Shown here in pieces: positions 1 through 64,000 of a stretch of 64,000 bases of DNA. The stretch lies in NCBI GenBank assembly GCA_907165135.1, contig OU015570.1, positions 1,240,001-1,304,000 on the forward strand, read 5' to 3'. The DNA comes from Oikopleura dioica. Its lineage: Eukaryota; Animalia; Chordata. Positions within the stretch are counted from its first letter, which is position 1; every line of letters begins with the position of its first letter. Position numbers and translations under genes: made by a program. The notes under the pieces were generated by a model, which had not been told where the DNA came from, ran no database searches, and saw only the letters and a program-made list of their open reading frames with translations.

Positions 1-199
1 CATTGACCATTTTTTTTTCGTTTTGAGATAATATGAATCCCTGTCGGAGCAAAAGCAAGGAATCCGGTCAAAAATAGGATGTTGCTTGTCTGGAGGGAGA
101 AATAGATTTGAAATTCGCCAACGAATATCTTTTAGTAGTTTAAAGTAATTAGAATAAAAATATTTTTTCTAGGACTCTGGCAATTTGGAGAAAAGGATT

Positions 200-1400
200 T
201 AGAAAACGAGATTTGGCGAAAATTCATCGATCCGCGGATACAACGTCTACAGAACATTCCAATCGCACGTTATTTGAAATACAAAGCCAAGTTTGTTTCA
301 ATCAAAATAAACGGTATAATATTTCAATAAACTTTTCCTTTTTGAAGAAAATTAAGACGATCTTCCAACTCAATGCTCAATGGGGCGGAAGTTTCTTTAG
401 TTTTGTTGAGTTTTTGCTCAAATCGTCTTGATTTTTGAGTGACATTTCTTAGCTTTTTGTCGCCGTAGAAGGTCTTGTAGTTGTCATCAGAAAAAGAAAG
501 AGCTGCCATAATTTCGTCTCGCAATGCACCTTGACTTAGTTTGCCTGTAGTTTTTCTTCGATTCCATCTTTCAAGGCAGTCTATATACTTTCGTACCCAC
601 TCTTCCCAGCCATTAGAATCACAGCAATCATCAAAATGGGATCTACTGCATTCCAACTCCGAAAGCAAAAATTATCAGCACTCAAAAAATCCTCAGAATT
701 TATATCGCATGACTTGCAAAACAATATGACCTTTCCACCACATTTGTTCTTTTTTCTTTCGGAGCAGTCCATCTTCATCCAGTATTTGTAAACTACAAGG
801 TAATTAAAAAACCCGGCTTTGTAATTCTTTTTCATGTTCCGCATGAACAGTAGGAACGCTTCTTTATCAACCTTTGACAGCAACAAGGAAGAAACTAACT
901 AGTGGAGGCTTCATTCCTCCTTCAAGGCTCTTTCAAGATTGATGTAAGACTAATACAAGCTTTCTACATTCAGTTTTGCTTTAGCTGAAGAAAATGACTA
1001 GAGACAGGCTCGAAGCACCAAGAGTTTCTGACAAGAAAATGTGCGACTTTATACATGCTTAAATGTCAGTCCAGAAAGCCTCAAATAAATGACCAACGTT
1101 CTTTCAGAAATTCTTCAAGTCTTTGCTGGCCAGAAATCAAAGTTTGATAAAGAAGGGTTTCACATCGAAAATTTTACCTGGCTCCTCTTTAGCCTCAATT
1201 TTTTTAATGCTTTTTCAAGTGGTAGTCGTGGCACAAACCAGCTGGTTTCAGTTCCACATCTTATTCCTACATGAAATGTACGGACAGTAGGAATTAGTGA
1301 TAAGAATTCTGGACACTCGACGTTGCCTGAGCAGGGCCTTTCGGAAAACTCAAATTCTGTCGGTCACCGACTCGGTGGAGTTCTTGGCTTAAGACTCCCG
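200..1400 (-). CDS. Multi-exon host gene of unknown function, possibly degenerate; boundaries approximate
   Basis: Overlapping minus-strand ORF pieces (324-668, 581-886). A reading MLGSLKPRTPPSR/PCSGNVECPEFLSL...LKRSQ can be joined by short GT-AG introns. No domain recognised. Confidence 0.4.
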
Positions 1401-1894
1401 AGCATTTTCTCTTTGTTAAAAAAAGATTTTGATTTGATTAAAATTATCTAATTGCAATCTGATGAAAATTTTAATTACATAATAGTACCGGCATGCCTAT
1501 CCTGCGTCTCGCAGTCTTTAGTCTAGTAGACCTGCGACAATTCATAATTCTTGTGAATTCATAATGAAAAGAACACATTAGAATTATCATTTTATTCAGC
1601 TTTATTTTTGATTCACATGATGAAAATTATATTTCAGAATATTTTTGCAGAAAATATGGAAAAATCTAATTGTTGAGCCTCATCTGCCCAGAAGCTTCAT
1701 CTGCCCAGAAGCCTCATTCTCCCAGGCTTTTGCAAAAAGCATTTGGAAAAAGCCGGTATTAATCCAATTTCTCGATTCCACCTCAAAGGACGCGCTATAA
1801 CGATACATGAGTCTCTCTCAAAATGCTTTTCAAATGATAATTCAGTAAAAACTATTCGTGATTTTCAGTCAAAAATCCTTCGGTTCTCATTTGC

Positions 1895-3631
1895 TTGGCT
1901 GATAAAGAAAACAAAATTTTATTATTTGATAAATCTAAATATTTTGATCTTTTACTAAATGAGTTCTCGGGAGAAAATTTTCAGCGATTAGATAGTAATC
2001 CACTCGAACAAGATTTGACTGATTTTCGAGCAATGCTCAGACTTGTTGATAAATATGTCAACAAACATAGTTTCCGTATACAAATGCAACCCCTCGCACA
2101 ACTTAAGACATCCTACGCACTTTTCAAAACTCACAAAGAAAATTTTGGAGAAGATTTTCCAATCCGCCCTATTGTTAATCAAAAAAACTCAATAGGCACA
2201 AATTTATCACAAAAATTTTTTATGCCAATTTTCGAAAAATTTCCAACAGGAAATGGCATACAATCAAGCAAAGAATTTGCTGAATGGTTCAAATCCAAAT
2301 CTTTTCCGAATGATCAGATAGAAGTTTTTTCATTAGACGTGAAAAAATTATTTCCATCAGTTTGCACCAAAACACTTATTGATTTTTGTCTAGATGAAAT
2401 CTATGTACGCAATCGCGCTGTTAAAATGCTACCAAGATATCGTGACTCTGAAGGTAAACTTTTACCACCAATACCTAAACATCTCCTAAAAATCATGCTT
2501 ACATAAACTCTTACCCATTTTACAGCTGTCGAAGTTAATGGAAATTATTTTAGACAGTCTAAAGGACTTTCAATGGGAGATATAACAAGTCCAGTTCTTG
2601 CAAATTATTTTTTGCATCGCATAGAACATAAAGAAATCGAAAAAATGAAGTCTGAAGGACTTATTCTGAATTATTTTAGATATTGTGACGATTGTCTCAT
2701 TTTCGCTCCAAAAGGATCACAACATAAAATCACAGAAAGATTCCAAAATTTCCATCCTTCGATTATTTATGAGCTTGATATGCCCATAAATAAAGAACTA
2801 AAATTTCTTGATTATTGCATCTATGAAAGTCAAAAAAATGAAAAACTAGAAATAAAAAGTGCTCCGAAAGAATCTGTCACTATGGATTCTAAAACGGCAG
2901 TTGCGCCGAAAAATATGAAAATCGGAATTTTGAAATCAGAGTTTATTCGAGCTAAAATCCGAAATTCAGAGCCAGAACAACTTGAACAAGCTTTTAATGA
3001 TCTTTCGAAAAAATTTGAAACACTTGGATATTCATCAAAAACTATTGATTCCGCAAAAGCCCATGCAAAGGGAAAAAATGACTCAGATAATAAAATAAAT
3101 TGGGCAGAGGAGATATCAGATAATCCTGATAGAAATCATTGTTTACCAATTCCCTTTACGAGTGCAAGAGTATCTAAAGTTGCAAGCGATTTAAAAAAAC
3201 TCGTCAAATCAGTGTCCCCGGATTTTAATCTCAGAATATCACATAAAACACTCAATTTAAGAAATACAATTATTTCAAAGCTATATAGTGAGAAAGACCC
3301 TCTTTCGGCAGTAAATGCAATCTATAAATTCAGTTGTAGTTGTCCTTCCAGTTATATCGGAGAGACGATTAATGTCCGAGCTAGAATAAATCAACACTTT
3401 ACCCCGTCACACAGGGGAAAACCGTACTTGCATATAACCGAATGCGAAATGTACCAGAAGGAGTTGAGTGAATCTGGACTTGACCCAAAAAGTATTTTTC
3501 AATCCAGATTTAAAATCCTCGAGCAAAACTTGGATCTCAGAGAAAGGAAGAAATTAGAGGCAGTCCATATTGTTCTCGATAGGCCTGATCTCAACATTCA
3601 AGTCCATCATGAGAGCATAAGTTTTGTTTGA
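1895..3631 (+). pseudogene. PLE-1 RT-endonuclease ORF interrupted by one in-frame TAA (2504-2506)
   Basis: ORFs 1895-2506 and 2573-3631 are in the same frame. The bridge reads MLT*TLTHFTAVEVNGNYFRQSKGLSMG. Confidence 0.88.
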
Positions 3632-3844
3632 AGATTTTATATCGAGACAGGGGCTTTTACGCGCGAAAATTGGTTGCCCCTGTCTCATTGTAAACATTTC
3701 GGCGCTTATTGTTGTTTTTGAAATATAATCTCTAGAACATCAGTGATTGTGGTAGTTGTTTTCGAATTTCTCATCAGTTCTGTCTTTGCATCTCAAAAGG
3801 TAACAGCTTTTTATGTTTCTGATTTTTTTCCAACTATTTGTCTG

Positions 3845-3884
3845 TAGCACTGAAGAAGCCGAAATTGGCGAAAAGCTTATGCTA
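3845..3884 (+). ncRNA. Minimal type I hammerhead ribozyme (HHR-1)
   Basis: Stem I TAGCA/TGCTA, core CTGAAGA, stem II GCC-gaaatt-GGC, GAAA, palindromic stem III AAGCTT, cleavage triplet UUA. Confidence 0.85.
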
Positions 3885-4711
3885 AATAAATGAAATGTAA
3901 TATATTGGATTGTTAAATAATTTATTATGTCTTAAAAATAACCGCCTTTCTAAGCAAAAACTAAGTTTTCAATTCATAAATACTGTCAAAACACCCGTTT
4001 ATTTTTAAAAAACTTTTATTCTTGATTTTATTTTCGATTGAGGACGCTTATTTCACGCCGCGCTCTGATTGGCGTGCGCTCGGCAAGGCTCTGAGCTCGG
4101 GGAAGTGTGGGTAGGCTTCACTAGGACAAGAGCTTCATTTGGACAGAGCTTTATTTGGACAGAAGCCTCACTTGGACAACTTTTTTACGAATTTCAAAAA
4201 CGACTATACATAGGGGGTCCACCGAGGGAAAATCGATTTTTTTTATCATCCCTTTATAGGGATGAATGACACATCGATAGAAAGCCTATGATCCACTGAT
4301 CATTTTGACATGTGACTTGGTGTCATCAAAGGTCAGGTGAGGTCACATGGGGTCAAAATATGATTTTTCTCAACTTTCACGTAGATAGGGTTTTGTCGCA
4401 TGAATTTGATCGCTGATGATCTCTGATCATAATAATGATCATAAAAAGCTCTTAGGATCCATCCTGAGCGATCAGACCGAAAAAAAAGAAAATGAAAAAA
4501 TTTTGAGTTTTTCTATCAAAATTTATTAGCTAGCAAATTTCCTCCTTCCGAAAAATATAAAAACCAAAAAATGCTAATAATAAGAAATAATAAGGATTTA
4601 ACGACTAAGGGAGCGGGTGGGGTTGGGGACAAAACTCATGAAATCATCAACCAAGACTTGGTTACCAAGTCAAAAGGCCAAGAACGACGGCCTTAGTCAA
4701 GCCCATTTTAA

Positions 4712-5463
4712 GGATATAGCCTATGTAATTGAACTTGTATAGCGCCTAAATGCGACGTCGGATCATTTTATTTCAAAAACAATCCTATCTAAAAATGTAT
4801 GGAGAACTCGATTCTGGTACTTTTTTTAAAATTTTCATAAGAATTTTTCTCTGTAGAACGTTTTGAAATCTTACGATCGCGATTTCTCGAAATATTTACA
4901 TTAAATCGCTAAAAGTAAACCGATGACTGCATTAGCAAAATGCTTAAATAAAATATTGTGGCTGAAAAATCCTCAGACTCTGCAAAATTTTCATTCTAGT
5001 GTTTTCCTCTTTCTTGCTCCTGTTTTTCTTCCATCCGCGCTTTTGTGGGTCGAACCAATCAGAGCGCTCTTTCAAACTCGCAGACTCTCTCGGGAAAGAG
5101 GAGCCGAGAGATTGAGCACCCAGCGCAGCGCTTTTTACACAATTCACGCGCTGAGGAAGCCTCATAGAAATGGCTCTAGAATCGGTTTTTGTCGGGATAA
5201 AAGAAAACCAAACCCACAATATTGTAGATAAGGGTGTAGATTACTTTTCTATCAAAAAAACTCGACCGATTTTATGTAAATATTTCGAGAAATCGCGATC
5301 GTAAGATTTCAAAACGCTCTACAGAGAAAAATTCTGATGAAAATTTTTAAAAAAATACCAGAATCGAGTTCTGCATACATTTTTAGATAGGATTATTTTT
5401 GAAATAAAATGATCCGACGTCGCATTTACGCGCTATGAAAGTTCAATTTCAAAGGCTATATCC
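4712..5463. mobile_element. Kolobok-like MITE (TTAA TSD, GG termini, ~200-bp TIRs)
   Basis: TTAA|GGATATAGCC ... GGCTATATCC|TTAA. Bases 4712-4910 are an imperfect inverted copy of 5265-5463. Inserted in the TTAA of a 56-bp repeat unit. Confidence 0.8.
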
Positions 5464-6258
5464 TTAAATAAAAAGCCAGTGACGGGACTGAGACGGCCCG
5501 AAGGGCCGTCAAGCCCATTTTAAATAAAAAGCCAGGGACGGGGCTGAGACGGCCCGAAGGGCCGTTAAGCCCATTTTAAATAAAAAGCCAGGGACGGGGC
5601 TGAGACGGCCCGAAGGGCCGTCAAGCCCATTTTAAATTAAAAGCCAGGGACGGGGCTGAGACGGCCCGAAGGGCCGTCAAGCCCATTTTAAATAAAAAAC
5701 CAGGGACGGGGCTAAGACGGCCCGAAGGGCCGTCAAGCCCATTTTAAATTAAAAGCCAGGGACGGGACTGAGACGGCCCGAAGGGCCGTCAAGCCCATTT
5801 TAAATTAATAGCCAGGGACGGGACTGAGACGGCCCGAAGGGCCGTCAAGCCCATTTTAAATAAAAAGCCAGGGACGGGACTGAGACGGCCCGAAGGGCCG
5901 TCAAGCCCATTTTAAATTAAAAGCCAGGGACGGGACTGAGACGGCCCGAAGGGCCGTCAAGCCCATTTTAAATTAAAAGCCAGGGACGGGACTGAGACGG
6001 CCCGAAGGGCCGTCAAGCCCATTTTAAATAAAAAGCCAGGGACGGGGCTGAGACGGCCCGAAGGGCCGTCAAGCCCATTTTAAATTAAAAGCCAGGGACG
6101 GGGCTGAGACGGCCCGAAGGGCCGTCAAGCCCATTTTAAATAAAAAACCAGGGACGGGGCTAAGACGGCCCGAAGGGCCGTCAAGCCCATTTTAAATAAA
6201 AAGCCAGCGACGGGGCTGAGACGGCCCGAAGGGCCCTCAAGCCCATTTAAATAAAAAC
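5464..6258. repeat. 56-bp minisatellite, 14 copies, each with a GACGGCCC-GAA-GGGCCGTC hairpin
   Basis: Unit TTAAATAAAAAGCCAGGGACGGGGCTGAGACGGCCCGAAGGGCCGTCAAGCCCATT counted directly. Confidence 0.97.
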
Positions 6259-7344
6259 CAGAGCCCGCAATGATCACGAGACTTGTATTTTATTCATGAG
6301 ATTATTATTCTGGACCGTAATAACATAAAAAAATGAGTAAAAAAAAGTCTCATCGTCGGGAATCGAACACCTCAGATTGGACAGAGAAGCGATTTTGGAG
6401 AAAGAATTGGCTCTAGAATTTTTTGCACACGAGTGCACAATACGATTCACCTATCAGAAAATAGCATTTTTTCTGTAGATTACAATTCTTATGGTTTACA
6501 GTTGAAGTCTTTTGGAACATTTTTTAAAACGCAAAAAGTGCTAGCTCGAGCCAAAAATTGAATTTTAAGGGATGAAATAGGGATTTTCGGGGGTTGCCAT
6601 AATGAAAAAGAATTATCCTCATCATCTAAGGAACTCATTCCATCAATTGTTTTTCATGTTTTAGAAGGTTGAATTTCACGGAATTTTCCCACGGTGCCAC
6701 CGTGACGGTGGACCCCTAACTATACATGAATAACGTACCTAATAATAAATTATTATGGCGAAATAACATTAATAATTAACACTATAAGATGTTTTTCTTT
6801 ATCTAAAAAGTGAAAAATACCATTTTTTCACCAATAAATTTATTTTATCAGATGTTTATGGAAGAAACTTGCAAATTTTATAAAAAAGCGTTACTTTCTT
6901 TCTAAGAATCGTACGTAAAATTCGTGAAGAGGACCTTTTATAAATCTTGTCCAAGTAAAGCTTCTGTCCAAATGAAGCTCTGTCCAAGTGAAGCTCTTGT
7001 CCAAGTGAAGCCTACTCGGGGAAGTGTGGTAGGTGTTGTACGTTTCAGAATATACACGCCTCGCTGTTGTGGATATGCATTTGCTGCGATGCGAAAAGAT
7101 TGACTCTAGTTTTGCGAATTGTAAAAAATTAATATTAGCGACATTTAGTAGCAAGCGGTCTGGCAGAAAAGTGGCCGGGGCCAAGCGAAAGTTATTTTGG
7201 ACAGGTGCGGCGAATCTACTTTCCTTATTCGGAAATGAGCAAAGCGAATCCACAACATCGCGCTAAATCTCGATCTGATGGCCAAATAAAACAGCTAAAA
7301 ATATGGATAATATATATAATAATATAATAAAATATTTCCAAATC

Positions 7345-7445
7345 AATTTGAGGTGGGTGAGGTTGTGGACGTAACTGAGAATGATCAACTTAGATTTCCC
7401 AGCCCTTGTCAAGCCCCTTAAATTCAAAAATCAAGGGACGGTGCT
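7345..7445 (+). repeat. Short interspersed repeat family ending GTCAAGCCCCTTAAATT; other copies near 4610, 8740, 14905, 43636 (-) and 50395 (-)
   Basis: Shared GGTGGGATTGGGGAC..CTGAGAATGATCAACTCAG..TTTGTCAAGCCCC. The 8830-8900 copy includes the satellite hairpin. Confidence 0.8.
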
Positions 7446-7475
7446 GGGGTGACATTTCCATTTTTCTTGTTCTCT

Positions 7476-7516
7476 TTGCACTGAAGATGGTCTAAAGGGC
7501 CGAAATCGATATGCAA
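7476..7516 (+). ncRNA. Minimal type I hammerhead ribozyme (HHR-2), solo
   Basis: Stem I TTGCA/TGCAA, CTGAAGA, stem II GGTC/GGCC, GAAA, palindrome ATCGAT, cleavage triplet AUA. AATAAA overlaps the 3' end. Confidence 0.82.
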
Positions 7517-8169
7517 TAAATTTCATATCAATCATTTACATCGATGTCATTTATCAAGCTATAAATTATAGCAAATTATAATATCAATCGATGCAGAATT
7601 TAATATTCTTTTGAAATAAAGATGAATCAGGTATAACCAACCGGTTACTTCCAATTAAAATGAGTAAAACTACCGACAAACACAAGGAATGTCGAAAAAA
7701 AATATATTTTTAGTATACAAATATACCATGAAGGAAAATATAAAAATACTGTTCAAACCTTACTGCATAATAAGGGTTTCTATCGGGAAGGCGGCGCGGG
7801 GGCGGAAAATTTTCTCATATTTCCATCCCTGTCCTAGATTATAAAATTTTCGATCCATTATTCCTTTCTTTTAATAGATTTTCAGTAAAAAACATTTTGA
7901 TATAGATATTGAAATTTCATGCTTTTCGGAAATATATGAAATGTGGCAAATCTATCAAGCAAAGCCTTTCAAATATACTCTCACGTTCAAAATTTTTCTA
8001 CGACCACTACAAAAAAGTTGCTGCGCCGAGAGAAATTCCGATTCCGAAAATCTGCCCAGCTCAAATGGCTCAAAGGAGAAAGACATAAGTAGTCCCACTG
8101 GAAAGTTCGTAGTCTTTTTACTAAAGTTACAAAGGCGCATTTTTAGAATTTAGAACTGATAAGTCCTTA

Positions 8170-9626
8170 TAGGGATCGAACGCAAATCAAAATGGCAAAT
8201 TTTTAAAAAACTGGTAGACCCTTGAGAAGAAAATTTTGAATAGTAAAGTCCATACGCTGATTTCAAATCTCATAATGAAATTCCAGTATCACTTACGGTT
8301 CTCCTGATACTGTTGGTTTAACAGCCTTCCTGTGGATGCGCAATCACGCGTACCTAATGATCACGCGTACTTGCGCTGACCATTTTAGTATTTCTCTGGT
8401 ATGACTCATCAATGAAGAGCCGGCATAAAAAGCGCGAAAAAAAATTCGCAGCGGGACTCGAACCCGGATGCTCACATCCGTGATCCAGCGCGAAACCACT
8501 TAGCTACGAATGATCTAAGGGACAGCTCTTCTGCATGAATTTATTAATCAAATTTTTAGATGTTTTCTAGGAACTCTTTTATTTTATTTTTTGATAATTT
8601 GTATTAAGAAAATTTGGCTTTTTTATAGATGAAATATTCGTTATACAATAAATTTCCAAATAAAAATTAAAAATTTTCAAAATCTTGGATCAAAACCATA
8701 ATTAAAATAAAAACTATGATAATTTGAATTTTTAAAAAGATGGAGGTGGGTGGGATTGGGGACAAACCTGAGAATGATCGACTCAGAGTTACACGACTTT
8801 GTCAAGCCCCTTAAATTAAAAAATCAAGGAACAGGGCTGAGACGGCCCGAAGGGCCGTCAAGCCCCTTTAATTAAAAAATCAAGGAACAGGGCTAAGACA
8901 TCAGTTTGATAAAAATCATTTGATAAAAAATAAGTTTTAGGGGGTCAAATTAAGAAAATTGCTAAAAGAATGATCATATTACGCGAATTTTACAAGGTCA
9001 GCCCGACCACTGACCCCATTTCATCTTGAGCTGGCCTTTTTCGAAGATTTCCGAGCTTTCAGCTCAATAAATTTTTTATCAATTAAAAGCTATCATCGAT
9101 GGTGAGGATCTGGCTCTTTAAATAAATTTAATGTTGTTAGCCACTTCAACATTAACCAGTTCATAAAAATAAACGCTCAAAATCGGTCATGCTGACCTAG
9201 ATAGCGTTAATTTATACCCATGTAAAATAGAGCTGGAGTTTAAGTATGAATGGCACAGTGGGCTTCTTATAGAAAAGAGCTTTCTCCATGAAGTGCGTTC
9301 GATTCTCGGCGCCTCCAATATTTTTCATATTTCTATTGGTCAGAGCGCGGGCTCGCTCGTACCAAAAACTCGAAACGCGTCGCGGCAAAAGCTTTTCGCC
9401 CTGGAGCGCCACCTTTGCGTGACGCTTCGCCGCGCTGCGCGCTTCTTATTGGCTCTTTTCTTTTTCTCTCATTATTTTTCAAAGAGTGATAACTCAAAAA
9501 CTACTAAACCTATAAAAATTTAAATTTCATATTTGAAAAGCCTGAGTCTTAAAACCCATTTTTTCATTCATAAGTTCAGAAAAAAAATTTTTGGGTGCCC
9601 CGGTGGTGATTTGCGTTCGATCCCTA
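8170..9626. mobile_element. Non-autonomous hAT-type element
   Basis: TIR TAGGGATCGAACGCAAATCA (Ac-like TAGGGAT start). 8-bp TSD AGTCCTTA at 8162-8169 and 9627-9634. Confidence 0.85.
8444..8512 (-). other. tRNA-derived Pol III head (SINE-like or pseudo-tRNA)
   Basis: A box TAGCTAAGTGG and B box GGTTCGAGTCCC at tRNA-like spacing. Acceptor and D stems do not pair properly. Confidence 0.45.
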
Positions 9627-9860
9627 AGTCCTTATTTTCGGATTAAGGGTAAAAATCCCGGTGCGCTCGGAGGGAAAAACTTTCAATGTCAGTCAAAATT
9701 CATACCGCACAAGTTTTAAATCACAATTTTATTGCTATTTAATTGTACTCTCAAATACTCTACACTGTCTACACTGTAGAGTCTACAGTCTAAATTACCG
9801 TTCTGAAAGGTGGAAGAGTAACTTAGGTAAAATTGATGCCGGGGAAATTTATTTAGGATA

Positions 9861-11837
9861 ATGCGTTTTAAGAGAGCGAGCCGAAATGATATTGGGAAGC
9901 AAACAATGTATAACAAAACGACATGCAAATGCCGACTGGAATCTTCAAGAACTTCTCCAACGATGCGATACATTCTGGACGACAAATCAGAGCGAAAGCC
10001 TTCATTTTTCGCTAAAGAATTCCTACGCCACTCCTCGCTGTCTCCATTTGCCTCCAGTTCAGCAGCAACGAAGACCTTCAAACTGCTATCCCCAATTATC
10101 GCAAAATTTTCTGCCCGAAATAGGTATTTTCTTGAAAGTAACTGCCCCTCAAAAACAAGACATTAAAGTCACTTTCGACTTTAGATTCGGATTCTCCGCA
10201 ACAAAAATCACTGTTGGAGATACTTCTAGCGAAATATATTTTTTGTCTTTCATATCTCCATATTTGCGGCTTATCTGGTGGTTTTGCTTGATCTGATTTA
10301 GCAGCTCAACTCGCTCTTCTTGTTAACACATCGGCTCAGCCATCATACGCTGAGGTTGCATCGCCACTGTCGAGCTACCTCAGGTTGGGAGAAGCTTTGT
10401 CCGCACGGAAGTAATACAGTGCGTGAGGAGAAAGAGAGTTCGTAGGGAGCAAGTTTTTTTGCTACGGGAGTAGATTATTTTGTCCGTGCGCAGGGCAGTC
10501 TGTCCGTGCGGGGGATTTTGTTTACGCAGGAGTTTGTGTAACTCCGCACGCAGCGCGTATTGCACATTGAGATCCACTATACTTTCAAGGACTTCCGTAC
10601 GTCGTTAGTCCCTTTGGGCGCGAGGAACATATTTTTTATAATAGCTTCTTGCAATAAACGGCAAGGCTCGAGATTTGGTACGCTCAGCGCGAATGACGCG
10701 AAAGCGCTGGGCCGTACTCAACACGAGGTACGCTTAAGGGTGTCCCCAACGATCGAGGCCGAGACTGTCTAATTCGGTGACTCAAATTTTTCTTTTTATT
10801 TAGGAAATTCCGATTCCGAACCTTTTTCAGATCTTCAATATCTTATCTACTTCTCGAGATATGGCTTTTTCTATGAGCACGCTAATGCATTAGCCTTCGA
10901 TAGAAATGCACTGTGAAAATGGCTATTTTGAAATTCTGAATTAAGTGTAGCAAATAATATATACCCTGAAAGCTTGAAAAATTTCCTTTCTGCTGATACC
11001 ATTTTCAAAAAGATCCGATGAATTTTACTTATTGTAAGAGCGCGTGAAAACTCAAAAACACCTGCTCTTTGGCGCCGGAAAAGGGGATTAACCTACTTAT
11101 CGGTGCACAATCTGAGCTCATGGGAGACTTGTTGAAGGATCGAACTATGTTCAAACTGAAATTTGAAAAAAAATCAAGCGATTAGAGCCCTAAAATTTGG
11201 TTTAAATTTTGTTAAAATCATCATTATATATATTGTATATTTATATATGCATTTGATATAATTATAAAAAATCTGTCAAGATTAATGCAGAGAAAAGTGT
11301 TTAAGGAACATTATTCTTTTCGAAATTTGAAATTTGAACGAGTACATTTCGAGAAAAACGATCTCAAAGTTCACCGAGATTACAGAAATCGAACTTCTTT
11401 GAAGCGGCGGTAGGGGATTAACGGATCAAAATCTACAAAATCGGTCAAGATTAATGCAGAAAGAAGGGTCCAAATAATAATATTCAAATAGTTTTTTCAT
11501 GTAGAAACTATCCGATAAGTAGAATTATTAACTCAAAGTTGATCCTGTTTCAAAAAAATCGTTGGGGACACCCTTAAGTGTACTCTTCCTCGGAGCGAAC
11601 CTCTTGGTAGCTCCGACAAACAAGTCGAAAAGGCGATCTCGAGAGAACAATTTGGTATAGAGATCCCGGTAAAAATATATTAAGAAGAAAATTTCATAGT
11701 TGAAGACGATGACATCGAGGGAGAGGATGAAGAAAAAAATTTCTCTGAATCAGAAAGCGAAGCTGATTATGTCATTACAGATGACCGAAATGCGCTTGAT
11801 ATGCCGATAATAATTCGTCCAAATGCCAATTACTGAA
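9861..11837 (+). pseudogene. Degenerate transposase-like coding remnants with an acidic tail, split by a MITE
   Basis: ELLQRCDTFWTTNQSESLHFSL resembles the L..C...TQN.NES.H motif of DDE transposases of the Kolobok/Mutator-like class. The frame resumes after 11577 (KCTLPRSEP...EDDDIEGEDEE). Confidence 0.3.
10738..11573. mobile_element. Kolobok-like MITE
   Basis: TTAA|GGGTGTCCCCAACGAT ... ATCGTTGGGGACACCC|TTAA. Confidence 0.85.
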
Positions 11838-12445
11838 AATTGTTTCAATTGTTTAATAAATTTTGTAATAATTTTGTTTTGATGGTTTAGGATGGCTCAG
11901 GTTTGGCTCATCATAGCCATCCATTCGCCAAAAGTTATCCTGGTAACAAGAGGGCCGTTTATGCAACATAAGTAGGCCTCGGACGTAAAAACAGAACAAC
12001 AGATCATCGTACACGGACAAAATAAGGCTCATTTATAATATGTTGAAAAAACTTTCTATTTAGGAAATTAAAAAACTGGACCCTCCCTCCGTGTTTCGAG
12101 GTACAGTGTGAAGCACTTTTTAGGCCGATATTTAGATGACAGCGAATTTCAAAAGTGCCCTTAAAATGGATATTTTTTGTCCCGAGTCGGATGACAAGAA
12201 ATTTTTCCCTTTTTTGGACAAAAAATAAAAAGAAGAGAATGTCTATTTTACCTTTCATTGTAACCTCCGCAGACCATTATCCTCCCATTAATAGATGCAC
12301 CCGTGAAATTCGATCGGCGTGTGTTCATTTTAGGACCTTCGTTCCAAGCATGTCCACTCGTTTTGGATTACAAGAAAAATCTATTTTCTATCAAAAAGAC
12401 GGCTTATTATGATGAAACATAATCAAGGAAAAATAGGGGTCGGGG

Positions 12446-13032
12446 ACTCGCAGTACCAAAGCGTTTTGGAAGGAAATATACAATTAGCATGGGTCTCAGA
12501 CCCAGGATTCATTTCAAAAGTGACGCCTGGGTCTCAGACCCAGGATACCCCCTCAGAAGTGACGCCTGGGTCTAATACCCAGGATTCATCTTAAAATTGA
12601 CAAATTTGGCAGACTTCGTCGATTGATTCTCTGTAAATTAAAAAATCTGAGTGCCCTTCACCACGGGGCTCCGCCCCTTAGGTCCTAAAATGCCGGGGTC
12701 TAGTCTAGGGTTACTTAGGGTTACCTACGGTAACCCTAACTAACCCTAGCCTATCCCCCTCGGGTGAGTTTGTTCTGTCATTTTTGTAGGTGCCCCTAAC
12801 ACTAACCTTAATTATAGTAATAACTAGGCACGTTATCAATTATTTATGGCAGGAAATGGTTTTTTCTTCTTATAAATCTCGTCTCCTGATTTTCGGACCC
12901 AGGCGTCACTTCTGAGGGGGTATCCTCGGTCTGAGACCCAGGCGTCACTTTTGAAATGAATCCTGGGTCTGAGACCCAGGCTAATTGCATCCTTCCTTAT
13001 GGAACTGCCAATTCAATTTCCGTACTGCGAGT
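12446..13032. mobile_element. Foldback element with inverted 38-bp arrays and a central telomere-like tract
   Basis: Outer IR ACTCGCAGTAC. Arrays of GCCTGGGTCTCAGACCCAGGATTCA at 12490-12595, inverted at 12895-12985. Centre has GGGGCTCCGCCCC and TAGGGTTA/TAACCCTA repeats. Confidence 0.75.
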
Positions 13033-13324
13033 AACAATTTCGGATTTTCGAGTGATATTTTAACATAATATAACAGTCGGAACAAAAGTAGACGGGTAAA
13101 TAGAAGTGAATCCTGTAATTATAATTACCAGAGCTTAATAATTCCGCATATCCAGACAAAAAATAAATTGATTGGTTAGTTATCTATATTCAGTTTTTCC
13201 TCTTTTGAGGTCATTTTTTGTCCAAACTTCTCGTTAAAATGTCCACAATAGTGAGTAAATGCTCCCGAAATAATTTAAAAATTGGAAAATTGCATATTTT
13301 TTCTTCAAAAACCTATAGTGGTGT

Positions 13325-14010
13325 TAAGGTTAGAAAATGAAATCGGCGCGGCGCGCCTCGCTCGCCCAGCGCCCCGCCGTGCCCTTCTTTTCAGTATGTC
13401 GTAATATTCGAACGGATAAAGCTTTTTCCAAAATTTCTTCGGAATTAACATGATCAAAGCCTTAACTTGTCACAGATTAAAAATAAGCAGAATCGCGAAA
13501 GAAAATGTTGGAGAAAATGACATGAGTTGGTTAAACTTTATCTCCTCTCGCAATTATTATCCGTTGTTTTTTTACAAATTCAGATAGATCTGTAGTGCTT
13601 CGTTAGAACAAAAATTTCGAAGTCTCAGATTTAATTTTAAAGCTTTCTTAAATTTTATATGAGCTTTTGAAATGAGAGCTGCACCGTCGTGAGGAGCGCA
13701 CTGTGAGAGAAAAAGCGGCGCGGCCTGAGAGCACTCGTTTCGAGACGTCGTTTGGAGATCCAGAAAGCTTCAAAATAAAATCTGTGACTACGAAATTTTA
13801 GGTCTAACGGAGCACTATAGATAAATCTGAAATTGAAAAAATTGAATAAGGATTGCGAGAAGAGATAGAGTTTGACCAACTCATGTCATTTTCTCCAACA
13901 TTTTCTTTTGCGATTCTGCTTATTTTTGATCTGTAACAAGTTAAGGCTCTGATTATATTAGTTCCGAAGAAATTTTGGAAAAAGCTTTATCCGTTCGAAT
14001 ACCGATGAAA
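13325..14010. mobile_element. Foldback MITE with a TTAA-GG end; the left end is shared in reverse with 40950-41025
   Basis: Bases 13408-13660 are inverted to 13765-14007. GTTAGAAAATGAAATCGGCGCGGCGCGCCTCGCTCGCCCAG recurs reverse-complemented at about 40975-41020. Confidence 0.7.
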
Positions 14011-14392
14011 ATAGGGGGTTGCCCTGGAAAGAAGCCCGAATAAGCGACACCATGCGGGCGTGTTTCGATTTTTCATTAAGCGGAGGACCACGCGGAGCCT
14101 CCGCGGCGGAGGAACCCGCCAGCTGGAAGAATTCCCTTTTACGAAAAGAAAATCCTCTCACTGAAGTCTCCCATTTTTTTATTTCTTTTTCACGTAAGCG
14201 ACGGGGAACAAAAAAATTCATATAGATTCGTTATAAATTTTTTGAAAAAATCGAAAATTTTCATTTTCTTTGAAAGGCTTTCTAAAAAGATAAAAATAAT
14301 TTTAAAAACAGAAAGAACTGATTATAATTGGTCTTGACCATAGAAAAAGCCTTAGTCAGGCACCTGAGATAATTCGACGACTGTAAACTTAA

Positions 14393-14844
14393 CCCGATAG
14401 CGAGAGTTTGAAATTATTCGATAACGAGAGCGGGAGCACTTAGTGCACCCGGGCCATCTAGAACAATTTTTATCAAAAAAAGGACAAAAATGCTTGTTTT
14501 CCTGGTCTGTAAGACTGGGTTTTCGTCGGAATTTTGAAAAATGCGTGGTCTAGAACTCCTGAGAACTCTTTTTCGTGAGGAAAAACCCGAATAGAACGCG
14601 CGTTCTCTTGATGACCGTTACGTAATATCGAGTTCTCGAGACGAATTTCCGATAATTTGCTCCTTTTTTGTAAATAAAAGGGATTAAATAGAAAGTATGA
14701 AAATTTCTTGAAGTCAAACTAAGTGCGGAAAAGCTGCTAGAATCTAAGTTTTTTCGAATTTTTGGATTATCTTCAAAATAGAAGAAATTCATAATGCAAC
14801 AACTAGCTCTGGGAGCACTTAGTGCTCCCGCTCTCGTTATCGGG
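14393..14844. mobile_element. piggyBac-like MITE
   Basis: TTAA|CCCGATA(G/A)CGAGAG ... CTCTCGTTATCGGG|TTAA, with internal GGGAGCACTTAGTGC palindromes. Confidence 0.8.
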
Positions 14845-15090
14845 TTAACAAAAAAAAATATACCATAATATAATTAAAAATCGGGACAATATAAATTTTT
14901 ACATCAGATGGAGGTGGGATTGGGGACGAAATTGAGAATGATCAACTCAGTGTTTTCCCAGCCTTTGTCAAGCCCCTTAAATTTTAATCGCTTCTCTGCC
15001 ATCAAAATTAAAAAAAAATTTATATTCGATGAATGAAAATCTTGGCCAAATCCTGACCCCCATGTTCCTTACGTTTCTATAATATAGGAG

Positions 15091-16990
15091 TTTATTGCAG
15101 TTTGCTGAACGTTTTCGGTCGGACGACCATCAGAGCTTGTTCCTTGATAAACTTGAAAAATCTTAAACGAAAGCGTACCTTTTTTCGTAAGACTGCAGAA
15201 CTGATTTAAAAACAAAAATAACTTTGTCCCAGAGTAATATTCTAGAAAATATGGTGGTAACTTTTTAAGGTAATCGATATTTTATCAGAGGCTCCTTACT
15301 AGGCTCGAAAATGCCTCTGATCGGTAAAACAATTAATAATACTTAATTCTTAACATTAAGCAGTCCTTTCAGGACTGAGAATTCAAAGTAAGATTATATA
15401 AACTTGTTGATGTTGAATTTGCTTGTTCAACGGAGGATTATGAAGACGAATTTCTAAAGCTTCCATTTGTACTCTCTTTTTGTATGCTAGATTTCGGTGT
15501 AAAACTGAAAACATTTTACTGAGATAGTCAAATCTAGATTTAAAATTATTCTGCTCGTATTCATCATTGAATCGAGTTTGAAAAATTTCACAATTTTCAG
15601 TATGAGAGAAAATTGCTGTTTGTTTCGACCTTTGTTGATGGTCAATAATTCTAGATTTTAGGCATTCACTTTCACCGATGTAAACTGCGCCGCAGTGACA
15701 TTCAAATCGGTAAACAGCATTTACAGCCATATTATTATCAATCTTAGGCAACAGATTGGCAACAATTAAATTACGAATAGATACTGTCCTCAATGCCGTG
15801 TGCAGATTATAGGGAGGGAGAAAGGTTGAAATCGTTATTCGCATTTCACTGGTTATTTTACTGACTCGTTGAGAAGTGAATGGAATGCACATAGTAAAAT
15901 TTCTTTCAGGAAACTCGCTTTTTTCGAGTTTCCAATCTTTCTTCTCAATTTTACCTTCTTTAATCACTCTAGTTGTATCACGGATAATTTCTAAAGGGTG
16001 ACCTTGGGCATGATATTTCTCCTCAATTTTTTTTCGCTCTTCCTCCAGAGTTTTAGGATCCGAGTGTTTGAAAAGTGATCTTTTCAGTTAAGAAATCAAG
16101 ACCCCTTTTTTCATGGATGTCGGAGCAACATCAATTTCAAAATTCATTGGGATAGTGTGTTTTCTATTGTTTCGTATTGCAATCATTTTAATTTACAACA
16201 TTACATTAGTCTAAAAATTTAATACCCTGCGGGCATGATTTTTCAACGGTAACTTTAATTTGAGGATGAAGGTTTTGGATGATTGATATGATTGACCTGT
16301 TCAAATGAATTACGTTTGAAAAAAACAAAAGTATCGTCTTGAAATCGCCGGTATCCCAAAATTATTTTTTGATCAATTAATTTTTGATTTTTTTCTTTCT
16401 CCAAAATATAAAGAAAGAAATCAGCCAAAATAGGTGAGCTCGAGTCTCCCATAGCTAAACCACTAACTTGCTTATATGTTTTGTCAAAACATCTAAAGGA
16501 TGTCAATCTTTGTAAAACTGATTTAAGAACAGGCTTCAAAATTGTTTTTGGAATTGGTCGCAAAAGCTTATCATTAGAATCTCTAAATCAAGGCAAAATT
16601 TTGGTCGGTGAATTATCAATATAAATATACTTTATCAAAAATTCAATAAGATCGTCTGTACAAACATTCGGATAAAGCTTTGAGACATCAAATAAACAAT
16701 AATCAATTTCATTAAAATCAAATTTTTGTGATTGAATCCAACTCGAGAATTCTTGAGAGCTGCGGAGAGAAAATTTAGTGTTTATATTTTTTAATAATTT
16801 TGATAAAAAATTTCGGTGAAAATTTTCTGTGATCGAGTTTCGAGCACTTATGATAGGCCCCATGTTTTTTTCTTCGTCGAAAGAAGATTTATGAACTTTT
16901 GCCAAGCCATACGCTACTTTAATATTCATTATTGGTAGGGATTCTCACGGAGATTCAAAGTTGGGTCTTTTTTCTTGAAAATAAGCTCTT
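15091..16990 (-). mobile_element. Penelope-like element PLE-2, frameshifted and 5'-truncated
   Basis: YGLAKVHK, FDVSKLYPNV, QVSGLAMGDSSSPILAD, RFQDD, and GIY-YIG AVYRFECHCGAVYIGES across ORFs 16588-16929, 16255-16563 and 15383-15967. Confidence 0.9.
15104..15136 (-). ncRNA. Degenerate hammerhead in the PLE-2 3' UTR (core deletion)
   Basis: Minus strand reads GCT-CTGAT-GGTCgtccGACC-GAAA-ACGT-TC-AGC, lacking 3 nt after CTGAT. Palindrome AACGTT; AATAAA downstream. Confidence 0.6.
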
Positions 16991-19378
16991 TATATCAGAT
17001 TTTGACGCTGATTCTGAATCCGCAATAAAAATCAAGATTGGAGCAACGCGTGGTGGTGCAAGCGTGGAGGCGCGCGCGCCTCAGGAGCGCTTGGAGTAAA
17101 TCATTTAAATCAATGCTTTTTGATGAAATTTTATATCCCTAGGTTTTTTTATATGCTGATTAATTATTTATTACTTATTTTATCCGTTCAAACAGTAAAA
17201 AACAGTGAATAAATTAATTTGTTGAAAGCTTCTTTTTTGAAAGACGAGTCGGGCGAGCTGGAGTAGAGATCTCCAATTTCGGCTTCTTTGCTTTTCCTTC
17301 TTCTTTGATTTTCTTGCGTTCAGCCTTGATCTTCTTCACTTCTTCTCTTTTCCTTTTGATGTCTTCTCGCTTCTTACGAAATTGTTGATCATTTCATTCA
17401 GTATTGACTAAAGTCCTTTTCGACAGAGGAAAAGAGAGATTTCTTACTGTAACTCTTACACTTTTCTAGCGTAAAAACGACCTCGTTGTCTTAGACTTGA
17501 CCCCTCTCATTTTGTTTTCATAGAAAGTTGCCCCTAGCTGCCCGTATTCTTGGATTGTTGTTCCACAATTGGGAACGAAATGGTAGTCGTAGCAACAAAA
17601 TGATGATACAGATATATAGGAAACGGTCTGGGCACACGAGCGCCCAGTAGTAGACTAGTACAGTCACTCGCACCAAAAAATTGATAAAGAGAGAAAATGT
17701 TTTTTTCTGTTGAAATATTTCAAAGTATGTTTAGGAAAGAGTAAAGCCCTGGGGTCGATTTTGACCTGCTTCGAGGGGAGTGCTTATTTTTAATTTTATT
17801 TGAGAAAGGAATTTGTTATCTACGAGACAAGATAAACAAGAATGGCAGCTCGTCAGGAATTTATCTGTTTCTGTGACGGGTTTTATCATCCCCAGTTTGT
17901 CTCAACAGCGTCTCCAAGAGAGGATAAAAATGAAACTAGTAACATACTCAGCTCAGAAATGACTGTAGCGGCTAGAGAAAAAGAGAGATTTTTGAGTTTT
18001 TGAAACGGTTCTGAGCAAGTTTTGTCTTTGCCCGAGGCGAGTAGTGAATATAATTGGGATATTTTACTCGTTTTTTGTGCCGAAAAATCGTGTCAAAAGG
18101 CAAATGCACCTGAACGCCCGTAAATTTAGAACCACCCCGGAAAAGCATGCCATTTTCTATTCTAGCGCTGAATTAGTTTATGACCAATTTCTTACAGCAT
18201 TTCTTCGTGCTCGCATTTCCGGAATCCTGGCTGCTGCATAGCTAGCGGAAGCGCCAGCCGCTCGTTAGCTGCAATTTTCTAGCCCTCTCGCAGGGCAATA
18301 AATTTTTCCAGCCCGCGGATGTCCAGCCCGGCTACCGGCAGTCAGATTTGAGTAAATCAAATACTTTCTTAAAAATTAATTTTTATGAAAAATAGAGCTT
18401 CAAAATTTTGAAAGAGAGAATCGGCTTTAGAATTTTGAAATCAAGGAAGAAAATTAGTTTTTTAAAAGATCCAAATCTTCACCTTGACGGTGCAATTTGC
18501 CATCTTTATAAATTCAAGAATAGAAGGTAATGGAATTCTCCAGTAATTTGTGTTTTCACCGCGAGAGACAAAGGAGAGGGTCTAGCGTTTTTGCTAGGGG
18601 CTAAATTATGCAAAAACTCAATGACCCCGCTGGGCACTCGCCTTGATGCATATATTGAGGAAATCTGGCCCGCGGTCTGGCCCTTATTTTCCCACAGAGA
18701 ATTCCAAACTGGCGTGTTTGATTTTCCAATTTTTGATTTATTCAAAGTTCATTTCGCTTCAGAGATTTTCAGATAAAAAGAAAACCCAAGTCCAATAATA
18801 ATTTTTTTTTCTACAGAGACATCGCTCAATAAGGCTTCCTTCTATCAAGCTCCTGATTGGTCAATCAAGAGCTCTTCCTTTTTATCCTTACCCTTAACCC
18901 TAACGGAGGGACCGATAGCGAAATCTGACTGTACATAAAACCGAGTTCAAGCACCCCCCTCTTCCATAAAAACCCCATTGTTTCTTTCACTTCCTATAGA
19001 AATTCAAATTTCAAGTTGTCACAATGTAACAAAGCCACAGTGTCGTATCTACTGCTAGTATTTGCACTCTACTCAAGTTATAGCCCCTCAGAAAAGAACG
19101 AATTCTGTTTGCTCGCTACTTTTGCTACAGTATATTTAAATATGCTCACTTTCACTGCTGGTGGATTTTTCTTCACCGGCAATTGTTGCTAAGGAACTGA
19201 AAACGGAATGTTTAGATTGTCAGTTTTGTAACTTTTTTCTCAAATCTCTTCGCTGTGGACAACGCCAGAATACACACACACACACACGCGCAGTCGATCA
19301 CACTACAGGCTACCTCAGAGGAGCTACAGTCAGCTTTCAGTACTTCTTCCCAGAGGATAGAAAAACAACACCTAGAAC

Positions 19379-22300
19379 ATGGGCTGCAACGGTTCTAAAA
19401 GCGCCGAGGTGACTGAAAACCAGAAGCCAGAGGAGCAACCAAAAGGTACTGTACTTCATTTACTGTAGTTACGGGTGATTTTGTTTATCGAGTTGTTTGA
19501 CAAGGGAGATTTTCTTCCGGGGGAGGTGTACGTGTTTCTCACAGTACCGTGGTTTACCATTTTAAGAGCGTTTTTTGGATGACAGGCCTCGCTCAAATCG
19601 CTCTTATATTGGAAATTTTTCAATCAAGGTAGGATGACAGTGGTGTGTTGTTCCCGGTGTCAACCTTGTGTTCTGCAATTACAATAAAAAAAGATCCGAT
19701 GTTTTCTTTACGATTTCATCGTCGATTATGATCATCTGAACATCAAGGAGGAAGATCTAGTGAACAAAGCGAACGAAATCTTCATGAATATGAATCCAGC
19801 AATCTTCAAGCGCTCTTGGATCAATACTGGGCTGATCAAGGAGGAAGAATTCGAAGGAGCTGTTAAAGATTTTGAGGACTTGGATGTTTTGGAAAGTTTG
19901 CTGGAGAAAGAAGACGAGGAAGAGCTGGTCGAGCATTTTCTGGCGCTTCAAATCGATAAAACACGAGCCGCGACCCCGATGGAGATTGAAGAGGAACCTC
20001 AAGTTCAAGAGATAGAGAGTGCCGACACTGCGAATGATTCGACTTCAAAATGGCCAGAAAAACAGTCGAAGATTTCAAAATTTTTAAATAAATGATTCAC
20101 TGTAAGTCTGAAAATTTTTTGATTATTAATAAAAATCTTCGAAAACACTCTTAAACTGGAATTTTGGCAGATGACAACATTTTCAAAATATACGCAAAAA
20201 CGCTCTTAAAGTGGGCGCTCTTAAAACGGAAAACCACGGTACATAAGTTGGATAACTAATTGCGTTTATCGTATTCGCGAGCGGGAATACAAATAGTGAG
20301 CGACGAACGTTGTTAAAAAGAGCAAGTTTTATTGTGGTGTCTCTGAGTAAAAAGTAGTGTTGTGTGTGTGTGAACTGTGTCAGTGAGAAATAAGATCGTT
20401 TATATATGGTTTTCATAAACCGTGGTGAGTGACTTTTTCGTGAGTCGTGAGTTGATCCTAGTCCGTGGTGAACTGTGCTTTCGCGGTTGGCGGCGGAGCG
20501 TTTGCGCGTGGTGAAATGCGCTTCGCGAGTCGTGAATAGCGCTTTGCGGGTCGTGAACTGCGCGCGGCGCGGCGCGGTGAACTCAAGTGGCGGATGACTA
20601 ATGAGAAACACTACATACCGTGGTTTACCATTTTAAGAGCGTTTTTTGGATGACAGGCCTCGCTCAAATCGCTCTTATATTGGAAATTTTTCAATCAAGG
20701 TAGGATGACAGTGGTGTGTTGTTCCCGGTGTCAACCTTGTGTTCTGCAATTACAATAAAAAAGATCCGATGTTTTCTTTACGATTTCATCGTCGATTATG
20801 ATCATCTGAACATCAAGGAGGAAGATCTAGTGAACAAAGCGAACGAAATCTTCATGAATATGAATCCAGCAATCTTCAAGCGCTCTTGGATCAATACTGG
20901 GCTGATCAAGGAGGAAGAATTCGAAGGAGCTGTTAAAGATTTTGAGGACTTGGATGTTTTGGAAAGTTTGCTGGAGAAAGAAGACGAGGAAGAGCTGGTC
21001 GAGCATTTTCTGGCGCTTCAAATCGATAAAACACGAGCCGCGACCCCGATGGAGATTGAAGAGGAACCTCAAGTTCAAGAGATAGAGAGTGCCGACACTG
21101 CGAATGATTCGACTTCAAAATGGCCAGAAAAACAGTCGAAGATTTCAAAATTTTTAAATAAATGATTCACTGTAAGTCTGAAAATTTTTTGATTATTAAT
21201 AAAAATCTTCGAAAACACTCTTAAACTGGAATTTTGGCAGATGACAACATTTTCAAAATATACGCAAAAACGCTCTTAAAGTGGGCGCTCTTAAAACGGA
21301 AAACCACGGTAATTCCTCCTCCATTTATTTTTAGATCGTTTGTCTTTCTGGCAGAGGAATGTCCTGTGTTTGTGAGTCCAAGATTTCATCAAGGATGTTT
21401 TGTCCATAAGCAGTAATTGTGGCGAAAGGATCGTTTTGGTTGACGGGAGAGTCAACGAGCGGCTGTTGAGCTGGGCCGACCGGAACATCATTTACTTCTT
21501 CGATGAACTGTATTTCTGAATAAGCCGAGGTGTTTGTTCGTGAGTCTCTCAACCCAAGGTGCTTCAGGTGTTCGTGAATTATGAAGGTGACCTCAGATTT
21601 CAGAATTCGTAGATCGGAAATTTCGATATTTTCAAGTCTTCTCCAAACAGACCTTTGTTTTGCCCATTTCCTTGCATATTCGGAGACAATTGAATTTCTT
21701 GTTTCCGGATTTGCTCCTTGGGCAGTAAGTATTAGGCATTTGCAGGAAAAGATAAGGAGACACTTCAGGTTACTGTCGATCGTGCTGAGATTGAGCGATT
21801 TTTGAGTCAAGATTTGGAACCAATTTGTCTTTTCCTTGATAGATACTTCGATTTCTTCGAGAAGCTCTCTGATTACTAGAGTTTTCTCACAGTCGATTTC
21901 TTCCACAATTGGTATTTTTATTCCCATGACAAAATTGAGCGCGAATTGTTGGTATCTTCGTTTTATGCAGCATCTCTGAAGGTGGAAAATATCTGTTTCA
22001 AGGTTAGTCGGCATTTCTCTTCTGCTTAGCAATTTACATGATAGAAACACTTTTTCTTTTAATTACTTCCGGACTTCTCTTTTGCCACTTGAAACACGGA
22101 TAAGTGTGATCGTAGGAACTGTGACTAGCGTGGTTGATCTGTTGAGCTTCTTGTCTCTTCTTGTAAAGTCATTTTTCGATTTGGCTTGTTTCAGTCGGTG
22201 CATTTCCATTTTCACGTTGGGGGAATGTGACAGGGATGTGACGACGGGTCCCTTTTGTCCTGGCGCGGGAGATTTCGAGTGTTGCAGCGCGCGGGGATGT

Positions 22301-25300
22301 TTTTTTCTGTTTGAACAGCCATTTTCATCGATTTGGATTCTCGACTGCGAGCTCGAGCAGGAGCTTTTTGAAAAACCAAGTGAGCTATTGAACATTTGCG
22401 AGCAAACGAGCAGTTTACATTTCTTCTCTTCCCCCTTTTAGAACAAGGAGATTCGCATCGTTCCATTTGAGCTGGGAGAATGCGGCAAGAACATATTTTC
22501 GAATAAGGTGATTGGCAACTGCACACATTGCCAACATCTGCGGAAGTGCGGCGCAAGGTTAGGAATAGCGGTGCAAGTAGAGGGCGCCGATTACTTGAAC
22601 ATAATCAATTTTATGCGGTCGTAAATCCACAGTGGCCTGTATAAACTTTCACGGCGATTGAACGGAACTTGACTCTCTCTCTCTTTACGAGTGTGCATCA
22701 TATCGCTAAAGTTGTGATCATTGTATTTGAGCATCGTTCGAACGGCAAACAGGGCTTTTATACTTCATTATTCGAGTTTCTATTGAGCAATTCATGAGTT
22801 GAACATCTCATCTTATTGTTTTTGTCTAGAGCGAAGACGATCTTTCCATATTGAATCCTTCTTATCTTTTTGATTGATCAGCAGTCGATCATTGACTGTA
22901 CTAGCAGGAGCCTCTGAGCAAGGATTGTGAGCTTGAGCTTCTTCATCTTTCAGAGCAGATTTACTTGATTTAGCTTGTTTTGGATCTTGAACTTCAGTGT
23001 GTTTTGAACAAGGAGCTGATTTTTGAGCTTGGATTTTTTCTGGTTTGAAGTCGTTTTGAGGCTTGTCACTGCAGATCAATTGCGTTTTATCGTCCTCAGT
23101 TTTGACTTTGAGCGGTCGGATCAGACTAATATTTCTACGGTACTCTTTTCTGGTGAGCGGGCACTTCAGAATGTAGCTGTCTTTTGAAAGCCTTCTATGA
23201 ACTTTGAACGGTCCAGACCAGGACAATCCAAGTTTTCCAGAGTAAGGATCCGGTTTCCAACAGAGAACATTAGTTCCAATCATTAAAACCGGACAGTTGT
23301 TCTTGTCACGTTTTAACAATGACTGGTATCGTTGGACTTGGAAGTTGAGCAGAGCAGGATGTAACTTCTTGAAATATGAATTTAACCCTCTAATGAATGG
23401 CTGGATATTTTCTGTGATCGGCTCTTTGAGCGAATAAGGAACATGAAATTGTCTTCCGTACACAACTTCATTACTTGATAAACCATCTAAGGAGCCTTTT
23501 GGAGTATTGTTGAGGAAGTACTGTACCATTGGCCAGTAGTCGGACCAAGTGCGATTTGTGGCGAGTTGGTTTTTGAGCTTTTGGTGAATTTCTCGGTGGA
23601 TTCGTTCGCACTTTCCATTTGACTTACTGTAATAGGCACTTGTAGTACTGCGGCGTATCTCAAATCTGTCGAGGATGGCTGTTGTTTTTGGACCAAACTC
23701 TTTGCCATTATCAGAAATACAATTTTCGGATATTCCGTGTCTCAGTATTATTCGCAGAAGAGCCTTAGCAACAAGATTGTCTGACTTGTTTGAGAGCGGT
23801 TCTCCATCGAGGTAGCCACTTAAACTATCAACGACGGTGAGCAGGTATCGTTTTCCAGCTTGATCGGGGCGTCCATAGTCCACAAGATCGATATGAACTT
23901 TTTCGAAGGGAAGTTGAGCAAATTGGCGATCCTTTATGAGCGAAGGTCTCATTTGTTTGAACGGCTTGAGTCGAATGCATGTTTCACAGGAGCTTGTGAT
24001 CGCGCGAACTTTCTGTTGTATGTTGCTTATAAAGAATTTTCGTAGCATCTGCAGGAGCTGTTGACTTCCGGCATGAGCTGTCAGGGAGTGCAGATAAGAG
24101 ATAAATTCATCAGCAACAGCGCTTGGAAGAACCAATCTGTTATTTGAATAAAGAACATCATTTTTGAGCATAAGTCTTTTCGGTGACTTGTTCAGCTTCG
24201 CTTTCACTCGTAGATTTCTTGTAACTGAGCATGCGTCTTGAGCAGTTGCCATTTCCTCTGCTGTAAATGATCGGTTTTCGAACGAGAAGATAACATCACT
24301 TGTTGTTAACGTTGACAATGCAAAGATTGTTTCATCAACGTCGAAGAAGTTTTCGGAGTCTCTCTCAAGGTCAGAGCTTTTTGACTTTGGTAAACGGCTG
24401 AAGAAATCTGCAGAGGCCATTTCAGGACTTGATCCGCTTTTGTGAATGATCGTGAAGTTAAAAGCGAGAAGATAATTATGTACATTACATAATTTTATGT
24501 CCAATTTCTGTTTTCGTGATTCCCGAAATAGATAGAGCAATGATTTATGGTCAACATAACAATCGAATTCGCAGTTGATCAGGTAGTACTCAAAAAATTG
24601 GATTCCCCAGCAGAGAGCGAAGAGTTCCTTGATTCTCATTGGTCGCTTGAGGTCGGGACCGGAAAGAGCTTTGCTAAAGTATCCAAGGGGAGCGAATCGA
24701 TCGTTTTGAACTTGATTAAGTGTACCTCCGACTGCGTATCCAGATGAGTCGGTAACAAGGACGAGTTTACATCCGGGTTTGAAGTGCGCAAGAGTCGGCT
24801 CTTTCAGGAGTTCACTTTTTACTGTATCAAAAGCTTTCTGTTGGATGTCGGACCACTCGAATTTCGCTTTTGCTGATGTCAGACGATAAAGCGGGGACAG
24901 GATTTCACTTCCGCGTTTGATGAATTTTACATTAAAGTTAACCATGCCCAAATATCTCTTCAGTTCAGCTTTATCTGTCGGTGGTTTCATCTTTTCGATC
25001 GCTTCAAGATGTTTTCGGAGCGGTTTGATACCATCAGCAGTGATTCTGTGACCAAGAAAATCCAATTCTGTACTGGCAAGCTTACATTTCGCGGCATTAA
25101 GGACAAGCCCATGTTCGTAGCAAGTTTTGAAGACAAATTCTAGTGCTTCTAGATGGTTTTCCCAATTATTGTCAATCACGATCAAATCGTCCAAATAAAG
25201 CAGAATAGAATCATGTTGCATCAGCTTGTTCATAATTCGAGAGAAACAGGCTGGGGCATTGCATGATCCATAGAGCATCCGGTTAGCTTGGTAATGTCGG

Positions 25301-28300
25301 TTGTCGTAACTGAAGGCCATCTTGTGGGCATCAGCTTCATGAATGAGCACTTGCCAATATCCACGAAAGAAATCGACTGAACTAATGTAGCATTCTTTAC
25401 CAGTGAGTTTCTTTCCAATGGACGTAAAAACACTTTGCATACTCGGCAATGGAAAGCGATCTTTCACCAACAGCTCATTGATCATTCGCGCATCCAAGGA
25501 AACTCTAATTGAATCATCGTTTTTACGTAGTATAATGAGCGGAATATTAAACGCTGATTGTGTTTCTTGAATGACAGTGAGCTGCTTCCAGTTTTCCATC
25601 TGATTACTGACTTTTGGAACTAGGTGTATTGGAATTTTCCGAGGTGGTTGGTGTGCCGATTTCGTTTCGTCATACAGTGGGAGCGAATATCTGAAACCAA
25701 AGAGTCGACCAAGATCGTTTGTGTCCATGTTGAAGGAGAGTCGCCATTTGTGAGTTAAAGTTTCGAGCTGTTTCTTCTGTGTTGGATCAGCTGAGCCATA
25801 AGATCCAATTTGGGGAACAAAGTTTATTTGATAAGCTTTTTCCGATCGTAGTTTTACGAATTTTTCGTACTCTTCTTTTTCACGACCAGTTTCTTTATCA
25901 ATTTCGATCAAACCAGTTAGGAACATATCAGAGGAATTTGGATCAATTGTTGGAATAACCTTATTTTTGAGCGTAATTGAGTTTTCTTCGATTGTTATTC
26001 CTTTAAGGATATCCATCCCCAAGATGATCGGGCAAGATAGGTTTTGAACGATGAGCGGGTCCAACTTCAATTTAAGTGGCGAGGAGCTGGTTTCAAATTT
26101 GGCGTCGATTGGGGAGCTGAGCGTTTTCACATTGACGATTTCTGAGTTCGCACACTTGAGCTTTATTGAAGATGGGATTTGTTTGTTAATAGTAGACGGA
26201 AGGAGATCTAGGACGTCTGAGCGTAAACATGTCCTACTTGCGCCACTATCGATAAGGCAGGGAAATTTTAGTCCGTTGAGCTGAATGTTGACGAATTTAA
26301 GGGAGGCCGGTGCGAAAAGAGCACTTTCGCAAGTTTCAATGACTTTTGATAGTCATGCCTCTTTCTTGATAATCTTCTCGACTTCTTCTGGGACTGTTTC
26401 TGAATGGAGGTATTTGCATTTTTCGCCAAATCGGCATCGACCATTTCGAACAAAGGCGATGCAGTGTCCTTGGAGCTTGTCAGTAGGGATTCTCGGTCGT
26501 GTTTTCCGTTTTTTCTCTTTCACAGGTTCTTTGGCAGAAGCGACTATTTCTTTCAGCTGAGAGCAGAGCTGCGCCATTTCAGATTCTTTTCCATTATTTG
26601 AGCATTCAGCGGCGAAGATGTTTTCTCGTTTGTAGAAGCTACGTTCTAGTTCCATGGCACGTTGAGCGATATTTTGAAGATTGAGCAGAGATTTTTCTCG
26701 TCGTAGCAATTCGGCAAGTCGCGGATCCTGGCATTCGATAAATCGGTCACAAATAATTGACTCATCTGCAGCGTCAAGTACCAGCTTTCCGTATCCCTTT
26801 TTGAAGTATGCTTGAAGCTTCGTTACTGCCATTTGCTGAGTCTCTTGGCCTCTCTGGAACGAAGTGTAGAGATATTTAAAGTGTTCTTTATCTTTGCCGA
26901 GAACTTGGATGAGCTTTGTTTTGAAACTTTCCCAGTTCTTCTTCTCTTCTTCTGTAATGGCTTCAATCAAAGAGGTTCCACTTTCTTCCATAAGAATTTG
27001 AGATAGAGCGACGCTTATAAGATCTGCATCTGAAATTTTCGAGCATTTTCCATAGAGTTCCATGTTGACGATCCAATTTTCAACTGGTAGTTGCGAGTCG
27101 AACTTCGGGGTTTTCATATTTATTTGTCCAAAGGGCTTTGATTGATCCGGTGATGCTTCCTTCTTCTTCTGAGCAGGATCTGGTTTAGGAGCATTTTCGG
27201 TTTTTGGAGCAGAACCAGCTGGTTTAGAGTCAGAGTTTGGTGGTTGGAACTTTGTTTCCTTCTTTTCAGACTCCTCAATTCGAGCAAGAATTGAGTTCAG
27301 GTTATCCACAACAACGATTTCGTTGATTTTAGCTATATCAATTTTATGATCCGCCCGGGCAGTCTTCTGAACTGCTTCTTGAATGTTGTTCACATCGAAA
27401 TCCGGATCATATTCAAGCTTTTGGCCCGTTTTTCGAAAGAAATATTTCTTATCCATCGTGTCAAACAAGTCAGGCTGAATATCGAGCAAATTCAGGACAC
27501 ATCCAGACTTGTCAAATCGAGGAATAGGGAGCGGGTATTTTCGCCTCGGACTTTTGTCATAGATAAGCATAATTTCTTTCGCAGTCAAATCGACTACGAA
27601 CTTATAATAAAGTTCTCCCATGACACCGTTAAAATGGGCAAATGGTGTAACCTGTGATAACTTGAGTCAGCTCTTCGATAACCACGGTCTGTAGAGCGTC
27701 AGGATAATTTCAGCAGGAATTCTCTGTCTCTAGCTGGATTGTAGTTCCGTTTTCTTCAGTCACCAAAATATGTACGTGTTTCTCACAGTACATAAGTTGG
27801 ATAACTAATTGCGTTTATCGTATTCGCGAGCGGGAATACAAATAGTGAGCGACGAACGTTGTTAAAAAGAGCAAGTTTTATTGTGGTGTCTCTGAGTAAA
27901 AAGTAGTGTTGTGTGTGTGTGAACTGTGTCAGTGAGAAATAAGATCGTTTATATATGGTTTTCATAAACCGTGGTGAGTGACTTTTTCGTGAGTCGTGAG
28001 TTGATCCTAGTCCGTGGTGAACTGTGCTTTCGCGGTTGGCGGCGGAGCGTTTGCGCGTGGTGAAATGCGCTTCGCGAGTCGTGAATAGCGCTTTGCGGGT
28101 CGTGAACTGCGCGCGGCGCGGCGCGGTGAACTCAAGTGGCGGATGACTAATGAGAAACACTACAGAGGTCAACATCAGATAACAGGCTTGTTAGTTCGTA
28201 GGAGAATCAATATTTAACGGGATAATACCCGGTAGATACTGTACTACGAAGTTGAACTTTGAAATCAAGGAAGAGAACCATTGATCCAGGTCTTTTGCCA

Positions 28301-28888
28301 AAGCTTAGCTGTGAGTTGAACTCTTACTACAGTGACGTACAGACAGTATGACCAGGCTTTAGTTTGCCCTATCAATTTAGCGAAATGAGTGAACTTATTT
28401 GCGCACTAGCCAACACTTCTATTTCAAAGTTCAAGTGTATTTGACCAACCTATTTTGCTATCCACCTTCTTTCAGCTATTTCTCACGTGACTATCCATAC
28501 GGCCATCTATACAAGCAGACCATTCATTATTCATTTCAGAACGCTCATTTTAGTACTCGGAATGAAAAGTGCTTTCTTTCGATTTAAATAAACAGTGGAT
28601 CTTTTAGCTGAAGAAGCTGCACCAGCTGAGCCTGAAGCGATTTAAGTAAAGCCCGAGGAACCCGCCGCTGAGGAGGAAGAAGAGGCACCAGCACCAGCTG
28701 CCTCTCCTGAGCCAACGGAAGCCACCCCTGAGGCTGAGGCTGAGCCAGAAAAGGAAGCAACTCCTGAGGCCGAGGAAGCCCCAGCCAAGGAAGACTCCCC
28801 AGCACCCGCCAAAGAGGCCCCTGCAGAGGAGGAAGCCGCCCCAGAAGCCGCAGAAGAGCCAGCCCAGGAGGAAAGCAATGATGAATAA
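19379..28888 (+). CDS. Two-exon gene for an N-acylated acidic Glu/Ala/Pro-rich protein (GAP43/BASP1/MARCKS-like composition), with an in-frame TAA at 28643
   Basis: Exon 19379-19445 MGCNGSKSAEVTENQKPEEQPK|GT joins in phase to AG|28608 AEEAAPAEPEAI*VKPEEPAAEEEEEAPAP...NDE*. The 9.1-kb intron holds the LTR element. Confidence 0.7.
19527..20615 (-). repeat. 3' LTR, split by a pogo-like MITE
   Basis: 20 bp + 374 bp = 394 bp, matching the 5' LTR once the MITE and one TA are removed. Confidence 0.93.
19547..20239 (+). mobile_element. pogo/Tigger-like internally deleted DNA transposon, copy 1 (693 bp)
   Basis: TA TSD; 24-bp TIR CCGTGGTTT(A/T)CC(A/G)TTTTAAGAGCG; transposase C-terminal remnant (IFKRSWINTGL). 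Confidence 0.85.
20618..21309 (+). mobile_element. pogo/Tigger-like element, copy 2 (692 bp), at the PPT/LTR junction
   Basis: Near-identical to copy 1 (one poly-A length difference noticed); TA TSD. Confidence 0.85.
21331..22050 (-). CDS. 3' accessory ORF of the Tor-like element (~230 aa, no transmembrane segment evident)
   Basis: Open frame between pol and the PPT. Acidic/Pro/Gln tail; no signal peptide or hydrophobic anchor seen. Confidence 0.55.
   Translation of the reverse strand: MFLSCKLLSRREMPTNLETDIFHLQRCCIKRRYQQFALNFVMGIKIPIVEEIDCEKTLVIRELLEEIEVSIKEKTNWFQILTQKSLNLSTIDSNLKCLLIFSCKCLILTAQGANPETRNSIVSEYARKWAKQRSVWRRLENIEISDLRILKSEVTFIIHEHLKHLGLRDSRTNTSAYSEIQFIEEVNDVPVGPAQQPLVDSPVNQNDPFATITAYGQNILDEILDSQTQDIPLPERQTI
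22212..22556 (-). CDS. Small Cys-rich basic ORF in the 3' region of the Tor-like element
   Basis: CSCQSPYSKICSCRILPAQMERCESPCSKRGKRRNVNCSFARKC; non-ATG start. Confidence 0.35.
   Translation of the reverse strand: MRRTSADVGNVCSCQSPYSKICSCRILPAQMERCESPCSKRGKRRNVNCSFARKCSIAHLVFQKAPARARSRESKSMKMAVQTEKNIPARCNTRNLPRQDKRDPSSHPCHIPPT
22813..26352 (-). CDS. pol: Pol polyprotein (aspartic protease, RT, RNase H, integrase)
   Basis: The frame opens right after the gag stop: LIDSGAS protease, YLDD RT, LVTDSS RNase H, HxxxAH..CETC zinc finger, IDLVD/SDNG/ERIH integrase. Confidence 0.96.
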   Translation of the reverse strand, partial: LSKVIETCESALFAPASLKFVNIQLNGLKFPCLIDSGASRTCLRSDVLDLLPSTINKQIPSSIKLKCANSEIVNVKTLSSPIDAKFETSSSPLKLKLDPLIVQNLSCPIILGMDILKGITIEENSITLKNKVIPTIDPNSSDMFLTGLIEIDKETGREKEEYEKFVKLRSEKAYQINFVPQIGSYGSADPTQKKQLETLTHKWRLSFNMDTNDLGRLFGFRYSLPLYDETKSAHQPPRKIPIHLVPKVSNQMENWKQLTVIQETQSAFNIPLIILRKNDDSIRVSLDARMINELLVKDRFPLPSMQSVFTSIGKKLTGKECYISSVDFFRGYWQVLIHEADAHKMAFSYDNRHYQANRMLYGSCNAPACFSRIMNKLMQHDSILLYLDDLIVIDNNWENHLEALEFVFKTCYEHGLVLNAAKCKLASTELDFLGHRITADGIKPLRKHLEAIEKMKPPTDKAELKRYLGMVNFNVKFIKRGSEILSPLYRLTSAKAKFEWSDIQQKAFDTVKSELLKEPTLAHFKPGCKLVLVTDSSGYAVGGTLNQVQNDRFAPLGYFSKALSGPDLKRPMRIKELFALCWGIQFFEYYLINCEFDCYVDHKSLLYLFRESRKQKLDIKLCNVHNYLLAFNFTIIHKSGSSPEMASADFFSRLPKSKSSDLERDSENFFDVDETIFALSTLTTSDVIFSFENRSFTAEEMATAQDACSVTRNLRVKAKLNKSPKRLMLKNDVLYSNNRLVLPSAVADEFISYLHSLTAHAGSQQLLQMLRKFFISNIQQKVRAITSSCETCIRLKPFKQMRPSLIKDRQFAQLPFEKVHIDLVDYGRPDQAGKRYLLTVVDSLSGYLDGEPLSNKSDNLVAKALLRIILRHGISENCISDNGKEFGPKTTAILDRFEIRRSTTSAYYSKSNGKCERIHREIHQKLKNQLATNRTWSDYWPMVQYFLNNTPKGSLDGLSSNEVVYGRQFHVPYSLKEPITENIQPFIRGLNSYFKKLHPALLNFQVQRYQSLLKRDKNNCPVLMIGTNVLCWKPDPYSGKLGLSWSGPFKVHRRLSKDSYILKCPLTRKEYRRNISLIRPLKVKTEDDKTQLICSDKPQNDFKPEKIQAQKSAPCSKHTEVQDPKQAKSSKSALKDEEAQAHNPCSEAPASTVNDRLLINQKDKKDSIWKDRLRSRQKQ
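26311..26355 (-). promoter_or_regulatory. Putative stop-codon readthrough signal: UGA-CUA plus a downstream 8-bp stem-loop
   Basis: Minus strand reads GCA TGA CTA TCA ... TGCGAAAG-TGCTC-TTTTCGCA. 74 open codons link the stop to the annotated pol ORF. Confidence 0.65.
26353..27621 (-). CDS. gag: Gag (422 aa) with a C-terminal CCCH zinc finger
   Basis: Capsid-like region (KTPKFDSQLPVENW...) and CIAFVRNGRCRFGEKCKYLH (C-x8-C-x5-C-x3-H). Ends in TGA in frame with pol. Confidence 0.9.
   Translation of the reverse strand: MGELYYKFVVDLTAKEIMLIYDKSPRRKYPLPIPRFDKSGCVLNLLDIQPDLFDTMDKKYFFRKTGQKLEYDPDFDVNNIQEAVQKTARADHKIDIAKINEIVVVDNLNSILARIEESEKKETKFQPPNSDSKPAGSAPKTENAPKPDPAQKKKEASPDQSKPFGQINMKTPKFDSQLPVENWIVNMELYGKCSKISDADLISVALSQILMEESGTSLIEAITEEEKKNWESFKTKLIQVLGKDKEHFKYLYTSFQRGQETQQMAVTKLQAYFKKGYGKLVLDAADESIICDRFIECQDPRLAELLRREKSLLNLQNIAQRAMELERSFYKRENIFAAECSNNGKESEMAQLCSQLKEIVASAKEPVKEKKRKTRPRIPTDKLQGHCIAFVRNGRCRFGEKCKYLHSETVPEEVEKIIKKEA
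27771..28164 (-). repeat. 5' LTR of the Tor-like element
   Basis: Matches 19527-19546 plus 20242-20615. Terminal inverted repeats TGTA(C)GTGTTTCTCA. Confidence 0.95.
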
Positions 28889-29261
28889 AGAAAAGACTCG
28901 GAAAACGTGAAAGCCAGACGTGAAAACTACTCGTAAAATATTTTTCAATGTAAGTCCAAAAATCCTTCATTTGTCATTCTAACAGTCGCCTTTTCAGATA
29001 TTCCCGCAAACCAGAAACCAAGAAAACATCAGAAAAAATTGTCACTGACTCGGAAAATTTTGTGCCTTCCTCCCTTTCTCCATTTCTCTATCTTTTTATC
29101 ACCTCTTTGCTCGCACTTTCTTAGCTAATCAAAACTGTATCAACAACATTTTTATATAAATAAAAAAATAGACTACAAACCTCCGTTTACGAAAATAATA
29201 TATATATTGTCAATATTGATAAATAAATAAATACAGTAAGAATGAAGCAAGAAAAAGAGGA

Positions 29262-30290
29262 TCAGTAGACGACATGGCGTGAGTTTCTGACGGGAGTGCT
29301 TCTTCTTGGCATTCTTGGCTGACCGCTTCGAAGTTGAGCTCGTTTTTTCTCGCGGTGAAGTTGGGTAAAGGATTTTGTCAACCAATCGAGTCCGTGTTCC
29401 AGGCCATCGCCGGTGATTGCACAGGAGGGTTGAACAAGCCAATTTACGTTTTGCATCGTGTCGAGGCCGAGAAACTCTGGCAAATCTTCTGGCGGCACTG
29501 CGTTTTTCGCGTCCTAGAAAGTTTGAGGGATGATTCTAGAGTGGTTTTGGGTACCTGTTTGTTGGCAAAGACGAGTACTTGGCTACAGTCTTTCATCGCG
29601 CGATCGTTCATAATTTTTATGAACTCTTTTCGAGCAACATCGTAACGTTCTTCGTCGGAAGAGTCGAATACAAAGATCACTCCCTAAAAGATATTTCTCA
29701 AATCAAGAAAAACTGCGTAAATGAAGTTTTCTTTATAAAAAGGAAATCATTCATTATCCAAGTCTTTCTTCCAAACAAAGGATTCTTTCAAGGAATCTTT
29801 CCAAAAAGGATTCCAAACTCTTTCTTTTACGTACTTTAGCAGATGTTAGCGCCATCTTGCCTCTTACCTACCTCGATCAAGATAAGATTTTAAACCGCTT
29901 CAAGCACCTGACTTGCTTTAAATTCCAGACTCTCTTTTCAACTCATAGGAGAGAAATTCTCTCTCAGAGAAAATTTGTCTATGAATGTAAAACTTGTAAT
30001 ACTTCTTCCTTTGTGAAGTCCTTTCTTACCTGAGTTCCAGGATAATAATGTCGCCAAAGTCGTCTGAGATGTTTCTTTCCGCCCAGATCCCAAATGTTCA
30101 TCGAGATTTGACCGTTTTGATTGGAGAACTCTTCAACGTTGAATCCGATCGTCGGCTCGGTCTTATACGTTTCATACATCTTCAGTCGGTAAAGAATCGT
30201 CGTTTTGCCGGACTCGTCGAGGCCGACCATCAAAACCCGGAACTTGTTCTTGCCTTTTTTGCTCAGCGTTTTTGCCGAAATGTTGCCCAT
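29262..30290 (-). CDS. ARF/ARL-family small GTPase, 3 exons (30290-30030, 29683-29555, 29513-29262)
   Basis: MGN myristoylation start, GLDESGKT P-loop, [29 protein letters not shown], basic C-terminal tail; GT-AG introns. Confidence 0.9.
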
Positions 30291-30851
30291 TTTAGTTTCT
30301 ATAAAAAAATTTAAAAAAGAAAACTTCAATGACGGTTTTACGGTTTGATTTAGTTTGCTCTGACCTGTAAGTCAGCTAAAACTCAACTGAGGAGTTGCTC
30401 GTTTTATCTTTCACAACAATCAGATGTTCTAGAGATCAAAAACGAAGCAAAACTCACAAAATTCATCAATGAACTCATATTGTTGAAATATGTTTCAAAT
30501 ATCTATATTTGATATCAAGGAAGAGAGCCTCAAAATACCAGTTTGATTTCCGAAATTAATCAAAATAAGGGTTAAACCAATTTATGGAACTGATTTAATT
30601 TCCCGGGTTTTGATTGGTCGGTAGGCCAAATACAGCAATTTTATTGGTAATCCAAAATCCCGTTCCACAAATTGGTTGAGTCCGAAAATAGAGTGAATTT
30701 TGTAAGGGAGAATATCCCTTACAATAGTGTCTGAGTGGAGAGAGCAGTATCCTGTTCTCAGTAACAGAGACATACCCGGTGTTTGGTCGCCGGAGGGCGC
30801 TAATTGAGTGAAAATGCTAGGCAAGAGTTGCTCTTGCCCGTAGCAAATGCC

Positions 30852-31600
30852 TGTGATCATTTCTGGTTACTTCCGGTAACTTCCGGTTCACTTCCGGTGA
30901 CGTCAGGTGACTTCCGGTTCACTTCCGGTTCACCTCTAAATCATTGCTATAAGTGTACATCCATTCATATACCTTACAAGAGCATAACTGAGCTAATGCT
31001 CACTTGAAACAGCGCCACCTGGTGCATGCTCTCGCGCCCCACCTAGTGTCAGTTCTCGAGCGCCACCTAGTTGACACTCAGGAATAGCTCTCTAGTGACC
31101 TCTAGTGGTGGCTCAGTTGCGCCACCTATGGTGAGCACAAAGCTTGAGATCTCATCCTGATTCATCAGTGACTGAGGATCGACTTCATTCGATGAAGGTC
31201 CTGGAACATTCTGGACACCCTTAATCACTATGACTCACGATTACGAAGGATGACATCATTTGGAGAATCTACTCGAATATTCCATCACTGTTCTAAGAAG
31301 CTTGAAGATTCATCTATCCCGATCAAGGAGCTTCTCGACTGTTCTTATTTTCCCTTTTCTGTACTATATAAAGCGTGCACCTTGCTGTTAGTTCATTATT
31401 ATAATTCAGTAGAATAAAACCGACAAAAAACAACTTGACTCTCTTTTATCCAGCAGAAACAAGCAGTACCCGAAGAAGCGACAGCAAGTGCAGCACCAAC
31501 CACTAGGACTCATAGAGTACTAGTGGACTAGAGAGACCCCCCAGAGATTCTTCTCCTTTATAAATTTATATTTTCAGTTATTATTAGACAATTGCAAGTT
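30852..31600 (+). promoter_or_regulatory. LTR-like regulatory block: tandem ACTTCCGG (ETS-type) sites, five CTCF-like motifs, TATA and AATAAA
   Basis: Repeated ACTTCCGG at 30860-30930. GCGCCACCTGGTG-like motifs at 31012, 31036, 31060, 31095 and 31119. TATATAAA at ~31365 and AATAAA at ~31412. Partly recopied at 35176-35860. Confidence 0.5.
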
Positions 31601-31985
31601 TCTTTTTGTTACGTAACGGATCGTTCGATGGGTACAAAATTTCGAAAGAAAGGTGTGCATTCCTGCCCCCTCTGCATTTTCTGTCACTTATTTTGTGAAC
31701 ATTGACCCTGACTCTCAGGCGTTTATCTTCTCATGAGAAGACTTCCAGATTGTGGGCGAAGACCTGTTGTATTTTATTTTTCTTTTCTCGTCAACGCGTG
31801 TTTCAGGTTCCGCCACGGTCTCAGCTAATCAGAAAAAACTCGGAACCTACCTTCGCTTCATAAATGGGAGGGCGCAGCGCTTAATCAACTCATTTTTAAT
31901 TAACTTTCAACTTTTTCCAAGAAACACTTTCTTTCGATTTTATAGAGATGGGTTTTCCGGTCGATGTTCCTATGGACCATAGGCT

Positions 31986-33485
31986 ATGGTAAGAAAAGAT
32001 GCTCTAACTTGGCCTCTATCAGTCATTTCAGCCAAGTACGATGGAAGATTTAGTAGCAGGGATCAATATGTTGATTGCAAAAGATGCTTCGCCAGAAGTT
32101 ATGGTCCAGTACTTTCAGAATTACAAGAATGATGATTGGAAGAAATATGCAATGTGGGATCCTTACAGGTAGTTTTCGATCGATTACAGTACTGCAAACA
32201 GCTCTGAAAGGGTTCAATTTACAAATTTATTGGCGTTCTGCCTTATAAAATCCATCAAAAAAGGCATATTTTTGAAGATAAATATGACTTTGTTGAGTTG
32301 AAATCTCAAAATTAAACTTCAAACTCAAAGAATTCTAGATACACTCGAAATTTAATCGAAGAAGTCGACGGAAAATACTCATTGATCCTCCTCTGCTGGC
32401 CCGAATCCAACGCCAGCGCCATCCACGACCACCCAAACTCCGACTGCATCATGAAGTGCCTCTCTGGAACTGTCAAAGAAACCCGCTTCGCCTGGCCAGA
32501 AAAGAAGAAAACGAAAATGACGGAAACTGGCTACACTGTAGGAACAGAGGGAGATGTTATTCACATAAATGGTGAGTTGAATTCTGGATCAGACTGGACC
32601 ACAAGGGGCCTGGAGGGATCACCTGACCAAGTTAACAATTTCCACTTTGGAGGTGGGGCAGGAGGCTCGGCTCGCAGCCTATTGCGTAATCGTAATAATG
32701 CAACATTATGCATTTCCGTGAGATAAACTCACATGGCCGAAAACATCACGTGGAAGCATAATCGCTACGGGGAAATTTGCGTCACAAATAACATTTTGGA
32801 ATAAAAACATCTTGCTCAATCATTTTTGATGGGTGGGGCGGATGAGTTCAAATCGACCTCATAATAATTTAGACGGAAGAAATAAATCATTAAAATAAAA
32901 TTACTCAAAAAGGGCGGGGCGTCACGTGTTGTCCAAAAATCAAAGATTGTTTCAGATGACCTGGGACTCCACCGCGTTGAAAATCCTTCATCTTCAGAAG
33001 GCGCTGTTACTCTCCACTTCTACTTTCCCTGCATTCATGAATGTCTTGTTTTCGACGAAGAAACTGGCAAGGCTCGACGAGTAAAGATGACCTACACTTC
33101 CATCCGAGGCGTCAAGCAGACTCCACAACAGAAGTTTCTCCCGTCGTCCTATGCCCATTTTTTTGAGGAATTGTCCAACTTTGTTAATTTGAACAACTGT
33201 CTGGTCAGCGATATTGGCAAGAGCGGAGCCAGTGGTGGTTTGTTCGCGGTGCTTCATCGCGCCGAAAACCCTCTCGCAGAAGCGGTTCGACGTTTCGTAC
33301 TTTCCTTTGAGAGTAAGAGAGTTCATCTGATTGAAATCTTTGAGAAGCTTCTTCTTTGCATCTGTCAGACAGTGTCGAATTGTTCCATTAAGATCAGCTC
33401 GAAGTTCGGTAGTTCTGGGCATCTTTTGAATCTCGCGAAGTTTTCTATAAATTCAATTATTAATCGTGTTTTTTTTTTATTTTGA
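31986..33485 (+). CDS. CDO1: Cysteine dioxygenase type 1, copy 1 (4 exons; stop lost, ~106-aa extension)
   Basis: Exons 31986-31988, 32023-32168, 32339-32571 and from 32956. WKKYAMWDPYRYTRNL, IHDHPNSDC, LGLHRVEN, AVTLHFY retain the His triad and the Cys/Tyr crosslink residues. Confidence 0.92.
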
Positions 33486-34169
33486 AGAATAAATTGGGGA
33501 CCCCCATTTGGGGTACCCAAAAAATTTTTTTTTATTGAAGAATAATTGGGGTACCCAAAAATTTTTTTTATTGAACAATAATTGGGTTACCCAAAAATTA
33601 TTTTAGAAGAATAAATTGGGGGTCCCAAAAATAGCGACTCACTTGAAGTATTTGGAGTCCTTGTATTCTTCGACGACCAGATCAACAAGCTTGTCGTAGG
33701 GCTCATCTGATTCGACTGGCTTGTCCAAAGTATCCAAACATGATTTCATTTGAGTGCAAACGTCTTCGATCGTGCTCTCGATTCTCTCAGATGCTCTGAG
33801 AACCGGACCTGAGAACGAAGCCCAAATCCAAGGAGTCATTGAGGTGACAAGAATTGCGAGCTGTTTGTCCTCTAGAAGATGTAGAAGTTCTGATCCCCTT
33901 TTGCTCTCAGGAAAATTGCGAAGAACGGCCAAAGTCACGTCCCTATAGAGCAAGAGCGCCTCTGCATTTGTCTTAGAACTTCCGATTCTCGATCCCATAT
34001 CTGTGCAAAACGGCTTCTTCGACGAGTTTTCTCCAAGCTTCTCATTTAAGTCATCAAGCCTAAAAGAAACCATAAGAAAACGAAAAAAATTTACATGTAA
34101 CAACTGCAATGAGTACCGGAAATCCCTAGATTTTAGCATCGAACCACTTGGTTTTGTCACCTTATGCAC
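32994..34169 (-). CDS. Unknown multi-exon gene convergent with and overlapping CDO, copy 1
   Basis: Exon ...SKYFK|GT spliced to AG|KLREIQKMPRTTEL...; ORFs 33639-34169 and 32994-33422. Confidence 0.6.
33490..33635. repeat. Intronic ~38-bp minisatellite with palindromic TTGGGGTACCCAA cores (duplicated at ~37755-37900)
   Basis: Four to five imperfect units seen directly. Confidence 0.8.
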
Positions 34170-36248
34170 AAAGGTTCGAACCTAACATGGGGCGCAATGT
34201 CAAGAGAGTCCGAACGCATGGAAGGAAGGCTAGTTCAGCCGCCGCGCTCGGCGCATAATTTCCCACTGCGTCCTCAGTTTCAGTCAGTTTTCGAGACATT
34301 TCAGAGGAAATAGGGCTCCCCCGGTTTTCAAACTTACATATGTTCTCAAGAGAGGTCCTTTCTTGAACATATATAAAAATCAGAATTTAAAAAGGTCGGT
34401 TAGGGCTTCAAAAGTCAGAGAAACCATTTTTTTGGCCGCGCTTGCCTCACAAAGCACTACCGCGCCGCCACCAAGACTCCATCAACGGGACATTTGAAAG
34501 CCTTCTAGTTCCTCCCCGGTCTTCAAAATTTAACAGACTTAAGAAAAATGTCTGTTCTTTGACATACAGTTTTTTTCCTCTTTTGTGGACCCCAAGTTTG
34601 TGGACATTTTTTCCATTTTAAGGCCTTTAAGTGGGACACTTTATAAAAGATGCTGTTCCAAGTTTGTGGACATTTTTTCGCGGAAAGAAATAAAAAAGAC
34701 AATTTTTTTTGTGGTGAGATTAATTCTAGCTAATCAAGATCGAGTTGTTCATTGTTTACGAAAAAAAAAGAAAATTAAAGGTTGAACTAGAGACAAAGGG
34801 GCCTTTGTCAGTCTTTCAGGAGCATAAATGCAAAGTCTAGAAAACCATTCGGCGTACTCAAATCTCGAAAAAAAATTTTAATCGATTTCGATGGGACATT
34901 TTTTCGGAAGACGTTGCCCAAGTTTGTGGACATTTTTCGAAAATTTTGGGACAAAAAATGTCCACAAAAGAGGAAAAGAACTGTATCTGAAAATCAGAGA
35001 TACAGAAGGTTGGTTGGATACATAGAGAGCAGGTTTTACCTGAATTTTCTAGAAAACTACACGTTTTTGATCAAAATTTAAGTTTTTGAGGTCAATTTAT
35101 GAACAAGCGTCATCTTTTTTCATATATTCAGAGGTTTTTCACTGAAATCCTTTCAAATTACGCGAAATAGATTGCCCGGTTCACTTCCGGTTCACCTCTA
35201 AATCATTGCTATAAGTGTACATCCATTCATATACCTTACAAGAGCATAACTGAGCTAATGCTCACTTGAAACAGCGCCACCTGGTGCATGCTCTCGCGCC
35301 CCACCTAGTGTCAGCTCTCGAGCGCCACCTAGTTGACACTCAGGAATAGCTCTCTAGTGACCTCTAGTGGTGGCTCAGTTGCGCCACCTATGGTGAGCAC
35401 AAAGCTTGAGATCTCATCCTGATTCATCAGTGACTGAGGATCGACTTCATTCGATGAAGGTCCTGGAACATTCTGGACACCCTTAATCACTATGACTCAC
35501 GATTACGAAGGATGACATCATTTGGAGAATCTACTCGAATATTCCATCACTGTTCTAAGAAGCTTGAAGATTCATCTATCCCGATCAAGGAGCTTCTCGA
35601 CTGTTCTTATTTTCCCTTTTCTGTACTATATAAAGCGTGCACCTTGCTGTTAGTTCATTATTATAATTCAGTAGAATAAAACCGACAAAAAACAACTTGA
35701 CTCTCTTTTATCCAGCAGAAACAAGCAGTACCCGAAGAAGCGACAGCAAGTGCAGCACCAACCACTAGGACTCATAGAGTACTAGTGGACTAGAGAGACC
35801 CCCCAGAGATTCTTCTCCTTTATAAATTTATATTTTCAGTTATTATTAGACAATTGCAAGTTTCTTTTTGTTACGTAACGGATCGTTCGATGGGTACAAA
35901 ATTTCGAAAGAAAGGTGTGCATTCCTGCCCCCTCTGCATTTTCTGTCACTTATTTTGTGAACATTGACCCTGACTCTCAGGCGTTTATCTTCTCATGAGA
36001 AGACTTCCAGATTGTGGGCGAAGACCTGTTGTATTTTATTTTTCTTTTCTCGTCAACGCGTGTTTCAGGTTCCGCCACGGTCTCAGCTAATCAGAAAAAA
36101 ACTCGGAACCTACCTTCGCTTCATAAATGGGAGGGCGCAGCGCTTAATCAACTCATTTTTAATTAACTTTCAACTTTTTCCAAGAAACACTTTCTTTCGA
36201 TTTTATAGAGATGGGTTTTCCGGTCGATGTTCCTATGGACCATAGGCT

Positions 36249-37430
36249 ATGGTAAGAAAAGATGCTCTAACTTGGCCTCTATCAGTCATTTCAGCCAAGT
36301 ACGATGGAAGATTTAGTAGCAGGGATCAATATGTTGATTGCAAAAGATGCTTCGCCAGAAGTTATGGTCCAGTACTTTCAGAATTACAAGAATGATGATT
36401 GGAAGAAATATGCAATGTGGGATCCTTACAGGTAGTTTTCGATCGATTACAGTACTGCAAACAGCTCTGAAAGGGTTCAATTTACAAATTTATTGGCGTT
36501 CTGCCTTATAAAATCCATCAAAAAAGGCATATTTTTGAAGATAAATATGACTTTGTTGAGTTGAAATCTCAAAATTAAACTTCAAACTCAAAGAATTCTA
36601 GATACACTCGAAATTTAATCGAAGAAGTCGACGGAAAATACTCATTGATCCTCCTCTGCTGGCCCGAATCCAACGCCAGCGCCATCCACGACCACCCAAA
36701 CTCCGACTGCATCATGAAGTGCCTCTCTGGAACTGTCAAAGAAACCCGCTTCGCCTGGCCAGAAAAGAAGAAAACGAAAATGACGGAAACTGGCTACACT
36801 GTAGGAACAGAGGGAGATGTTATTCACATAAATGGTGAGTTGAATTCTGGATCAGACTGGACCACAAGGGGCCTGGAGGGATCACCTGACCAAGTTAACA
36901 ATTTCCACTTTGGAGGTGGGGCAGGAGGCTCGGCTCGCAGCCTATTGCGTAATCGTAATAATGCAACATTATGCATTTCCGTGAGATAAACTCACATGGC
37001 CGAAAACATCACGTGGAAGCATAATCGCTACGGGGAAATTTGCGTCACAAATAACATTTTGGAATAAAAACATCTTGCTCAATCATTTTTGATGGGTGGG
37101 GCGGATGAGTTCAAATCGACCTCATAATAATTTAGACGGAAGAAATAAATCATTAAAATAAAATTACTCAAAAAGGGCGGGGCGTCACGTGTTGTCCAAA
37201 AATCAAAGATTGTTTCAGATGACCTGGGACTCCACCGCGTTGAAAATCCTTCATCTTCAGAAGGCGCTGTTACTCTCCACTTCTACTTTCCCTGCATTCA
37301 TGAATGTCTTGTTTTCGACGAAGAAACTGGCAAGGCTCGACGAGTAAAGATGACCTACACTTCCATCCGAGGCGTCAAGCAGACTCCACAACAGAAGTTT
37401 CTCCCGTCGTCCTATGCCCATTTTTTTTGA
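36249..37430 (+). CDS. CDO1: Cysteine dioxygenase type 1, copy 2 (stops at AHFF*)
   Basis: Same exons shifted by +4263. A T8 tract gives TGA at 37428-37430. Confidence 0.92.
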
Positions 37431-38433
37431 GGAATTGTCCAACTTTGTTAATTTGAACAACTGTCTGGTCAGCGATATTGGCAAGAGCGGAGCCAGTGGT
37501 GGTTTGTTCGCGGTGCTTCATCGCGCCGAAAACCCTCTCGCAGAAGCGGTTCGACGTTTCGTACTTTCCTTTGAGAGTAAGAGAGTTCATCTGATTGAAA
37601 TCTTTGAGAAGCTTCTTCTTTGCATCTATCAGACAGTGTCGAATTGTTCCATTAAGATCAGCTCGAAGTTCGGTAGTTCTGGGCATCTTTTGAATCTCGC
37701 GAAGTTTTCTATAAATTCAATTATTAATCGTGTTTTTTTTTTATTTTGAAGAATAAATTGGGGACCCCCATTTGGGGTACCCAAAAAATTTTTTTTTATT
37801 GAAGAATAATTGGGGTACCCAAAAATTTTTTTTATTGAACAATAATTGGGTTACCCAAAAATTATTTTAGAAGAATAAATTGGGGGTCCCAAAAATAGCG
37901 ACTCACTTGAAGTATTTGGAGTCCTTGTATTCTTCGACGACCAGATCAACAAGCTTGTCGTAGGGCTCATCTGATTCGACTGGCTTGTCCAAAGTATCCA
38001 AACATGATTTCATTTGAGTGCAAACGTCTTCGATCGTGCTCTCGATTCTCTCAGATGCTCTGAGAACCGGACCTGAGAACGAAGCCCAAATCCAAGGAGT
38101 CATTGAGGTGACAAGAATTGCGAGCTGTTTGTCCTCTAGAAGATGTAGAAGTTCTGATCCCCTTTTGCTCTCAGGAAAATTGCGAAGAACGGCCAAAGTC
38201 ACGTCCCTATAGAGCAAGAGCGCCTCTGCATTTGTCTTAGAACTTCCGATTCTCGATCCCATATCTGTGCAAAACGGCTTCTTCGACGAGTTTTCTCCAA
38301 GCTTCTCATTTAAGTCATCAAGCCTAAAAGAAACCATAAGAAAACGAAAAAAAATTTACATGTAACAACTGCAATGAGTACCGGAAATCCCTAGATTTTA
38401 GCATCGAACCACTTGGTTTTGTCACCTTATGCA
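37375..38433 (-). CDS. Unknown multi-exon gene convergent with CDO, copy 2
   Basis: Duplicate of the above, ending FLKKNGHRTTGETSVVESA*. Confidence 0.6.
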
Positions 38434-39429
38434 CAAAGGTTCGAACCTAACATGGGGCGCAATGTCAAGAGAGTCCGAACGCATGGAAGGAAGGCTAGTT
38501 CAGCCGCCGCGCTCGGCGCATAATTTCCCACTGCGTCCTCAGTTTCAGTCAGTTTTCGAGACATTTCAGAGGAAATAGGGCTCCCCGGTTTTCAAACTTA
38601 CATATGTTCTCAAGAGAGGTCCTTTCTTGAACATATATAAAAATCAGAATTTAAAAAGGTCGGTTAGGGCTTCAAAAGTCAGAGAAACCATTTTTTGGCC
38701 GCGCTTGCCTCACAAAGCACTACCGCGCCGCCACCAAGACTCCATCAACGGGACATTTGAAAGCCTTCTAGTTCCTCCCCGGTCTTCAAAATTTAACAGA
38801 CTTAAGAAAAATGTCTGTTCTTTGACATACAGTTTTTTCCTCTTTTGTGGACCCCAAGTTTGTGGACATTTTTTCCATTTTAAGGCCTTTAAGTGGGACA
38901 CTTTATAAAAGATGCTGTTCCAAGTTTGTGGACATTTTTTCGCGGAAAGAAATAAAAAGACAATTTTTTGTGGTGAGATTAATTCTAGCTAATCAAGATC
39001 GAGTTGTTCATTGTTTACGAAAAAAAGAAAATTAAAGGTTGAACTAGAGACAAAGGGGCCTTTGTCAGTCTTTCAGGAGCATAAATGCAAAGTCTAGAAA
39101 ACCATTCGGCGTACTCAAATCTCGAAAAAATTTTAATCGATTTCGATGGGACATTTTTCGGAAGACGTTGCCCAAGTTTGTGGACATTTTTCGAAAATTT
39201 TGGGACAAAAAATGTCCACAAAAGAGGAAAAGAACTGTATCTGAAAATCAGAGATACAGAAGGTTGGTTGGATACATAGAGAGCAGGTTTTACCTGAATT
39301 TTCTAGAAAACTACACGTTTTTGATCAAAATTTAAGTTTTTGAGGTCAATTTATGAACAAGCGTCATCTTTTTCATATATTCAGAGGTTTTTCACTGAAA
39401 TCCTTTCAAATTACGCGAAATAGATTGCC

Positions 39430-39900
39430 ATCATTTTGGGCGTGAAGCGCCTCGCCGCGCGCCGTTTCTCCGTGAGAATCCCTAATTATTGGTTTATTTC
39501 TATTGTAAAAATTTTTGTCTGTGAATTTTTCTAAACTCCGCAAATTTTTCCTCATCTCTACTGAATCCTCTTCTGTCGGATCATTTTCTACAAGTATGAA
39601 TTTCTTATCATCAGAAAATTCTTTTAAAAGTGATTTTTCATATTGTTTCCGGTCAAGAATCACAATGACCGAATCCTTATCCCCAAGTACGAAAACTATG
39701 TCCTGATTGTTTTTTAGGAAATTTTTGATTTCCTTATTTGAACTATCTTGACCGAAACAGCAAGAAAGTTTTTCATGAAAAACAGAAATTTTGGATTTCA
39801 AATGAAATCGTGATAATGGTGTGAGAGCTTTAAAATCATCGTTCTTCTCTAAATGTTGTATTAAAGAATAAATTCACTTAGTAAATTCAGAGAATGACGA
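39430..39900 (-). mobile_element. Penelope-like element N-terminal fragment (PLE-4)
   Basis: DIVFVLGDKDSVIVILDRKQYEKSLLKEFSDDKKFILVENDPT matches the ADKG..V.MD..Y....L.D...F.....DPT pre-RT motif also seen in PLE-1. Confidence 0.7.
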
Positions 39901-42900
39901 CTCCCACCTGATGGTGCACGCCAACCTCTTTCGAGAATTGAAACAATGTTTTGAGGTATAGTTTTCTTTGAAAAATTTTTTATTTCAAATTTAAGTGGTC
40001 CTTTAGATGAATTAAATTTCTTTAATTTTTCTAATTTAAATTCCGCTTAAAATCTCTATCTTCATCTCTTATTCTAGCGCGATTTACTTGATCAATAATT
40101 ATTTTGATTCTCTCTCTTTCACACGAGAAACCTTGATTTTCAAAAAATTTCGAAAGATTTTCATAAAATATTATCCGCTTCTCTTCAACCTTTTTAGAAC
40201 ATTTTTCTAATTCTCTTAAAAGTATTTTATGTCTCTCTCTATTAATCCTAGATTTTCCCCAATTACAAAATTTTATAACTGATGCTGGAACTCTAATAAA
40301 AGTAGGCTTTAAATCATTTTCTGCACAGTCGCTTACGAATTCATGTGCTTTTCTGGCCCTATGCAGTCGACTTGCATGGTTTTCCTAGTTTCTCAAAAGT
40401 TGACGTCGTGTTCCTTAAATCGCGTGATTGATAAATGACATCGTGTAGATAAATGTAGGAGTTTATTGCAATTTGCTGAATGGCACTTTTTTCACACTTT
40501 GGTGCCGATTTACGCCATCTTCTGGTGAAGTTAGACTTTTCGTGTAAGCAGATAAAATGTTCCTTACACTTAGTTTAATAGATTTAGAGGGTTAAAAGAG
40601 GCTTTTTCGGACCTTAAATTTTCAAGCGCGTGGCCTATCTATAATATATTTAATATAATATTTTTTTAAAGTTTAAAATTTTTTCTTTTTTCTTTTTTTT
40701 TACCCTTCATTCGTGTGTGGTCTTTTGTTTTTTATTGTAAAAATTCTTATTCTTTTGCACCATCAACTAGACAAAACATCACCAAAATAGTTTTTATTTA
40801 GTTCCGCCATTGCTTTGGTCAAAAGTGGGAAAGCGGTGAGGACATTTTCGGCTAAGACAACAGCGCCAAGGGGCGGCCAAAAGATGTCACAGGGGGTAGA
40901 GACATCTTTTTTTTCCCGGGCAATGCTTTACTTTCATCGGTATAACGGCATCCTGAAAAGTAGGGCACGGCGGGGTACTGGGCGAGCGAGGCGCGCCGCG
41001 CCAATTTCATTTTCTACCCTTAAGAGGCATCCATATTCAAAAGGAGAAAAAAAAGCAATTGAAAAAACAATTAATTTTTCCAGAAGTCATTTCCGGTTCC
41101 CTCCTTAAAAAACTATTCGGGTATTCAGAATACCGTATTCTCCTTTTGCCGGAAAAAAACCCCGAAATCGCGGCACTCGAACGGTCATATCCAAAACGAT
41201 TTAGAAATGTCCTTTTTACGTCTATTAATAGGTTTTATAAAAGGGTTCTTTTTTTTCATTTTTGGTCATTGGAGAGAATTATGTTGTTTTATTGATCCTT
41301 CTTTATGATTCATAGACTATGAACAAATGCAAAGGATTTATCAATCATTTATTTTGATAAGAGTAATTGGTACTGGGAGTACCAAATTGGTACTGGTTGT
41401 ACCAATTGGTACTGGGAGTCCCCGGTAGCCGAATTTTTGCCAACTTCTTACTCTTGCAAAAAATATTAAAATCTGAGCACAAGCAAGAAACATATCATTA
41501 ATTCTTGCTTGGATCGCAGTGAGTCAGTTGTAAAATTTTTACAGAGTGTGAAGGAATGCGGCTTCGCACATCGAATCCCACTATGGGTAGCGACACGATA
41601 AAGTGACGTACCCACTAGAGGCTTAGTAAGATTTATCTAGACAAGTTTTTATTAAAGCATCCAATCCTAAAGAATTCAGTTGATTTAAGGCGCGATTGAC
41701 CATCAAATCCTCCAAGGACCCATAATCGATTTTTGTATGTCATTGCAACAACACCAGAGCGTCTTGTTTGCATTGGTTGAATCTTAAAAAAATTTTAGTC
41801 TTTAGCGATAAATATTACGATAGCGTCTTTCTCTAAGTAAAAAAAGATAATAACATTTTCAAACGGAAGGCTCTTGGGGTAAGGGTCAGCTCGAATAACA
41901 ACCAGTTTAATCCCCTAAAAGAGTGATCGAGGTCGAAATTGAAAGCTAAGAAGTAAGATCTATTGAGCTCTCGCTTCGAGACTACAACGAAAATCTAGAA
42001 CCTCCGATTGCCGCCAAAATGACCATTTTAGGTAAGTTAGCGATCTCTGACGAAAAGCTTTGTAAAAAATTTTTTTGAAATTCGAAATTTCGGCAAATAT
42101 AGAAAAGTCAAAATTTTTTGTACCACAAGTAAAATAAGGGTGTAACTAACGTGGTTTTCCATCTTAAGAGCGCACAACATAAGAGCGTGTATACTTGTGC
42201 TAGCTTGTTTATTTAGTAAAAGAAAGAATAGTAGAATGAGTTGCAGATAGGATATGCTAAGGGTCCACGCTCAATAATTGTTGTAATAAACAACCGTTTT
42301 CACCCTTTTTCCAAAAAAATTATTAAAGTTGAGAAATAATGAGGCCGCAAAGTAAGCAAAAATGCAAAATCACCCAAGATCGCGCGTTTTTTAAAATAAA
42401 AAATTGTAAAAATAAGTTATTTTGTATTGTTAATTCGAAAATAAAATCCTTGTTTTGGAGGATGGCCTAAATTTTACGAAATCGACAATTTTTCGGGGGG
42501 TCTAAATTTTTAATTTTTCAAAAAAACTCAACCGATTTATAAATATACAGTTAACTCGCACAATTTGGCCCCGCACAATTCGGCCCTTTTTTTGAATTCC
42601 GCTAAAACGTTTGAAACTCGCACAATTTGGCCCCCCTGCCCTCTTCATCAAACTAAAAATAGAACAAAAGTTTTATTTTATAGATATTTATTGTTTCAAA
42701 AAAGACAGAATTGAAGACTGCTTTGTTTTCTTCTGGGTTTTGATTAACTGACAGTTAATCAACCGGGGCTTAAGGGATCCCCCCCTGATTTGGCCAACTT
42801 TGAGGTCGAACTACTTTTTTTGGGCTTAGCTATCTTAGAAGTGAGGAGATTTTTTTAAAGCCCATTTCTTCATAAGCAATCACTTGTATGGAAATCTAAT

Positions 42901-43760
42901 TTAAAAAGGCGAATCATCTCTAAAAATAGCCGTTAAGGCATTGATAGTCGCGAAAACCCTAGTTTTGGGCCATTTTCAAAATCGACTTTTTTCCCTCTGA
43001 TATATTTCCCCGATCTTAATCTTAAAACCTTCCTTGTGCCCGAAACTACAATCTCTCGTACAGGCATCTGATTATGTCAAGGATTGAAGATTTTTTCTTT
43101 ACGAAAACTTTATCGACTTATTTTGGCCACTTTATATGCTCTGTAGCGCCTCTTAGTGGCTAAATATTGCATCGAAACTATTTTTTCCTGATTCAACTTC
43201 GTCTTAGCTATCTATAGAGCCCTCATTCATATGAATCTGTCGACTTTGAAAAGTCAAAAATTTCGCGAATTTTTCGGGGACGCTCGTGTACCAAAATTTT
43301 TTGGTATTCGAATAAATTAAATATTCAAAAATTGGTATTCGAATACCATAATTTTTTTACCAGACTGTATTTCTTCCTTCAAAAAACAACTAAACTACTC
43401 CCAAAGGTTCCTACAAGACAGGCGCGGAGCGCATAGGGTCTCTTTAGGTACATCAAATTTGGACTTTTTGAGGAAATTTGGTATTCGAATACCAATTTTG
43501 GTCAGTGAAAGCCAAAAATTGAGATTTCTCGAGCTTTCGAGGTGCTACAATGCAAGTCTCGCACCTCCGATTGTCAGCATAATAACCATTTTCGATCTTC
43601 GGGCCTTCTAGATCTTTCGTCCCTGGCTTTTAAATTTAAATGGGCTTGACGGCTGGTATATTTGTTAGTAGTGGTGGCGCTGCGCGCCTTGACGATGTTA
43701 AGCGTATAGATTGTGAAGCACTTTTAAGGGTACGGGTATCGATTTTGAAAAGGGGTTTAT

Positions 43761-46700
43761 TGTACTGCTTGCTTCTATTTTGCAAGTGACAAAGAAAAAG
43801 GAAACAAAAGTTTGTATCTCGTAGTTTATTGACACTCAAATTTATCTCTGGGAGCGTTAGTAAGTGAAAAAGTGTGAACAGTGAACAGTTTATATACTTA
43901 TCCACCAATTTCGTTGATTTCCGTGCTGTTCGTTATTTTCCAAGGATTTCGTTGATAACCACGGATTCGGCGGATTTTCGCAAGCGCGGTTATTTTTCGT
44001 CAAGTTCGTTGAAAACGAACTTTTTGGTTTTCAGCGCGCTGCGTCACGTGCGCTCGCTTGCGGCTCCTAAGTCACGTGCGCACTTAACGCGCCAGGGGCA
44101 AGCTCGCTTACTACAGTAGAATTGTGCAAAAGTCATACTGCATAGAATAAGCACTACAAATCCTTCCCCTCTTAATTGATGACTTTTGCACATGAATTTT
44201 ACAAAGAAATCGTCATCTTGTGTTTGCAACTCGTGTTGATGTTTGCAGTAGGTTTTCCATTTGATTGTTTTTGTTTTCCGATAGACTAAGCTGTATGCGA
44301 AGCAGGCGATTTTTGCTTCTACTTTCGTCATGAAACATATCATATGGAGAGATTTGGGCCCGGATGCGCGCGGTGGGCACAAATATCACATAAAAATAGA
44401 GGTCCACAAGTCCAGTAGCCATCAAGGTAGCTGTGCGGGCCAAGGCTGGGTTTGATAGAGCAGGTTCCCTCTGCGTTGAAGCTAACTAGCCATTTGATAA
44501 CATGGATTATACGAGGTCCATGGCACGGTTCTCGCTCGTTCTCATTCTCTCTCGGTTGTTGATGGTCTTCCAGCATACAGTCAGCTATTCTTAAGCTGTA
44601 AGGACTCGAGAAGGTCTCGTTTTACATTCCTTTTGTTTTCGTATAATTTTCTCGGCGGAATAACTTCTCCCTCTTAGTTATCGTTTTGATTGCTCTTTTG
44701 TAATTCTCGTAATGGTTTCGAAATGATTTTCTTACAGCTTTTGAGATGGCTGCAGAATGACAATTCGAAAAATTTGTTCATCCCTCTCGTAGGGATTGCT
44801 CTTAAATATATTTATCTCTTCTCCTCTCCTCTCATTTTTTTTGGATTTTGTTTTTCTCGTTTCTATTGTGTTTTTGTCTTCGATTGATTTATACAATCAC
44901 AGGATACGTCGAGTACGTCTTTAAAACTGTGTCTTCTTCAGTTGAGAAACGTAGTCAATAACTCTTCTGGGCGCATTTTCTGAATGAAGGTATTTGCAGT
45001 CATCTTTAAATCTGCAATTGCGATTGTTTATGAAATTTTTGCAGAATCCTTCCAATTTTTCCGGTTGGATTTTTTCAGTGACTCTTCTCTCACCACTTCG
45101 ATTTTCGTGGATCATTTCTTTTATCTTATTCACGAACTCTCGAAAGAACTCGTTTCTATCTTCAGTCTTGATACTGAAGTTAATATCACGTTTTGGGATA
45201 GCGTTTTCGATCTCATTGGCTCTTATTGCAATATTGTCAATCGTTAACGCTGATTTCTCTCGCATTAACAATTCGCGTATTTTCGGATCTTGTGCTTCTG
45301 CAAATCGCTCTATGATCAGAAGTTTGTCGTTTTCTCCAAGATTTTTCAGGCTGTATCCCTGTTTGTAAAGGCTTATCAGTTTACTTAGACACATTCCGAA
45401 GCTGTCGGATCCGCGATTGTAGGTTTTGAACTCATTTTTGTAGTAGTCCGCGGTTTTACCAAGCATCGCTGTTAGTCGCTGTTTGAATTTTCTCCAATCG
45501 TTAAGGTCTTCTTCTTCAAGGCTCTCGATGATATGACTTCCTTCTGACTCGTTCAGTAGTGTCGTTAGTGCCACTGTGATTACCTCGTTGTCTTTCAATC
45601 TGGAGCAGCGGGCGTAAATATCGAGATTTTTAAGCCATGAAGCGATAGGGATTGTTCCATCATATTTCGGCGGCCTAACTTTCAATGTAGATGGCATTGA
45701 CACTTTCGTCGACATTGGTGAAGCTGGCTTTGCTGTTGGCTTCGGTTTTTTATCATGCGGCTTAGACTCTCTTTTTTCCTTTTTGATATTCGGACGATTT
45801 TCTGAGTTCTGTGTTTCTGGAATAACAGTTTCATCAGCCTCGTTCTTAGATTGATCATCGGACTGATCTAGCTCGTCTTCAATCTCGCTATCAGTGACGG
45901 GTAGGTTTGCCATCAGTGAATCAACATCTTTTGCTGCTTTCGATGTCTGAATTTGCTCGAGGTCCAATCGATGGTGGCGTTTCGCATATTTTTGTTCAGC
46001 CGAATCTGCTGCATTTGGATGATCTGCGGCAAAAGAAGGTAGATAGTCAACAAAACCTTCTGCGTTTTTCTTGAAAAAGAATTTCCTTCCGCGAGCTAAG
46101 ACAGACTCATCAATGTGTAGGATATTCGCGGCAACGGAAGCTTTATCACTTATTGGAATCGGGGTTGGAAAGACTCGCCCATCCAGTGAATCGTAAATTT
46201 TCACGAGCTCCGTTCTGCTCAGATCGACAACAAGTTTGAAATAAGTTTCACTAATTGTTGAAGCGCTCACAAGGTCCGATTTTAAGTGCTAAACTGATCC
46301 TAAAGGTTCACCTGTCGGTGGTTCAACTTATGGTTAAACTCCGCTTGCTTAGGTTAACCCTGGATATAGTTGGTAATTAAGGACCTTATAACCTGTCCTT
46401 TGAATAAATCAGGGAAAATCGTGTCAGCAGCTCTCTTCGATCGTAACAGCAGCTCTCTTCAATCGTATTCGGGGAATAGTAATTTACAGAATTTGTCGCT
46501 GTAAATTCTTGCCGTTTGTATCAGTCACCAATTTTGTACTGCTTGCTTCTATTTTGCAAGTGACAAAGAAAAAGGAAACAAAAGTTTGTATCTCGTAGTT
46601 TATTGACACTCAAATTTGTCTCTGGGAGTGTTAGTAAGTGAAAAAGTGTGAACAGTGAACAGTTTATATACTTATCCACCAATTTCGTTGATTTCCGTGC

Positions 46701-46932
46701 TGTTCGTTATTTTCCAAGGATTTCGTTGATAACCACGGATTCGGCGGATTTTCGCAAGCGCGGTTATTTTTCGTCAAGTTCGTTGAAAACGAACTTTTTG
46801 GTTTTCAGCGCGCTGCGTCACGTGCGCTCGCTTGCGGCTCCTAAGTCACGTGCGCACTTAACGCGCCAGGGGCAAGCTCGCTTACTACAGTAGAATTGTG
46901 CAAAAGTCATACTGCATAGAATAAGCACTACA
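43761..46932 (-). mobile_element. Non-autonomous gag-only LTR retrotransposon (3.17 kb)
   Basis: 398-bp LTRs at 43761-44158 and 46535-46932 (two mismatches seen), TSD TTAT, PBS-like TGGTGACTGA, PPT GAGGGGAAGGATT, a single intact ORF, no pol. Confidence 0.93.
44921..46270 (-). CDS. gag: Gag (449 aa) with a C-terminal CCCH zinc finger, homologous to the Tor-like Gag
   Basis: N-terminus YFKLVVDLSRTEL..FPTPIP matches YYKFVVDLTAKEI..YPLPIP. RPPKYDG..W capsid-like start; CKNFINNRNCRFKDDCKYLH; TAA stop. GTG start called by the ORF track. Confidence 0.9.
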   Translation of the reverse strand: MSASTISETYFKLVVDLSRTELVKIYDSLDGRVFPTPIPISDKASVAANILHIDESVLARGRKFFFKKNAEGFVDYLPSFAADHPNAADSAEQKYAKRHHRLDLEQIQTSKAAKDVDSLMANLPVTDSEIEDELDQSDDQSKNEADETVIPETQNSENRPNIKKEKRESKPHDKKPKPTAKPASPMSTKVSMPSTLKVRPPKYDGTIPIASWLKNLDIYARCSRLKDNEVITVALTTLLNESEGSHIIESLEEEDLNDWRKFKQRLTAMLGKTADYYKNEFKTYNRGSDSFGMCLSKLISLYKQGYSLKNLGENDKLLIIERFAEAQDPKIRELLMREKSALTIDNIAIRANEIENAIPKRDINFSIKTEDRNEFFREFVNKIKEMIHENRSGERRVTEKIQPEKLEGFCKNFINNRNCRFKDDCKYLHSENAPRRVIDYVSQLKKTQF

Positions 46933-47019
46933 TTATATTGCCCGAAAGAGATTTATTTTGTATTTCATTGAATTTTAGGCGAAATTTGAGGCATTTTTGA
47001 AATAGATTATGGCCGGTAA

Positions 47020-47590
47020 ATGTCCGATTCTCATTTACGCCCATGTCTCTTGCCCTGACCCTCCTCAAATTCCAATCCGATGACTCATACATCACGACAT
47101 ATCATGATCATCACATCAAAGGGCGCCCGCCGCTTATCACTTCCGGCGCGCGGCGCGCCCTTCCGCTGATAGCAAATCCAGATGGATCCCGATCCTTATC
47201 ACCACATTCTCCTGTCTACTTTCTCATCTCCAGATTCTCATCAAGTGGCGCTCTTAAGTCACTCTCTATCTCCCTGTACTCTTTACCGCCTCTTTCCCTG
47301 CACTATATAAACTGCAACATATCAGAATATACTCACTTCTACTACAGAAACCCAAAACACAAAACGCCTCTTTACTCAGCAACTACTCAACACAGCATAC
47401 TCCGCAACACAGCACGTATTGCAATTTCAACAAAGCTCCTTCCGAGCTTTCTCTATACACATCCCTTGAGTACTCGTACTACTGGGATAGCGAATTGTTA
47501 TCTAGAAGTTAGGTGATCCATTTAGTGGACTTCACCGCAGCCCTAGTATAAAACAGAGCAAGGATCTTCGACCTTCAGTAGCACTCGCCC
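47020..47590 (+). repeat. Probable 5' LTR/leader of a degraded LTR element
   Basis: Begins TGTCCG, contains ACTTCCGG and TATATAAA (~47312), and lies upstream of the gag-pro remnant. No partner LTR found. Confidence 0.4.
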
Positions 47591-47730
47591 AGTACTTGAA
47601 CTGGCCGAGGAAGCGCTCATCTTATAGATTGTAAGCTGCCAACATTCGTCGTTTTCGAGATATGAGCGCTAAAAATTTGATCGTAAAAATTTTTTGGCTT
47701 CAATTTTTATCAATGAGGCCTTTTGTGAAA

Positions 47731-48410
47731 GCTCAGAGCACGAGAAACATCATGGTGGTCTTGGATTTACTTGAAACATGATATTTTGGATTCTAGAGCC
47801 AAAAACGTGAATCTAACTTTCAAAAAATGCAAGGACAAGATCAAACTTGTTTTGACAAAAAGTCAAAAATTAGGTAGCGCTCCGCGCAATTTGTGGTAGA
47901 AAACGTAGTCTGTGGTAATTCGTCGGGGTCAATCCCGACAGATTTAAGATAAAAACACACCTATTTGTCGGGGTCGAACAATTGAATACGACGAATCAGT
48001 GTTCACTCAAATATCTATTCGTCGGGGTCATTCCTTTGCTATGACGCAATCCCTATCATCAGCCTTAATACGAAAGAGAAAATAACTCTTATCAGAATAA
48101 CAAAAAGGACGAATTACCACATACTACCGTAGAAAACTCATTGGATTTGGTAAAAATCGTCTCTAGAACAATATTGTTGTGAAAAATTTCTGTTTTTCCC
48201 TATAATAAATATTTTTTTTCAAAAGGCCAAAAAAATAAAAATCGGGGACATTCGGGACATTGGGGACATTCGCTTCATTCCAAGGGCTTTCCGCTCAGAG
48301 CACGAGAAACATCATGGTGGTCTTGGATTTACTTGAAACATGATATTTTGGATTCTTGAGCCAAAAACGTGAATCTAACTTTCAAAAAATGCAAGGACAA
48401 GATCAAACTT
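47731..48410 (+). repeat. ~118-bp direct repeat pair (about 47731-47850 and 48292-48410)
   Basis: GCTCAGAGCACGAGAAACATCATGG...GATCAAACTTG occurs twice with one mismatch noticed. Confidence 0.8.
47908..48124. mobile_element. Small TA-TSD MITE
   Basis: TA|GTCTGTGGTAATTCGTC ... GACGAATTACCACATAC|TA, with internal TCGTCGGGGTC repeats. Confidence 0.7.
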
Positions 48411-50226
48411 GATAGTCCACGGGACTCAGTCAACCGACGTGTCAAGGGTGTTCTCTCTGGAGAAAACTCTGAGTACGTTGTTATTGAAAATATCAATTTA
48501 ACAGAAATCAGGAATTTTGCGGAAGAGGTAGCTGCTGCAGAAGCTGAAGCTGAGGAAGCATATGAAGCCTTTGATCCTAACGCTTCACAAGTCACTTTAG
48601 GTGAAATGGAAAACTATTGAACGAGACATCGCTTTAGATGATCTCAATGTTAGTCAAGAAAAAGTTGAGTCCATTCTTGATAAAACAATCCAGAATGAAA
48701 GTACAAAGCTTGAAACCACTTTGTCCGATGAAATAAAAGCGGAAGCCATTCCGGATGATGATGAAGAAATGGTTGAAATAACCCCATCAAAATCAAAAGG
48801 GAGTCTTCAGTTCCCGAATGAAACTCGAGACGACAATTCAGTCAAAAACTTTTCTCCGAAAACAACGAGAGTAACCTCGAGTTCACCAAGGACAATGAAT
48901 CAGACGATGATTCTGATATTGAGCTGCCGAGCATGGCTCAAGAGCCCCAAATTAAATTGAAACTAAATCAAATGAGCAACTCAACAAAAATTGCACTCCC
49001 TAATTTCAAGGAAATTGACAATATCAAAACTTGGATCAAGCAATGTGGATTCATTCTATACTATGGAGGCATTGATGACGAGGCAAAACAGGTCTCTCAC
49101 ATGTGTGGTCGACTTCCACAACCTCTACAAAAACCGTTATCCTCGAACTTTCAAAAGGCGATTATTAGGTCAAGACGAAAATGACAGTCAAACATTTTGA
49201 GCAGACACTCGAAAAATTTTGCAGAAAGGATAATTTCGAATATGAAAGTATGCTAAAGAAAATCAGATTCGATGAAAATAAGCATGAAAATTTAAGAAAC
49301 TTCTTTTATGCTATAGAAGAGCTCGTCAGAAACACTGTCACAGAAAGTGCTTCAGATGAGGTTCTTAAGGAACTCTCCTTCCAACATTTTCTCGACAAAC
49401 TTCCAAAGAAAATCCAAAATTCCGAAATGCTTCTTGAATACAGAAAGGACAAGAGTAAGTCAAAAGACGACTTAGTCGATAAATGTACAGAGCTTTATGC
49501 CAAATATAGATCTGGCGAGTTCACAGAGCTCAATAATTTGAACCGAGGTAAAAAACAATTTAATTCCTTCGGAAAGAACTCTTCTGGAAAATCTTTCTGG
49601 CAAGGAAACAAAAAAGAAGTCACTTGCTATTTTTGTGGCATTAAAGGACATAAGAAAAATGAATGCCGAAAACTTAAAGCAGTGGTAGCTCCAATAAGGA
49701 AAGGCAAAGATCGTTTGCTACAAATGTGGCCGACCAGGTCACAAAGCTCCAGACTGCAGGACAAAAAATGGCTCTCAGAATTTCCAAAATGGGAAGAGAG
49801 ACTTTAAGAAGCCTTTTGATGCGGCCAAAAAGGACAGCAACAAATTTGATAAAAAAAACCAGTTTGCTTTTACTGTAAAAAGCCTGGCCATATAGAGGCA
49901 AATTGCTTTAAAAAGAAAAATTCTTCCAGCCGTAGAAAGGGCTTTAACAACTACAAGAAATGATTCCAACAACTACAGTTATCTTAAAACAGTACCAAGA
50001 TAATGGTTCTGTCAAAAACCTAGAAATTCCGCAGGTCCTTATCGACACTGGGGCAAGTGAAACTTATATCAGTAAAAGTATTATTCCGGAATCAATGACT
50101 TTAGAAAAATTGGAAAATCAAGAGTCAATTTCTAATGCCTTTATGGAAGAATTAACCACAATAAGTGAGACTCTTGAAAAATCTTGCTATGAAAATGTGC
50201 CCTTTATAAACGATACGACCTCTTAG
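48410..50226 (+). pseudogene. Frameshifted gag-protease remnant with three CCHC knuckles
   Basis: CYFCGIKGHKKNEC, CYKCGRPGHKAPDC and CFYCKKPGHIEANC lie in different frames. LIDTGASETY protease; truncated before RT. Confidence 0.85.
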
Positions 50227-51224
50227 ATTTTAGTAACTCTATGTAAGCCTGAAAAACAAAACACAAAAATGGAATAAAATACAATTTCAAAACTATACTG
50301 TATAGTCTATACAGTGTGATCTACTCTTAATGGCACTATGAAGATTTAGAGAGATAGATCATTACACCACATTCCTTGATTTTTATATAGGGGCTTGAGT
50401 CAAGCCGCTTGACAAAGGCCTGGAACTCTGAGTTGATCAATCTCAGTTTTGTCCCCAACCCCACCTACACCCATTCTTTTTAAAATTCAAATTATTCTTG
50501 TTTTTATTTAACTTATGGTTTATAATTTAGATAATGAAAATCGTTTTTCTTTAAATTTTTAATTAATTTAATTCCTAGCTCGAAATAATCTTCCTTGAGC
50601 ATATCTGACGGTTCGTTTGGTACTCTTTGGCTAAGTTTTAAAAATTTGAAAAAATCTATTCTACCTTCCACCCTGGGTTTTGCGTGCTCACCCCGTATCA
50701 TGCGCTCCCCTGCGTGATCGCGCGCCGCGCGCTGCATTCAAAATATCGGCAAAATTTACAGTTTTTTGTAAATTTCGGACAGATGCATGCTCTGTTCAAA
50801 CTTTTTTAAAAAGGATTTGAAACAAGCTTGTCCCGCCGGTTATCCCAGTAACATCATTTTTTTTAACTCGGAATGCAACCTGGTGAACACAAAAATCACC
50901 ATTTTTGACCCTTTATATTTTCTCACCCCTTTTATTTTAGAGAAAGTCAGAAAAACAAAATACTAATTTTAGCTATCTTAAAAACATATTTGAAAATACA
51001 AAAGATTGGATTAGTATTTCGGGTACTTAATTTTTGTGTACGGACCCTATTGATAGTTTTTTGACAGAATTTCTCTTGAAAAATGATAGAACAACGATTG
51101 ATGTTCTTTCAAAACAGTTATTGTTTGTATCTAGATATCCACTTATTGCAACAAAGACGCGATCAAACTACAGCACAACGAATACCGAAGAAATCAACAA
51201 CGAGGCTCAGATACATGACTTATT

Positions 51225-51740
51225 ATCCTCAGGATTCATTTTTTGGGTATCCTGAGTATCATCCTCAAGATTCATAATTTGAAGGGTATCCTGAGTCCTA
51301 TCCTCAGGATTCAATTCTGACGGGTATCCTGAGTCCGATCCTCAGGATTCATTTCCAAGGGGTATGCTGAGGATGATCCTCAGGATTCATTTTTTGGGTA
51401 TCCTGAGTATCATCCTCAAGATTCATAATTTGAAGGGTATCCTGAGTCCTATCCTCAGGATTCAATTCTGACGGGTATCCTGAGTCCGATCCTCAGGATT
51501 CATTTCCAAGGGGTATGCTGAGGATGATCCTCAGGATAATTGTATACTTCCAAACCGTTATGCTCAGGCTAATTTTTTGGTACGAAAAGTAAGTCATAGA
51601 AACATCCTTAACCTAGCCCAGGGGCTACGCCCCGAAACCTCTCCTAAGGCCAAACCAAGGGGGCTTTGCCCCCGGGACCCTCATCAGAGAGCTTTTTGAC
51701 TAACCCTAACCCTAACACTAATCCTATACCTAACCAATCA
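51225..51740. repeat. Higher-order minisatellite (four ~38-bp variants repeated twice) followed by GC hairpins and a TAACCC-like tract
   Basis: Monomers GGGTATCCTGAG...ATCCTCAGGATTCA in the order ABCD-ABCD. GGGGCTACGCCCC, GGGGGCTTTGCCCCC and TAACCCTAACCCTAAC at 51620-51735. Confidence 0.85.
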
Positions 51741-52522
51741 TATTGAAACCTAAGGAATATCATAATTGCTTCATTAGGTTTCCATGAAAATTTGAATAAC
51801 TTTGTTTTGTGTGATTAACTGATCTGATTTTAGCTCAAAAGAAAAGTACCGCGACGAATTATTCGTTTTTTCAATGGATTATTCATTGCAACGAATTATT
51901 GGGCCGGGGTACCGTTTTTTTAATTTAAAGATTTTCTATTACTATTATTGGCAAATTATCATTATTTAGTTTATTCATTTTCATTAAAACAAAACAAAAG
52001 TGATAAGAATTAAAGAGAGAAAAAGTTTCTTCGGTCAATTATTGAGAGAGGTGAATTGTGAAAAATGCTTCTAGACGGGGGTTGTTGTAACAATGTTGTT
52101 GTTCTTCGCGGAGGACCCACTCCCAGAGAAGGGATTGAACAGGAGTTACGTACCGGACTGGCTAAAATGCGAGTTAGCCGGTATGTGAGAAAGACAGAAA
52201 GGTGCGAGTAAATCTAGAAAGAAATAATCGCGTATCTGGGGGATTTTGATCTATAGGCTCCAGATACGCGATTAAAAGTGCCTATAGATCAAATGAAACA
52301 GACTTCCTTGAAGTCACCTTGCTCGTTAATACTAGGTTTGAACAGTTTAATAAGGAAACTTTCGGTTAGCTTAAGGTTTGTGTAGTTAGAAAGGTTAGAT
52401 TGAATTATGGAAAATTTAGATTTGGCGAAATCGCCTTGAGAAATGTTGGTGGTAACTTCTGGAGAGTTAATATAATTGTCATAGTCAGTTTGGAAGGCGG
52501 GACAGTTGTTGGTGTGAATTTT

Positions 52523-53824
52523 GTTAAATTACCATGATGTTAGCCTGACGCAAATTTGCGAGCACTGTATGGATCCGTCTTTCCTTGAAATCACTGAAGG
52601 GAGCTTACTGACGTGTGTTCGTGAAATCGGCAACCACCTTTACTTCGAACCTGCAGTTCTCGATGATATTGAAGAAACTATCCGGTCCAATTGGCATTAC
52701 TACGATACCAACTTTAGTGGAGGCTTGTCGTGCGGAGAGTTTGAGGGTATATTGTATACAACTGCCGGTATGAAATTTCTCAAAAGTATATTTTTTAAAT
52801 TTAATTCTAGCGGCCTTCACACGGACCATTTACTCTGTGCTTCGAGCCGACCCTGAAAACGGAATGTCCTACTCAGATTTCAGTGCTTCCGTAAATCTGA
52901 TCGGAGACGAAATTGAAGAAGTAACTGGAGTTCTAATGAGCGGGCAAACACTCACGAAGATGCATTCGGTGTTTATCGATTCACAACTTTCGGATGGCTC
53001 CCAGACGACTCTCGCTGGTCCGGAATGCATCTGGGCTGTTGCTCGTTTTTGGTCGCTTCTCTTGGAGACATGATAGCCTTCTGACAGACTCGACCCTTCT
53101 GGCAGACACGACCCTATTTTCTTCTGTTGATTCGATAATAATTCTGATTCCACAATGCGCGTCAAGACACAAAATCTCAGAAAAATGAAATTCATTACTT
53201 TTTCTATTTTTTTCTCTGGCCTTGACGGAAGAAAATCTTGTCCCTTGACTATCAATGATGTTGAGAATTATCTCGTCGCGCAGGGGACAGTTTCGCGAGA
53301 GATCTGGTTAACAAAAAAAATTCCCGTGGCAAAGACGACTGGCGAAATTTTGTGAGGCCTAGGCGAACGGTATTTAGCGCGACATTTGACTCAATTAACA
53401 AAACAAAATCTTTTTGGAACTTACTTGATACTCAATATTTTCGAACGAAGGAAAGTAAATCAGAAAAAATGAAGAAAGTTTTTGCTCATCTGAAAAACCT
53501 CATTCGACCGAAGTTAACTTTTTCTGCTTCGAAGAAGAAAGCCGCCGTCGTTCACAACATAATAACCTTGAAGACGAGACTGAAGAAATTGATTCAAATA
53601 AAGAAAACCGAGCTTCTTGGATACTCTCATTGGAACTCCAGTTACTTCTTTAATTTCGTCCCCGATCAGATTTACGTAAGCACTGAAATCTGAGTAGGAC
53701 ATTCCGATTTCAGGGTCGGCTCGAAGCAAAGAGTAAATGGTTCGTGTGAAGGCCGCTAGAATTGAATTTAAAAAATAGACTTTTGAGAAATTTCATACCG
53801 GCAGTTGTATACAATATACCCTCT
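52523..53824 (+). other. 1.3-kb host-gene insert in PLE-3: EF-hand protein fragment, a second secreted-type ORF, and an inverted partial copy
   Basis: EF-hand loop DTNFSGGLSCGE, then a ~42-nt GT-AG intron and AAFTRTIYSVLRADPENGMSY... Bases 53625-53824 are inverted to ~52740-52940. Flanked by a 32-bp direct repeat of PLE sequence. Confidence 0.7.
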
Positions 53825-56199
53825 TGGAAGGCGGGACAGTTATTGGTGTGAATTTTAATTGCGGTTTTACTGGAGAGCGAGTATGATCAAGAGTGCGGAG
53901 ATGAAAGGTTCGGAGGGTTTCCCCTATATAAATTTCGGAACAGGAGCAGTTGAATCGGTAACAAATGCCTGATTTTTTAAGATGAATCAGGTTTCCGCCT
54001 AAGACGGGATTTAATAATTTGGCCTAAACGAAGGGTTTTAAAAGCGAGAATAACTTTGTACTGCGGTGTGATTTTACGGATGAGAGAGGAAATGGATTTG
54101 GCAATTTTGTTAACGCGTGGTGATGTTAATTCCAGACTCAAATGAAAACGATGAGTGATATTTGGGTCTTTTTCAGGGGGCACGAATTTGCGATCTTCGA
54201 TGGATCTAATTTTACATTTGATAATTTTAGCAGGGTAGTCGTTTTTAACAAATTTCTTAGTAAGAGAGGAAAGTGCACTGTCGAGATTTTGTGCAGTTGT
54301 AGTACAGCTGTTAGCGCGATAGATTTCGCCAGAGAGAAGTCCAAGTTTTTGAGAGAGGGGTGAAACTGATTTGGTGAAGTGTTGTTAAGTGTCGCCTTTG
54401 GAAGGCTTCTGATACTGTTTGAGCTCCAGTAATTTAGTGTTTGGATCCAGATAAATAGTCGTATCGAGGTAATTTAGAGAATGATAAGAGTCGAATTCAA
54501 TAGTGAAATTAACGTTCTTATCCCAGTTGTTAAGAGGGTGGTTAATACGCGGAAGTTCGGACTTTTTGATGATGCATTTTACATCATCGACGTATACTCC
54601 ATAAAATTTGATGTTGTTACAGGATTTTTCATGGTCGATAATATCGCTTTCTAAAAAATGCATCATGGTGTTGGCGATAATGCCGGAAATTTGCGATCCC
54701 ATTGCTACACCGCTGGACTGGCGATAGAAGCTGGTTTCTGTACAGAAGGCAGTATAGTAACAGAGCGTTTTAGTAATTACTTCTTCGAAAATGGGCCGAG
54801 GGATGATTTCGCATTCAATATCATCTCTTGACTCTTTTTCAAAGAATTTTGCACGGTTTGAGTAAATGAGATGGACAATTTTTAGGATGATGGGCTGTAT
54901 TTTATATCTGGTATAATTGTATTCAGAATTTTTGCAAAATAAGTTTCAATACCGGAAGTGAGTGAATTCTTGCTAGATACAATGGGGCGCAGTGAATGTC
55001 CTGGTTTGTGCCGTTTCAGGAGGCTATAAGCGGATTTAATGGCATAATTAGGGCGTATAAGATTGAAGGTGTTCTTACTGAGGTAAGGCTCAAGTTTACT
55101 TATAAGGGGGTAGAAAATTTTAAGATCAAGGTAGAGAGGATTACGGGCGAGTTTAATAAATTGAGAATTATTTAATTGTTTGTTAACTTTAGTATTGTAC
55201 TCGTCAGTGTGAATAAGTTGGATGTTTTTACTTTTATCAATTTTTATAAAACGGACAGAAGGGTTGTTATTTAGAAAGGAGGTAAGTTATTTTTGTTTGT
55301 TGCTTGGCATGTAGCACTTTCTTAACAAATGAAATTTGAGTTTTAAAATCGATTTAACTTCATCAATGGTAAGAGGGTCAATTTTAACAGATTCAGCGTA
55401 TTTAGTCCAGTTTTGTGTTAACTATTCGAGAGAAGTTAGAAGTTTGTTTGGGTTTGCGCTTCGATGCAAGGGGAGGTCAATGCCTAGTTTGAGCAATTCG
55501 GTGAGTTCGGAAGAAATAGGTTCGTTTTTAGTGTTAAAAATAGTAATGGGACAGTGGTGATGAGTGTTTGCAGATAAAAGAGATTGTATTTTAGAGTTAC
55601 GTTTTTTATCAAGGGGAAGTTGGTTGTTCGCAATGGTGGAAAAGATATGTTGTTTGGTGGTCGAAAAGTCGGAAGAGTTAAAATTTTGCTGCAGAGAAGA
55701 GACTTGGTTTTCGAATTTTGTTCGCAGGGTACAAATAGTGTGTACCGTACAAATGCGGGATTGTGTGGCTATTATGTCTTTATCAACAATTTTGAGCCGG
55801 TGAGAAAGTAGTTGATCGGGTGACCGATTAGTGTTGTAGTAGGGATTTAGGGAGATTAGTATAGTTTGGGGGTGTTTTGGCTTCGAAACATACGGTTAAG
55901 AAAGTAAGATGTTGTTTACTTCTATGAAGTTTCTCTCCAGGTTTGTTTAGTTTGGAGAAGTCGTCGATTATCCATGTGGTAATATCTTTGAAGTTGGCGT
56001 GTTGAATTTTATATTTTCATTTATTCGCAAGATCTTTCGAGTCAGATGGTATGAGCCTATAGATCAAAATTTCCCAGATACGCGATTATTTCTTTCTAGA
56101 TTTACTCGCACCTTTCCGTCTTTCTCACACACCGGCTCACTCGCATTTTTACCAGTCCGGTAAGTAACTCCTGTTCAATTCCTTCTCTAGTTTACCTTT

Positions 56200-56242
56200 T
56201 TCAGCCTGAAGAAGAGTCATCTGACTCGAAAGATCTTGCGAA
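56200..56242 (+). ncRNA. Minimal type I hammerhead (HHR-3) in the inverted pLTR
   Basis: CTGAAGA, stem II GAGTC-atct-GACTC, GAAA, palindrome AGATCT, stem I TTC(A)GC/GCGAA with a bulge, AATAAA. Confidence 0.75.
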
Positions 56243-56942
56243 TAAATGAAAATATAAAATTTAATACGTCAACTTCAAAGATAAAAATAAAGATATTCAC
56301 AGATAGATCCGGCGTTCTTTTTATAAGAGGAGAAGTGAGCTTCGACGAAGAGAAGTTTGGTACAAGAGCTTTTCAAGAGTGTCGCAAGAAAATCCGTTAA
56401 AATTGGATCAATGTCCAGAATTTTGGGAGCACGCTCACTTAAACTTTTCACTCACTTGGACTCGCGCTCGTTCTAACCCCCGCTCACTTGAACTCGTCGG
56501 TTCAAATGAGATTTTGGTTCAATCGAGCGGGAGTTCAAGTGAGCTTTCAAATTTGCGTGGGCGATAGCGCCGCGCGCCGAGTGGTCAGATTTAATGCAGC
56601 TCTTTTCGATTTTTCTTATTTTTTCACGATTTCTTAGTAAATTTTCAAGAGAAAATCTCATCTAGAGAAAAAAATCAAGGATTAAAAAGAGAAGTCCTGG
56701 CCTTGGCAACCTGTGAAAAAAACCTGAGTCAGGATTGAAAAATAATAAAGAAGCTGCTGAGCGGCTTTTAGAAAATGACTGTTTTGATAAAATTAATGAG
56801 GTTGCCCATTCTAGTTCTCTCTTCAATTAAGTCCTTCGTTTTCCCCTTTCTTATATTAACTTTCTTACTTTAAATCCCTTTTCTTATTTTCAAAGCCTAA
56901 AATTGTCAGGAAATAACCGTCTCTTCATAGAATGAAATAAAG

Positions 56943-57244
56943 GGGTGGCGGGCGCCCAGGTTCACAATCGGTTGGTTCACAATTTTGTGAACCCGGTTCA
57001 CAATTTTGTGAACCTGGTTCACAATTTCGGTCAAAAAAGTGACTCAAATCGACTGAAGGCGGGGTTGTAGAGAAAGTTTATAACGTCTAAAATGAGTTTC
57101 TCTATAAAATCAGGCGCGGAGCGCATAAAGTTCCCTGATTTCATCCTTTTAAAAATTTTGTGAACCGGGTTCACACAGATTGTGAACCGGGTTCACAAAA
57201 TTGTGAACCGGGTTCACAATTGTGAACCTGGGCGCCCTACACCC
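56943..57244. mobile_element. hAT-type MITE (302 bp) built of GGTTCACAAT/ATTGTGAACC palindromic repeats
   Basis: TIR GGGTG(GC/TA)GGGCGCCCAGGTTCACAAT; 8-bp TSD AAATAAAG. Confidence 0.8.
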
Positions 57245-57252
57245 AAATAAAG

Positions 57253-57321
57253 TTGCTTGCCAATGCTTGCGTCTTCGATCAGGCCAACTACGGCAAGGTC
57301 ATGAAGGAAGTTCCCAACTAC
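57253..57321 (+). pseudogene. RPS25: 40S ribosomal protein S25 fragment
   Basis: LLANACVFDQANYGKVMKEVPNY aligns by eye with the eS25 stretch [23 protein letters not shown]. Confidence 0.75.
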
Positions 57322-57488
57322 AATCCCCTTCATCATCATCAAAGGTAAGAATTTCCATAAATAATAAAGCAAAGCCTTGAAGGACTTAATTGTGAAATTA
57401 AATCAAACTTTTTTCTTTTAACGAGTTGATATTTATTCCTAGAAGATTCGCCGAAATCAGACATGAATGAAGAAATGAGCACAGAAAT

Positions 57489-59586
57489 TCAAGAACTCGT
57501 CGTCGGACTCAAATCCTGAGTGAGTCTACTTTGCATCTCGTCTTGCGTCTCCGAGTTGGTATGCAGATTTTCGTCAAGACTTTGCCTGGCTTCTGATAAA
57601 GGTAACTCATCGTCACTACTGTCTGGGCGAGGAGCAATAATTACTCTTTTTTTAAGTGGTGGTTGCACCTCGACTAAGTTAACTAATAGTTTTACATTTT
57701 TGTAATTGAGCTTACCTAAATTAATTAAATAATCGTCATCTTGCTGATTCTGAGGCATGTTCATCCCAATCGGCTGGCCGTAAACTTGCTCACCCGGTGG
57801 ATGCATCATGCCTGGATTCATCTGCATTTGGTTCGGCATCATGTTCATGTTGCCCATGTCCTCTACCGAATCCCAATTCGAGCAATCAAATGAATAATCA
57901 CTCGCACCCTTCGCACTGTTATCATTAGTTGCATACTAAAATATATTTTCAGACGGAGTGCCTAGAATCCGCTTGGGAAAAAGCGCCCTCTGCCGCGCGC
58001 TTTTCTGAAAAGAGGCCGAAAATAGGAGCGTGCAGCCACAAATTCGTGGATCATCAAAGGTAAATCTAACATTCCAAAAAGAATAAGGGGAATTTTCGGG
58101 GAGATCAGCCTTTCTTCGTAGAAATCTATCAATTTCAATTTTTGCAACAATAGCTTCATCATCGTCATCGTCTAAGTTATTTTCTCTCTCTTCAATAGGA
58201 TTCTTTCTAAGATAATCTTTGTATCTCCGAGCCTTTTCGTACATTTCTGCTCTTAGTTCTGAAGTTTTATCGTAAAATTTTTCTTCAGCCATTTTTTTAG
58301 CCTTTTCAACAGCATCTTCAAACGCAATATCATTCATCCTTTTTTTCAACTAGAATTAAATTAAAGAGTATTTAAATACTTCTGGTCTCCTCCAAAGATA
58401 CGATCTTTTTTTCTTATCATCATTTTTTGCTATCCTTTCTTGTCGTTCTCTATCTTTTACTTCCTTCTGACATGCAGCCAATTCGGCCTTATCTTTCGCG
58501 ATCTGTGCTCTTTTCTCCGCTGCTAACCTCTTTTTCTCAGCTTCTTGACGCTCCCTTTCCGCCTTTTTACGTGCCCTTTCATCAGCTTTTCTCTTCTTCT
58601 CTTCTGCTTCATTTTTTTCCCTCTCCGCCTTTTTTTGTGCCCTTTCTTCTGCTTTTTTCTTCTTTTAAGCTGCTTCTTTTTGCTCTCTTTCTGCCTTTTT
58701 TAGTGCCCTTTCATCCGCTTTTCTCTTCTTTTCAGCTTCTGCTTGTTTGGCCTTTTCCTCCGCTTGTTTCTTTTTTTCCGCTTCATTTCTTTCTTTTTCT
58801 TCGATTATTTTTCGTTGTTTTTCAATCAGATCACTACTACGAAGTGCTGTCTTAGCTCGCTCGATCTCCTCCTTATTCATTTTTCCAGGTTTCCGTGGCT
58901 GAATGTTAACATATCGTTTTAGCGGCACAAGATAGACGACTGGCCGCGGGGTCACAGTCGATGAACTAGTTGATGCCTCCTTCGACGACGGGAGCGACAC
59001 CAAGGAAGATTTGATCAAGTTCGTCGACATCGGCATTGACGACGATTCAGTCAACGTCGGATCAGGTAATTCAGAATCCTCAGATTCATACTCGTCAATG
59101 ATATCAAATTCTGAATCAACTTCAGGCTGATTGAAGATATTTTCGCGTTGAAATGATTGCTGGCAATGTAACCCTGTGGCTTCATGAACTGGCGCAAGAT
59201 CAGCTTCAGTAAGCTCTTGTGGCGGCTCTATTTCTCCTTCATCTTCGTTTCGGAGATTTTCCTCGGTAAGCTCAAAAATTTTAGTCTTTATTTACAAATT
59301 ATAAACTTACATCACTTCGTATTTCTTTGAGAGCTTTGTAAAAGTAAGGTGTTTTGTCAGTTTCTCGAATAAACTTCATGAAACTTGCGTTATCTGTGAG
59401 CATAGTTTCTGCTGCTGATGGAGCAAAGTAGATCTTCCGGAAGTACTTCAGCATAATTTTTTTTCTTTCAACGGAATCTTCCTCAAGAACGAATTCCTTG
59501 ATTAATTTATTTATGAACACATATCGCATCAGCATTGATAACTTTCTTGACCTTCGTTCAGCGCAAAAAATCGCGTCTTTTTCCAT
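57489..59586 (-). pseudogene. Low-complexity coding pieces downstream of the transposase (acidic, E/K/A coiled coil, Gln/Met/Pro-rich), with stops
   Basis: ORFs 59299-59586, 58665-59054 (continues past a TAA), 57936-58349 and 57489-57857. Could be the transposase C-terminus or cargo. Confidence 0.5.
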
Positions 59587-59719
59587 ATTACTATGCTCAG
59601 CCTTTCTTCTAGCTATCGTACAAGCTCTTACCAGCTCAGTAACCTTACTTATATGCGTGGCCTTCGTAACGCCGCATAATTCCAGTTTACCATGCTATGA
59701 TGATTATTTAACCATTTTT

Positions 59720-60825
59720 TTAGTCTTCCTTGATTTCACTTACGAACGATTCAACTCCATTATTGGTGTTATCTGTGCAACCTTCTTTGCTTCGTCTGGC
59801 TAGCTCAACACTCCAGGTACTCGACGGATATATAGAATCAGCTCGGATCCATGTAGCCCTCAGGTATCGTTCAAAATCACTCCATAAAGCGTCGGATAAT
59901 GGACATTTCAATCGAGAGATAATGTCGCCTAATAGTTCAGAATAGCAATCGTAAAAGTTTTTATTTGATAAGTCCACCCATGCCATTCCAGCCACAAGAC
60001 TTTGCAAGTCAGATGCTTTTTCATATCGGCTTTGGAGTCCTATATCCGCGGCATATCTCTGGCAAGCTTTTTGTTGCTGTATTCAAAATTATAAATCAAA
60101 TTATCTGATAGAAAATCTTTAGAAATCCCGTAACCGGCGCAGAAGGAATCGTCTCTGCTTCGTACGTCGAAGAAATTGCCGAAGAAAACTTCGACGATGT
60201 TCCAGACAACGATTCCTTCACTTCCAACTCGGGTAAGAACGATATTGATAATTTTAGCCCATAAGTGAAAATGACATCCTTCAAAATGAAGGTTCTGATC
60301 GTGGAAAACCGAATTGAATGCCAGCCTTTGTGCTGGCTCGAAGTCTGCCATAACGGTCGTCAATTGAGTTGTCCCTAATAGATTCTAATAGGAGCGGTTT
60401 TAATCGTAATTCTAGTAACATTCCGATCACTGGACGATGATTTTTGTAACAATAATGGAAAATGCTGTATGGATAACCTCTATCAAGTCGAAAAGTGCGA
60501 ATGTAACAATGGTAAGCCTAATTTTACGCCTTTCCTTCAGTGCATAAAGAACATTCACAAATGTCTCTGTTGTGCTATTCGGGATGAGACACGTAAATCG
60601 AGGATAACAATGTCCACTTGCATCTTTTGTTGACAATGTCCAGATCAGTTCAGCTGGCATATCAGGTTTTTTCTTAAGATGTTTTCCATCTGCTGTCCAG
60701 AGGGATTGAATTTTTAATTGATGAAGCGATGCATCAGTGGCGAAACACGGAAAATCATCGAAAACTTGACTCTGATCATGATCCTCGAGCTCGGAATTGT
60801 CTATTCGCCATCTGGTTCCTGTCAA
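59720..60825 (-). pseudogene. MULE DDE transposase core, broken
   Basis: WTADG (D1), MADFEPAQRLAFNSVF (D2), GCHFH, and TW..TDNTNNGVESF (E) across several frames. Confidence 0.85.
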
Positions 60826-60881
60826 TTGTTAATTGATATTTTTAGGAAGAGATTATGAGCGGAATATTCTGTAAAAAGCGA

Positions 60882-61590
60882 AGATGGAGACAACAAAGAG
60901 AACAAACATTCAGGATCATCTCAATCAAACTGCAGCTATTCAAAAGGCAACTGAAACGATTCCCGGTAAAGCATCAGGCTTCAAAGACATCCAAAGTACG
61001 CTCAAATTCAAAGAAAAGGAGCTGATGAACATTTAGGTCTGAGCGAGCGTGAGAAGCTCAGAAGCCAGCTTACCGATGAGATTTTGGAAATCAAGCAGGA
61101 CAATGAGCGCCTCTACGATGAGATCAAGTAATGTCACCGATTTCTTTCATCTCATAATTTATTTTTCAGATGCGCAGTTGAAGCAAAGGCTACCAAAAAA
61201 ACAAGAATCGGAATTGTCAGCTGCATTCTCAAGGGTGAGCTCACAGAAGCAATCACTCGCTTATCAGCCGACTTTGCCAATCTATTCGAGAGCATCCACG
61301 AACTTGTTTTCAACTGAAGTTCCAACAATTATCGGTGGTGAAGGTAATGTAGTTTTAAAGTAGGCCCAGTCCTGATTAACCCTTGATTTCAGAATCCGAG
61401 ATGAAGAACTACAAAGAAACGAAACATTCGTTTGGGATGTTGCCTGCAAGCGCGCTGCAAGACTTCATCGACAAGGGACGCCATTTAAGAGAGTTTGTTC
61501 TCGAGTCCAACAGCGACAACGAGTCTATGCTCAAGAAAATAAATCCAATAAAAGGTAGATCATTAGCAAATGCAGTATTTAACCGGTGAA
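60882..61590 (+). pseudogene. Captured multi-exon coiled-coil gene fragment
   Basis: METTKRTNIQ..., REKLRSQLTDEILEIKQDNERLYDEIK and further exons separated by short GT-AG introns; contains stops. Confidence 0.45.
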
Positions 61591-61619
61591 TTAGATTTCT
61601 ACGTTGCTGATAGACAATG

Positions 61620-62310
61620 ACCCAAGTAAGTAAAAGAACCAGAAAAAGTTAAAATCACGATGTGAAAAGATGGTTTTACTATCAATGATGAAGTAAGGAT
61701 TTTTCGTTTTTGATTGTTGAACTCATTGTTTGAATTATTAGGACATCCGACTTTACAGTGGGCCCAGAAATCAGCAATTCTTGGATCAAGTCACTAGCGG
61801 AAGACTGAAATACGGAACAGAAGTGGCTCTGGAAATGGAGAAGGCGACAAGATGATTACGAAGCAACAAGGTAACATGTTACCCAGAGAAAGGTCTTAAA
61901 ACAGCTATTCTAGCCAAAGCCACAGTTCAAAGCCTTCACTGGAAGTGGCAACAGACTTGGCGCAAGTGACGCTGGCCCCTCAATTCCACCATCAAAGGCG
62001 CCGGCGACGGAATCGCTGGTCAACATTGACGAGTCAAAATCAAAAACAAAGTTGCGATTCCGTCTATCTTCTGGAAAATAGCTAGTTCAAGGTAAATCAG
62101 AAAATAACGCCAATTCTACTAATAAACTCGCAGAATTCAACCAAGACCACACTATCAGCGACATCAAAAAGTTCTGCGACCCTCACACCGGCGGACGCTC
62201 TTACGAGCTGCGCTCTGGCTTCCCGCCGAAGCCCCTCGATCTCAATTCCACTTCTTCACTCGTCGAGGCGAAACTGCTCAATGAAACCCTTTTTCAAAGA
62301 CTGCTCTAAC
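61620..62310 (+). pseudogene. SEP + SHP + UBX p97 cofactor (NSFL1C/p47/UBXN2 family) pseudogene
   Basis: KVKITM*KDGFTIND (SEP), FKAFTGSGNRLG (SHP box), EFNQDHTISDI...SGFPPKPL (UBX). Three introns retained; three premature stops. Confidence 0.85.
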
Positions 62311-62379
62311 AATCTAACAAGTATCACTCACTTCATATTTCTATTCTCACATGTACTGCGTATTTAGTCAATTCTTGCG

Positions 62380-63298
62380 TTAAAAGTTCAATTCAGCGAT
62401 TACAATACAATTAACATGAAATTTTCTGAAATAAAAAGACCTTCAAGTTCAACCGCTATTAATATAAGATTGGAATCAATTAACAATTCTTGTATACAAT
62501 TTAAGTGTTCTTCAATTTGAGCAGTCCTATCCACTACTATTCTCTCAGCACGTATGCCTGATGATTTTTCAAAACGCCAGGAGGATTGCTGCTGATTTCG
62601 ACTTTTTTTCTTGTCAAAAAAATATTTTGAATCTTGCTCGGTTAAACCGATAGCCTCTTCAATTTCTCTAAAATATGTTTTCTCATCTTAAGTTGAAAAA
62701 CAATCAGACTTCGGAGTTCTTCGAAGAGAACATACCTCTGTTATAAAAGCTCGGAAGACTTGATAGTCTTTGTTCGATTTATGAATCCAATCTGTTTGAT
62801 GTAGTTAGAGACAAGAGCCCTCCATCCATCGCTTGCAATACAAGCCGAGTCAGATAAATGTTTGAACCAATCCTCCAACGGTCCAAGTTTCATATTTTCG
62901 ACGTCGAAGTAATTTTCCTCTTCTAACCTTTCTTTCGCCTTTTTTAAATATAAATATGTCTTGCATGTGCATCCTTTTGATTTTCGTAAGCAAAGAAGTC
63001 GTACTCGCCACGGATACTCTGAAGCCATATTTTAGCGCCTTACCCAGAAATAGGTCGATATGCGTTCAGGCGTTAACTCCAAATGCAACTATTTTTTACC
63101 ATTAGAATCACTCTCCGTAAACGTAAGAGGCCAACGAGGAGAAAACCATGCAACATCACTGCCAACTCTAACCGCTATCCTCCAATTAGTCTTCAAGGGA
63201 AAGCAACCTAAGGCTTGAGGCTCGTCCAATGTTCCGGACAATGGAAGTTTATTGAAGTTCTGAAGACTAGGAGGCTTTGTCGGCCATAACAGCTTCAT
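62380..63298 (-). pseudogene. Probable MULE N-terminal exon(s) with a WRKY/FLYWCH-like zinc-finger remnant
   Basis: PWRVRLLCLRKSKGCTCK, on the same strand as the DDE core and just inside the right TIR. Confidence 0.45.
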
Positions 63299-64000
63299 TT
63301 TATCTATTAAAAAAATTTAGCCAGAAAATACAGTACGAAATGGCTTTGAATTACAGATTTATCTACAGTTATTCTTCCTCAATCTTCTCTCACTCAATTA
63401 ATAATGCAGTATTGTGTAACCTTCAAGTACTTCTTAAAACCGGCAACCTCAATTCCTCCGTCTCACAGACACAAAGTCTCGTAGACAACAGACACCTGCA
63501 AGAACTCATCAACCTCCGAACTTCAACCTTTTAAATTTTTAAAAGAGTGTTTCAAACAACTTTCAAGGAGATGTTTAAATATCTTCTTGATTCTGTCATG
63601 TGATTGATATTTTTTCGAATTTATTTGAATTTTTCTTTCTTTTTTTTTCAGGAAAAAATTTTGCAGAAAAGAAATTTTTGGCACTCATTCTAACTCCTCG
63701 CTCAATTGAACCGGCGCTCTAATTGGCCGGCGAGTTCAAACGAGCGAAGAGTCAGAATGAGCGCGAGTCCAAGTGAGAGAAAAGTCCAAGTGAGTGTGCT
63801 CCAGAATTTTGATGTCCAGAAGTTTCATTAAAAACTGTATAGGTTCAAGAAATTTTTTTTTAAAGAAATTATTTGATTTTCCAAGAAAATAAAAATCTAA
63901 CAAAGGATACTGCTGTAAGAATTCCGATCTGTAACATTTGATTTTAATGATCCCCGCAGATGGAAAATTAACTGAAGAAAAACTATTTCGTCAAAGATCT

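Follow-up and report, generated by a model that had tools for sequence, protein, structure and literature searches.

Boundaries and family of the element

The window, i.e., the whole stretch of 64,000 nucleotides that was analysed, sits on the Y-specific scaffold (YSR), the male-specific chromosome region of Oikopleura dioica OKI2018_I69. Positions 56426-63802 of the window are occupied by a single 7.4-kb element of the Mutator type, in which an interrupted transposase gene lies among fragments of host genes. The 9-bp sequence AGAATTTTG directly abuts both ends of the element (56417..56425 on the left and 63803..63811 on the right), and the match is exact, for which the chance is about 4^-9. 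The terminal inverted repeats (TIRs) are 118-139 bp long: the ends 56426-56543 and 63684-63802 are inverted with 79% identity over 118 bp, and with 85% identity in a 59-nt core. The element thus has both marks by which Mutator elements are recognized, i.e., long TIRs and a target-site duplication of about 9 bp (8-11). The left terminal region with its TIR (56426..56564, plus strand; terminus GGAGCACGCTCAC) is 92-93% identical to four other copies, and on this side it is the only part that the window element and the other family copies have in common. The right subterminal region with the right TIR (63442..63802, plus strand), which terminates in GTGAGTGTGCTCC, is 73-92% identical to the right ends of other copies. 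Distinct left-end and right-end types are kept across the family, and they are paired alike in the four other two-ended copies, each of which carries its own perfect 9-bp duplication (one can be read as 9 or 10 bp). Because of the exact duplication, the correctly paired end types and the 9-bp duplications of the sibling copies, we conclude that 56426-63802 was inserted as one unit, with a 9-bp duplication. An earlier note on this DNA had defined one 7.4-kb element in the same way, from its TIRs and exact 9-bp duplication, and the objection that it had raised against itself, i.e., that the two TIRs belong to independent insertions with different duplications, falls with the single duplication shared by both ends.

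One could also propose that the two ends belong to separate short members of the family, between which transposed gene fragments happen to have piled up in a Y-linked junkyard. Short copies of 0.9 kb do exist, and the Y-specific scaffold, 55% of which is repeats, is a repeat sink, but the proposal has to accommodate an identical 9-bp duplication at the outermost flanks, one left-type and one right-type end that face inwards with no partner ends between them, and a transposase N-terminal exon that adjoins the right subterminal region. Furthermore, in flanks of equal size on either side of the element, there are multi-copy repeats only and no mosaics of host exons. We find such a pair of insertions scarcely credible.

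The window element is the sole transposase-bearing member of its family, and the others are 0.9-kb internally deleted derivatives. Tracing the family ends across the genome, a check that the earlier note had put forward, yielded the four other two-ended copies, none of which is a second cargo carrier. A 5.2-kb family copy was considered as such a carrier and rejected, as it is a short copy packed with high-copy repeats. The cargo-bearing element is single-copy in the assembly, and no cargo-free version of it is present there. A paralogous empty site was also sought, and the sequence next to the element on either side occurs nowhere else in the assembly. Searches of the element for tRNAs and Rfam families gave no match.

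An interrupted MULE transposase gene

Two parts of a transposase gene of about 2.1 kb were located on the minus strand. The catalytic core and C-terminal part (59299..60828) comprise the pieces 60828-60430, 60384-60243, 60082-59723 and 59694-59302, which are colinear with the transposases of two sister elements described below, with 37-57% identity to the sister on YSR and 32% identity to the transposase of a family of 7.1-kb elements. The N-terminal exon or exons (62744..63316, in the pieces 63316-63092 and 63031-62744) are 42% identical to a piece upstream of the sister transposase (YSR:923.4-923.6 kb) and weakly match the N-terminal ORF of the 7.1-kb family. All protein searches were carried out exon by exon, and statements on reading frames are coordinate arithmetic. 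A direct Pfam comparison of the split pieces with MULE gave 13.2 bits (cut-off 27.6, E 0.12) over the end of the profile only, and a word-based protein search with the sister ORF gave a single uninformative match. A profile built from the window pieces and the sister ORF matched 845 proteins; nine of the ten long matches pass the PF10551 cut-off, five of these nine carry FLYWCH, and the match overlaps PF10551. The window pieces also match those proteins directly. By profile search and transitive homology, the predicted product of the minus strand is a MULE transposase (PF10551), as the earlier note had claimed, and the colinearity with the sisters supports this assignment.

The nearest database relatives of this transposase carry MULE and FLYWCH together, as in the Phantom or FLYWCH-type animal MULEs (group 20), which have 8-10-bp duplications, long TIRs and tunicates among their hosts, and for which gene capture is not described in PMC6446971. 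By contrast, Pfam detected neither FLYWCH nor another DNA-binding domain in the N-terminal pieces of the window element. Judged by its position, as the only transposase found between the ends of this family, it is presumably cognate to these TIRs, although the short copies share the ends only. The catalytic core is broken just after the GCHFH motif by a 150-bp host fragment, at a point where the sister ORF is continuous. Because captured DNA interrupts the transposase gene, the window copy is probably no longer autonomous.

Several other features were mapped in the interior. A MITE of about 300 bp, from a high-copy family, is nested at 56943..57244 (99% to chr1:7982730-7983030); it has its own 8-bp duplication, AAATAAAG, at 56935-56942 and 57245-57252, and the chr1 copy has a different 8-bp duplication. 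A 71-bp piece (57972..58042) has matches at about 45 loci (90-97%), often arranged as inverted pairs, namely the ends of a different multi-copy transposon family, and a dispersed repeat of about 60 bp (63018..63084; 13 loci at 86-95%, no Rfam or tRNA match) lies between the two N-terminal ORF pieces. Two short unique-looking pieces match XSR:4700784-838 (57455-57509, 98%) and PAR:13467711-800 (57503-57590, 90%). Downstream of the transposase stop codon, a 1.8-kb K/E-rich reading frame (57492..59291, minus strand) contains four in-frame stops and no frameshift. It is possibly the element's own tail; its similarity to the tail of a sister gene model is compositional only, and no host parent was found either for this frame or for the ORF at 62403-62687. 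About 2.5 kb of the interior, i.e., 56565-56942, the K/E-rich frame and 62405-62743, yielded no origin.

Host-gene fragments and their parents

At least seven host-gene fragments were found in the element (RPS25, CBP/p300, an SH3 gene, an EGF-like exon, IFT74, RanBP9/10 and p47), where the earlier note had counted three host pieces. Each fragment has exactly one other genomic locus, with 92-98% identity, and the parents lie on four other chromosomes (chr1, chr2, PAR and XSR). The breakpoints are sharp, so that identity falls abruptly to the random level. The parental loci are complete genes whose domains were confirmed (for the EGF-like parent there was no Pfam result).

Four of the fragments are short. 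The RPS25 exon fragment, already seen in the earlier note (57255..57323, plus strand, 69 bp), is 93% identical to chr1 (C4):3586999-3587067(-), where the parent ORF scores 86.7 bits with Ribosomal_S25. A CBP/p300 exon fragment of 113 bp (57747..57859, minus strand) is 98% identical to chr2 (C5):12951363-475, and the parent ORF contains KIX, TAZ and a bromodomain. The 150-bp fragment that breaks the catalytic core (60093..60242, plus strand) consists of an intron end and an exon of an SH3-domain gene (93% to chr2:1460905-1461054). An 86-bp cysteine-rich exon fragment (60435..60520, plus strand; 93-94% to XSR (C2):9207226-312(-)) was named EGF-like by eye, Pfam giving no match.

The largest block is formed by fragments of IFT74, RanBP9/10 and p47, which abut one another in the same sense orientation, on the plus strand. 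The IFT74 fragment (60895..61169), made up of exon parts and a complete 42-nt intron, is 94-98% identical to PAR (C1):10886041-10886541 and has lost about 202 bp and 24 bp from its interior; its parent matches IFT74 in the PDB (E 1.5e-9) and lies 5.4 kb from a copy of the window family. The RanBP9/10 (RanBPM) fragment (61170..61630) covers the CTLH region and is 93% identical (95% without gaps) to XSR (C2):7093766-7094239(-), and its parent contains CTLH (Pfam) and matches RanBP9 (7nsc_A, E 3e-21). The p47/NSFL1C-type 3′ part (61633..62404) runs from the middle of SEP through the linker and UBX into about 100 bp of 3′ UTR, with 92% identity (95% without gaps) to chr2 (C5):15273674-15274466; the alignment is one continuous stretch (772/793 bp) that takes in three or more introns of the chr2 gene as well as its 3′ UTR. 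Introns are kept in this piece, which has acquired two stop codons (TGG>TGA and CAG>TAG) and six deletions. At the two junctions for which both parents are known, the joins are blunt, or blunt with 2 added bases. When the element ORFs, both ATG-started and stop-to-stop, were searched directly with Pfam, only UBX was above the cut-off (27.5 bits), and RPS25 was sub-threshold (E 5e-4).

What the earlier note had taken for a near-complete SEP-UBX gene is the 3′ part of p47 only, the upstream part being the RanBP9/10 and IFT74 fragments; that the UBX piece retains its introns was rightly seen. Its coiled-coil fragment with introns stands if IFT74 was meant, and fails if the K/E-rich frame was meant. 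The intact parents were found, p47 on chr2 with its SEP and UBX exons (Pfam) and RPS25 on chr1, and this removes the objection that the UBX gene might be single-copy at this site.

The p47, RanBP9/10, IFT74 and SH3 fragments run through parental introns or include intron ends. Because introns and UTR are retained, the alignments argue for capture at the DNA level and against retroposition, as the note had held for an animal Mutator element taking up pieces of host genes, and the parents are indeed unrelated genes elsewhere. The direction was from gene to element, because the copies are shortened and carry stop codons and indels, and the cargo reads as decayed, dead copies of host-gene pieces. 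Of the shuffling of host exons that the note had ascribed to the element, the physical juxtaposition stands, and nothing beyond it.

Could the transposon, by placing exons of IFT74, RanBP9/10 and p47 side by side, have created a new and functional chimera of the three? The three fragments abut in one orientation and, by frame arithmetic, splicing of the 42-nt IFT74 intron would bring the IFT74 exon into frame with CTLH. However, the only ATG opens a frame that ends at a stop after 50 codons (60884-61036), the frame of CTLH is cut short, the p47 part carries two nonsense changes and frameshifting deletions, and exon and intron divergence look alike in the alignment, as judged by eye. A functional gene is therefore very unlikely. 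An assembly artefact is the least probable of all the alternatives: the assembly is based on long (Nanopore) reads and the region is rich in repeats, but chimerically joined reads would not give rise to the 2-7% substitutions and the specific indels that separate the fragments from their parents, and a sister family shows the same architecture in five copies at independent places.

Sister elements, known capture systems and the origin of the cargo

The best explanation, to which we assign a probability of about 0.85, is one Mutator-superfamily element with a patchwork of host fragments captured at the DNA level. A MULE cut-and-paste transposon would have entered the Y-specific scaffold in a single insertion, making the 9-bp duplication, and its interior would be composed of its own minus-strand transposase, the host fragments, pieces of other transposons and a later nested MITE. 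Capture most likely occurred when double-strand breaks within the element were repaired by synthesis with switches of template, as in the gap-filling or fork-stalling model that has been put forward for Pack-MULEs and for the Pack-TIRs of animals. The block of IFT74, RanBP9/10 and p47 lies between the N-terminal exon and the catalytic core. A further fragment would have landed within the catalytic coding sequence, so that this copy is probably dead and all of its cargo may be decaying neutrally.

Two sister Mutator lineages in the genome hold their own, different host fragments at the same internal position as the largest block, i.e., between N-terminal exon and catalytic core. The sister on YSR carries SR/RRM, GCP and DnaJ fragments; a 194-bp, 99.5% inverted pair (915682/924170) was considered as its TIRs and rejected, as it has no target-site duplication. 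The 7.1-kb family (e.g., PAR:2370424-2377539) has five copies, 99.9% identical, on three chromosomes, with TIRs of about 116 bp and 9-bp duplications (in three copies). An EB1-ACSL-ACSL-EB1 mosaic is present in five of the five copies, antisense to the transposase and between the N-terminal ORF and the catalytic core, and the transposase is probably intact. Because five 99.9%-identical copies carry it, this cargo has been moved. Piecewise Pfam scans of the window element and of ORF pieces from the PAR copy gave no Ulp1/SUMO-protease domain, although this is a weak negative. The window element differs in being single-copy, in its TIRs and cargo, and in having a fragment inside the catalytic core.

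A more serious alternative accepts the same element but has the host fragments added in place after insertion, by transposase-independent break repair on the hemizygous, non-recombining Y region, so that the cargo was never mobile and the structure would correspond to the Pack-TIRs that, according to Tan et al. 2021 (PMC8277862), are formed in place. The cargo is single-copy, most single-copy animal Pack-TIRs arise in place according to that study, the repeat-rich scaffold has no homologue as a repair template, one fragment breaks the transposase, and divergences from the parents of 1.8 to 7.3% would allow several events over time. These differences in divergence are, however, statistically indistinguishable at the given fragment lengths (Poisson estimate). 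In addition, the sisters hold cargo at the same internal position, and because one of them has clearly transposed with its cargo, loading before movement does occur in this MULE clade. We regard addition in place as quite possible, at slightly less than even odds.

Pack-MULEs have been described in rice, maize and Arabidopsis (Jiang et al. 2004, cited in PMC6446971 and PMC8277862). As far as these sources characterize them, the window element resembles them in its Mutator-type TIRs and 9-bp duplication, which enclose at least seven DNA-level fragments of unrelated host genes with introns and with parents elsewhere, in the side-by-side fusion of fragments from different loci, and in the mostly decayed cargo. 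Unlike them, it is found in a tunicate, is single-copy and lies on a Y-specific region, and it keeps a broken transposase gene, whereas Pack-MULEs by definition have none, so that we call it Pack-MULE-like: an animal counterpart of a Pack-MULE, present as one decayed copy. That DNA transposons of animals capture sequence was established before, with the Pack-TIRs (Tan et al. 2021, PMC8277862). That survey of 100 animal reference genomes, in the main text of which tunicates do not appear, found 370 cases, mostly hAT or Tc/Mariner, only four multi-copy cases for any TIR transposon, and no Pack-MULE; a host-fragment-bearing Mutator element in an animal is to be set against this last result. Its pipeline sought a single insert of 100-5000 bp flanked by short remnants of a TE; this internal non-TE sequence had to have at least 90% identity to a unique parent with no TE within 100 bp, and to satisfy a length-ratio rule. 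The window element is like these Pack-TIRs in being a TIR DNA transposon with young DNA-level copies of unique host sequence (the five fragments of at least 100 bp have at least 90% identity and a unique parent) and in being single-copy, which fits the gap-filling model (PMC8277862); it differs in its at least seven inserts, its transposase and its Mutator affiliation. In C. elegans, the DNA transposon Turmoil-1 has incorporated protein-coding host sequence (transduplication), and, as described in PMC2572040, two sequences lie inside its terminal repeats, in an element of a different kind that is neither a MULE nor a mosaic of many fragments.

Oikopleura MULEs may have a "cargo bay" between the N-terminal exon and the core, probably an intron, in which antisense host pieces accumulate and the element is not disabled; we hold the chances of this to be even. 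If it is true, autonomous animal Mutator elements would repeatedly take up and recombine host exons, which the 7.1-kb family spreads, and the window element would represent the last stage of this process on the Y, loaded with too much cargo and in the end broken.

In plants, the capture of gene fragments by Mutator elements is a textbook route to exon shuffling, and MULEs are considered scarce in chordates. O. dioica is a culturable chordate with one of the smallest animal genomes, and in this one genome several MULE lineages each hold host-exon mosaics, and one of these lineages is still spreading. It offers a compact animal system for the study of the capture mechanism, in which template switching in break repair, the effect of a hemizygous Y and the cargo tolerated inside a transposase gene are open to study.

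Ends and family of the element

The assembly totals 64,281,565 bp in 19 contigs, and the window lies at YSR:1,240,001-1,304,000. The published OKI2018_I69 scaffolds measure 17.0925 Mb (PAR), 12.9591 Mb (XSR), 2.91637 Mb (YSR), 14.533 Mb (chr1) and 16.1588 Mb (chr2), and YSR is male-specific, with 54.9% repeats and 170 genes (PMC8008620 and its supplement). The element starts with GGAGCACGCTCAC at 56426, ends with GTGAGTGTGCTCC at 63802 and is bounded on either side by the exact duplication AGAATTTTG. Its inverted-repeat ends were detected by repeat finding within the window as a 59-nt core of 85% identity, and when the left 135 bp were used as a genome query the right end was recovered in inverted orientation (79% over 118 bp). 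The pairing of a left-type with a right-type end recurred in four further copies in the genome. Three of them, of the 860-902 bp class (chr1:14336114-14337015, PAR:10891965-10892843 and chr2:4340232-4341091), each carry their own perfect 9-bp duplication and are homologous to one another end to end; the fourth (YSR:1355449-1360608, 5.2 kb) has a perfect duplication that can be read as 9 or 10 bp. The sequence common to the window element and the short copies is limited to element positions 1-139 and about 7017-7377. The paired ends, the duplications of the individual copies and the comparison of their interiors establish that the window element is a single transposon of a real family, in which it is the sole member with a long unique interior, and that it was inserted as a unit with a 9-bp duplication. 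The earlier note had delimited one element by its paired terminal inverted repeats (TIRs) and an exact 9-bp duplication, and this holds, since the same duplication stands on both sides and the ends pair alike in the four other copies.

The 5.2-kb copy was considered as a second cargo carrier and rejected, as it contains neither transposase nor host cargo and is a short copy stuffed with high-copy repeats. Its flanking duplication, GGAGCACACT, resembles the family's own TIR terminus, a resemblance that points to an ambiguous boundary or to this copy having inserted into another copy's end. At the target site of the window element, a short direct repeat, ATGTCCAGAA, lies upstream of, and overlapping, the left duplication and just past the right one (56410-56425 and 63803-63820). 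Multi-copy repeats, many of which occur on the Y scaffold alone, make up almost the whole of both flanks, in agreement with the published 55% repeat content of YSR.

Transposase and remaining interior

Four pieces of a transposase core, with motifs typical of MULE transposases, are found on the minus strand (60828-60430, 60384-60243, 60082-59723 and 59694-59302). The searches were run exon by exon, and the core pieces alone fell below the Pfam cut-off (MULE, 13.2 bits). A whole-genome search returned no close second copy of this transposase and two within-genome relatives: a diverged, colinear MULE at YSR:920.8-923.6 kb, with a 37-57% identical transposase, and a five-copy family of 7.1-kb elements, with about 32% transposase identity. 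The 185-aa ORF of the five-copy family was then aligned with the window pieces, and a search with this profile (A1) against 1.84 billion representative proteins gave 845 matches at E ≤ 0.001. PF10551 was above cut-off in nine of ten long matches, five of which also carry an N-terminal FLYWCH finger, and the window pieces match the proteins so found directly. The element is thus of MULE ancestry. Comparison with the sister elements located the N-terminal part of the gene at 63316-63092 and 63031-62744 (minus strand); the first shares 42% identity with a piece upstream of the YSR relative, and the second has a weak match in the five-copy family's N-terminal ORF. Exactly between these two pieces lies a repeat of about 60 bp (63018-63084), of intron-like size, which is dispersed at at least 13 loci (86-95%) and has no match in Rfam or among tRNAs.

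The earlier note had also reported a MULE transposase; profile A1 and its PF10551-bearing relatives bear out that identity. A fragment of an SH3-domain gene separates the GCHFH motif from the conserved stretch that follows, and the reading frame shifts there. Judged by sequence, the transposase is not intact, because this fragment interrupts a stretch that is continuous in the sister ORF. The SH3 insertion would have cost the element its autonomy.

A K/E-rich frame of 1.8 kb (59291-57492, minus strand) contains four in-frame stops without any frameshift, and the genome search found no parent or homologue for it. It spans a CBP/p300 fragment, in the true CBP frame, and a 71-bp piece (57972-58042) that matches about 45 loci, often inverted pairs 0.7-3 kb apart, and is only a fragment of the terminal repeat of a different, abundant family of transposons. 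The frame may be the element's own tail, because the tail of a sister gene model is acidic and then K-rich, a likeness in composition only. The genome DNA search also gave two short unique matches within 57455-57590. A 302-bp MITE (56943-57244) entered the element later as a nested insertion, with an 8-bp duplication of its own.

Host-gene fragments from unlinked loci

When the element DNA was searched against the whole genome, each of seven fragments, which add up to about 1.9 kb (26% of the element), led to one extra locus, and identity fell off abruptly at both ends of every match. These fragments derive from RPS25 (57255-57323, plus strand; chr1, 93%), CBP/p300 (57747-57859, minus; chr2, 98%), the SH3-domain gene (60093-60242, plus; chr2, 93%, with an intron end included), a cysteine-rich EGF-like exon, so named from its cysteine pattern only (60435-60520, plus; XSR, 93%), IFT74 (60895-61169, plus; PAR, 94-98%, with two internal deletions and one complete 42-nt intron), the CTLH region of RanBP9/10 (61170-61630, plus; XSR, 93%) and p47 (61633-62404, plus; chr2, 92%, from mid-SEP to about 100 bp beyond the stop codon). 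As a control, the 7.4 kb on either side of the element (49040-56416 and YSR:1303812-1311188) gave multi-copy repeats only and no single-locus host-gene matches.

Full genes occupy the parental loci. Ribosomal_S25 is recognized in the RPS25 parent on chr1 (86.7 bits), KIX, TAZ and a bromodomain in that of CBP/p300, and an SH3 domain in that of the SH3 fragment; the RanBP9/10 parent has CTLH and a PDB RanBP9 match (E 3e-21), the IFT74 parent a PDB IFT74 match (E 1.5e-9), and the p47 gene on chr2 intact SEP and UBX exons. The intact UBX and RPS25 parents that the earlier note had proposed to look for therefore exist. Its near-complete SEP-UBX gene proved instead to be a chimera of three abutting fragments (IFT74, RanBP9/10 and p47) from three chromosomes, and the alleged SEP region is largely the RanBP9/10 CTLH region. 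The IFT74 and RanBP9/10 fragments meet bluntly, and two extra bases separate RanBP9/10 from p47. Read from the sequences, copying clearly went from gene to element, because the copies are truncated versions of parents that are complete and open, and the p47 copy has nonsense changes (TGG to TGA, CAG to TAG) and six deletions. Pieces of unlinked genes were copied at the DNA level and fused side by side in an element that later decayed. Additional filling-in may possibly have occurred, since the Y region has no homologue.

The parental IFT74 segment (PAR:10886041-10886541) is only 5.4 kb from the short family copy on PAR, a proximity with a chance, on a rough estimate, of about 0.01, and this neighbourhood may be where the fragment was picked up.

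Capture in the sister elements and comparison with Pack-MULEs

The YSR relative (YSR:920783-923596; 6783-9596 in stretch L051) carries three fragments of other genes. One, 562 bp long and derived from an SR/RRM gene (PAR, 92%), separates the N-terminal piece from the core; the others are a GCP fragment (chr1, 93%) and a DnaJ fragment (chr1, 90%). No ends were located for this relative; a 194-bp inverted pair nearby was rejected, as it lacks a target-site duplication.

The five-copy family (PAR:2370424-2377539, or L052:2425-9540; L060:442-7562; L061:496-7607; PAR:6465k; PAR:12448k; L numbers denote stretches of the same genome) has TIRs of about 116 bp starting with GAGRGAGGCGATTTTCTGGC, and 9-bp duplications (GATAGATAG, CAAGTTCTT and TGGAAATCG) at the three copies inspected. 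Between the N-terminal ORF and the core lie pieces in the order EB1-ACSL-ACSL-EB1, 93-97% identical to intact chr2 genes, and a 127-bp XSR piece. Such a return to the first template is a prediction of template switching during repair synthesis. The mosaic is present in all five copies, which are 99.9% identical to one another, and this shows that in this clade the cargo moved along with the element. About seven of eight independent blocks point away from the transposase (p about 0.07), which is a trend only.

The window element works like a Pack-MULE and differs in keeping transposase sequence, so that it falls outside the strict definition. Capture by TIR transposons is known from 370 animal Pack-TIRs, and not one Pack-MULE was recognized among the 100 reference genomes of that survey (PMC8277862); a survey of MULEs gives scant chordate evidence beyond one Ciona sequence (PMC6446971), and our literature searches found no later animal case. 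The window element is itself single-copy and decayed, and its interest lies in the pattern that recurs across the MULE lineages of Oikopleura.
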